Notes under the pieces: generated by a model
What the model saw: the letters and a program-made list of their open reading frames with translations, nothing else
What the model was told of the DNA's origin: nothing
The model's database searches: none
Translations under genes and position numbers: made by a program
NCBI GenBank assembly: GCA_047495785.1
Contig: JBLDXI010000018.1
Location: 434,001-498,000 of the forward strand
Origin: Lepidodermella squamata
Lineage: Eukaryota > Animalia > Gastrotricha
DNA: 64,000 nucleotides
Reading direction: 5' to 3'
Shown: positions 1 through 64,000 of the stretch, piece after piece
How the letters are laid out: every line of letters begins with the position of its first letter
Position numbering within the stretch: position 1 is the first letter of the stretch

Positions 1-121
1 TTTCGCCTGTCCACTATTACCCGAAACCCGAAAGAAACCGAATATTTTTGTCTTTCCAAGCATAGAGATTGCAATTTATTGGTTAACGATGTGAAATAAC
101 TTGTGCTGTTTTGTGACGTAG

Positions 122-1046
122 ATATACGAACCGCGTGGTGACGCTGTGGTACCGGCCGCCGGAGCTGTTGCTGGGCGAGCGCAACTACGGCCCGCCCGTC
201 GACATGTGGGGTGCGGGCTGCGTGCTCGCGGAGCTGTACACGCGCTCGCCGATCATGCAGGGCAACGCGGAGGCGGAACAGCTCAACTACATCGTGAAGC
301 TGTGCGGCTCGATCACGCCCGAGGTGTGGCCGGGCGTCGAGCAGCTGGAGCTGTACTCCAAGTTCGAGCTGCCGCGCACGAACAAGCGCATCGTCAAGGA
401 CAAGCTGAAGCCGTACATCAAGGACCACCTCGCGCTCGACCTCGTCGACAAACTGCTCGTCCTCGACCCGAAGTTCCGCCTCGACGCCGATGGCGCGCTC
501 TCGCACGACTTTTTCTACGAGGTACGAATAAATGATCAACGGTCTTGCTTTTAGCGGAACCAAATTTTGAATCCCAACCCAAATCAATTGAATTTCTCCG
601 TGATTTTCAGTATTGGGCTTGGTCCTTGCTATTTGAACGCGACGATCTAAAAAATATTCGAAAAGGGCACTATTTAAGCTTGTTTGATGCCAAGTTTTGA
701 AATTCAAGTCTTTTTTATCTTTATTCATCACCTAATCACCCGTATTTTAATATTTCGGGAATTTCTCCCCGATTTTCGATTCAGCCTGGTCAAGTGATTT
801 TAATTCATGTTTTAAATATTTTAGGCGCCACTGCCAAATCCTGAGGAGTTGAAGAAGCTGTTGTCGCAGCACAAAATGTCCATGTTCGAGAGCACAGTGC
901 GGCGGCGACCCGAAGGTCCGCCCGGGCAGATGATGCCGGGCCAGCCGGGTGGGCCGCGACCCGGCGCACCCGGAGCAGCCGGGGCCGGAGGTGCGCGGGC
1001 AGCCAGCAGCATGGTGGGCCAACATGTTTTCGACCGCGTCTACTGA
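122..1046 (+). CDS. CDK9: Cyclin-dependent kinase 9 (P-TEFb kinase), 3' part; exons 122-521, 825-1046; 5' exons lie outside the window
   Basis: YTNRVVTLWYRPPELLLGERNYGPPVDMWGAGC and C-terminal FDRVY* (cf. CDK9 FERVF); GT-AG intron 522-824 in phase 0. Confidence 0.93.
602..658. repeat. Short dispersed repeat, copy 1 (in CDK9 intron); copy 2 at ~1483-1548
   Basis: gattttcagtatt(g/a)ggcttggtcctt(g/a)ctatttgaacgcgacg...gatctaaaaaa(a)tatt occurs twice. Confidence 0.8.
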
Positions 1047-1749
1047 TCGGTTGATCGATCGGTGTTTCATTCCATGCTCGATTCGGTGAATTAACGAATG
1101 ATCTTTCACTATATTGCACTACTACTGAAAATGTACTTTCTCGTCTGGTCGCCGGATGATGGATTATTATCCAAGTTTTTGATATATTTGAAGAAAAGAA
1201 TAAAATTGCTCCTGTTTTATGATGTTGATGTTTTGGCTAAACGGAAGAAAATAATAATTCAGAACCATCAGGTTCCAGTCAGCAGTCAACAATAATTTCG
1301 AACAAACTTCATCCGATTTCAAAATACAGCTTCGTGCTCGTGCCTGCAAGGTTGAACTCTAAATTTAGGGTTCCAGCACTGCATTTTCCCAAAATATGGT
1401 TTTCGAGTTTCACGCCTTCCGTGAAATCTAGGTTTTTGTCATCATGCCTAGCCGATAGATCTCCAATTTACGCGTAATTTGCGATTTTCAGTATTAGGCT
1501 TGGTCCTTACTATTTGAACGCGACGTGGTCGTGATCTAAAAAAATATTGCCCCCTCTTCGAGTAACAAGGCAAGTATCACCGTGTCGAATTCCACCAAGT
1601 TTACAACGTTAGAAAAAATAATGTCCATCCATGGTCATTTTATTGAAAACGGAATCAGTCGAAGTCTCATTCAAAAAGCGACACGTTTTTTTACCGGTTT
1701 TAGAAAAGAAGCTAATAAAAACAACGAATATCAAATTGAGCCATCGATT

Positions 1750-3223
1750 TCATCTGGCAGTAACTTCCATTTGCGGAACGGTTGAAACGCCGAAAACCTC
1801 CTGGTTCGAGTGTTTCTCCACGCTTGGCCGAACAGGCCGCAGCCTTGTGATCAAGCAGTCGTAGAGTGACCCAGCCGACGCGAACGGGCCCACTTGCAGG
1901 GTGTACAGATCAGCCGGAGCGTGGCACACGAATTCCATCTGCTCGAGGGGTCGCGGATATTCTTCGCAAGGACCTGAAAAAAAATCAAAATATAAATAAT
2001 TACCAAAATGAATTGTTTTATTTAGCGCCACACAGTTATTGAAAGGAAAAGTATCAAGTATTATTAGTAAATAAATAAATTATTAATCAATTATTAGTAT
2101 ATAAATCAAGTAAATTATAAAATAAAATTACCCAAAGTGAAGGCTACCGGGTCGAAATGTCGTCTCAGGTCTTCAACATCGTAGCCTTTGATCGGCAACA
2201 GCCACGTGATAGTCGCAGCATGCGAAAAATCTGGCTGTTTCGCCAACCCCGTCAGCTGTGCGTAGAAAATCTCGCCCGAATCGGCATCTCTCAGCGACAC
2301 GATGTCGCCTTTGTGCCATATGTGCCCGCGAGACACGCACCAGTCAACCGTTATCAGCCCAGCCTCGGCATGGGCGATGCGAGACGGGCGAAATCGACCC
2401 GTTCCGGTGCTTGGTTTGAAAATCGCGCGGCGGCCTTTGCCTTTTGGGATGCCAGCGGCGCGGCGGGAAACGGCTGGAACTTGAGAATTCAAGGAGGCAG
2501 CTGCTGCTGGCTTGGCTTGGCTCGAAGCTGAAACTTGGTGTGCCTGGCTTACAGCGGCTGTGATTCGAGCAGATTGGCGGTTACTAGCGCCTTTAAGAGC
2601 TGAAAAATAGAGGACAAATCTAGCACATTTTGCGAGCAACTGTTTGATCAGTTTGACTCAATCAAGAATTTAGAAATTAAATTTTAGATTATGTAAAATG
2701 TCAAAATAGAATATTGCGGAAAATGCTTGATAGCCAGTTTTTTGGAGTACAAACGATTGACGATATCTATCCCTGAAGATGTTTATCGAAAATAGCCGAA
2801 ACGTCGGAAATAAACTGATAGCGCTAACTTTCATCAATCGTTTGGGGGAAAATGGTATGCGTTTTCGCCGATAATTATATTTCGTAAAAAATCAACAGCT
2901 CTATTTCAAATCGGATGAAAAAATCGAGATTCAATAAAAATTTTGCCAAAATCTGCGGCATATTGAATGAATGCATTCATACCTGAAGCTTTCGAAGCGG
3001 CCGAATCGGTTGCTGCTGCAGGCTGCTGGCTTTCAGCCTGGTTTGGAACTGCGTTAGAAGGCGGAATTTCGCACTTTCTGTTAGCATCGTAAAAAGAAGC
3101 CGTCTGCTTTTCAAACGCCAACCAATTGCAGCTGTTGCATAGAAACGTTTTCTTGTCCTTCTGGCGATAAAAAGCGACCGAAGAATCGGTTTTACACGTC
3201 GAGCAATGGACTTGATGCACCAT
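1750..3223 (-). CDS. GATAD1: GATA zinc finger domain-containing protein 1; exons 3223-2983, 2599-2132, 1973-1750 (310 aa)
   Basis: N-terminal CxxC...CNSC finger, KGKGRRAIFK, GDIVSLRD..IFYAQL (BAH-like) and GPCEEYPRPLEQMEFVCHAP; exon lengths sum to 933 nt with GT-AG boundaries. Confidence 0.88.
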
Positions 3224-3289
3224 TTAAAAAAATACCTAAAAATACAAGCATCGACGTGAATTTCGTAGAAAGACAATTTAGATGTCAGA

Positions 3290-4084
3290 TTAAAAATCCA
3301 TGTCTTCCAGTTCAGATTGAATTTCCAATTTTTCAGAGAGGCTTGGGAATAAAACTTGAACTCGGAGCGTTTCAGAGTGAGAAATTACAAACATGTAGAT
3401 TGTCTCTGCTGGGATGTCGCGAAATACTGACAACGACCGAAAACATCTCCAGTCGTAGAAAACTGTACGCAGTTCGTTGAAATCAGCATCATAAAATGTA
3501 GCAGCGTAATGTTCTCCGCTGATGATAAAAGGCATTTTTAGGGTTAACATTGCTTCTGGACATGGCTGGCACAACTGCGGAAAGTTGATCAGCCAAATAT
3601 AATCCATATGCAACTGACGGTGATAATACCGGGATAAATATTTCCCAAGGCAGAGGTAAGGCTCAGATTCCCAGGAGCAAGATTTGTTGAAGTTGTTAAT
3701 ATGAGCTAAAATTGCAGATTTTGACGATAAGTCGAACTGATGCAGAAATTTAGTAGATGATGTTTCGAGCTTGACGCCACCGCAGCAGAGCTGGTTTCTC
3801 GCTAGAAACTCTTTCATATCTAGCAACGAGTTGGGATTTTGGGAGAGAAACGAATTTACTGGACCATCACCCAATTCTTTACGTAAACGAGCTTCCAGGA
3901 AATCCAAGGAGTCAATTATATGGAACCATCGGAGACAAACATTGCTGCAGCTACAGAATACAGTTTCCAGACAGTCGATAGAGTTCAAAATTTTGAATAA
4001 GATCTCATTCGGAAGACTATTCAGCGATGATGAGCGTGACTTCTGGGGTAAGCCGGAACTGGTTTGATCAGCATTTCCCAGCAT
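3290..4084 (-). CDS. F-box domain protein, intronless CDS (~264 aa from AUG 4084)
   Basis: LNSLPNEILFKILNSIDCLETVFCSCSNVCLRWFHII is an F-box motif; first in-frame ATG at 4084, acceptor-like tttcag upstream. Confidence 0.75.
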   Translation of the reverse strand: MLGNADQTSSGLPQKSRSSSLNSLPNEILFKILNSIDCLETVFCSCSNVCLRWFHIIDSLDFLEARLRKELGDGPVNSFLSQNPNSLLDMKEFLARNQLCCGGVKLETSSTKFLHQFDLSSKSAILAHINNFNKSCSWESEPYLCLGKYLSRYYHRQLHMDYIWLINFPQLCQPCPEAMLTLKMPFIISGEHYAATFYDADFNELRTVFYDWRCFRSLSVFRDIPAETIYMFVISHSETLRVQVLFPSLSEKLEIQSELEDMDF

Positions 4085-4199
4085 GACTTGAATGACTACT
4101 GGATAAAAACCTGAAACCAGAAAGCATCTGCAATCTGCAAATAGTTGAAAAAATGAAGCCCCGTTGCTATTCAACAACTTCAGGCATATCAGCCAAGGA

Positions 4200-4600
4200 A
4201 TGTAAGCCGACAGTTGGACTACAGGTAGCTTGATCGTCTGACGGCTTCCGCCCGCTCAGCCAGCTCTCGGCTTTTTCCAACTCGAGGTTTTGATTTCCCG
4301 CGCATTATTGCCAAAATATTAAAATATTATGTGCGCGGGCGCGAAATTCGACTGATTATTAAATGCCTGCACTAAAATGAAATTCTCATGTAAAAACAAG
4401 TGTGAAAATCAATCAGCTGTTAATAGTTTTTTTTCTCGGGTTTCTCTCTTTTTCATTCTATAGAAACCCGAGGAAAAGGTCCCCGAGGTCTGTCTGTCTT
4501 TATCCGTCGGTCCCAAATCGGTTGTAGTTCGTGGAGAAAGCTATGCGCGTCACTCATGGGGGTCCAACTAGTATGGTAGTAATTTGATCGGCTATATTTT
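4200..4600. promoter_or_regulatory. Putative bidirectional promoter (F-box/GATAD1 versus BRK1/METAP1D/KIN17) with E2F-like sites
   Basis: Divergent genes; TTTCCCGCGC (~4294) and GGCGCGAAA (~4338). Confidence 0.5.
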
Positions 4601-4852
4601 GGATTCAGAAATTATGGAAGGCCTCAAACAAGCGCGAATTCCGCGCCTGGCGATTGTACTGGGTGCTTGTTCAGCTTTCAGCTCGAAAACGCTGTTTTGC
4701 ATGCCAAAAGTAGCAAAGCTGTTTATAACTGCCTATTTTTTCTCGAACACCCTGTATTTTCGTGATTTCCCTTCAGCATGCAGGGAGAATAGAGATTTTA
4801 ATTTCTTCTTTCGACGTCACCTCGATAAAACTTTTGGGGTTAAGCCAACAGT

Positions 4853-4920
4853 AAACAGAAACAGAACTATAATTAGAATCAGAACTAATTATAATTAGAA
4901 ACAGAACTAATTATAAGTAA
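4853..4920. repeat. Short minisatellite (cagaacta(at)tataattagaa units)
   Basis: About three imperfect tandem copies visible. Confidence 0.7.
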
Positions 4921-5024
4921 CAGTCAGAATGGTCTCTTACTCATACTTGTACTGCGGGACACCTTCAGAAAGATTTTCTGAACCATCTTTTTATTTAATT
5001 TGATCTTTGATCCTTTATCTTTAG

Positions 5025-5371
5025 ATGTCTAATAGCCCTTCTACTTCTGGAAGCTCTGCCTTTCCTTTCGTTCAAAAAGAGATCTCGAGCGATTGGAACA
5101 ACCGTGAATTTATCCAAGTCATTTCTGCCAACATCAAAAAGATTTCTGACGCCCTGAACGCATTTGGTAGGTATCCTCTCTAAGCTTACTCAAATACATA
5201 GCTCTCTGCATGCATGGAAATGTCGAAGCGAAACCGTAATATGATTGATTTTTACTTTCAGACTTTACTTGTCGATCTCGGTTAGCTGAGCTTCACGAAC
5301 AACTGCAATCTTTACAGAATCGTGTCGAATACCTGGAAGCAAAAGCTACGAAAGCAGAAGGCGCAGAATAG
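5025..5371 (+). CDS. BRK1: BRICK1/HSPC300, WAVE/SCAR complex subunit; exons 5025-5166, 5262-5371 (83 aa); absent from the ORF track
   Basis: Spliced translation [83 protein letters not shown] matches the BRK1 DWxNRE...IKKI...FDxxCRSRLA...EYLEA pattern. Confidence 0.95.
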
Positions 5372-5379
5372 CCGAAACA

Positions 5380-6333
5380 ATGTCGCCTAGATTCAGCTCG
5401 TCTATTACTCTTATTAATAAATTTACTCCTCGCTTAACTGCTTCCGCTAATCATTTCCCCGCTCCGCCTTCATCGTCGCAGCCGATTCCACCAGATATCC
5501 CTCGCCCGCCTTACGCTTGCAACCCGCCGATTCCTCCACCTAAACTGCCGTCGATCCAGCTGAGAAAGGATGCTGATTATATTAAGAAAATGCGAAAAGC
5601 CGGCGAAATTGCCGCGCTAATTCTCGATGCATTAGGTCGAGCTGTTACGCCAGGCGTCTCGACTGCTGACCTGGATGATTTCGCCGTGGGCCACTGCAAA
5701 AAATACAAGTGCTACCCATCGCCGCTGGGCTATCGCGGCTTCCCCCGCTCAATTTGTACGTCAGTAAACGAAGTTGTGTGCCACGGCATTCCAAACGCCA
5801 ACGTGCTAAGTGATGGCGATATTATCACGATTGATGTTACAATTTTCCACGATGGGGTTCATGCAGATTGCGCTGCGACGTTCCCTGTCGGTTTCGGGAT
5901 GTCGGCTGAAGCGTTGAATTTGATGGACGCAGCTAGAACCGCTTCAGCATGTGCTGCTGCGACCTGTGTGAAAGACGCGACTCTAGGCGATATCGCCAGA
6001 ATGTGTGACCAAGTCGCTGAGAAATTCGGCTGCATCGTCCTGCCGAGTGTTTGCGGCCATGGGGTCGGGTTGAATTTCCATGAACCACCTACGATTGCTC
6101 ATTCGATGAAAATGCTGTCTTACAACAAGCAATTGGCGAATTTACGCCTCCAGCCTGGAATGACGTTGACTATTGAACCGGCTCTGGCGCTTTCAGGCTG
6201 CTCTGGCGAGGTGGTCATTGACCCGCGTGATGGTTGGACTGTTCGAACGGCGGATGGCAAGATTAGCGCGCAGTTTGAGCACACGTTGTTGGTCACGGAT
6301 CGCGGGCCGCAGATTATTACAGCGCTTCCATAA
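5380..6333 (+). CDS. METAP1D: Methionine aminopeptidase 1D, mitochondrial type (intronless, 317 aa)
   Basis: YPSPLGYRGFPRSICTSVNEVVCHGIP, DITIDVT..HAD, GHGVG..FHEPP, TIEP, SAQFEHT; no N-terminal zinc finger, Arg/Ser-rich presequence-like N-terminus. Confidence 0.9.
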   Translation: MSPRFSSSITLINKFTPRLTASANHFPAPPSSSQPIPPDIPRPPYACNPPIPPPKLPSIQLRKDADYIKKMRKAGEIAALILDALGRAVTPGVSTADLDDFAVGHCKKYKCYPSPLGYRGFPRSICTSVNEVVCHGIPNANVLSDGDIITIDVTIFHDGVHADCAATFPVGFGMSAEALNLMDAARTASACAAATCVKDATLGDIARMCDQVAEKFGCIVLPSVCGHGVGLNFHEPPTIAHSMKMLSYNKQLANLRLQPGMTLTIEPALALSGCSGEVVIDPRDGWTVRTADGKISAQFEHTLLVTDRGPQIITALP

Positions 6334-6497
6334 AAGAAAATGAGAATTTTCAATAAAATTTATTGTATAAGTTCGCTTTTCAAATTCTTGTAAATCAGTT
6401 TGAACACGCCTTACCTATATTTCATGTATCCTGAACATTATCCTAAAATCCATTCATTTTTTCTTAGATTTTTATTGTCATTTTCAAACGCTGAAAA

Positions 6498-8194
6498 ATG
6501 GACAAGAAAGATCCTTTTGGACCAAAGGCGATTGCCAAGCGCATGAAATCGAAAGGCCTGCAAAAACTGCGCTGGTACTGTCAAATGTGCGAGAAACAAT
6601 GTCGAGGTTTGTTCTATTTTTCTCATAAAACAAATGCAGCAAGAAATTGAAATGAAATTATTATCGATTTGCATTTCGAAAGTCTAATTTCTTCGAAATT
6701 TTCATTATCGCCGAAATGATTGTTCACCTCTTGTAGAATAGGAATGGAGGATATCCTAGTGTTAGTAAGCTGGCTGGGGTGTATTCCTTTTCAAATTTCC
6801 TAAAGATTCTTCGTCATCTGGGATTTCGAAGACTTTGGGAATCATAGTACAAGACTTAACCAGTTATTTCACGATCAATTTATTCACGCTTTGAAATTTG
6901 GCTGAACTGGCTTTTTTAATATCGAATCATTGTGCTCATTTTTAGATGAAAACGGCTTCAAGTGCCACATCATGTCCGAGGGCCACCAGCGGCAACTGCT
7001 GTTGTTCGGCCAGCGGCCCGGCAAGTACATGGACGAGTTTTCTCGCGAATTCAAAACGTGTTACCTGGATTTGCTGCGGCGGCGGTTCGGCGGGCGGCGT
7101 GTTCACTCGAATGTCGTGTACCAGGAGTACATCAAGGACAAGGAGCACATTCACATGAACTCGACGAAATGGGTCACCCTCACTGGCTTCGTGCAATATC
7201 TCGGCCGTGAAGGCTATTGCAAGGTTTGCAAACACTGCATTCAATATTTTGATTTTTTCAAAGTTTATCCAAGAAAAAATCTCGATGAAAAATACCGAAA
7301 GTTCGAAATGATCATATTCTCTGAATATTTTTCTAGGTCGAAGAAACGGAAAAAGGTTGGTTCATTCAGTACATCGAACGCGACGCCAAAGCGATGCAAA
7401 AAGCTATGGCGATGCAGAACAAGGACAAAATAGCGATGGACGACGAGGATCGCATCATCCACGACATAAACAAGCAGATCAAACGCGCGACTGAGGGCGC
7501 GTCGAGTTCTGCCCAGAAGGAAGAACCGCGCGCCACGGAGCTGATACGCGACCCGGACAACGAGGCGCCGATCAAGCTGAACCTCAGTCTCGTGAAACCG
7601 GTTGTTAAAGAGGAACCAGGCGTGCCTAGCACGTTCGCGAAACCACAGAATATCTTCGCCAAATTGAAGCAGGAGAAACAGGAGAAATTTTCCGATACAG
7701 CCTCAGTTGCTAGCTCGTCGTTTTCGACGGCTACTAAACGCTCGGCTTTGGATGAAATTCGCGAGGAAGAAGAGCGGTTGAAGGAGAAAAAGCACAGGCG
7801 GAATAATTGGCTACACGAGGGCATTGTCGTAAGACTGATCGGCAAAAGTTTGCCTCGAGAGGTTCAAGATCGCAAGGCTGTTATCCGGCGCCTAGTCGAT
7901 AAATTCACCGCAAAAGTTGAGTTGTTGCAAACGCAGAATTCGTCCAGTGATAAGTACGCTCAGGAGAAATTGCCGTCGGTAATCGACCAGGCGGACATGG
8001 AGACGGTCGTTCCGGCTCAGGGCCGACGGGTTCTCGTGGTGAATGGCGCGTATCGAGGCGCGACGGCCGTGGTCAAGAGCATCGATACGAACAGGTGTTT
8101 GCTGACGGTGGAAATCGACGCTGGGCCGTTGCGTGGTCGGCAGCTCGAGAATGTCGTGTTCGAGGACGTGTGTAAAATAGCCGACGAAAGATAA
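6498..8194 (+). CDS. KIN: DNA/RNA-binding protein KIN17; exons 6498-6606, 6946-7223, 7337-8194 (414 aa)
   Basis: KSKGLQKLRWYCQMCEKQCRDENGFKCH, HIHMNSTKWVTLTGFV, C-terminal SH3-like tandem; frame-consistent introns. Confidence 0.95.
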
Positions 8195-9119
8195 TACACC
8201 TGGACAACTTGGAAACGGTTCCACTCAAATGTTTTTCACTTTTAATTAACAACTGTTTATGTTTGATTGTATAAAAAAATAAAGGAAACAAAGTAACATG
8301 TGATCGGTTTTCTTTCAATATACTGGGATGATTTTGAAACATTTCGATTTCTGTGAGAAATCCTAAACGCCATGGATTTCGCTGACCTGCTACTTGTTGA
8401 TCGTATGATAATGGGCGATGCTCGAAAAACAGGCGAGAATCCTCTTTCTAACGGTAGTAGTCTCATGAAAAAATTCCACGCATTGAGTGCATGGCGGCTA
8501 AAAAAACCAAGAAAATGCAACGGTACCCCACCAAGAGGTCTTTGCCGATACTTTTGGATATCGCCTACAAGAATCTGAATTCAATATTCCGTTTCTTTTC
8601 GGAATACAATTACTTTCAGATTCAAACCGATTGATGTTTTATTCAATCGAAGAGAAGCTAAACTATTTTGCCCGCTAGATCTGACTTCAAATCTGACTTC
8701 AGGGTCCAATTGACTAGTTATACATTTGCCTTTCTGAATGAAAACTGAAGAAACAGCAGCCTAGCTGACGAATTCTGTGAATACATCAAGATGAATATAC
8801 ATTCGAAAAACTAGCGCTATTAAAACTTCGTGAACTGATAGCAACCACATCACATGCCTGTCGTTTTGCCGACAAGTTTCTTCATTCGTTTCCGTTGAAA
8901 GAGTTTAACGGAAACGATCGTTCAGCAATTAGTTGAATTTCCCAGCTGTCTGTAAAGCATCGAAATTAGGTACAACGCCGTATTGTTAGCAAAAAGTCAC
9001 AGGTGGATTGTAATTTTTATGTCATTTTATTTTTCGGCTTCAATATCATCGCAACCTTGAATTTTTCTCATTGCTGTTATTATTTTATCAATATCTCGCT
9101 TTTTCCGTGATCATCATCA

Positions 9120-9700
9120 GTGTAGAACAAGAAGAAGATGAAGAAGAAGAAGAAGTATAATACGCACTACTAATAGTAGAAGAAGATGAAGAGAAGAGCT
9201 TCGTCGTTTTCATTCGGTTTTTTTCGTTTCCAAAATGAAAACGCCATCATGACGTCGTCGAATTTTTGAAACCAATTTTATAGGTACCATCATCATGATA
9301 GCAGTACAAAAGACACATAGTAGTAGGTAGACAGACGAAGAGACAGCCGACAACGACGACAACGACGACGACGACGACAACAGTTGTTGTTGGTGAAGAT
9401 GAACAAGTAGTAATGAACATTGACGAAGATGAAGAATAAGAGATGTTGTTGTTGTTGTTGTTGTCGGATGATGAAAACACAGCCGCTTGTTTCGGTTCGG
9501 TCGCTTTTTTTTATGAAGATGATTATTTACATTATTATTATTATTTCATCGGCTTTTTACGAACAATTGTTGTGATTGACTGACTGACTGAGAGAGAGAG
9601 AGCTGACGTATTTACACACGCAAACAATTGTATCGAGTTTTAGAGCCGATTTTGATGTGGAGTTGGCGCTGCAGGCGGCGGCGGCGGCGGTGATGGGCAA
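9120..9700. repeat. Low-complexity simple repeats (GAA, ACG, GTT, TGAC, GA) in the presumed ARID1 3' UTR
   Basis: Direct inspection. Confidence 0.75.
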
Positions 9701-9874
9701 AATAAGAGCCATGTAGGTAGGTACTAATATTATCTCTCAGATCAGATCTGAAATCATCCGGCATTGTGTGGTCACAAAAAGAAGTCGCCTCCTCGTGTCA
9801 CTACTCATCGCATCAGTAAAATGAAAGCCCGGTTTTGTTTTCGAATCGTATCGAATCGAATCGAAGAATGGCGA

Positions 9875-12800
9875 CTAATTTTGTTTAACAGCCGCTGCTG
9901 CTGCTGCAGTTGCAGGGGTGCTGCAGTTGGCGATGATGGCCGGTGATGGCAGGGCGGCGGAGGCGGCGAGCACGGAGCGGTCCAGCTCGTAGACGACCTC
10001 GGCGAGGGTCTGCTGGACCTGGCGGTCGAGCACGCGCGACATGGACAGGTGCAGGAGGCGGTCGTCGAAGCGGCGGAAGCGCGCCCGATTCTCGTCGATG
10101 CGCGCCATCGCGAGCAGAATCAGCGCCGCGCGGTTCAGAATGTCCACCGAGATGTTGAGCGCGTCGTAGTTGGCGGATGACATCGACGACCACGCCATCG
10201 GGTTCGAGTTGAACGCCTGCAAAAAACACATTGATTAATCGATTTGAAACATTTTTCCAACATCTAGTCTAGTTCATCTGGTTTATCCGGTCAATCCCAG
10301 GATCCCGCCAATTCAATATACAAAAAAATGAAAATAATGCCATCATTTACTGACAATTCAAGCGTTCCCGGCTCCAAGTTTTAGGGTTCCAATGCTCCTT
10401 TTTTCGATGTTTTTCTTTTTCTTTACGGTCTCAAATTAAAAAGTTGAATTGAAAAATTGCTGAGCTAACAAATTGTTGGTCTTTTCCCATAAAAGATTCT
10501 GTCGAATAAAAAAGTGCTAGGTCGAATAATAAAGACTTACATGAGCGCACTGCTGCTCGGACTGTTCGAGGAAGGAGACGAGCAGAACGACGGCCATGGG
10601 GTTGAGGGCGAGGCAGCGCGCGACGCCGGCGTCCGCCTGGCTCAGCGCTGCCAGGAACACGACGACGAGTTCGCGCAGCACCTGGTCCGGCGCCGACGCC
10701 AGGCAGCCGAGGGCCGTCCACAGCGCCGCGACCAGTTGCGGCAGTGGTGGGCCGGCGATCAGGTGGTCGACGTTGCCGGGCCGCACCGTCAACTTGCACA
10801 GGGTCTCGAGCGCGAGGCGCTGCGGCGTCAGCATCGGGTCGTGCTGGTCCGGAAACGGGTCCGCCGCCTCCGCCGTCTCGCCCGTCAGCCACGCCAGCAA
10901 GTTGAGGCACAGCGGCCGTGCGATCTCGTCCGGCATCGCGCCCAGTTCGAACTCGCCCGCCACGTTCGTCAGCACCACCAGCACGTTCTCGTGCAAAGTT
11001 CCTATTCAAAACATAACACGACAAGATTATTCACAGTGGATAAGTGGACACTTGCAGCAATCAACAATTTAGGTTGACTTTCTCAAAAAGAAAAACAAGT
11101 GTAGTTAAAGCAGCTCGTTTACTAACCTAGTACTGGCAGCCACCAAGCCGAGTTGCAGGGCGCGAGGGGCTCGCAGCCGGGCGTCGACTCGCTGCCGTCC
11201 GGGCCGTCGTAGACCACGGCGCCGCCTGCATCCGCGTCGTTGCCGTCGTTGCTTCGATGAGTGTCGCCGCGTACGGCGTCTGACGCGACAAAGGGCTTGC
11301 GTGGCGACACGCCATCGTGGCGGCGCAGTGCCAGCAGGCGGTTGAAGATGTGCAGGAGGGGCCAGCAGCGGGCCATGACCGCGTCGTTGCCGGGGATCGA
11401 CGACAAGCTGCGCAGGATGTTCGACAGCACGACGCACCGCTCGGCGACGAGCCGCTCCGCCTCGACCGACGCCGCGTCGCCCGGCGCCAGCAGGTGCGCC
11501 CGCGGCAGGAACGACGGCCCGGGCAGCGCCGCGGCGACACTCGCGCGGATGGCCGACGCAATCGCCGACGTCAGGTCAGGCTCGATTTCTGGCATGGCAG
11601 ACGCCGCAGTCGCAGCAGCAGGGCTCGTTGCCTCGTTGCCATTCGTCGTCGTCGTCGCTTCTGTCGCTTTTTCTTCTTCAGCTGGTTGTTGCTGTGGTAG
11701 TTCTGCGGGTTCGACAACTTCCTCCTTAGTGGTAGCAAGCGCTGGTGAAGAAGCGGCGTGGCCGTTTTGAACAACCGATTTCGTCGCTGGCATCAACAAC
11801 CCATCGGCGATGTCGCCGCCATTCTGATGATTGCCATGGTGATGGTGGTTGTGATGGTGGCCGTTCAGCTTCGGCGTCGACGCCCGGCTGTTGTTGCCGT
11901 TCATTTTCGGCAGGTCGAGTTTCAACGCCGGCGATGCTTGCTGTTGCTGTTGCGGCTGAGTCACTGTCGTCGCAGCTGCTGCTGCTGCTGCAGGCGTAGT
12001 CGGCTTTGTCGAGTTCAACGACATGCGAGACTCGGCGGCGGCGTGGTGGCGACTGACGGCGTTCAACAACAACAACTTGGCGCGTTTCGCGTGTCTCGAT
12101 TTCACCGCCTTTTTCAACGCTTTCCGCCTGAACAGCGCCGAGCGATACGGCGCCGTCAGGTAGAACGCTGTCAAGGGGCAGCCGGCCGTGCCCAGCTTCA
12201 ACTGCTTCGCCGACGGCACGCTCGCCAGTTTCAGCACGTCGCAGTCGCGGTCGAGCGACTGCAGATTCGCCTCAACCTCGTCGCAGTTCTGGCTTTTCGA
12301 CGACAACGGCTGCCGCTGCTGCAAGTGCGTCGCTTCTTTCAAATCCGCGGACAGCAACTGCAGCGACGACGGCGGCGGCGGCGGACTCGCGCTATGGCCG
12401 TTTTGCTGCTGCTGCTGATGTTGATGTTGATGTTCTGGCTCGATTTTAACAGCCACGCCACGCCGCGTTCGCCACGTGTAGTTTTTGCGCTTCGGTCCGT
12501 TCAGCACGACGGTGCGGTCGTCGGGCCGCAAGTCGGCCGCCTTCGCCCGCAGCAGCATCAGCAACGCATGCGAGCCGCCCTTCACCTTGCCGTTCGACCC
12601 GCCGCCGTGCAGCCCATTGCCACCGCCGCCTAGCTTCTCTGCGATCTTCTCCATCAACTCGTCGGCAGCATCTTGAGCAACTCCTCGTGCCCTCATGCCC
12701 GTTGTTGTTGTTGTTGTTGTTGCTATCGACAGTGGGGATGCGGACAGCGACGTTGATGCAGACGTCGACAATGACGACGAAGACGTTACTAAAGTCTTGT

Positions 12801-15800
12801 CTAGTTGATGTTGCTGCTGATGTTGTAGCAAATCGGCGAGTGGCTCGCACATGAGCGACAGGGACGAGCGGAAAATGTCGGCGAGCATGTCGAGGAGGGA
12901 GGGCCAGCACGAGAGCGTGAAGAAGCCGGCGGCGTGGTCGTCGGCGAGCAGCACGTTCAGCACGTCGAGCGCCCAGTTCTGGTCGGCGACGAGCGACGTC
13001 TTCAGCGACATGACCACGCGCCACGGGTCGACGGGGCCGAGGTCGCGCGCCGTCATCTTGCGCCGCTTCACCGCCACCGGGCCCGCCGCCTCGACGCTCG
13101 ACGCCGGGAACAGCGGCGGAGCTTGCGGCTGTGGCGGCGGCGGGGCGATCGCCATTGCGGCGTGGTGCGCCATCATGCCCGTAGGACCACTCGAGCCAGG
13201 ACCGCCGCCGACTAGTTGGCTCAGCTGGTTGATATGCTGGTACGAGTTGACCGCCGATGACGGCGGCATCGACGGCGGGCCTTGCAGCAGCGAGTTGAGC
13301 TGACTCGCACCCGCTGACATGGGCGCCGGCGTCGACGGGGTCGAACCGCCGCCGCCGCCACTCGCCATCTGCTGCAGTTGCTGCTGTTGTTGTTGCTGTT
13401 CGCGCTTTTTCGCAGTCGCTGATTTGGCGGGTTTGCGCGGCGGCGTGTTCGTCGTCATCGGCGACTCGTGCTGCGACATCGAGTCGTTGTTCAGCGACAG
13501 CGCTGCGTTGTTGCTGTTAGCATTGTTATTCGCATTGCTATTGTTGTTATTGTTCGACGACGCCGAAATCGACGTCGGCAGCTGCAGGCCGGCGATGAAC
13601 GACGCCGAGTCGTTGAGGTCCATCGGCGTCGAGTCCGGGTTCTTCTTCTTGCCGCGCCGCGACTTGGCAGGCGGCGGCGGTGGCGACGAGCCGGGCGGTT
13701 TCGACGCCGAGCCAGGCGCCGCTTGTTGCTGCTGCTGCTGCTGTTGTTGTTGGTGGTAAATGTCTGCGCCGGGGGCGACGTGGCCCGGTCTCGCTGGCAT
13801 AAACATCGGGTTCGTCTGCGACTGCATCGGGCCACTGCCGACCGGTGGCGGGTACGGCTGGCCCGCCGAGTTCGGGTCCCCCGACGACGGGTATGGCGCA
13901 CCGTACGGCGGCCTCGCACCTCCAGGCATCATGCCCGGCTGTTGAGGCCCCTGCTGGCCAGGATACCCACCCGGTTGCTGTTGCTGCTGCTGCTGCATCA
14001 TGCCTAGATATGAAAAAAAGCAACGTTCAAGAAATGTCTTCAGAACAGCAAATGCAATAAGTATCTCCCACCCTCGCGATATAAAAAGTAACGAAAGCTA
14101 ACCTGGATACATGCCAGGATAAGGACCCGGTGGCCGAGGTGGCTGGCCGGGCATCGTTGGCGCCGGAGACATGTAACCATCCGGGCCATTCGCCAACGGT
14201 TGGTTGTTCGCCGCCGCCGCCGCATTCGGATCCATCATTCCAGGCGGTGCTTGTTGCTGCTGCTGCGGGCCTGGGTAGCCCGGGTAGCCTTGCGGCGGCA
14301 TGCCAGGCGCCATTTGAGCCTGTTGCTGCTGGTGGTGCATGGCGTAGCGTTGCTGTTGCTGAGTCATATCCGGCGCCTGGTAGCCAGGCTGGCCGGGTTG
14401 CTGCTGCTGCTGAGCTGGCATGTAAATGGGCCGTCCCATTTGGTCGTAGCCCATCATCTGCTGCTGCTGCTGCTGTGGTGGCTGGCCAGGGTACACGCCC
14501 GGCGGTTGTTGGCCAGGGTAGCCACTGCCAGGCTGCCCGCCGAAACCAGGTCGCGGTGGCGTTGGATAGCCGCCAGGTTGGCCCGGGTATTGCCCAGGCT
14601 GAGGCTGGCCGTACGGAGCTCCCTGTTGCGGACCTCCGTACGGGTACTGAGGACCACCGCCCATTCCACCAGGCTGCCCAGGGTAGCCTGTCTGACCCGG
14701 GTACATCATGGGCGGTTGCGGCGGCGGCGGTGGCTGCTGCTGCTGCTGGCCGAAGAGATTAGGCGTCGGCTCGGCTTTAGGTCGCGACATGGCATTATTG
14801 CCGCCAGTCATCGACATGTCATTATTATTGGTGCTGTTCAGGTCGGTGACACTGCTGCCGAGCTTCGACTTTTCCGCCTTGGTCTCCTTGCGCCGCTTCT
14901 CCTTCTTGGCCGCGTTCTGGAACTGGCGTTCCGCCTCGGCGACGCCCGCCCTCGGGTCGGCGTGCCCGCGGTCGAAGTGCAGCTCGTACGCCAGCAGGCA
15001 CTTGATGTAGTGCCGCCGCAGCGTGTAGCCCGTCGACGCCGACGTGTTCGCAATGGCGACCTGCGCAATCTCCTTCCACTTCTTCTCGTTGTTCACCTCC
15101 CAGAAGCCGCCGCGCTCCTTCACCGTCACGTACAACCGCCACAGATCAAGCAGTTGCTTGCAGCAGTGCGGCACGAACAGAAAAATCTTCAGCTCGTTCG
15201 TGTAGTACGCCTGCACCGCGTCGAGGAACTGCCGACGGTCTGGCTCGTCGCCAAAATCGTACAGCTTCTCCCACGGCTCGACGGGCTGCGCGAGCGGCGG
15301 CATCATGCACGGCGTGAGGCCGGGCGGGCACGGCGGCGACGGGTACACCGGCTTCTCCTTCTCCTCGAACGTCATCGACGACTGCTTCTTCGGCTTCTTG
15401 CTGCCGCCGCCACCGCCCCCGCCGCCGCCCGTCGATGACACGGGGCCGAAATCGCCGGAGAATTTCGACGACGAAGTCGGCGACAACGGCCCATCCGCCG
15501 ATTCGTCGATGCACGACGCGGGCGAGGCGACCGACGACGGCGACAACGGCGCCGCCAAGCTCGGTAAACTCGGCCGGCGTATCGAGTCGTCTTGCTGGTC
15601 CTGCCCCGCCTGTCCCGCCAAGTGGTCCATCGACGACGAGAGCGATGACGACTGCGACAACGGTCCGCCACCGCCGCCGCCGTACTGCTGACGGTTGACG
15701 GTGGGTTGTTGGTTGTTAAACGGCTGTTGCGAGTTAAATTGGCCTGGCGGCTGTGATCGGCTGTTCGGCGGACTCGGAAAGTCAGCCGACGAGGTTTGTG

Positions 15801-17992
15801 AAAGCGCTGCATGTTGTTGCTCGGCGGCAAGAGATTCCTTCTAAATAAGAAAGTAATGAGAAAACTGTGTTCAAATAATGCTGCTTTTTTTCGTTACCAT
15901 GTCAGACGAATGTTGTTGCGAGGAGGGGAAAGGCATTTGCTGCTGGCCATAGAAACCGCCAGGCTGAGTTGAAAGACTGTTGGGTGGTGGTTGTTGTTGG
16001 CCAAACGGCGGCCGCGGCTGGCCCTGTTGCTGCTGGCCCGGCGTTTGCGGCCGAGGAGGCAATCCGCCGACTGCTTGCTGTTGTTGCTGGCCCGGCGGCG
16101 CCATCATGCCGGGTTGACTAGACGGACCCGACGGTTGGTTCGATAGCTGTAAATAAAATTACAAAGCAACATATTAAAAAAGCAATCCAACTTTAGAGGC
16201 AAAAGCAGTTAAAGAGTTAGTAAAACCGAGAAACACCAACACCACCGCCATCACCACTGTTGCTTCTCAAAATGAGCCAAGTTGAGATTTTTGAAAATGC
16301 GCGACCCTTCCGCCTGATGCAATAAAAAAGTGCGCCTGCTAATTAAATAGTGTGCAGTTTAGCAGTTTTGTTGGGTTGTTTTCATAAGAAAAAGCGTCAC
16401 GATGTTTCAATCAGCCTCCTGCTAACCTCGAGCGTTGCAACGACATCGTCGTCGCAGCTCAACTCAGCCGCTAAAATGCTGGTCGTCGGCGTCGAGATCG
16501 GCACATCCTTTAATGTTATTATCATATTGGAATTTGGACAATAATTTTGAATGTTGCTCTTCAAAAGGCTGCTAAAATGAAATCGGAGAAAAACGGCGAA
16601 AACTTACAGGGAAAGACGATTGCTGTTGTTGTGGCGGCTGGTTGGGCCGTGGACCGCCGGCAGCTGACGGGTACGGTGAGCCGACGTTGGGCGACTGCGG
16701 CAACTGCTGCGGAGGTAGCATCGGCTGGCGAGGTTGCTGCCCGGGCTGGCCAGGCCGCTGGTAGTACGGGTCGTCGTAGCGAGGCTGGCCGTAGCCGTAA
16801 CCCGGCTGTGACGGGTACCGCTGCTGCCCATAGTACTGCTGCTGCTGCTGTTGTTGTTGCTGTTGTTGTTGCTGCTGCTGATGCATCATGTACTGTTGCT
16901 GCTGCTGCATGTACGCCGCATTGCCGTACTGCTGCTGCTGCGATGATGGATCTGCTGCCGAGGTGGGGCCGTTCGGTATCGAACCGGAGTCAGGCGACAT
17001 CATGCCGCCGTCCGGCCCTGTCGCCGACGTCGACGACGGGTCTTTCGAGGGGTCGTTCGGCTGCTGGGCGCCGTACGGTTGGCCGCCATAGCCGCCATAG
17101 CCAGGTGGTTGGCCGTACGGTTGAGGCTGCTGTTGTTGTTGAGGAGGAGGAGGAGCAGGAGGGTAGCCGTAGGGTGGTCGTTGTTGCTGCTGCTGCTGCG
17201 CGTACGCCTGTTGCTGGCCGTACATTTGCTGCTGAGAATAAGGCCCGTTCGAAGCCGGGTAACGAGGTTGTTGTTGCTGCTGCTGGCCGTAGCCAGTCGC
17301 CTGCTGTTGACCAGGATAGCCCTGTTGCTGGGCGCCGTAGCCTTGCGGCATGTAGCCCTGCGGAGGACCTTGCTGCTGAGGGTACCCGCCAGGATAGCCA
17401 GGCGGGACTCCACCACCGCCAGGCGCCATCATTCGATGCGGGTCGTAACCGCCCTAAAATATAACAATTTATTAAAATAATATTAAATCGTTATGCTAAA
17501 ATTTGAGTGAAAGGTTCAATGAAATGCATTAGCTTCAAGTCCCATTTTTCAGTTTAATGCCTCAATTGCGTCAAAATTGACGTAACAACTAAAGCAGACA
17601 GGCGGGCGAATTTTGAAAAACTAAAATAAGGGCAAAATCAATTTTCGCCAATTCTAGTACGCCGTCATTCCTCCGTAGCAACAAACAAAACTGAAACTAG
17701 AATTTACCATTTGTTGAGGCGGATACTGGCCGTAACCGCCAGGCTGTGGCCCTCTCGGTGGCTGGACTCCGCCGGCGGGTGAAGGCGATTGCAGCAGTTG
17801 ATTTAACACAGGTAATTGTCCCTGTTGCTGCTGGTTGGGCGTCGCTTTTCCCGACGGCTGCGTCGCGTACTGAGCGTAGCCCATCGCCTGCTGGTGGTAA
17901 TAATCACCGTTCGGTCCTCCACCGCCACCGCCACCACCGCCGCCTCCATTCATTCCACTGTGGTCTTGCTGCTGCTGTTGCTGCTGATCCAT
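9875..17992 (-). CDS. ARID1: ARID1A/B (osa, BAF250) SWI/SNF subunit; exons 17992-17708, 17453-16608, 16146-15898, 15840-14103, 14003-11127, 11001-10541, 10216-9875 (~2265 aa)
   Basis: ARID domain (LDLWRLYVTVKERGG...KKWKEIA...TLRRHYIKCLLAYE), DPWRVVMSLK..WALDVLNVLL, RCVVLSNILRSLS, PQRLALETLCKL (BAF250_C); exon total 6798 nt is divisible by 3. Confidence 0.93.
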
Positions 17993-20900
17993 TCAGTTTT
18001 TTTACAAGTTGTCGAAATCAACAGTCAGATAACACGTAGCATAGTATCGCAGTCGTCGTTCATCCGAAACTTTCTTCGTCTTTATCAATAAAAACGGTCG
18101 CCAAAAATAGCAACTGGTAGTGAAGTCAGTAATGATAATAAGAAACGTAAATCAGCACGCGTTTCAAACAGCTCAAAGGCTGCACTTCAGTTCTTCTATA
18201 TAAATTTTTTAAAATTATCTATAAAACGATAGACGAATAAAAATATGTCTGGGCAGCCAAAACGGGTTATAGATGATAACACAAGTTCGCATTTCAGCCA
18301 AAAGCGCGGACGCACTATCAATAAAACGCGTGTTCTCGTTAATTACTTTGCCGATTCTGCGGCGCATTTTTGCTGCTCCTATCGATGACTCTGACATGTA
18401 TCTACGTACAGGCGGATGGTGCAAAAACTTTTTTCCTCGTTTTCATCATCGGTCAACAAAACACGTGCCACGAATTGGTGGTGCGTGTGTGTGTTGCAAG
18501 TCGTCGCGTGTCCAGCAAAACGCAGCCAAAACAAGATGACGCCTTCGTGTAGTATTACGCCGCACCGCAACGACAACAAATAAAATAAAACGTTAACACC
18601 ACATGGCTCTACAATGTAAAAAAGACAGTCCCTAAAACTTGAAAAAAATCGACGTCGACAAAAAGATGCGATTTTCTCGCAAAAATCGGCAGCAAAAGTC
18701 GACATGTGATGAGTGGCCGTTTTTTGGGCCGGGTCGGCCCCGTGCCAAAAAGAGAGGGGCTCAACCACGTGGTGGCGTGGTGGTGGTTGGTGGTGGACCG
18801 CGGCGGCGGGTATATTTCTATACAATGCTTGTATAATAATAATAACACATCATCATCATCGCAATAGTCATAATAATAGGCGAGTACGCTGACGAGCAGC
18901 ACTATCGCGCAGCAAAAGCCAGCCAGCAACGCAGTAAAGGCCAGCGAGGAGTTTATAAAGCAACTGAAACACTCCGCCACCGCCGTCGCCGCCGTCGGAG
19001 AAAATTTTTCCCGCTTACTCTCTCTCTCTCGCGCGCGCCTCTCTCCGCCGTTCGCCGTTCGCAAGCAAGCGCAAATACTGCGCATACACATCACATACAC
19101 AAGTAAAGCATGCATGAAGCATGCAGATTTCGCCCTGCCTGCCTGCATATGTTCCATAGTCACCCTATAACTGTGCTTGCGTACTGTGTGATATATTATG
19201 GGATTTTTAACAACAAATAGAAACACGCCGTAACGCATGAAGCCCGAATGCGCCGCGACGGAGTTCGGCACACGCTCGATCCTTCTTAAATTTGCAGCCG
19301 CAGCCGCTAGCCAGCTATTGGCGCATCGGAAAATCTTGCAAAAAATTGCAAATCGTGTAGATTCGCTCCAATATTTAGCTGTAAAATTTCTAAAAAATTA
19401 GCAAATTTGGCTGCGACAGCAAAAATCGCCAAAGTTTGACGTTCGCTTAAAAACGCGCGTTTTCAGTTGTTGTGTGCGCACAAATAACAGCCTATTATGA
19501 AAGACGAGGCATGTGCAGTATGCGCCCCGACGGCAGTACTACACAGCGTAATGCCAGCGATCGGCCTTCCAAATAGAATAACATATTGCCTGCGTGTTGT
19601 GCTGCTCGCTCTCGCTGCTTTCGTCTCGTCGTGTGCTTACAGGGATGAATCGATAGCACACACACACACATAAAAGCTTGCTCTCACTCACTCGTTGCTG
19701 CACACACACACACATACACATAAAATACGAACTACGCGCGCGAATTATTATTATTTGTACTGTGCTGCTCGGTCAAGCTGCCGCTACGTGTGCCTACAGC
19801 ACATGCATATTCTACGAGCGAGCGACGGCGGCTGAGTGATGATTATTATGACGGAATATAACGAACCAACGCGAGCGAGCGAGCGAACGAGCGAGGCAGA
19901 GGCAGAGGCAGAGAGAGAGAGAGAGAGAACGGCGCTGTATGATGCATGGATGAAAAGGAAATAGACGAAAATGCTGCGCGGCGGCGGCGGCGGCTGCAGC
20001 AGCAACAACAGCCTGTCAGAGAGTAGTATAGTGCTGAGGCTGGCGCGTAGGCAAGCAGTAAGTAATCCAATGCCGTTATTTCATATAGCAGACGGGTGAC
20101 ACACAGCACATGTTAAGGGAAAAGCGGAGAGAAGAAGACCTTCGCCGCGATAACGCAGCAGTAATGATGCTGCAGATAATAATAGTAATAACAGCGCGAA
20201 TGAAGATAGCTAATAGCAATAATAGTAAAATTCGTGCCGACAAAAGTTATGTTTATCTGTTGACGAGCAAAAAAACCTGTACCGTACTAAATGCGAGGAA
20301 ATAAGCAGGACAGTATCCGCTGAAAGTAGCACTGAGTAAACATCGGCAAAATATAAAACGTACTTTATACTACTACCAGTTTCCCCAAGAAACCGCAGAG
20401 CAAACGAAAGAATCTTAGTCCCACAGGTCACGTACTAATCTGTTGTAACTGCGCCATTACTCATCGTTCAGTCACTTTTCATATTTTTCAGCCTTGAATC
20501 ATATCAAGTCATGGCACGAAAAGACAAATTCATATTTACCTGTCATAAAAAAGAAAACAAATCTCACCTTGAAAATTATACTCATTTTTATTCAAGCTGC
20601 ATTTATCGCAGATATTTAGCAGTGTTTTTTGGCTCTTATTTGCATCATCGTTGTCCTGGTTTTTTTCATATTATTATTTGCTTTTCAATCTCTCAGTCTT
20701 CAGAACAGGATTTTCCCCTTAATGAGTACGATACAATATGCGGAATATAAAATAGAAAAAAACAGACGGTCACTTTGAATACTGAGTAGTACCAGATAAT
20801 ACTACCTGTCGCTTTTTTGCGCTATCAGCCGCACGGCTACTATAAATGAGCGCTCACACGCGCTTTTTTGTTTTGCGGTCACGCCGGTAAAATAAATAAT

Positions 20901-21550
20901 TACTACAAGTATAGTACATGGGTATAGTAAAGTAACGCGATCTAATAATAAATAACTTGTGCGCTAATAAAAACCTGAAAACAGCAGCGCCTCCTACACT
21001 CAAGAGTATTACAATTACTATTACTACTACTGCTGCTACTACGAGGTAATATTTGTTCTGTTCATCTTATCTGCCATTCATTCATTCATTCATTCATTCA
21101 TAATAATACGTAAATAGCAGGCGTGATAAAAAAGCTAGCCAACAATTGTTTGTTTTTCCGTGTAATGTAAAATTACTGCTGTAATCGATCGATACAGGAA
21201 AAAATTGAACGTCATCCAATTCACAACACTATTATACACAGTTCAATCATGCAAATCGCACCACTCCGTTTATTAGCTCAATAAATCATGACGGAGGACG
21301 GATGACGGACGGTCCCAAAATAAAAGAAAATCAATAATAATAAGTCTGGTCGAGGGGCGAAAATATAACATAAACCGCGCCCCCTCTCATGTTATTCTCC
21401 ATCTCACAAACCTCAATCCTTCGCACTGCAAGTTTTTTTTTCGAAATTGTAAAATTATTGCTGCAGATCAAAAACACGGAGGAAACTCTGTGCAAACATT
21501 GTTTGAAATTATTTAGGCCGGCTTTTTGTTACCCATGGTGTGTGAAAATA

Positions 21551-21730
21551 CAGGGTGGCCAAAAAATTGGGCAGAAGGCGAATTCGATGCGTATCATTTT
21601 AATGAGGAGTATTAAGAAGTTCAAGAATTTTAAGTATTCTTTTGCCAATGGAACTCCTCAATTTCTTGAAACTGCTCATTAAATTGATGCGCATCGAATA
21701 CGCCTTCTGCAAAATTTTTTGGCCACCCTG
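21551..21730. mobile_element. Tc1/mariner-type MITE (180 bp)
   Basis: ~70-bp imperfect TIRs starting CAGGGTGGCCAAAAAATT, flanked by TA on both sides (21549-50, 21731-32). Confidence 0.9.
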
Positions 21731-23611
21731 TATATACATTTTATTGTTATAAACAACAAAAGCCCGCTGTTATTTATAAATAACAGTTGCCATAACGACA
21801 CTGGAGTAACTAGAATTTCCTTTGGATATGTGTTTTAAGGTTTCGGATTATTTTCATTTAACAGGTTCGTAGAGGAAAGAATTAAAAATCTTGCTGCTGC
21901 GATAGGCTATTTCCGAAAGGATTCGATGGATGGTCGGTTTGCCGATTCCTAAATTGCGCAATGCGTCCACCGCCGGCTTGCAAATCGAGGCGCGAGATCC
22001 GAAATATAACCCCAGGTGTTGTCCATTTGTTGGATTTTTTCTGCTTTTTTGAATTTATCAACAAGGTTCCCTTCTCCATTCACTTACCTTTGGCGATCCC
22101 AAAATGGAAATTTTACCCCTACCGAATTTTTTCTTTTCTATATATCGTTTTTAAGTGGATGAATGCTCAAATGGATGCTAAAAATTCCAAAATTTCGCGT
22201 CCAAGTGATCAAATATCTCCCGATTTACATCCATTTTTCAATTTAAGAAACTGTTTATATTTCATGAACTGGGCTCCAATGAACTGGGCTCCAAGCCACA
22301 TTTTCAGCATTACCAGTCGAATACAAGGCCACGCTAGCGAAGCGACCTATGACCTATTGGCTGACCTATTTTTGAAGATTATTCTGGACGAGCGACGAAA
22401 TCATGAGCTAAATCTCTTTAATTTTTCAGTTCTATCAAAATCATCAGGCGATCCCCCGGAACCCACGGAAATAGGGCCCCCTGCAGGGATCGGGTCTCCC
22501 AATTCCTCCCAATTCCAAGTCCTGTATTAGGTACAGGTAGACTCCCAAACATGTCCCAAACAGCTCAGACTAGGTGTTTATTACGAAGCAATAAAGCGTT
22601 TGATTGTCAACTAGGTAATGGAAGTATGTATTTGCTGTCTCGTTTGCGACTGATCCACGATAAAGAGTTTGATTGACGACGCATCAGCTGACTGACCTTC
22701 AGTTGCGTGTGAAATCGCAGTTTCGAAATCGTGAACAACTACGCCATTTTTCTCGTTGCATATTCGTGTTTAGTGTTTAGTTTAATCTGCATGCTGCAAG
22801 TCATTGCTTTTTTCAGCACAACCTAAAATTGCTGAGATTTTCAGACGAAGTATCACGTTCCAGCCCGCAATTTCCCGTATCTTGTTTCCGTTTTTCCTAT
22901 CTTAGCAGAATTGTCCATTGACACAGCTTGGCTTCACTCTGATTTCGCCCCCATTCGACATGGAAGCCAGCTAACCGTCGATCTACCTCGACCTTGATAA
23001 AGTATTATATTTACAAATATGTTAAAATATTGGTGTGAAGCGAAACATTGAATAAGGTGCGTCGAAGCGCTTTTTCATTGAATTTCCTTCCCTCTGTAGG
23101 GATAAATACCAAGCACGATAATACAGGGGTATGTTCAGTGAACACAGTGCAGCGACCAGTGAAACATGTTGCAAGCGACGTCGAAGTGCCCCTTTATGCG
23201 TTATAACGGGCGTAATCCGAGCAATAATTGCTCAGTTCAGTGATGGGCCCTGTACCTTCGGAATGTTAAAACGGATATTTTCCATTAACGATCTCAATGC
23301 GTGCGTGCATCACATGGATCTGGTTTCAGCTCTCAAACTGTATGCTCTGTTTTCAATGTAGAAACAGTACCGCTGCGGATAGGCTAAACCTGCTCAACAA
23401 CCCCAATGAAATGAATCGATATTATTTAAGTCAGTGTAGGCCATGTATTTATTAACATTTTTGAGCTTAAAATACAACATATCAGCAGTTATTTTGCACA
23501 CATCGAGTTTTCTGTAAGAAAGCTTCAGTGACGGCTTCTGGAAGCCACACATCAACAACAAATAGTATTTATTGGTAGACATTACGATGATGAGCAATTT
23601 TCTATTGCGAA

Positions 23612-26600
23612 TCACTGTTTGCGTGACTTGAACCTCGCCAGCACGGCGTCGACGCCCGTTTTCTTCTGAACCGGCGCCGCCGCCGCCGCCGCCGCCTTGC
23701 TACGCGCCTGCTTGCTACCACTTCGGCGACCAGTTGCAGCCGCCACTGGTTGCTGCTGCTGCTCGTCGTCATCTGATCCTGCTGACGAGACGACGCCGTC
23801 ATCGCCTTCGCCATCGCCATCGCGGTCGTCATCGGCGGGATCGAGCAGCGACGCCGATTGTTCGGCGAGATCCTTGCTGCGTTTCCGCAGTAGTTCGGCC
23901 TTGAGCAGGCGCTTGCGCTTCTCCACCGACAGCCCGCGAACCTTCAACCGCGGCTCCACCACAAATCGATCCGGTTTGCCAAGCTGAAAGCAAGAAAAAC
24001 AATGATATCCAATGACACCAACAAATGAATGCAAGCGTCACTCAAAATAAACGTCAATTTTCAATTGCAATTTTTGTAGAGCGATTATTTTCGCAATAAA
24101 TGAATCAGATCTGTACTATAACTCTACTACATTCTTTGGCGACCCAAATTTCAACATTATTTTACAAAATGTGACAATAAGCTTGTATGTATTCCCAGCT
24201 TCCCGAAGATTCCTAAGCTATCTTAAGCTATCTAGTGTCATCAACAGTCAATAATTAAGACTAACTAAAACACCAATCCAATAGATTCAATGCATTATCA
24301 GCAATAGATAAATTCATATTAAAAGTCAATCCAATTCATATTTTATAGATGCGGGACCATTCGAGGCTGTGATCCCAATCATGCAAAGATGAACCAGAGC
24401 TTGGTCTCCAACGTTGTCAGTAACTTTTCGGTGTATTCCTAGCTTCGAGTTTGAAGGTTCACGAAACCACATGATAGATTCAAAACATGAGACTTTGTTC
24501 CATCCGACAACCAACTATAATGTGACTAAAATGAAGCCGTTACAGCACGTGTAAGGCAAATAGCAAATGAGCCGCTCAAATTTGTTTCGTCCTCGGAATC
24601 CGAATCTGATGCCAAATCACAGCAATCACAATTTACCGTCACAATCACAACAACGACTGTAACGCCGAGTTCAGTGGCACGCACTATCACGGGCACGGGA
24701 AGGTGGTTTGAAATCACTTCGAAGCCTGAAGTATAGAATAAGACAGGAGGGAGGATAGAGCGACGCTTTCATGAATTATCTTGAATTGGACGAGTTGAGT
24801 TGTCACTTTGATCACATTGATGTATTCGTGTCGCCTGTTTCCAGCCGCACTTTTGGTTGTCGGATGTAAGTGCTTTCCCCACATCATGAGATTGCACTAC
24901 ACGGACAGTGTAAGTCTCTTAATTATTCCCTCAAGGCCAAAATTCCAAGCATTAAGAGTCTTAATCGGTTTCAAATGCTATTTTTAGAAGCAGACGTCCA
25001 ATTTTTCGAAACTATCGCCGTCGTCCGAGTTCTATTTAGGTCGAATGCCTGCCCTAAAAATAGCAGCTTCACGTTGAATGGTGCGTGACCAACGTTGAAA
25101 ATCGCTTGAGGGCTTATACACAATGTCTTTGAATTTAATGACTCGACCGTAATTGGCAATGACAGCTTCGAACGTCCGGTAAGCCCAGAATAATCTTAAC
25201 TTGAAGGTTTACGTAACTACTTAAAAGTGAGCAACTATGAATACGCTATACTATGAATCCGGCTAGGCCAAAGTCTCCCATCTCGCTAGTGCAAGGTGAC
25301 GTAGAATACTCATGTTGGGCATAACATTTGGTATTTGTAGCATCTCTAGCCGAATTTCTAGAGAGAGATAAAAAAGTGCACAAAGTGAGGCCAAGTTTCA
25401 TCTCATCGCCAGAAAAAAAGACATTTTTTCTCATTCTTCCGTTTGCTGCAGTCGATGTTCAACTTCTAATCGGCCTCGATACAACGGTGGTACGTCTTGA
25501 TGACGAATAAGCAATCGTGTCTACACAATTGAAACGCTTTCAAAAACGCGGTGGGAGCAACGCATTATGTAGGGCGCAACTCGAACCGTCTTTCATTCGT
25601 AAATATTATAAAATGAAATCATTCAATTCTCTAGCTATACGCGCCGAAACTCAGACTTACCTGTGTGTGCTAACCCGATTGTTCATCGACCTTATAAACC
25701 GGGTCGTCGCCACATCACATTACTGCAATTAACCTATGCTGGTCAGAACGCCGCCTCTCAATCATTCCAATCTACGCCACCTATCTTTAATCACAGCTTG
25801 ATAACCCTTATTACTAATGATAGGTTGTTTTATATTTTAACCTGATACTTAAATAAAACTTGATACAATATGAATAATTGTCTTTTAACAATAACGAGAC
25901 CAGCCTCAAAACATGATTAAAGCTGTCGCACCCGATCGCACGCTTCGACCCGTCACATGTGAATGAAACCTTGGAGGAACTTGGTCGAATTCTTCCGAAG
26001 CCTGATGGTGACACGTATTTGGCCTATTGCATAGATTTGAAGCTGATAATTTCGCCAACCAAATTCTTAAACCGAAATTTGGTACGACATCCTCTCGAAG
26101 GTTAAAAGGGGAAAATCAGCACTTCACACTTCCTTTCCTAACGTTTCAATCAGCCTGCACCGTTTGTAGGTTCAATTTAGGAAAAAGTTACATATAGGTA
26201 TTCCGCGAATTAAAATAAGGCGGTGCTGCTATTCATTGTTCATTTGCCGTGAAAGGCTAGAAAAAATGCAATAGCTGAAACTTACCAGTTTTTTGCGTCT
26301 CTCCTGCTCGCGTTCGATGGCGGACGGGCGGTGGATCTCGAGCACGCGGCTCGGGTCGAGGTCGATGAGCTCGGGCTGGATCTTGTCGAGGAGCTGGCGC
26401 ACCTCGGCTTCGCGCCGCTGCGCCTTCGTCATGAACGGGTTCGCCTCGGTGCCGTCGAAGTTGGGCTCGCCGGCGCCCGGCACCAGCATCGTGCCGACGC
26501 CGCCGTCGAAGCCGTACGCGAGCACGTCCTCGAACGGGCAGAACCGCACGTTGTCGACGGTGCCTCGCAGCGAGTGTCGCAGGTACGGCTTAACAATCGC

Positions 26601-29409
26601 CGATGACGCATCAGCTTGATCTGCCGCCAGGTACGTCTCAGGCTCCATGACGTGGATGGAGGGGCCGAAGGCGGCGGCGAGCAGGCCGCGCTGGCTGAAC
26701 GCGAGACTCGCCGCGCCAGCCGGCAGGCGGTGGGTGGCGAGGCGCTCGCTGGCGTTGCGCAGGTCCCAGATGGCGAGGCGGCGGTCGACGCCCGACGTCG
26801 CCAGGTAGTTGCCGGTCGGGTCGACGGCGAGCGCCTGCACCGGCGTGGTGTGGCACAGCAGCTTGACGATGGGCTCGCGCACGTTCGGCGACCACATCGT
26901 GACGGTGCCGGGCCGGTGGCCGAGCAGCACGATGGCGTTCGCCGGATTCGCGGCCATGACCGAGAGCGGGTGCGGCTCGCGCGTCGCGAACGACGCCACC
27001 AGCTTGCCGACGGACACGTCCAGGTAGGAGAGGAAGCCGGACGCGTGCGCGCCCACCAGCAGGAAGTGGTACGGCAGGAACTCGAGCCGCTCGACCGCGT
27101 CCATCGCGTTCACGCAGTGCAGCTCGATGCCCTGCGAGTCGTAGATGCACAGCCGCCGTTGCGCCACCGCGTACATGCCTACATGCGAATGAATGATTGA
27201 AAGAAAACGCAACAGTTTAATATACACGAACAATCGCCCAATAGGTACTATCTATCATAAAAGATTATTCGAAAAACTGATCGAGAGCTATAAATTTCGA
27301 ACAAATATTCGTTCTTCCTAGAATAAAGGGCGAATATACATTAGAATGGTCAAAAAACCGCATGAAATTTTTTCGACTATTCTTGCGTCATATCCAATAA
27401 AGCTGTCGCACCCAGGCTGATAGCCACCAAAGGATAGCAGCTTTTCGAGCATCTAGCGTTTAGATAGGAGCATACTTTTTTCCCCATCAGATTTAAAAAA
27501 AAAATGCTCGTCAAATCTGTTTCGGTTGGCATGGATCGCCTTGACGCGTAGTAAGGACACCAAAGACAAGGTTAAGACGTCTTTTGAAGAGTCTGATAAA
27601 CAGATTTATACCCCTTGGAGTGCGTAATCTTCATAATAATAACAGGCGTACGCTAACACTAAAATCCGCGGCTAAGACCAAACCCGTGTCACATAAGTGA
27701 ACAAACATAAAAACAGGCGGAAACTGGTCACTTTTACTACATCGAATCACACCACGGTTTCACGATCGGTTTGAGGCAGCGTTGCTTGGTCAAAAGCGGA
27801 AAGGCTGCGTGTGATGTCGGAATCGGTGGCGAAATAATAATAGCGTTCTGCCGAGCAAATGCCCTGTCAACGTGTCCGCTATCGTCGGATCCGGTAAGAG
27901 AAGCAGCGTTCTACAGTCGACTACATAGATCGAACCAGTTTCACTTTTGCTTCAACTTCAACTTAAGCCAAAATTCGAACAAATTCAACATTCAAAACAG
28001 TTCAATACGTTTTGGGTATATTGCCTACAAGTATTGCGAAAATCAAACGCTTCAACCTGTAACTCTTTTATTGCACCTAACTGTTGACTGTCTACAAACT
28101 ATCGATCGATTATACCTAAGCTTATTTGAACAAGGCTGATTTTGATGAAACTGTTTTACCGAATGCTCTGCGCGAATGTGAAAGTTCCATTTTTGCTACA
28201 ATCTGCACTTTTGCTACAAGCATGGTTTCAAACACCCTCGCTCAACTGGATCTGCAAGGGGAAAGTGACTAAAACGACTACCAACTTTGCCAGTCAATTA
28301 GACAGTCTTTTATCTATTTTTCGTCAAGCATCACTCGATCCCGCAAGTTGGGTCCGTTCCTGTAACAGATACCAACCTAGACGTTTCTGTACTACCTAGA
28401 TTGACGACATCCAGCTGTCACTCCTCTAGCTGAGAGATCTTAGAGAAATCAAACTGGGAATCCTTACTAAATAATTCATTAGGCTACCATTATATTTTTT
28501 AATAAATATAGCAAACGACTTATTAAAAATGCATCGCAAGGAATGAACAAAGTGATGGAAGCTCAGAAAACCAAAATAGCTCAAGAATCTGGGTATTTTC
28601 GATTTCATAACTGGTATATGTAATTCCAAACTGGCTAGTTCAAATAGTTTCAACAACTCACTTTCATTGTGAAGGAAAGTAACGTCTCGAACGCGTTCTC
28701 GCACGTGCAGCTCACAGGCGAGCCGTTTCGTCTGCCAGTCCATAACAGCGATGTGACCGCGTTGCCCAGCCAGCGCCATATGCCGGCCGGCTCGAGACAG
28801 CGCCACGCGGTACGGCCCGAACGAGTCCAGCTTCAACTCGAACACCTTCTGCTGCGTCGCGAGGTCGACCTGCTTCATCAACTGCGCCTGCGTCAGCGCA
28901 CTCGCCGCGTCGTCGTTCGCGCCCAGCGCCACGCCGCCCGCCGACTCGGACTGCAGCAACTCGGCGGCGGCGGTGAGGCGCAGCGCCGACGCGTAGCCCG
29001 CCTCTTTCGCCTCGAGTCGCTGTTTCGCGTGCTTCGTCTTCACGCCGTGCTTCGTGTCAACCGGCTCGTCGCGGTAGTACTTGGCCAGCCGCTCCTCCGG
29101 AATCTCCACCGGCACAATCGGCGACAGATCGCGCTTTTTCCGCTCGTACTTTTTCGCCATTCCATCGCTTCGGTTTCTCTTCGCTCCAGATTTTTTTGAC
29201 GGGTCTTTTGCGCGCAGGGCATTCAGGGTCCGCCTACGCTGTTGCTTGTCTTCGGCGGTTTTGCCGACCTGGCCGAGATTCGCCTCGATGACTTCAGCAT
29301 TGGCGGACAAATCCTCAACGACCGGTTTGGGTTTCGCCTGTTCACTGCCGTGCTGCTGCTGCTTCTTGCCAGGCGCGTCCTTGTGGTCGCCGAAATAGCG
29401 ACTCCTCAT
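23612..29409 (-). CDS. WDR46: WD repeat protein 46 (Utp7/BING4), SSU processome; exons 29409-28662, 27178-26286, 23983-23612 (670 aa)
   Basis: FGPYRV...LHNESMYAVAQ...GIELHC...LEFLPYHFLL, RFCPFEDVL, LVPGAGEPNFD..EANPF..QRREAEVRQLLDKIQP (BING4CT). Confidence 0.95.
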
Positions 29410-29837
29410 TCGTTACAACAAAAATAAAACCTAAAATTGGGGAAAAAATCATCATGAAAATAGCTGCTTTCTCGGTAGATGCCCAAGTTTCTAATGAATC
29501 CTAACCTTGAGTCAGCAGTGGCCTTATCAAGATTTGAAAGTATTCCGAATCAACTACTTGTCCGTTTTCGAATTCTGCTTCGATTCAAATATTCTACTAG
29601 ACTGACTACAGCTTTATCAAAGAAATTAACTAGAAACACTGCGTAATGTATCGTTTTATTTATGCAAAGAGTCAAAAAGAGCTTGTCACAAAGCTGTACA
29701 CAAAAACGAGAAAGAGAGAGGGTGGGAGAGCGAGAATTGGCGACCGGCTATTTTTTTCTTTGTTGTTGTTGTTGTTGTTGCTGCTTCAAACACGCATTCA
29801 TCCATATTATAGAATAAAACTAATGGTAATGGTCGAT

Positions 29838-32724
29838 TTAAAACCCGTTGCCGCTGTTGCTGTTCGCGTTCACGTAATCGCTCGCGCTGTTGTCGTCGGC
29901 ATTCATCGGCCCAGAACCCGAGCCGGACCCTCCGCCGGTGTTGCCCCCCGCACCCGTCGATGACGCTGTCGCTCCTGCCGCCGATGCTGGGAATGGATTG
30001 CTCAGCGAAGCGACGACGGCGCCGTGAGCGGCCGTCTGGATTTTCCGCAGCAGGTTCTGTGCCTCGGGCGACTTGGAGTCGTGCACGAGGTTCAGGTGGT
30101 ACATGGCCTCGTTCGGCTGGCCGAGCCCGTAGTAGCACTCGGCCATCAGCTGGTGCACGGCGCCCGACGGCTCCAGCTCCAGCGCCTGGTTCAGCACGTC
30201 CAGCGCCGGCTGGTATCGCTTCATCTCGACTAGAACCTATCCAAGCAAGCAAATTAAATCAGTAACCAACAACAAATTTGGAAAGCACATTATGGCTAGT
30301 TGGGATTGAATTGTTGGCAAACTCTAAGCGAAATGACCAAATTTGAAATAGTGAATTGCCAATTGGTTTCCAAGTTTCCAAGTGTCCCGTGTTGAAACGA
30401 TTTTACTCTCAGTGCGTAGAATATGTTGTGAATCTAGACCTGAATCTCATCCCGATATTAGACTCTTCTGCTAATTTTCTCGCAGTTGAACTCCTCGAAT
30501 AAATGCTTACATTTCACTATTCACTTCAAAATTCAATGTTTCGATAGCGGATATTTGATAGTTTACTAAGAAAAAGAGCAGGCGTGCAGTGTTTTTTAAT
30601 TGATTTTCCAGTATTTTCCCGCTACCCCAGCTTTTCAAAATTATCTCCGCTACTGCCAGCGTCACATTCGGATTTAAACCTATACTTAGGTTCATGAAAC
30701 TGAAAGCTCTAACCGGCTACATCTACCGAGGAGCGTCAAGCCCCGATGTGCTTCTCGCACCTTTTACGGAGGTTCGAAATAGTCGAAGTCTACAATAATT
30801 TCTGTTCCCAGCTTCAATGTTGACCACATGTTAGCCTCAACTAGCCTAACATAGCCACCATTTCTGTGCAGGCCGAATAATCGTCGAAATCATAACATGG
30901 AAACAAACCTGAGCCATGCCGATGCACGCCTCGGGCAGCGACGGTTCGATTTTGAGTGCGCGCGCGTACGCCGCCCGCGCCGCCTCGTTCTGCATGGGCG
31001 TCTGGCGCAGCACGGAGGCGGACAGCAGCTGGAAACGCGGGTCCGAGCGGAATATGTTGGCGTAGTACTGCGTGTGGGACACGGCCTGCTTCTGCGAGCG
31101 CTGCTTCAGCCACAGCGCCACCAGCGAGTCGTGCGCCTCGTAGAAGCCCGGCGCCGTCGCGATCAGCTTCGTCAGCTGCTGCTCCGCGTCGCGCTTCAGG
31201 TCGGCGGCGCGGTGCGCGTTCGCCAGCGCCAGCTTCGCGTGCACGTTCGACTCGTCCAGCTCCACCGCCCGCTTCGCTATCGCAATTATTCCAGACCGCA
31301 CCTGAAATATAGGCACATGTAATTCACTCTTGAAAAGTTGCTATTATTCAGAAACTAGAGCATGAGATTGGCTCTAGTTCCAGCGATAGAAATTGAACTT
31401 TGCCAGCTCAGTATTTTAAATGCTTGCCTTCGGTGGTGCTTCAAATTTTGGATTCTTCGCCAATTTTGAAAAGGCTTCAAGTTCGAATCAATACTTATTC
31501 AATTCATCCAAATACTGAGTGTTTTGGTAATTCCTGGCAACTTTCAGAACTCGGCTTATTGACTCAAAATCTAAAATCTATTAACCAGAATTCTGAATTG
31601 TCGTTTGAACGCAGAAGGCAAAAATGATTTTTGTCTCAAAATCTGCTTTTTGTTTTTTTTAATCCTGAACACTAAAACATCAAAGACATGAAAATTACCT
31701 TCCGTTGTAAAATCGCGGCATACGTGAGTGCGACCCATGTTTGGCACAACTGACCACATCCGTTGGCTTCGAGATTGTAGACGAGATTCGTCAGTTCCGG
31801 CAGCTGTTCCTTCGAGTATAAATAATATGCGTATGAGTCGGTAAAACGCGGATCGGACGGGTATTTCGCATGCAGCCTTTCAAATTGCTTCACAGCCTTC
31901 GCGAAATGCCCGCGCAACAAAACAGCTCTCGCTGTATAGAATCCCAAATGGAAATCGTCATGAATATGCATCTTCTCGGCGACGAAAAAGAACGATTGCA
32001 CGGCCTCCTTTGCATCCTGACTCGATAATGCGTTGAGCCCTTTAACGAATGTTATAATCCAGTCGCATTCCTGAATAACAGCTGATCCCGAGTTTGAAAC
32101 AACTTGTAGTACGTCCGCGAACTTCAACAATTTTTTCGATAGAATGTGTTCGATTAGCACGAAAGACAACGGACATTCTTTTAGCACAGCTTTGTAGCAC
32201 GTCCCAGCCGCTTTTGAATTGCCCTTCTTTTCATAGAGCTTCGCCATTGCTAAAACTATTTTGGCGGAGCGTTGTTTAACATTGATAGATTCAAGTATGG
32301 AAAGAGCTTCGCGAAGCATTTTCAACTGAACATAACATTTGTGTAACCGGTATTTAAATTCGATGTCAACGTGCGTGTCCTGGCCAAGAGATGACGCCGA
32401 AGCCCGGCCACCGCCGGAGGAATTTACTGAATTAGACGACGAAGCACTGATTTTGCTGTGCTGGCTCATCACTTTTTTCATGATTAACGCATTTTCGTAC
32501 ACTTCCTGAGCCCGTTTGTAAAGCTGACGGTTGAAAAAGCAGTCGCCGTATTGAATAAGGAAATTGTAATAACTGCCTAACTGTACGGCCGATAGATCAG
32601 CTGCCAAGTTTTGTGGGTCACTCAGAAAATTGCAGCTTGAATAAATTAGCGACCCGATAACTTCGCAGTCTTCGTACATTTCCTGCGAGAAGACCATGCG
32701 AAAATGCACCAGCAATGAGTTCAT
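29838..32724 (-). CDS. ANAPC7: Anaphase-promoting complex subunit 7 (TPR protein); exons 32724-31699, 31301-30909, 30236-29838 (605 aa)
   Basis: YGDCFF..LYKRA..YENAL, DIEFKYRLHKCY, LESINVKQRSAKIVLAMAKLY, CYKAVLKECPLS resemble the APC7 N-terminus; TPR pattern. Confidence 0.8.
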
Positions 32725-32862
32725 CTTATCTTAAGCTCCTAGAAAACATTCAAAACACACGATTCGTTACTTCAACAGCTTTTTATTGATTTTTTATTTG
32801 TTTCATATTAATACAAGGTAATAACAAAGGTGGAAATAACACAGGTCCATGAAGAAGTCACG

Positions 32863-33297
32863 TTAGCCGGAACAGCCACGGCAACCACAATTAACACATT
32901 CAATAATGCGATCAGCGTCCAGCTTTGTTTTAGGGACACGGCATACACAGTTTGTTCCAAAATTTGTATCACGCGGTTGAATACACCGCAGGCAACACAG
33001 ATTCTCATAGCCTGGCTTTTTCCACTTCGCAATCAGGTTCTGATCAGCAATGCCTTCTTTCATGCAAAACTCGTAAAGTTCCTTACTGATAGCTTTGCGT
33101 TTGTGAAACAAATCAAAGATATAACGGGAACGTTGGTGATGAATGCGGAAAATCGGCCATAAAGCTTCGGCTTTACGCTTGCCCTCGTGCGGTTCGGCTT
33201 CGGCCTCTTTCATTTTCTTGTCAAGCTCATCCAACGTCGGCTCGATCATCTCCCAACCATCCGGAGGCGGCTTCTTGCTTTTCCTGACTTTAACCAT
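32863..33297 (-). CDS. BUD31: Protein BUD31/G10 splicing factor (144 aa, intronless CDS)
   Basis: [13 protein letters not shown]...[14 protein letters not shown]...[12 protein letters not shown]...CGCRGCSG. Confidence 0.98.
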
Positions 33298-33419
33298 ATT
33301 CTATAAATAGAGAATACAGCTGAGTTCAAAAATCAAGAATCAACTGACAGAGTAAACAGAAGTTAGAGAAGAAAAGCAAATAAAAGTCTGAAATAAAAGT
33401 TATTAACACTGGAAACTGG

Positions 33420-33790
33420 AGCTGGAATATCCGTCACCCGTCAGCGTTTACCGTTAACAAACACAGCGTCAACTAACTCAGACAGGTGCGACGTATGAGT
33501 TACCTGAGCCAGATGATGCGAAGTCGGCAGCCGTTTCCAGAAAATTAAATATGTTTTTATTTTCAATTATAATATTTTTAATTTCTCAGATGGTGGTATT
33601 ATTCATTTAATATAATTATAAAATAAAAAGATAAACATTTTCTCAAAAATCGCGCGACCCACGTGGGTTTTTTGGCGCCAAACGTCCGACCGCGAGATCG
33701 CGAGATGCTCAAAGCCCCGAGGAAGAAACCGCCGTCACGCGGGTCACTTTGAAGACTTTGAAGATTCTAAGATTCTATCGCTGCCTGATT
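33420..33790. promoter_or_regulatory. Putative bidirectional promoter (BUD31 versus hnRNP L) with E-box and E2F-like palindrome
   Basis: Divergent genes ~650 bp apart; CACGTG 33660-33665, TTTGGCGCCAAA 33671-33682. Confidence 0.6.
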
Positions 33791-33953
33791 GTAAATTACT
33801 CCTTTGCGGCAAGATCTCGCAAAATCTGAGCTCGGTCTCATTTTTTATCCTCGTTTGCCAAATTTTTAAATCACACACATTTTCGGTTAATTACTAATCG
33901 CTCAAATTTTTCTAGGATTTTACCTTGGTGTTGAACATGATCAGTCGATAGTT

Positions 33954-36900
33954 ATGCACGATTCATCAAAAAGGCTGCGCTTGTCTGATGTTCGTTTTTT
34001 AATTTTGATGTTTTTAACATGTTCAACTTTGCCGTCTTGTTCAGGACGGTGTGCAGCATAGAGATCGTGATCGAGACAGAGATAGAGACCACCATCAGTC
34101 CGATGGCCACCTTCATTCGCCTTCCCTCGTAGTTCACGTGCGGGGTCTTCCTGATGGCGTGGTTGAAGGTGAGCTCCGCGGTGCCCTTGGCCAGTTCGGC
34201 CACATCGCTGCCGTGCTAATGATACCCAAGAAGCGCCAAGCCTTGGTTGAATTCGAGCAAATGGAATCGGCGATGGATTGCGTCAACTGTTCAGCTGTAA
34301 GTATCAATTCATTAAATTTGCATGCATTGAACCTTTTTCTATGTGTTAGGATCGCCCTGTTCTCATCAGAAATATGCCTGTTTATTTCAATTATTCCACG
34401 AGCGAAAGAATAATTCGGTCACCATTCGAGTAAGTCAATACTATTGTTTATTGGTGCTTTCTAAATCTTCATTGGGTATTCAGGAAGCCTCAGGAAGAGT
34501 CGTCCGAAGTAAACAATGTATTGTTGATTACCGTCACTAATCCAGTCTATCCGATAACATGTGAAGTGATGCATGCAATCACTCACAGTATCGCACAGCC
34601 AGTTCGTTGTGTGATATTCAGGAAGAACGGCGTTCAGTCTATGCTCGAATTCAATACACCGAATGAAGCTACGCGTGTGCGTCAGCAGCTGCAAGGCGCC
34701 GACATCTATTCAGGGTGCTGCACCCTGAAAATCGAATACGCCAAGCCGAAAAAACTCAACGTTTTCAGAAACGACAACGAATCCTCGTGGGATTGGGTCA
34801 CTCCTAACCTCGGTTTGTCTATTAGTCGCTTAATTTCTAGATGAATAGCTCCTATGATGGTTGACTACATCAAATGATCTCTATGATTCCAATTTTTTCT
34901 TGCTGAGACTTATTTTCCATTCTCTTTTAATAAGTTACATTTTGACGTTGGATAATCTGTTTGGTCTTCCAGATTCTGGGATCTCAAGGCATCATAGCGG
35001 TTCTGGGCTGTTGCCCGACCCCACTGTTGGATCGTCGCCACCGTTTCCTGGTGGCTACGGCAATTTCCCCCCGCCCCCTCCTGTCGGAGCTGCTTACGGC
35101 CCCGGCTACGGTTCTGGTCCTCCTCCCGACCACGAACGAGTGCATCGTCGCCCGCACACTTCGCACGGTTACTACCAACCGGCTCCTGGCCCTCCCTCAG
35201 ACGGCTACCATGGATCGGCACCACGAGGTGGAAACGGTAGGAGCGGGTCTTCTAACGACGACCTCGACTACGCGCCGTCTCGGCACAGTCGCAGTCACGG
35301 TCCGCCTATTGGCGACGGCGGCCAAGCGAGGACGTTCTCGCCCGGCTCTCGGCTGCCCATGCAGCCTGGTTGTGTGATTCTTGTTTATGGTCTTGCCGAA
35401 AAGTGGAACTGTGATAAGCTGTTTTCGATCCTCTGCATGTACGCCAACGTTGTTAGGGTAAGCTAATCAGCTAATCTGTTACTCAACCATTTATAAAATG
35501 ATGCTTGACTACATCAAATGAAGATTCTTATGATTCAAATTTTCACTCCCTGATTATTTTATTATATTGGCATGTATTTTCTTTGTGATGCGTGATGCTT
35601 TGTTTAATCAGCTTTTTGTGTAATTTTATTGCTGCAGATTAAGTTTCTCAAGTCGAAAGAAGGTTCAGCAATGGTGCAACTAGCTCAAGTAGAACAGGTC
35701 GAAAACGCAATACAAGCTCTGACTGGAACGCCAGTTTACGGCGGTCGGCTCAATATTCAGTAAGTTATCGTCACGAATCGCCTGAATTTCGATGATGTAA
35801 ATAATTGTTGCTTTCAGCCACTCTCGTCAACTGTACATCGAAGAATTCGGCGGGCGACCAGCCTCGCTCCCCGACCTGACCCCAGCGTACAAAGACTACT
35901 ACAGGCCCCCCTACATCGCTCTTCAACGGTTCTCAACGCCCGAATCTGCAGCTAAAAACCGTTGGTTTTCTCCGAAATTGAAATTGCATTTTCAAAATGA
36001 TGCTTGACTACATCAAATGATCAAATTGATTCAAATTTTTCTTCCTGATTGAATTTATTTCGAAATGTTTACGGGCAAAATTTGAACTATTCTAGAAGTT
36101 GATTGTTAACAATTGCTCTTTGTTGTGTAACAGGGCTGCAGGGTCCGTCGCCGGTGCTGCACTTCTTCAACGCGCCGCCGAACGTGAACGACGAACAGGT
36201 GGTGGCGATGCTGAACGGCTGCGGCTCGCCGCCACCGATCAAAGTCCGGTTGCTGCAAGGAAAAAGTGATCTTCACTTCGCAATCGAAAGAGTAACGGGC
36301 CTCTTCGGGGGCCCGGCGTTATTTTTGCAAATTTTCTAAATTGTTTTCTGTCAATCAGAGAAGATTTTACGCTTTTGACCCGATGTTTGATGTCCCGAAC
36401 GCTAGTGCTGCTTTTCGCTCAAGTTTGGCAAGTTAATTCAATGTTAAATCATGTGAGATGATGATGTGGTTTCAAACTACAAACAATGAACAACAAAACA
36501 CCACCGCAGTGAGGGTTTGCGATTTTTGACACTGTGACCCGGTGCACCATACCGTACCACCAACTGACATACACCTTAAGAAGCGCATTAGGCAGAACAC
36601 CCACCCCCATCACCATTTTTTCGCCCCCACTTTTAAAAGTAGATGAATCGCATCCGACGACGTGATTCGCTGTCTCTCTCTCGCTCTTGACGTGATTTGT
36701 ATTATTTTTCAACTACTACTACTACTACGTTGTTTGTTTGTTTGGAAAAAGAACTGCGCTTGTTTGCCTGACCATTATGCCACGGTAAGAAACATTGTGT
36801 ACTTAATAACTATCGATCTAATATACCTACGTGCCGCCACCCCTATTTCAATCAATTTCTCGTCGTATGTTTTTTTTTTGGCTTTAATTTTTTTCTGCTG

Positions 36901-37948
36901 GTCATTTTTTACGAAAATTTCAAACAATCGACAAAAATTTTGAATTTTTTTTCGCTAAAAACAACTGAAAAGAATACTAATTAATATCTCACATGTGTTT
37001 GAACTAATGCCAAACACGTTGCTCTGAACGGCGGCGAAATGTTTTCGAGAGGTGATGGCCGTTTCGCGGCGGCGATTGCCTCGAGAAAATCAGCTCTGGC
37101 GCTAGTTATGCATAGATCGAGATCGTGGCTATTGGTTGTTGACTAACGCGTGGTTCTTTGACCGAATTTCTTGGTTGGAACACTACCACCAGAATTCGAT
37201 CGTCCTTTTTCAGGTGAAAAGTCGTCGTCCGGCCTGCTGCAGTTCGACTCGACCGATGTCGCCATCGAGGCGCTGCTCGCCGCCCAGCACCAGCCCTTCT
37301 ACATCCCCGGTACGCCCAGCCGCCTAGCAAATATACATAACAAAAAATATCGCTTCTTACACTTGTCATCATCATCATCATCACAGCAATTTTAACAGCA
37401 AAAATTCGCAATAACAAAATTGAAGAATCATACGGATTCAAAAAGACTCGATTATTGTTCACTCGACATAGATCAGCTGAATTTGAGCTTTTCTTATCAA
37501 ATTCACGTTACCATTAGTCAATGACAATCATAAATTCACCAAATCAAATACGGGTCTGTTTTTCCCACGCTCAACTATCGCAATGTGCAGATGTGATATC
37601 AGTGAAAGGCTCATTTGGTTCCATTCCATGAGCAAGATGTACTGACACGAATTCATCGAAAATCCCATTGAAACCTAGAATCAATTCTTTTTGTTCGAAA
37701 ATATTATCGAACTGGATAATGAGGCGGATAATCGCAACAGCCAAAGGAAACTCGGGCCAAATTGATTTTAACAAATTATCGCGAAATTCCTAAATAATAT
37801 GAATAATTGCGAATTGCCAAGTGATGACAAGCGAGGCGCTGGCAAGTACCGAGGAAGTAGAAGCCTGTGTAACACGTGATTTCCATTAGGTTCCAATTCC
37901 AAGCCGCCGTACACTTTCAAGCTGTGTTTCTCGAGCATGCAGCCGTAA
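33954..37948 (+). CDS. HNRNPL: Heterogeneous nuclear ribonucleoprotein L (smooth); exons 33954-33989, 34045-34296, 34350-34429, 34484-34812, 34973-35457, 35638-35759, 35818-35960, 36134-36265, 37214-37309, 37890-37948 (577 aa)
   Basis: Four RRMs: VVHVRGL..KKRQALVEF; NPVYPITCEV..IFRKNGVQSMLEF..GADIYSGCCTLKIEYAKP; ILVYGL..NCDKLF; RFSTPESAAKNR..VLHFFNAP..GKSEKSSSGLL..PYTFKLCFS; exon total 1734 nt. Confidence 0.93.
34854..34906 (+). ncRNA. Intronic box C/D snoRNA, copy 1 (hnRNP L intron 4)
   Basis: C-like ATGATG, conserved ttgactacatcaa, D' ATGA, C' ATGATT, D CTGA; ends 66 nt upstream of the 3' splice site. Confidence 0.75.
35498..35553 (+). ncRNA. Intronic box C/D snoRNA, copy 2 (hnRNP L intron 5)
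   Basis: atgatgcttgactacatcaaatga...atgattc...ctga; flanking ataaaa/ttttat can pair; 84 nt from the 3' splice site. Confidence 0.78.
35997..36048 (+). ncRNA. Intronic box C/D snoRNA, copy 3 (hnRNP L intron 7)
   Basis: atgatgcttgactacatcaaatga...ttgattc...ctga; terminal stem ttcaa/ttgaa; 85 nt from the 3' splice site. Confidence 0.78.
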
Positions 37949-38448
37949 ATATGGCTTCCATGATGACATTCAATTTCTTCAGAGAGTTGTGACTTTCCAT
38001 TGCTACTGTGATGATCATGATGATATATTGATGAAAAATGATCTGCTGAAGTACTTGCTAGTCGAGCACGTGAAAAAATGCACAAATCAGACGACAAATC
38101 TATACCTATAGAGAATGAACTTACATGCACACAAAAATATACAACTATGCCTGTGTAACTGTAAATAATGCTAGAGCATAGAGGCAAAAATGACGTGAAA
38201 AAGTGGCTATTCTTCAAAAAATTTACTACATCGATTAGCGACTTTTTGTTCATTTTTGCTTCTATGCAATGAAAAAATACGTAATTTCGACTTCATTTTT
38301 TGTTTGCTGCTGATATAATAATGATGATGACCACAACGATTCATGGCGCGTGTCTCTTTTGAGTCGCGAGTAAATTTCTACGAGTCTCTCTACAGATATC
38401 CCCGTGTTGATTTGTTGATTAGGTTTTTTTTTGTACTTGTGAGGCAGT

Positions 38449-44817
<6,369 letters not shown>

Positions 44818-45274
44818 TTGTCTCCGTCTGCTCATCAATTATCGGGTTTTATTAACGCTCTCTCATCTCATTCTAGCTTGACATAGAGACTTTCATTGAA
44901 CATTCAGTGATTATGTTACATTGTGACAATAAACGGTTTTTTTTCTCGAAACCCGCGCTGTGAAAATTATCGAATTTTTCTACTGTGTCGCATTGAAAAC
45001 GCTCGGTTCGCTTTCTTATATGATAAACAAACATTTTCCGAGCGATTCATTCTATCTATCTATCTATCTATATCTATCATCTATTCGTCGATACGTGTCA
45101 ATAAACAATTTTTCTTTTTCGCTATTTCTATTTTGCTATTTGAATTCGGTTTTCGAGCGACTACAATAGATCTCATTGTCGAAGATCAATTTCGAGGCCA
45201 TTTGCAGTTACGCCAGCAAAAGTGTCATAGTAGGATGAAAGCGGAACGGCTACGAGTCAAAGGGCGATCTAGCT

Positions 45275-46113
45275 CAGTGATTCTCAAACTATTTTCGCTC
45301 CCGGTCAAAAATGGCGGCCGGCTGGCGACCTTTCCGGCCGCATTGCCTCTTGAACCCTCAACCGGCCGCTTGTAATGGTAAAATAGGACCTTCCCGGCCG
45401 CACGCCTCTATAATCGAGAATTGAAGTTTTCGAGTGCGCTTTTAAGCGGATTGTTTATTAAATTAGGGTTTGAGCAGTGGTTCTTCACTGAATGTTTACG
45501 CGACCCCTGATTGGTCATTCGAATGAAGTCGCTACCCATCACTCTCAAATAGTCGAAAAGTGAAAGATACTTTATGTAACATTTTGGCCAATAGATATTT
45601 GGCCTCCAAACACCAAACTCTTAACCCGTGAATTACTTAACCTTTGCGAGCGAAGCGAGCTTTAGCTGACGATATTTTTCCAGAATTCCTTCTGAAAATG
45701 GGCTAAAAATGCGTTAAAAGGGGATTTGAGTGTTTCTCGCCACGAGCCGCAAGCTGGGCTTGGCCGTAAGCGATTCGTGCAGTAGACACTTCGAAGGGGA
45801 GTCTAGAGCTGCGTAATTGCCTTGCAGGCTGTTTTTTCGTGAACAAGTTGGTAATTGCGTCTGGTATATTGAAAGATTTGAAAGTGAATGAGCGAGCGAA
45901 GCGAGAAACTTTTAAGAAAATTGTGGCTATTTATCATTTGGATACGTCGAATTTTGCTGGAAATGTGCACAAATTATGTGAAACCCTGGACTATTTCCCT
46001 CGAAAGAGCCGTCCGGCCGCACGCAATGCAAGAGATAGGTGGACCTCTGCCGGCCGCCAAACTGGGCCTCGCCGGCCGCATGCGGCCGGAAAAACGGGGT
46101 TTGAGAACCACTG
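45275..46113. mobile_element. Non-autonomous hAT element (839 bp)
   Basis: TIRs CAGTGATTCTCAAAC / GTTTGAGAACCACTG; perfect 8-bp TSD ATCTAGCT (45267-45274, 46114-46121); subterminal CGGCCGC repeats. Confidence 0.92.
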
Positions 46114-46655
46114 ATCTAGCTTAATTGTTGATTAAGATTTATCAATGAATGCTTCACGTTATGCGGTATTACAAAATGTTCCAGATACTCGGCAAAATGT
46201 CTGGAATCACTCTGCGATGATCACCTGAAGAGTTCCGGCGATACGTGTAGAAATTAACGAGGTAGCGGTGATGATTCGGCTGGGTCACGCTCAGCTTTGC
46301 TGATAAATCACCGAATTAATCAACTGAGGTACGCATGATTTCACTAATGAATCAGCTATTTCCGTAATCTTTTCACCGATTTGCTATGAATAGACACAGC
46401 TGCGATAAGATAAGCTATAGAGGTACCTGATATAAGCAAGCTGCAATGGCTAGCGACATATCTCACGTAGTACGTAGTACGCGATTTCCATTCCTCTAAC
46501 AAGTATGTCCGGTAAATCAAGTCGCTAGCTTCCACAACGTTGATCTCTTCTTTCGTTAAATAGGGAACGCTCCTACATCCTTGCCTACATCGACAGCTGT
46601 TAATTTCAAAGTCTCGGATTCGCAAGTTCTAATCGGTCAACCTACCAATAGATCA

Positions 46656-47672
46656 ATGGGAAACACTTGTTGTGAATTGGTAAGTTTTCATGATTCCTTT
46701 CAAATCAAGTGAAATATAACTTGGCATGGCAGTTTCTGAAAATCTGCTCTGGGCTTCTCTTCTGCATCACCCTCCCGTTTTCTCTACTATGCGCCCTGAA
46801 GATTGTTCAAGAGTATGAACGTGCTGTCCTCTTCCGTATGGGGTGAGCATTTCTAAACCAATTCAGCGAATTTCATTTCAAAAATGTATTCAACAGCCGT
46901 GTGGAAGGAGGGCCAAGAGGGCCTGGATTGTTTTTCGTCATGCCGGTGAGTTTTACTGCGATACAAACATATATGAAAGATTTGTAAAATTCACATGATA
47001 ATAATGCAGTGCATCGATCAAATCAAAGTCGTTGATCTCCGCACTCGGACTTACGACGTGCCTCCACAAGAGGTTTTGTCGAAGGATTCCGTCACGGTCA
47101 CAGTAGACGCTGTTGTTTATTACCGCGTGGCCGACGCTGCTGTGGCAACCACCAAGGTTGAGAACTACGACAGGGCCACTCAACTGCTTGCAGCTACCAC
47201 CCTGCGAACTATTCTCGGCACAAAATCGTTGGCCGAAATGTTGTCAGATCGCGAGCACATCTCCCTCAACTTGTCACACTTGCTTGATGGTAATGAAGAC
47301 TCGCATTTATTTTTGATCACTTTTACGAGCCTTTTCTTCACAGATGCCACTGACCCGTGGGGAGTCAAGGTCGAGCGTGTTGAAATCAAAGACGTTCGCC
47401 TTCCTCTGTCTATGCAACGCCATATGGCTGCCGAAGCCGAAGCCACGCGCGAAGCCCGCGCCAAGGTTATCTCTGCCGAAGGTGAAATGAAGGCCTCGCG
47501 AGCCCTGAAGGAAGCGTCCGACATCATTTCCGAATCACCTGCTGCTCTGCAACTTCGTTACCTGCAAACGCTGCACGACGTTGCAGCCGAAAAGAACTCG
47601 ACCATTTTGTTCCCGATCCCTATCGAAATGTTCAAAGCTTGGTCTGGAACATCTAAAACCGAGAGTGTTTAA
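46656..47672 (+). CDS. STOM: Stomatin (band 7/SPFH) paralogue A; exons 46656-46679, 46733-46842, 46897-46945, 47010-47289, 47344-47672 (263 aa)
   Basis: [79 protein letters not shown]. Confidence 0.93.
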
Positions 47673-48019
47673 CTCCAACTTGAAGCTTACAAAGATATCA
47701 AATCATCCTTGATCACGCTATATTATTTTCAAATAAATTGCGATTCGATTTCATTTTTTGTCTGTTTTCTGGCGACTTTACTACTGGTTGCGTTAAAAAT
47801 ATCGCACTGAAGTTGCATCTGAAAGAATCAGCCATAATATAATCCCGGCAATTCACAAATAAATATATTAGGACTCGAGGAGAGAAGCCCGTCAGTAGAT
47901 TTGAGGATTAGTAGATTCGGCGGCAATTTCGATCTAGCTCCCGACGAGCCTCAAGCCTCAAGTTGACGTTCGAATGCTTATTCAAATGCTTATTCATGCG
48001 CTTATTCATGCGAGATATT

Positions 48020-48210
48020 GGCCGCTATTTATCACCCTAGCCGGATGGGAACGTGATCATTTTTTGCAAAATCTTCCGTCACACTTGTTTCACCTTGTGT
48101 TGAAACATAAGTAGAACGAAATCTCTCGCAAGCTGCAAGGCCAGAAACATTTATCGGGGTGGAGCCAAAACCCTGATAAGACAAAAGCGCGCAACTGATA
48201 AGATTCCGTT
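48020..48210 (+). promoter_or_regulatory. GATA motif cluster upstream of stomatin B (similar sites at 46301-46415 upstream of stomatin A)
   Basis: TGATAAG 48174-48180 and 48196-48202, TTATCA 48029-48034. Confidence 0.45.
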
Positions 48211-48315
48211 TTCACGCAAGCCTTAACTAGTTCACTAGTATTATTAATCCGTTATTAATCCGTCCAATCCCCAGAGCAATTATTTTTAGTCAGCTGTCGG
48301 TATCTCTGCAGATCA

Positions 48316-49330
48316 ATGGGAAATACGTGTTGCGAGCTGGTAATTTTAAACCCGATGATTTGCTATATTATATTGTACTAAAATGGGAATTTTTACAGTT
48401 CTTGAAATGTTTGTCCGGACTCTGCCTATGTTTCACGTTCCCTTTTTCATTGATATGCGCCTTGAAGATCGTTCAAGAATATGAAAGGGCCGTTCTCTTC
48501 AGAATGGGGTACGATTTATGCTAAATCACCTCCAACCGAGGACTCATAAATTTTATTATTAGACGTGTGGAGGGCGGGCCGCGTGGACCTGGCTTATTTT
48601 TCGTTATGCCGGTGAGTTAATTAAGCTTCTTCTTTGTTGGCGCGACTACTTATTGATACTACCTATAGTGCATCGATCAAATTAAAGTCGTTGATCTCCG
48701 CACTCGGACCTACGATGTTCCTCCGCAAGAAATTTTGACAAAAGACTCAGTAACTGTCGCAGTCGATGCTGTTGTTTATTACCGCGTTGCCGATGCCTGC
48801 ATAGCGACTACAAAGGTAGAAAACTACGACAAGGCGACCCAGTTGTTGGCATCTACGACCCTGCGAACGATTCTTGGTACAAGGTCCCTGGCTGAAATTC
48901 TTTCTGATCGCGAGCACATTTCGGCCAATTTATCGCACATTCTCGATTGTAAAACAATTTAGAAACATAAATACTTGTTATTAACGTTCTCTTTCTTTCA
49001 GCCGCCTCTGATCCGTGGGGAGTCAAGGTCGAGCGTGTCGAAATCAAGGACGTTCGGCTCCCAAGTTCCATGCAGCGCGCTATGGCTGCCGAAGCCGAAG
49101 CCACCCGCGATGCCCGCGCCAAGGTCATCTCAGCCGAGGGCGAGCAAAAAGCTTCTCGAGCTCTGAAAGAGGCATCTGATATTATCTCGGAGTCTCCAGC
49201 AGCTCTGCAACTGCGCTATCTGCAGACTCTACACGACATTGCCACCGAGAAAAACTCGACCATTTTGTTCCCGATTCCTATTGAAATGTTCAAAGCTTGG
49301 TCGAAACCAACGAAAGTTGAAAGCTTGTAA
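48316..49330 (+). CDS. STOM: Stomatin paralogue B (tandem duplicate); exons 48316-48339, 48399-48508, 48563-48611, 48669-48948, 49002-49330 (263 aa)
   Basis: Same exon sizes (24/110/49/280/329 nt) and motifs as paralogue A. Confidence 0.93.
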
Positions 49331-49657
49331 AAAAATGTTGTCATCCTATTTTGCCAATTTATTGCTGTACCAAATTATTGATTCTTTTCAACTCTAAAGA
49401 TTTTACTTGATTGCATTTTGTTTTGAACTTTTCAAATAAAATGTTTGCTGGCAAATTACAGCAAAATGCCTGGTTTTCAAATGTTGGTCTGCGGGCGGAT
49501 TCTTTGTCAATACTAGAAATACGAATCAACATTTTCGCATTAATCGTTAGTAGTAATAAATAGCCATTCGACCTAGAAGATTCAGCTTTATTGGTTTTTC
49601 TCGACTCAGATTCATAAAAAATTGAAAGAACATGTAAAGAAGCACCCAAAAGCATAG

Positions 49658-50611
49658 TTAATGCGGTCTCAAACATGAAATAGACGCGTTATTAGCATCT
49701 GAATTTGAAAGAATAATTTTTTCGCCAACAAGAATTCGCCTTATTTCGCTTTTCAGTCCACGAGCCGTGGTAAAATGCGCTTGCCGACGAGACAGCGCTC
49801 TCTCCCAATGTTTCCGATTAACTTTGGACAGTAGGCTAAAAACGCTGGCGTGACGGCGCATTTGGCAGAATCGATTCGATTCGACCGTAATTTCGTAAGA
49901 GCATGGTGATTTTTCATTGACCGATGCTAATTTAATTTCTTCCTGATGATCGGATGAGCATGAAAATAGTACTTGAGCCTGTCTGCAGATCTTTCCGGGA
50001 CATTCGTGGCCACCCAGATAGCGAATGCCAGCGACGTATGGGTCGAAATCGTTCAGATCCGTCACATTATACAACTCGTCAGCTATCACAAAATCTTGAA
50101 AAGTTCTGCAAACAAAGACCATCGGCAGTTTCGAACAATTTGATTCGGACTAAATAAGCTATCTCACCCTAGGAGGCTGGACGAAGTAGAGAAGGCTGAA
50201 GTTGACAAGTCCGTTTGGGTAATATTGTCAAACAAGCAGACTTGGTAAAGATACCTAGATTGCAATCCAAAATTAATTAAATAAATAAAATTACAGTAGC
50301 AATAAATACCTTTCAAAAGTTGCTCTCAAGCACGAACCAAGTAGTTTGCGAAATATTGTATTCGCGTGACCGTGAACCATCCTAGCACCAATGACCTTTT
50401 CCACGAATCCGGGCGTAGCCTGCAAAGGTGGTAGCGGATTGCTGCCAGGTTGAACGGGTAGCCTGAATTGGCAGGTTAGCTTAAAACACGAGCTGTCAAC
50501 TGCAACTCACGATACGCTACTGGGATTTTCGACTAGTCTCACTACTACCATTTCACAGCATGACAGTCCAAGCAATACCGTCAGGATGATTATTTTCTCC
50601 ATCAGCAACAT
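49658..50611 (-). CDS. GNPTG: GlcNAc-1-phosphotransferase gamma subunit (MRH domain); exons 50611-50511, 50462-50310, 50254-50168, 50105-49658 (262 aa)
   Basis: Signal peptide, VRLVENP, LLGSC..YLYQVCLFDNITQ, GGHECPGKICRQAQVLFSC..VNEKSPCSYEI, and a WERAL..FTTARGL tail typical of GNPTG. Confidence 0.8.
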
Positions 50612-51175
50612 CTGATTTCTTCAGTAGCGTTACTTGTTTATTTCGGCTGAAATAACTAAAACCACACTAAAACTTAGAACAAAATATGGTTGCATACTCT
50701 AGCCTCTAGCCAACGTTTAAGAGAAAAAGAAAATTCGACAAGACATTTCGTCAGATCGTCGTAAAGAAACGCAATCGAGGAGAATGCAATCTGACGTCTT
50801 ATTTATTACTTCCGAATTTACGTAGGCATCACATATACTATAGCTCAATAAAATACTGTAAGAGTTCGAAGAGTACACATATTAGGAAAAGGCAAGACCT
50901 ACAAACATGATCTGATTGAAGAAAATGTCGCCTTGAATGCTGAATGTATGGAAACTTAGCTCATTGCAAAATAGCTGTGCAGTTTCACATGCGAGAAATC
51001 CTCTAATTGCTGGTTATCTTCTGGCAGTTCATTGGCAGTGATCTACAGGCTATGGACGACGCGGAATCAGCGCAACCAACACGTGACTGAGTCTTTTTAT
51101 TCAACTATAATTTTGCATTTTGGTAAATAAAATATATTGGTATTCAATATTTGTGTGGTGCTAAATTATATTTTT

Positions 51176-51189
51176 GTTGCTATAACAAC
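51176..51189. promoter_or_regulatory. RFX X-box motif upstream of the EFCAB6-like gene
   Basis: GTTGCTATAACAAC ~140 bp before the AUG; forkhead-like GTAAATA at ~51123. Confidence 0.6.
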
Positions 51190-51329
51190 GCTTACTTGCC
51201 CGGAAATCTTCCGAACGATTTAAGATGTACGTGCATGCTGAATTTGTTGCGGAAATCGATAACTCAAGCAACAGGTGTGCTTAATAAAGTCTGAAATCGA
51301 TCTGCACTGTAATTGATGAACTGAGAGTT

Positions 51330-54300
51330 ATGGATCCGTTGCTTGAAAGATCAAAGACTGAGGGTAGGATATCGATTTCAGGAAATGGATTTGGAAATTC
51401 GCCCGATCCGGAGCATAGTAGCCCCAGATTATTACAACGCAGCAGGACCGAACTGTCTATCCCCGCTAGTGCCTGCTCGTCATCTGGAGGTCATGCTAAC
51501 CAAGAATTCGATGTCGATCGGGTAAAACTTGGCTAGTTTTGAATGAAAAATGTCATTAGATGGATTCATTTACTAGGTTCTATTCGAAATCTCACGTAAA
51601 GTAAATGCCAATAAGAAGAGCCTGCTGTATCTATTCCGTAACAATGATCCTTCTGGCAGAGGAGCAATATCTCGGTAAGTGCTTCACCTTAACCACCGCA
51701 CCATCTTTTTAGCGTTAATGCTGATAGCGAGGCTCTGCATCGGATTATGCGAGTGCTTTACGGCTTCCTAAATTCCGACCAGTTTCAAAAGTTGCTGAGG
51801 CGCCTGAACATTCACAATAGAAGTCAGATTACCTATGAAGTATTCATGGCTTGCTTTGAGGATGCAGAGGTAAGCCTTCATCTTACTTGATAGATGTTAT
51901 TGACGTCGACGCCTGAATTTCCAGCCAATGCAAAAGCGCTTCTTACGCAAGCAACTACTTGAACCTTTTTGGCGCGCTGCTTCGGCTGGAACCGAGGATA
52001 ACGTTGAACTCATAGATAGCCGTGATGAAAGAAGATACAATGAAGTCGCCACTGGAATGGAGCGTAGCAAATCTGCCGACGACCGATTGTCTGGTATCAA
52101 ACGCCGTATTCTCGACATGTATGCAATGCTTCTAATAATAATTAAGATATACAAAATCTAATGCTTTGTTTAGATTACCTACATTACGTGAAAGCTTCTC
52201 TAACGACGGGCCAAAAGACTTACTACTTACTTCTAAACTGCTGCGAACCGTTTTGGAGAAAGCCGGCTTATCACCCACTGTTGAAGACGCAAATGTTCTG
52301 TGGGATAAGTAAGTCACACATCATTTAACATGGGCTTAATTTAGATGACTAGAACTATGAACCATGGCTTGCAATCTATTTTCGTAGATATTGCGGTATG
52401 TTTGTTCGGCTAAAATGTTTTTGATTTGCTTAATACGTTTTGTTATCACACGTTGATTTGAGAGTAGTTAGAGCGAAGTTAAAGCGCGTTGTCATTTGTG
52501 CTAGATTGGACACTGCTCGTTGTGGTTTAGTGCCGCTACGCCGATTTTACACATTTATCGACCCAATGTCCGAGACGCAATTGCCAGGAACGGCTCCTCA
52601 GTCGCAGAGTTCGTCGAAAGGCTCGTCCTTCCCAGCTCCGATTAAAGCACCCGGCATTCCGCGGCTTGCCGTCGGTGCGAAGTCTTCCGTACCCGGTGCA
52701 CGCAGTTTCACGCACTACCGCTACCCAGCGGAACAGCAAGAAGGCCAGCAACAACAGCGGCCGGCTGAAGTCGACCGCAGTTTACCATCGAAGCCGCCAG
52801 TTTTGCCGCATGTTCCGAAGTCATTCGGTTCTCGGAAACGCGCGTTGGTTCTTGAGAATGACAAGCCTGTTTTAGCACAGTTGGTTGCTCGACTTGTCGA
52901 GCCTCGCGAGCAATTCATGGCATTTTGCCGGCGATTCGACGACGACGTAGCTGGCGGATCTGGCCGAATCGCCCTGGGCCAATTACTCGGTTGTTTGTTG
53001 TTTTGCGGCAAAGTTGTGCCTGACACACTGGTCAATCAACTGCTGCAAAAAATGGGCGTAAAGGTGATCAGCGACGAGAATGCGGCCGGCGACGGAACCG
53101 CAAAGAAGTACGACTACAAAAACTTGGGCTGTGCCATGTATGACGCAGATGCGAATCGATTGCTCGGCGGATTGTTGCAAACACCTGAGCACTACTTCCG
53201 GTAAATCACGCATTTCCTTGGAGATTTGTTGTTCAACTCACGCAATTATTTTCGTGTTTTTACAGGCAACTTCGCTCTGAAATTTGTGCCGATTGGTGCG
53301 AAACCGAGCCGACCAACTACGAAATTCTGGAAATTAAATTCCTTAAATTCATGTATAACGATATCATTAAACTTGTCACCGAGTTACGGTAAGAAAAAAA
53401 TCGCGTGCTTTTTTTATTTGACATTGATTTTTTCTTCGTCTGTGCTAACAGTCGGTTGGATCGTAACAACAGCGGTGTTGTAAGCGAGAAGGACTTCGAG
53501 GCGGCCATGTCGCGCGTGTTCAACGCGTCGTTCTCGAGGAAACAACTCACGGAGCTGACCCGAGGGGCGCTGGCCGAAGACGGCGGTGTCGTGATTCAGG
53601 AGTTTGTCAAATCAATGTTCGCTACGGCGCAGCCCGACATCTGCCGCATTCTCACTGTTTCGTCGTCGAAGCGCGCAAATTCGCAGAGAAACGCCAAGGA
53701 ATCGAACGAACAAGCGGCGCCGATTAGTTTTATACCAGACCTGACAGCCGGTATGGAATTCGGCGCTGACTCTTCGAAACAACAACAACAGCAGCAAACC
53801 ACGCTAGTGCCTGGGACGTTCGGAGTTGCGACAGAAATGTCGGAGGAAGAGGCTGTGTCGATGTTCAAATCAATCATGAAAGACCGGTTCCACACGTTTG
53901 ACAAGCAGTTCATCGCGCTCGATGTCAAGCAGACGAAGCGAATTTCGCAGTTTCAGCTGCACCAGATCCTGCGGAACATGAACATTCATCTGAACATGCG
54001 CGAACTCGGCTACATGTGGAAATTCGTGCCGGTCGACGCGGATGGGCTGTGTTCTTACCGCCGCTTTTTGCTGCACTTCATGGCGCACGGCAGTGGCGGT
54101 CCGTTGGCGCTGCCGGGTCGCCATAAGCAGCAGCCGACTGATGCGGACGATCAACATCAGGCGGAGAAGGCGGAGCGGGCGGCGTTGAAAGCGAACGAGG
54201 CCGAGCAGGCGAAACTGGAAAAGGAGAAGGCGTCCAGTGAAGTCGACAACGTGCTCGAGTGCATCCGTTCTGACATTTGCCGGCAGTGGGGCGTTTTGAA

Positions 54301-55087
54301 GGAGCGCATCCGCCAGGAAGACGGCGCTGGCACCGGCAGTTTCGATACCGAACGCCTCTCTGTAAGTTTTCGACTCCGGTCTATCTTGAAGTATTTGCGC
54401 TAATTTTTAAATTTCGAAAAATTGCGCAGTGAATTTATTTGATGAGGTTTCGAGACACGTAATATCGAAAATCTCCGTTGTTCGAACCGAAGCTCGTAGC
54501 CTCGAATAATTTATTGCAAGACCCGTTATTGCATCAATTTTAAATTTTTTTTGAGCTTTGGATTTTCCTGAAATGAATAGGGTTTAAGAGCTTCAAGATT
54601 TCTCTGAAATTCCGCTTACTTTTTATGCTTCAGCTTGCAGAGCCAATATCGATTCCAAGTATCAATTTTACAAATCGGTGATTTTTCGATATCCACAATC
54701 TTTGAAGCCAGCCTCGAATACTTATTTTTCTACGTAGCTTGGAGCATGTGATATAAAATCCATGACTTATAGGCATTGTTATTGATCAAGAAAAAAAACC
54801 CGAAATAACAAAGAATCGGATAGTTTTAGGGCTGGAACCTCAATTTTTGATTGACAGATGCGTTGACCTTTAGTATTCGCTGAGATAATGTATTAGTATT
54901 TTACGAATTTTGTCGTTGTCAGGCTGTGATAAAAGGTTCCGGCGTGGATATAACCGAAGAGACGCTGTCGTACCTATCGCGCAAGTACACGTCGATCGTT
55001 CGCAACAAGCGCCGCTTCTTCTACATGCCATTCATGCGCTATTTCACGCGCCGACTCACGACCGATGCCGGCAACGCCAACAACTGA
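51330..55087 (+). CDS. Multi-EF-hand protein, EFCAB6-like; exons 51330-51521, 51577-51674, 51728-51869, 51925-52118, 52174-52308, 52505-53200, 53266-53388, 53452-54361, 54923-55087 (884 aa)
   Basis: Repeated degenerate EF-hand pairs (DPSGRGAISRE, LDRNNSGVVSEKDF, DVKQTKRISQ, VDADGLCSYRRFLLHF, CRQWGVLKERIRQEDGAGTGSF); exon total 2655 nt. Confidence 0.72.
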
Positions 55088-57099
55088 GCGACATCCAGCC
55101 AGCCAGCCAGCCAGCACCTGAGTCTACGTATACTTTTGCTGCATACTCTCTTTCACAGGACAACATCATCATGATCATCATTAGCGTTCAGCCAATCGCT
55201 AAAACTTTGATTTTACTTGAATAATGTATCATTTTTTATCGAGCGCTTTTTTCAGTGCGCGCGCGCGATTCAAGTCGCTTGGTAGTAACACTAATAGTGC
55301 GTCTGTCTATTGATGTTTGGCTGAAAGGGCCCAGCCATGACAACTAATTGAGCCGCTGCGTTAATTATTATTACGTTCTTGAGCGAGCGCCCTGAATAGA
55401 TTATAACTAGACTTGAGTGCGCATCACTGTATATTATTGTTGAAATACAACCAAGACTTGCTCGAAACAACCGGTTTGTCGTTATACTCACCCGCCGCCA
55501 TGTGATACCTAATATCTTTTCGATGTGTTGCTGTTTTAGAGAGCGTACAACATCATGATTTTATTTGTCTACGTCAATTATTTGTGGTAATACTATATTA
55601 TATACTTCTTCCAAACCCAGGTGATCGATCATGTCCCGTACAACTATCAATTTTTTAGTCTCTTTACTTTTCAACCGAAAAACCTTTGTTCATTGATGGC
55701 TCCTATTTATACAAAAACGTGAATAAAAAATATTGAGAAATCATCATGGAAGCCTTTTATGACCATTAATTCAACTGAAAGCATTAATCCACTCAGAAGC
55801 TAGATAGAAAAAAGCTGCAAGTTGGATCCAGTCAGAGCCTAGGTCAAAACACTTGAAAACTCAAATGAAAAACAAAATGTGAACTCATTTGTGATGCGAA
55901 CTGCGTGCAGGTGAACAAGTAAAAATTGATATGAGCCAGGGTTAATTAAGGCTAGGGCGTTCGAGGACTGAGCTATTTTCTTTATTTCTTTCTTCTTTCG
56001 TGGAGGCGGTTGAAGCGCGCGCGAAAACGTTGCTTTAGAAGCCGAATTACGATTTAATTTATATACCAGAATTTTTGTTTTCCTTTTGCGCGTCAGAAAA
56101 AATTTAATTAGGTGTTGCGGAATTTTTTCCTAATTTGGCGCGTGCGCGCGGGGCCCCGCGACGCGCGAGCGGAGCAGACCTCACCGCAGCGCGTACTACG
56201 TTTTTTGCTCATCGTATCCGTCGTTGTCCTTGCCGGTTTTAGGCGTGTGGTCCTTCTGGCACGGCCATGCTCGCTTCGCTCGCATGCCCGTGTCAGTATT
56301 TGTTATCATAATATTATTATTAATGATTACACGATGAATGCATACAAGCTCGCTTCGCTCGCTCACATAAACTACGTAAACTACTTGTTACGATTTCTGG
56401 TGATCCAATTTAGGGTTACTGCAGTTCATATGTTTTAGATTTCAATTGTTACTTTATCACAAGTTAGTATCTCATTTAGCCGACACCTGATGAGATGATG
56501 GTTGTGTTCTCGGCGATGCGCCACAGCGTCGATGGCGGCAAACAGCGAAACCACAACTTGCAACTACCTGAAACAAGTTGCTTCTTGGTTTTTCACTGAA
56601 CTCACTGAGAGTCAATGCAAACATAGCACTGTTCTTGGCAAGTCTACCCTTCAAGGTATGTTTCTTCAATAGTTTCTACAACTCGTAACTCGTAAGCTAG
56701 GTTGGCTAGGTAATGAAAATAAGTATTTTAAATAGCGACAATTTACATCGATTACTTAATTTTTATCTAGCACTCATTGACTTTGTAAAAAGTTGTAGCT
56801 TCAAGAGTTTTTAAATATTGATGTTGGAAAACAAAGCCGTATTACAAGCAGCCGAAAACTGCAGATAATGTTACTAGACTGGATATGTTTGATGTGTGAT
56901 AGAGAGAGCGAGATTTACTTATTCAAAGAGATCTTCGAATTCACATTGTGGCATCATTTGGGTCCAATTTCCCAACCATCACAACTCTTGCATGGTCGCA
57001 GCTTCTGCGTTTGTTACACTGCGAATTAGCTAGTTGCACACATGAACGACCTCGAGTAAATTGAGATTTGGCAACACGCGCTTCTTTAAATATAATGGG

Positions 57100-57360
57100 C
57101 TAGATGAACTAGTGCTGGGCCCACGTTACGCGCTTCAAACGCTTCAAGCGAAAACGACAGGATTTTGTGCCAAGTAATAGCCAGGTAGTTACACTCACGT
57201 CTACAACATTCGTACTATGTGACGACGCGACGCGGTACAAGCACTTCCATTGAGTCGTGCAATGGACCGTTTCGACCGACGCGATTTAACCGGTTATCCG
57301 AATCGACGACATTGTCTGCATCCGCTGCTTCAGTGTTAATGGGAGTGTCATTTACACTAA
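57100..57360 (+). pseudogene. Decayed copy of exon 1 of the OB-fold gene at 60955
   Basis: cacgtctacaacat..tgtgacgacg, ccggttat.c.aatcg.cgacat.gtctgcatccg.tgcttc..tgt.aatgggagtgtcat shared with 61070-61230; stops and indels. Confidence 0.85.
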
Positions 57361-57400
57361 CGGGAGAGTGTTGTAAAGGGTATCCTTGTATCATTCCTGC

Positions 57401-57541
57401 TAGACTGCTACTGATATGAAATTCGACGACGAGTTAGTGTCGGGCCTACATTACGCAGCCTCAAAGACGAATGTGGATTTTGTGCCAAGTTCGAGGTATC
57501 ATCTCAGATTTTCGGAAGCTAGAACGGCCAGGCGAGACCAC
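57401..57541 (+). pseudogene. Second decayed 5' fragment of the OB-fold gene
   Basis: actgcta...atatgaaattcga, tgtgccaagttcgagg, gattttcggaa.ct.gaacggcc.ggcga shared with 60942-61070. Confidence 0.85.
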
Positions 57542-57599
57542 ATTTGTTCTAGAGCTATCACTTGTTGAAATCGATGTCTGATTTGTTATCGCTCTATAT

Positions 57600-58030
57600 T
57601 ATTTTGTTTTACATCAGCTTTGAGATGTTAGGTTTTGATTTTGCGTAATCGAAAGCGGTGGACGTGCTAGAATTCCAAAATCGCTTATCAGTTTTAAATT
57701 TTACGTCAAAAATCATCAATCAACAAAGCTTACAGTGGTTTAACTCGAGATAACAGTGTCTGAGAATACGAACAGTGGTTAAGGCAGCCGCTGTCTGTTA
57801 TAGATCTATTAGATTTATTTTGTTTTACATCAACTTTGAGATTTCAGGGTCTGATTTCGCGTAATCGAAAGCGGTGGACGTGCTCGAGTCCCAGAATCGC
57901 TTATCAGCTTTAAATTTCCAATTTCTTCCGTCTTACAATCATAAATCACTAAGGCTAAAAGTGGTGTTACTCGAGCCAACAGTGTTACAAACAGTGGTTA
58001 AGGCAGCCGCTATTAATAATCTATTAGATT
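57600..58030. repeat. Tandem duplication, ~216-bp period, two copies
   Basis: tattttgttttacatca, gcgtaatcgaaagcggtggacgtgct and aacagtggttaaggcagccgct each occur twice. Confidence 0.9.
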
Positions 58031-60175
58031 CTTGTTAAAGTTTGTAGCAGGATGGGAATGTGCTGTGCAAAGTCTGAGCCATCATGTTAAAAACGCCCAT
58101 CTCAAAATAAGGACGATTTTGAGCAGCAGGCTACCAGTAAAGCAGGCTCCGTGAAAGTAGGAGTAAGTGAGAACTGTATCGCTTATCGTGAGCTTGTGTT
58201 CTTGAAGTTGACGACGACAGTTATTAGATCTTTGCGAGGTTCCATTGATTTCATCTGAGATATGTCTACTCTGATAAATGACATGTTATTCATCTGTTTG
58301 CTAGTTTTCTTTACTGTCAGCATTAGCAGCGAATTTCTGTTTTGTAGCGGCGAAAATTTCAAGCTTTTCAGCACCATTCAGGTCTAAATCAAAGTTGTTT
58401 CCGGAATGAACTGTTATATTTCATCGCAGCTGTTTTGTTGTTGTCTTGCTGTATTTTGAGAATTTTCACTGGAATGAACTAGACAACGCAAACATATAGC
58501 TTATCACCCTCAAACTTTAACGGAAGCTTTACGCTTTTTGTTTGACAGCTGCAGTTAACGAATTGGCGGATATAAAATTGGCGTTTGAGATAGATGCGTA
58601 AATAGTTAGTTATTAGGCCATCTACCAGTGGTTACCGTAATTGTATGAAGCCTTACTTACCAACTGCTTTGTAATTATTAAAAGTGTTCAATTCTTTTTA
58701 GACTCAAACCCACTGTGACGACGCTTTGAGGAAAGCAATGCGCCCGCTCCTTCACAACTCGCCTCTACTTGATCTACACCAGCAGCAGCAGCAACAGCGG
58801 TAGTACTAGATGCCGGTCAACGGGCTCAACGACAAGCCAACGCTATTCACGAGGAAAAATTGGAGGTTCAACCCGAAGAAGAAGAAGCTTTTTCAGTGCG
58901 AAGTGTCATCTCACGCCTTCAGCTGGCCTTTTTCACAAGTGTTGCAACGGTGCTAGTTGTCCCGAGAAGCAACTTTGAAAAAACATGCAAATTGTGCAAT
59001 TCAATTTATCGCTGTTTCACGCGCGCCTTTGATTGCCTTGTTACTTCTCGAGATTATTGTATGTTTTTATAACATCATAAAAAGTCGGAACGGTTCTTCT
59101 GTTTTTTCTGTTACGAGCCGCGGATTCGTGTTATTCTCTCATAATAAAAACCGTGTGAACTTTTAAAAGTGGCGCCTGTTGTTTTTGAGTTGTTCTTGCA
59201 CATTTGGTTAATATAGCGCGAGTTCGGATGTGCTGGTGACGAAGGAGCATCAGGTTGTTGCTGAAATCACCCACACAGCTGATAATTTATCTTGTACTAA
59301 ACTCGCACGGATCAACAACTTCATCAACTTTTCAACTCGCCGACGCCGCAGGTGACAGCTTTTTCATTTCTTCATGCTGTTTTTCACATGATTTATTATG
59401 CAAAAAGTGATTTGAAATACATACAAGAGTGACCCATTTTACCGAAGCCGGTACTATTGTTTGACCTGATAATAGACACGACAGGTGGGCAATAAAATTG
59501 ACGATGACCGCAATAAATCAATGTGAAATGCGAGAAAGGTCGGGTGGTGGCAAGGTGGATAACTACGCCTTTGGCAAGATGTTGACCTAATGAGCACTAA
59601 TTGCTGTTGTACCACGCTCAAGACTGATAACACTTCGATCTGACACGGGTCAGTTGGGTCATGTTGATGATTTTGAAGCCGTCCAGGGTAATGATAGTAT
59701 TATCAAGCATGGTTACTACCGATTGCGATTTTGCGGCAGAGAATACGGCGGTAACGATTTTTGATCTGTGCCATGCGCCACCGGTCGTGTATAGCAGTAA
59801 CTTGCGACTTGCGCGCAGTCGATTTTGCCGCAACCGAACGCTGCTGCACCGCGCGCGCAACACAGCAGTGTCATTAGCGGCGCGTCAAAAGCGCCTCGAG
59901 ACCGCGAAACTCCTCCTAGTCGTCGCCGCCGCCTCCGCTGTTGCTGCTGCTATTATAACATATTAACATTCCCTGAAACATTTCAGACGATACATTTTTA
60001 AGAGTTACGCGTTGCTGATCTAGCTCAATTTTTATTAGGTACTCGTTTACTTTTCAATTCTTCTAGACCCTCTTACTTTTGCAGCTACCTCGTATATTGT
60101 AGACGCGGAGACAAAAACTTGCCTCTAGACCTATAGATTTATATAACCGTGCCTTAAGAATATATCAATTTTGAA

Positions 60176-60792
60176 CAGTGGTTCGCATAACCATATTTTC
60201 CGATATATGCCGATATATTGCCTTTTATAAGGCCGAACGGCTCTTTCGAAGGCAGTTTCAGGATTTTTCATAATTTTTTCTAATTTCTAGCAAAATTTGC
60301 GTAAATCCGAATAGTAAATAGTCACATTTAAAAAATCTCGTTTCACTTTCAGTATTTCATCTTTCAACGCTTTTCGGACTACATATTATATGTACTTGGC
60401 TTTTTAGCTATGCCTGTTTTGTCATTTCAACTTCAAGGTCTAGGCAATATTTTAGGTTTCGGGCGCTTTTTGGGGGCGAATACTTTTTCGCTACGCTTAT
60501 AGCATTGATTTTTTTCTGATGCGCCTGCGCCCAAAGCCCAATCGTGGCCGGTGTGCTTTTATTTTCATATTTTATATTGAAATAATGAAACCATCAGCTC
60601 TCTCTTGATTTTTTTATAAATGCATTACATTTTCTTTACATTACCAAGGAAGGTAACTCTCATAAATAAATTTGAAACCAGTCTTTCGCTTATTTTCTTT
60701 GCTCAAAAACTCACTCAAAAACTTGAACTCTCAATTTTAGAGGCGTGCGGCCGTCATCAGCTGTGGCCGCAAAAATAGTTTGAGAATCACTG
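60176..60792. mobile_element. Older, inverted member of the same hAT family as 45275-46113
   Basis: aaaatagtttgagaatcactg and tagaggcgtgcggccg are exact reverse complements of the 45275 element's left-end sequences; flanks attttgaa/atttagag match 6/8. Confidence 0.75.
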
Positions 60793-60954
60793 ATTTAGAG
60801 CACTTTGCACTCGACCCGTCTTGGAATGTGAATTTTGATTAAGGCAGCCGTAATTCATTCGCTTTCACTTTTCCAGTTGCCTTTAAATTATTTTTTATCG
60901 ATTTGCGTAGAATTCTACTGTCATTTTGTGTATTTGTTCTACACTGCTAATAAT

Positions 60955-63353
60955 ATGAAATTCGATGAACTACAGCCGGGCCGATATTACGGCATAGAAG
61001 ACGGCGAGATGTTGTGCCAAGTTCGAGGCATATCCGATTTTCGGAAACTCGAACGGCCGGGCGACCACACGCACGTCTACAACATCGTGCTGTGCGACGA
61101 CGTGGCGCGGGCCGAGTGCTGCCTTCCAGCCGAGCGCTGGACTGTTTCCACCGACACAGTTTACCCGGTTATTCAAATCGGCGACATGGTCTGCATCCGA
61201 TGCTTCGCTGTAAATGGGAGTGTCATCCGCACTTACGTGCTGGAGCCCTTCCTCCCGGACGTGCCGTCCATGACGATGGAGGCTGGCGGCCTGAGCGACC
61301 CCGAGAGTCGAATGTCATTGGAGCTCAGGGCTGCCAATTCTCTTCAATGGATAAGTAGCCTCGAGAAGCCTATTCACCTGCAGCCGCTCGATTTCGCGCG
61401 CTATGCCGACGTGTACGGATTTCGTTGGATTTCGGAGGGCGAGCTCGAGGTCAACGTTAATATCCTCGGCCAGGTGACTCGTTTCACCGAGATCGGCGCC
61501 CACAACGTCACCGATTGCCTCGACAAGGTACGCGTCGTCGAACAAGCCGATCTTGTCGTTAGGTTCGGTGGCTACGAACGTGCCCGTATGTTCAACTTTT
61601 CAATGAAACTGGCTAATTTAATCGAGGAATTAGAATATGCTTTTATTATCTATAATACCCGATTATTTAGACTTCCATGCTCAATCTATATTCATTCTAA
61701 GCACATTATATAAGAATATAGAATTTTCGAATATAATTGAATAAGAACAAACGCTATAACATCAATTAATTCCATGTTTATCTCTCAGCTATGCGCATTT
61801 ATGGCGACAAGGAGTGTGCCCTTCTCAAGCGGGCAGTTGAGGATACCGTCAAGGTAGGCCTGCCGCTTTGGGTTTACATCACCCAAGCGCTCGTTCGGCA
61901 AGACCTGAGCTTATCGACTTGTGGCCGCACTATGTTCGCGTTCAGCAACTCGCGTCTGAGACATCTTGTAGCTACTATTGAAGACAACTTCCAGTTCCGC
62001 CGACCCGATAAGCCCCTTCCGCTGAAGCCGCGTGATGGCTCGCGCCGCCCCCCGACCGGGGCACGGGCACGAAGTTTTCAACTGCGGCCGTTTGGCGCGA
62101 TGCCGGAAATCGCGCAACCGGGCATCCACGAAAAGCTGGCCTACGCATTCGCCGCCCTCAACCCGCCTGATGTCAGCCGCGTTATCGGTGTCGGCTCCGC
62201 AGCCATGTTGACTGCTGCGTTGGCTGGGGACGACGTGTTGGGATGCATCAGGCTGGTCAACACACTCAACGAGCTGTTCGGCCTGAGTCAAGTTGCAGCA
62301 GCGCCAGCCGCAGCCGCGCCTGCCGCGGCAGTGCCTGCGCAACCACAAGATCAGCCGCCGCCGCCACCCCCGCCGCCGGCCGCGCCTGCTCCTCCTGCCG
62401 CTGCTCAAGGCCCCGTCGTCTTTGCCGCCGCCGCTGCTGCTGCTGCCGCTGCTCCTTCTGCATCTGCGGCGTCGTCTCAAGCCGGTCCTAGCCATCAACA
62501 GCTAGGACCATCGAACGCAACTGGTTTGTCGGCCCGTCAGCAGCCACCCAAGCGTACTGCAGGTGGTGAGCCTAAAAAACAACCGGCAAAGCGCGGTAGG
62601 AAACCTGCAACAAGCACAACCACAGCAGCACCGGCACCACCGACATCTCAAGCCGCCGCTCAACAACCGTCAACATCTTCGCAGATGCCGCCGCTGCCAC
62701 CGTCGACCAGTGCTGCCGCCACTACTGTTGCTGCCGCTGCCGATGCACCTTCGACCAGTGCTGACGACGGCGGAGCTGCTATTGCTGCTGCTGCTGCTAT
62801 CGCTTCAAACACAGTGTTGATTGCTCCTGGTTCCTGCGACTTCACCCTGCCGGCATTCGCCAACTTCCTGAAAGCCAATGGCCGCATTACCGCGCTCCGT
62901 CTCACAGACAAGGAACAATTCCTATTCAATCAGGTAATTTAACTGTTTTTATTTTACCTTCGCAAATAGTCGTCGATTGTTGATATAGTGTCATTTAACA
63001 TTGTTGTTTTAATGAACATTTTCAGGAAGTGATCTGTCGAGCTGCTCTTTTGGTCACGCGCGAGCGACTGGCTTATAACGTGCCAAACATCATGGGTGCG
63101 ATCGCGGTCTGCGCAGAGGCCGAGCATGGCGTCGCCTTCAGAGACGCCATTCGCAAAAAACTCGAATCCTATAAGCCGGCGGTCGTTAATACCGACAAAG
63201 TTCCGCAGCACGAAGGTGCGACTTTGCGCAAGGTAATTTTGTCGATTTTAAAACATCCCATTTTATTCTAAGCAATGTCTGTTTTTCTAGATCTACGAGG
63301 CCCACCTAAAATCGTTAACCCTTCCGCCCAAAAAATTGAACTTACCAAAGTAA
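60955..63353 (+). CDS. Uncharacterised protein with two putative RPA-like OB folds, Ala/Pro-rich linker and C-terminal helical domain; exons 60955-61585, 61789-62933, 63026-63232, 63291-63353 (~681 aa)
   Basis: Frame-consistent GT-AG exon chain (2046 nt); OB-like patterns KFDELQPG..LCQVRGISDFRKLER..VYNIVLCDD..IQIGDMVCI and VNILGQVT..MRIYG..LSLSTCGRTMF. Confidence 0.6.
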
Positions 63354-64000
63354 CTTCTTACTTCTTACTTCTTACTAAATTTTATTCCCTTCCTCACGTC
63401 TTCACGTCTTCCCTTCCTCTTTTCTGTTGTTTCCCGTTATCTCATGTAAATATAGCTCATATCATCTTTGGCCGTTTTGCGCCGTAGTATTAACATAATC
63501 ACAATTACTTCAATCCATCCATTCATCCATCCATACATCCTTCAATCCTTCAATCAACCACAATCACAACTCAATTCCTTTTTATATTGCGCCAAATGCA
63601 TCTTCTGTTCTTCGGATAGCTTTGTATTATTGCTTGAATTATGGTGTATATACTTATATCAATCCTTCTTTACACTGAAATTTTTCTTGATGAAAACACG
63701 TGTGGTACCTATGCGTACGGTATGTGGTATATGATGATGCAATAACTGTTGTAGTACAATAAATAATAATCGCATTTTTCCTAATAATTGTCGTATAATT
63801 TATTCCGTTATTTAGAAATTAAAAGGCTGAGTTTATAATGAGCAATATTGATATAGAGGAAAATACTATCGGTTAGTTTTCGGTTGCTTTACATAGAAAA
63901 CAAATTTGTAATTAATCTTGGAACTTTTTAGAGCCCGTAGCTGCTGCTTCATCTGTTGATTCGCACGAGGCATTTATGAAATGGCTGAAAGGTGACTATT

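What the first reader, a model, noticed from the sequence alone, without database searches (positions are those of the whole stretch)
5025..6333. BRK1-METAP1D: probable true bicistronic mRNA with an AUG-free upstream cistron
Seen: the BRK1 stop (TAG 5369-5371) is followed by only 8 nt (ccgaaaca) before the METAP1D ATG (5380). The two frames differ, so this is not a readthrough fusion. The gap has no poly(A) signal, pyrimidine tract or promoter, and the first downstream AATAAA I see is at 6352, after METAP1D. The 252-nt spliced BRK1 CDS has no ATG in any frame after its start, whereas its 95-nt intron has four. The Met usually seen in BRK1 'FDMSCRSRL' is here 'FDFTCRSRL'. The METAP1D AUG has A at -3, and the BRK1 AUG sits directly on a splice acceptor (tttag|ATG), so its leader may be very short. 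Inference: one mature mRNA makes a WAVE-complex subunit and a mitochondrial aminopeptidase by leaky scanning or reinitiation, which is rare in animals.
Basis: partly seen in the sequence, partly recalled or inferred. Interest (0 to 1): 0.85.

Follow-up and report, generated by a model that had tools for sequence, protein, structure and literature searches.

The report
Conserved two-gene BRK1–MetAP messenger RNA
In this spliced-leader trans-splicing animal, public RNA assemblies show the small actin regulator gene BRK1 and a methionine aminopeptidase gene on one spliced, leader-capped, polyadenylated mRNA with only 8 bases between them. Two distant relatives keep the same tight junction, so this looks like a real, conserved bicistronic mRNA, which is unusual for an animal.

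Summary
The anatomy holds. BRK1 (5025-5166 + 5262-5371, stop TAG) ends 8 nt before the ATG of a type I methionine aminopeptidase (5380-6333), in another frame. It is not conserved and shows no sign of use.

- **RNA evidence:** in two independent RNA runs, contigs carry a non-genomic leader joined at the AG|ATG acceptor, spliced BRK1, the intact 8-nt spacer and MetAP. A poly(A) tail follows at about 6370. No leader or poly(A) branch appears at the junction, and the junction contig has the same depth as the MetAP body.
- **The leader is a true spliced leader:** its 19-mer, followed by GTATGT, sits beside 5S rRNA in rDNA spacers of two metagenome contigs.
- **Conservation:** two relatives with saturated synonymous sites keep the junction, with a 17-nt spacer in one and a UAAUG stop/start overlap in the other. 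BRK1–MetAP–KIN17 order is conserved in the relative whose contig reaches that far.
- **ATG depletion:** modest (about p = 0.03) and broken in one relative.

My reading is a true bicistronic mRNA, with MetAP made by termination-reinitiation and/or leaky scanning. Translation itself is untested. First readers noted similar unchecked pairs elsewhere in this genome (POP7–THUMPD2, DPM3–LIPT2, POLR1D–CIAO1). The organism was not identified.

The parts
5023..5024 (+). Trans-splice acceptor AG. The spliced leader is joined so that the mRNA reads ...GUGUCUAAG|AUG, and the genomic 5' UTR has zero length.
   Evidence: loose ends at 5023: X2 AATTTGATTTGTGTCTA, X1 ATTTGTGTCTA. The leader is absent from the 64-kb window.
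5025..5166 (+). BRK1 (BRICK1/HSPC300) exon 1, 142 nt.
   Evidence: RNA joint.
5167..5261 (+). BRK1 intron, 95 nt, GT..AG, with four ATGs. It is removed in the RNA.
   Evidence: joint 5165->5261, 'skips 95', in X1 (depth 158.5) and X2. The unspliced form has depth about 4 in X1.
5262..5371 (+). BRK1 exon 2 with stop TAG at 5369-5371.
5372..5379 (+). 8-nt inter-ORF spacer CCGAAACA, present unchanged in the RNA contigs.
   Evidence: X2 record 9 (5261-5873) and X1 record 2 (5261-5567) cross it without gaps.
5380..6333 (+). Type I methionine aminopeptidase (METAP1D-like), 317 aa, a single exon. Its N-terminal extension MSPRF... is conserved in the relatives.
   Evidence: By eye, the alignment shows the HGIP, D, D, GHG, E and E catalytic positions.
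5416..5421 (+). AATAAA inside the MetAP coding sequence (codons I-N-K).
6352..6357 (+). Poly(A) signal AATAAA of the bicistronic mRNA.
6368..6370 (+). Poly(A) addition site.
   Evidence: loose end of 22 A behind 6370 in X1.
6371..6467 (+). Region between the poly(A) site and the conserved acceptor TCTTAG|ATTTTTA (AG at 6466-6467) of the next gene. There is no steady-state RNA here.
   Evidence: depth 0 in X1 and X2 for 6409-6519. Searches show the same acceptor motif in L002.
6498..8194 (+). KIN17 gene, the downstream neighbour, with exons 6498-6606, 6946-7223 and 7337-8194. Its position after MetAP is conserved in L002.
   Evidence: (joints).

Best explanation
BRK1 and the MetAP gene are expressed as one mature bicistronic mRNA: spliced leader (at least 19 nt, no AUG in that part) fused directly to the BRK1 AUG, then spliced BRK1 (83 codons), the 8-nt spacer, MetAP (317 codons), a 37-nt 3' UTR and poly(A).

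Unlike the next junction (MetAP to KIN17), which is processed by polyadenylation and probably trans-splicing, the BRK1/MetAP junction is not processed. MetAP is therefore translated from an internal AUG. The likely routes are 40S subunits that stay on the mRNA after terminating the short BRK1 ORF (termination-reinitiation), ribosomes that leak past the BRK1 AUG and meet no other AUG, or both.

Shown: the RNA structure at contig level, the spliced-leader identity, the conservation of the junction, and purifying selection on both ORFs. Inferred: that MetAP protein comes from this mRNA, and by which route.
For: RNA structure:
- X2 contig record 9 (773 nt) is a 17-nt non-genomic leader + 5023-5165 + 5261-5873. 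X1 record 1 carries the leader, exon 1 and the exon junction. X1 record 2 (5261-5567) crosses the spacer.
- X1 mean depths are 312.5 for the junction contig against 313.8 and 300.9 for contigs inside MetAP, so the two parts are about equimolar.
- Poly(A) lies at 6370. No loose end appears at 5372-5380 or after AATAAA 5416.
- Silent DNA (4300-4632, 6409-6519, the KIN17 intron) has depth 0 in X1, so X1 is RNA and not DNA.

Spliced leader:
- The leader is absent from the window.
- Its 19-mer is followed by GTATGT in L008 and L015, which share the flanks ATCTGCG...GTATGTAT.
- Both copies lie in LSU-5S-SL(-SSU) rDNA spacers.

Conservation:
- L005/L001 (BRK1 89%, MetAP about 78% identical) have a 17-nt spacer.
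- L002 (about 61% MetAP identity) has GAG-UAAUG, with stop and start overlapping, and the same BRK1-MetAP-KIN17 order.
- Synonymous sites are saturated and BRK1 dN/dS is about 0.03.

Other points:
- The MetAP frame is closed just upstream of its AUG in both relatives, so there is no frameshift fusion.
- Out-of-frame ATGs in BRK1 number 0, 0 and 1 against about 1.5, 2.0 and 2.5 expected. Control genes give 54 observed against 61 expected.
- The acceptor context upstream of the MetAP AUG in the window is purine-rich.
- The junction RNA is unstructured, z = +2.2.
Against: - All RNA evidence is from assembled contigs, which drop rare variants and can in principle join overlapping transcripts. No single-molecule read was available.
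- An AG lies within 8 nt upstream of the MetAP AUG in all three species, so a minor trans-spliced monocistronic MetAP mRNA is not excluded.
- Reinitiation after an 83-codon ORF is usually inefficient in eukaryotes (my own knowledge, not tested here).
- No calicivirus-type UGGGA motif or conserved 18S complementarity was found.
- The BRK1 AUG has A at -3, which does not favour leaky scanning.
- One relative has an internal out-of-frame AUG.
- There are no ribosome profiling or peptide data.
Confidence: 0.6

Rival explanations
1. Alternative trans-splicing. The bicistronic mRNA serves only BRK1, with MetAP as a long 3' UTR. MetAP protein comes instead from a less abundant monocistronic mRNA, made by trans-splicing the leader to the AG just upstream of the MetAP AUG: TAG|CC in the window, ATAG|AA in L005, GAG|TA in L002.
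For: - The organism trans-splices.
- An AG lies 2-8 nt upstream of the AUG in all three species.
- Contigs drop minor variants, and short leader tips may be clipped by the assembler.
- This reading avoids the problem of reinitiation after 83 codons.
Against: - No leader-MetAP junction contig or loose end appears in either RNA run, at depth of about 300 in X1.
- The junction contig and the MetAP-body contigs have equal depth.
- The sequence upstream of the AG is purine-rich in the window.
- Such trans-splicing would destroy the BRK1 message of that precursor.
- It does not explain why the stop/start distance is held at -1 to 17 nt, or why ATGs are depleted.
Confidence: 0.25
2. Two overlapping monocistronic mRNAs. 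BRK1 would be polyadenylated after AATAAA 5416, and MetAP would have its own 5' end inside or just after BRK1. The assembler would then have merged them into one contig.
For: AATAAA at 5416. The read-laying tool warns that a contig across two genes does not prove a single transcript.
Against: - No poly(A) or leader loose end occurs between 5261 and 5567, although such ends were kept at 5023 and 6370.
- If both forms were abundant, the graph would branch and break the contig, as it did at the intron boundary for an unspliced form at about 1-3% depth.
- The hexamer is not conserved: it reads ATCAACAAG in L005.
Confidence: 0.05
3. The contigs represent nuclear polycistronic precursor, not mature cytoplasmic mRNA.
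For: Operon precursors exist in trans-splicing animals. Total-RNA or SMART libraries can contain them.
Against: - The molecule is leader-capped, intron-spliced and polyadenylated.
- It has full depth, not the roughly 1-3% seen for the unspliced intron.
- The true inter-gene region at 6409-6519 has depth 0.
Confidence: 0.05

Closest known systems
Polycistronic mRNAs of green algae (Gallaher et al. 2021, PMC7896298)
   Same: Small upstream ORF, short inter-ORF spacer, ORFs out of frame, and no IRES needed. That paper discusses both leaky scanning and post-termination reinitiation. Changing the upstream Kozak-like sequence shifted the ratio of the two products.
   Different: Here the host is an animal, and the mRNA carries a trans-spliced leader fused directly to the first AUG. 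The spacer is -1 to 17 nt. The pair sits next to a junction that looks like an ordinary operon junction. No translation data exist.
Operons resolved by spliced-leader trans-splicing in nematodes, tunicates, flatworms and rotifers, including junctions with little or no intercistronic spacer (own knowledge)
   Same: The organism trans-splices, genes are co-oriented and tightly packed, and gene order is conserved. The MetAP to KIN17 junction shows poly(A) followed about 96 nt later by a conserved acceptor.
   Different: At BRK1/MetAP there is no 3' end formation and no leader addition, and the upstream stop is 8 nt (or -1 nt) from the downstream AUG. The mature RNA stays bicistronic.
Termination-reinitiation with UAAUG or AUGA overlaps (influenza B M1/BM2, calicivirus VP1/VP2; own knowledge)
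   Same: Stop and start overlap or lie within a few nt: UAAUG in L002, 8 and 17 nt in the other two.
   Different: No UGGGA (TURBS motif 1) and no conserved complementarity to 18S rRNA. This is a cellular gene pair.
Animal dicistronic genes such as Drosophila stoned and Adh/Adhr or mammalian SNURF-SNRPN and MOCS2 (own knowledge)
   Same: Two unrelated proteins from one capped, polyadenylated mRNA, with a short first ORF.
   Different: Those are in organisms without spliced-leader operons, and their spacers are usually longer or the ORFs overlap extensively. The BRK1-MetAP pairing turned up in no paper of the library searched.

Membership tests
True bicistronic eukaryotic mRNA | Both complete ORFs lie on one processed (capped or leader-bearing, spliced, polyadenylated) RNA | tested here: met
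   leader + spliced BRK1 + spacer + MetAP in one X2 contig, overlapping X1 contigs, and poly(A) at 6370. This is contig-level evidence, not single-molecule evidence.
True bicistronic eukaryotic mRNA | No RNA processing (cleavage/polyadenylation, trans-splicing, own TSS) between the ORFs | tested here: inconclusive
   One search shows no loose ends or contig breaks at 5261-5567, and depth equal to the MetAP body. However, contigs cannot exclude a minor processed form.
True bicistronic eukaryotic mRNA | Both ORFs are translated from that mRNA | not testable with these tools
   Only indirect evidence: both ORFs are under purifying selection, the MetAP start MSPRF is conserved, and the catalytic residues are present.
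Leaky-scanning bicistron | No AUG between the first and second start codons, and a weak or cap-proximal first AUG | tested here: inconclusive
   There are 0 internal ATGs in the window and in L005, and 1 in L002. Depletion has p of about 0.03. The first AUG has A at -3 after a leader of at least 19 nt, possibly about 26 nt by the shared flanks, so it is not obviously weak.
Termination-reinitiation bicistron | Stop and restart codons overlap or lie within a few nucleotides | tested here: met
   Spacers of 8, 17 and -1 nt (UAAUG) in three species with saturated synonymous divergence.
Termination-reinitiation bicistron (viral TURBS type) | Upstream UGGGA-type motif complementary to 18S rRNA helix 26 | tested here: not met
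   no TGGGA in any of the three BRK1 coding sequences, and no conserved 18S complementarity.
Operon junction resolved by spliced-leader trans-splicing | The organism has SL RNA genes and SL-bearing mRNAs | tested here: met
   The leader is on BRK1 in two runs. SL exon + GTATGT lies next to 5S rRNA in rDNA spacers of related metagenome contigs.
Operon junction resolved by spliced-leader trans-splicing | The downstream cistron receives the leader, and the upstream cistron is polyadenylated between the two | tested here: not met
   neither was seen at BRK1/MetAP. The spacer is 8 nt with no poly(A) signal upstream of it.
BRICK1/HSPC300 | Sequence homology over the coiled-coil core | tested here: met
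   Human BRICK1 3p8c_E, E = 1.4e-22 over residues 16-80. 438 family hits.
METAP1D (mitochondrial type I MetAP) | Type I MetAP catalytic domain without the METAP1 zinc-finger N-terminus, with an N-terminal presequence and a mitochondrial location | tested here: inconclusive
   The M24 domain and metal ligands are present. Human METAP1D 8khm scores 1.8e-54, but actinobacterial type Ic enzymes score better (about 1e-65). Targeting was not tested, and orthology was not resolved by a tree.

The most novel reading that the evidence does not exclude
This lineage may hold a whole class of 'collapsed' operon junctions. Where a small-protein gene lies upstream (BRK1 here; POP7, DPM3 and POLR1D in unchecked first-reader notes on other pieces of this genome), intercistronic processing would have been lost. 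The downstream gene would then be expressed by prokaryote-like translational coupling (stop/start overlap or a spacer of a few nt) on a spliced-leader mRNA, and the arrangement kept over deep evolutionary time.
Probability: 0.35. Interest if true: 0.8.

Novelty: new variant of a known kind. Interest (0 to 1): 0.6.

Why it matters
Animals are thought to resolve operons into monocistronic mRNAs by trans-splicing, and true bicistronic mRNAs are scattered exceptions. This case differs in four ways:
- An unresolved junction sits next to what looks like a normally processed one (poly(A) at 6370, a conserved acceptor, no RNA between), possibly within one gene cluster.
- It is conserved across three species whose synonymous sites are saturated.
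- Its stop/start geometry runs from UAAUG to 17 nt, typical of translational coupling.
- It occurs in a natural cellular mRNA.

That gives a tractable system for asking how animal ribosomes reach a second cistron after an 83-codon ORF on a leader-bearing mRNA. It also bears on whether operon junctions can evolve into coupled cistrons. For annotation, such pairs will be mis-modelled as fusions or as separate genes with missing UTRs.

Tried and rejected
- **Cis 5' exon instead of a spliced leader:** rejected. The 17-mer is absent from the window even with 3 mismatches. The single 11-mer match at 42060 is at chance level and lies just inside an intron-like GT, with no SL-gene features.
- **Frameshift or readthrough fusion:** rejected. 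The frames differ, and the MetAP frame is closed 1-7 codons upstream of its AUG in the relatives. The shared offset of the spacers (8, 17 and -1 are all 2 mod 3) is probably chance, about 1 in 9.
- **Splicing that removes the stop:** rejected. The only joint in the pair is the 95-nt intron.
- **TURBS or 18S pairing:** none conserved.
- **Conserved RNA structure at the junction:** none. The window region is less structured than shuffles. The L002 fold included intron sequence and should be ignored.
- **Loss of Met in FDMSCRSRL as a signal:** rejected as uninformative.
- **Rfam scan of the window:** no hits.
- **Literature search for the leader sequence and for a BRK1/METAP1D pairing:** nothing found.
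- **Identifying the organism:** failed. The best named KIN17 hits are only 33-43% identical (flies, nematodes, a barnacle, a leech), the protein atlas was uninformative, and no rRNA reference tool was available.
- **Scan of the window for other tight stop/start pairs:** only noise.
- **More relatives:** one further candidate (P0273, a Logan contig with a gene starting about where BRK1 should end) had no DNA available. L017 is a different lineage without the arrangement.

Full report
**Observation.** The sequence is as described.
- BRK1 starts at 5025, directly after the acceptor ...ctttAG. It has a 95-nt GT..AG intron (5167-5261) and ends with TAG at 5369-5371.
- The spacer CCGAAACA follows, and a 317-codon ORF starts at 5380 in a different frame.
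- The spliced 252-nt BRK1 CDS has no ATG besides its start. The intron has four.
- The first ORF is BRICK1/HSPC300: human BRICK1 in PDB 3p8c scores E = 1.4e-22, with 438 family hits in the representative library.
- The second ORF is a type I methionine aminopeptidase (Pfam M24, 3e-45). By eye, the alignment shows the catalytic positions, and the protein has an N-terminal extension.
- Its best solved relatives are actinobacterial type Ic enzymes (about 1e-65), ahead of human METAP1D (1.8e-54). 'METAP1D' is therefore a reasonable but unproven orthology label.

**RNA evidence.** Only one read-laying run was allowed. Four runs were laid on 4300-7600; the fourth, X7, laid nothing.
- X1 and X2 are RNA. 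They skip the BRK1 and KIN17 introns, and X1 has zero depth over silent stretches.
- X3 is DNA, with even depth over introns and spacers.
- In both RNA runs the contig that starts BRK1 carries extra letters before 5023: AATTTGATTTGTGTCTA in X2 and ATTTGTGTCTA in X1. The acceptor AG is removed in splicing, so the mRNA reads ...GTGTCTAAG|ATG.
- X2 record 9 (773 nt) is one contig of leader + exon 1 + exon 2 + spacer + MetAP up to 5873. X1 record 2 (5261-5567) also crosses the spacer without gaps.
- A 22-A tail follows 6370, downstream of AATAAA 6352.
- No loose end or contig break occurs at 5372-5380 or after AATAAA 5416. By contrast, the X1 contigs do break at the intron boundary, where an unspliced form of only about 4x depth branches off.
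- X1 mean depths are 312.5 for the junction contig and 313.8 and 300.9 for contigs inside MetAP.
- A large population of MetAP mRNAs lacking BRK1 exon 2 would lower the first figure. If leader-MetAP junctions were the major form, the graph would branch at 5369-5372.
- I therefore take the bicistronic RNA to be the main species. A minor processed form cannot be excluded from contigs.

**The leader is a spliced leader.**
- It is absent from the 64-kb window.
- An exact scan of metagenome contigs for the 19-mer gave 11 loci. Nine are unrelated chance contexts.
- Two loci, L008 and L015, have ATCTGCG-AATTTGATTTGTGTCTAAG-GTATGTAT, which is an exon followed by a consensus 5' splice site.
- Both lie in rDNA spacers next to a 5S rRNA gene, between LSU and SSU in L008.
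- This is the classical 5S/SL-RNA linkage. It matches an unchecked first-reader note on this same genome (s1-374104).
- The part of the leader seen in the RNA contains no AUG, so the BRK1 AUG is the first on the mRNA, with A at -3.

**Conservation.** Homology searches found only two close relatives, both environmental.
- L005/L001 (JGI; BRK1 89% and MetAP about 78% identical) have TAA, a 17-nt spacer, then ATG. BRK1 is again ATG-free. BRK1 is intronless in that contig, and whether the contig is RNA or DNA is unknown.
- L002 (ENA; MetAP about 61% identical) has BRK1 with two short introns, the stop overlapping the start as GAG-UAAUG, one weak-context out-of-frame ATG at CDS position 40 opening a 22-codon ORF, and KIN17 directly downstream.
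- All three BRK1 genes have an acceptor AG abutting the ATG.
- Synonymous sites are saturated between all pairs (pS 0.69-0.88), while BRK1 dN/dS is about 0.03. The tight junction has thus been kept through extensive divergence.
- The MetAP frame is closed 1-7 codons upstream of its AUG in the relatives, which excludes a frameshift fusion.
- AATAAA 5416 is just the codons I-N-K and is not conserved.

**ATG depletion.** Given each protein sequence and local codon usage, BRK1 should carry about 1.5, 2.0 and 2.5 out-of-frame ATGs, and it has 0, 0 and 1. Control genes (MetAP, KIN17) show 54 observed against 61 expected. By my own Poisson estimate from those numbers, this gives roughly p = 0.03. The missing internal Met is not informative: the position is Met in only 80 of 149 family representatives, and 22% of them have no core Met.

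**Contrast with the next junction.** After the MetAP poly(A) site, RNA depth falls to zero (6409-6519). A conserved acceptor TCTTAG|ATTTTTA (AG at 6466-6467) precedes the KIN17 ATG by 30 nt, and the same motif precedes KIN17 in L002. This looks like an ordinary spliced-leader operon junction, although the leader on KIN17 was not captured. BRK1/MetAP is the exception: continuous RNA at full depth.

**Mechanism.** The conserved near-zero stop/start distance, down to UAAUG, is what termination-reinitiation requires. ATG depletion and the cap-proximal first AUG are what leaky scanning requires. The internal AUG in L002 and the A at -3 argue against pure leaky scanning. The 83-codon length and the lack of a TURBS-like element argue against efficient reinitiation. 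The junction RNA is unstructured in the window. I rate reinitiation somewhat more likely than leaky scanning, and both may contribute. The main rival is a minor trans-spliced MetAP mRNA using the AG 2-8 nt upstream of the AUG.

**Comparison and novelty.** Bicistronic mRNAs are known in green algae (PMC7896298), in some fungi, and as isolated animal cases (own knowledge). What is new here:
- the spliced-leader and apparent operon context;
- the conserved coupling geometry;
- the particular gene pair, which turned up in no paper of the library searched.

First readers noted three similar tight pairs with small upstream ORFs elsewhere in this genome. These are unchecked, but if real the phenomenon is a class rather than a single case. 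The organism was not identified. It is a bilaterian with no close relatives among named proteins.

Noticed in passing
L008:2400-2600 (- strand) and L015:720-810 (- strand): SL RNA genes (exon ...ATCTGCGAATTTGATTTGTGTCTAAG then GTATGT) lie in the rDNA intergenic spacer beside 5S rRNA. L008 carries several tandem, partly degenerate exon+donor copies upstream of the likely functional one. No paper in the library searched held this leader sequence.
   Followed up: partly
window 5380-6333; L002 830-1792: The MetAP cistron is intronless in both species, while its small neighbours are interrupted: BRK1 has 1-2 introns in 250 nt and KIN17 has at least 2. The lack of exon junctions downstream of the BRK1 stop would spare a bicistronic mRNA from EJC-dependent nonsense-mediated decay. 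This is an idea only.
   Followed up: no
window 4633-5003: Low-depth RNA contigs with 'opposite strands' joints and a DNA depth spike (406 against about 72 in X3 at 4633-4743) lie upstream of BRK1. Repeated 'cagaactaattataat' units occur at 4860-4920. This looks like a multi-copy inverted-repeat (MITE-like) element in the BRK1 upstream region.
   Followed up: no
window 10000-18000: A block of 54-64% G+C stands against about 45% elsewhere. It coincides with long minus-strand ORFs of an ARID1/BAF250-like gene (ARID and BAF250_C domains).
   Followed up: no
window 5380-6333: The MetAP is closer in sequence to actinobacterial type Ic MetAPs, including their N-terminal PxxP-rich extension, than to human METAP1D or METAP1. 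Orthology or an older bacterial origin was not resolved.
   Followed up: partly
window 5372-5379; L005 477-493; L002 829: The spacer lengths 8, 17 and -1 are all 2 mod 3 and differ by 9 nt steps, so the relative reading frame of the two cistrons is the same in all three species. No frameshift fusion is possible. The cause is unexplained and may be chance.
   Followed up: partly
L005:1-224: The relative's contig has BRK1 without its intron but keeps 224 nt of upstream sequence ending in an acceptor (ctatAG|ATG) instead of the leader. It is either genomic DNA with an intronless BRK1 or a partly processed precursor. The sample type is unknown.
   Followed up: no
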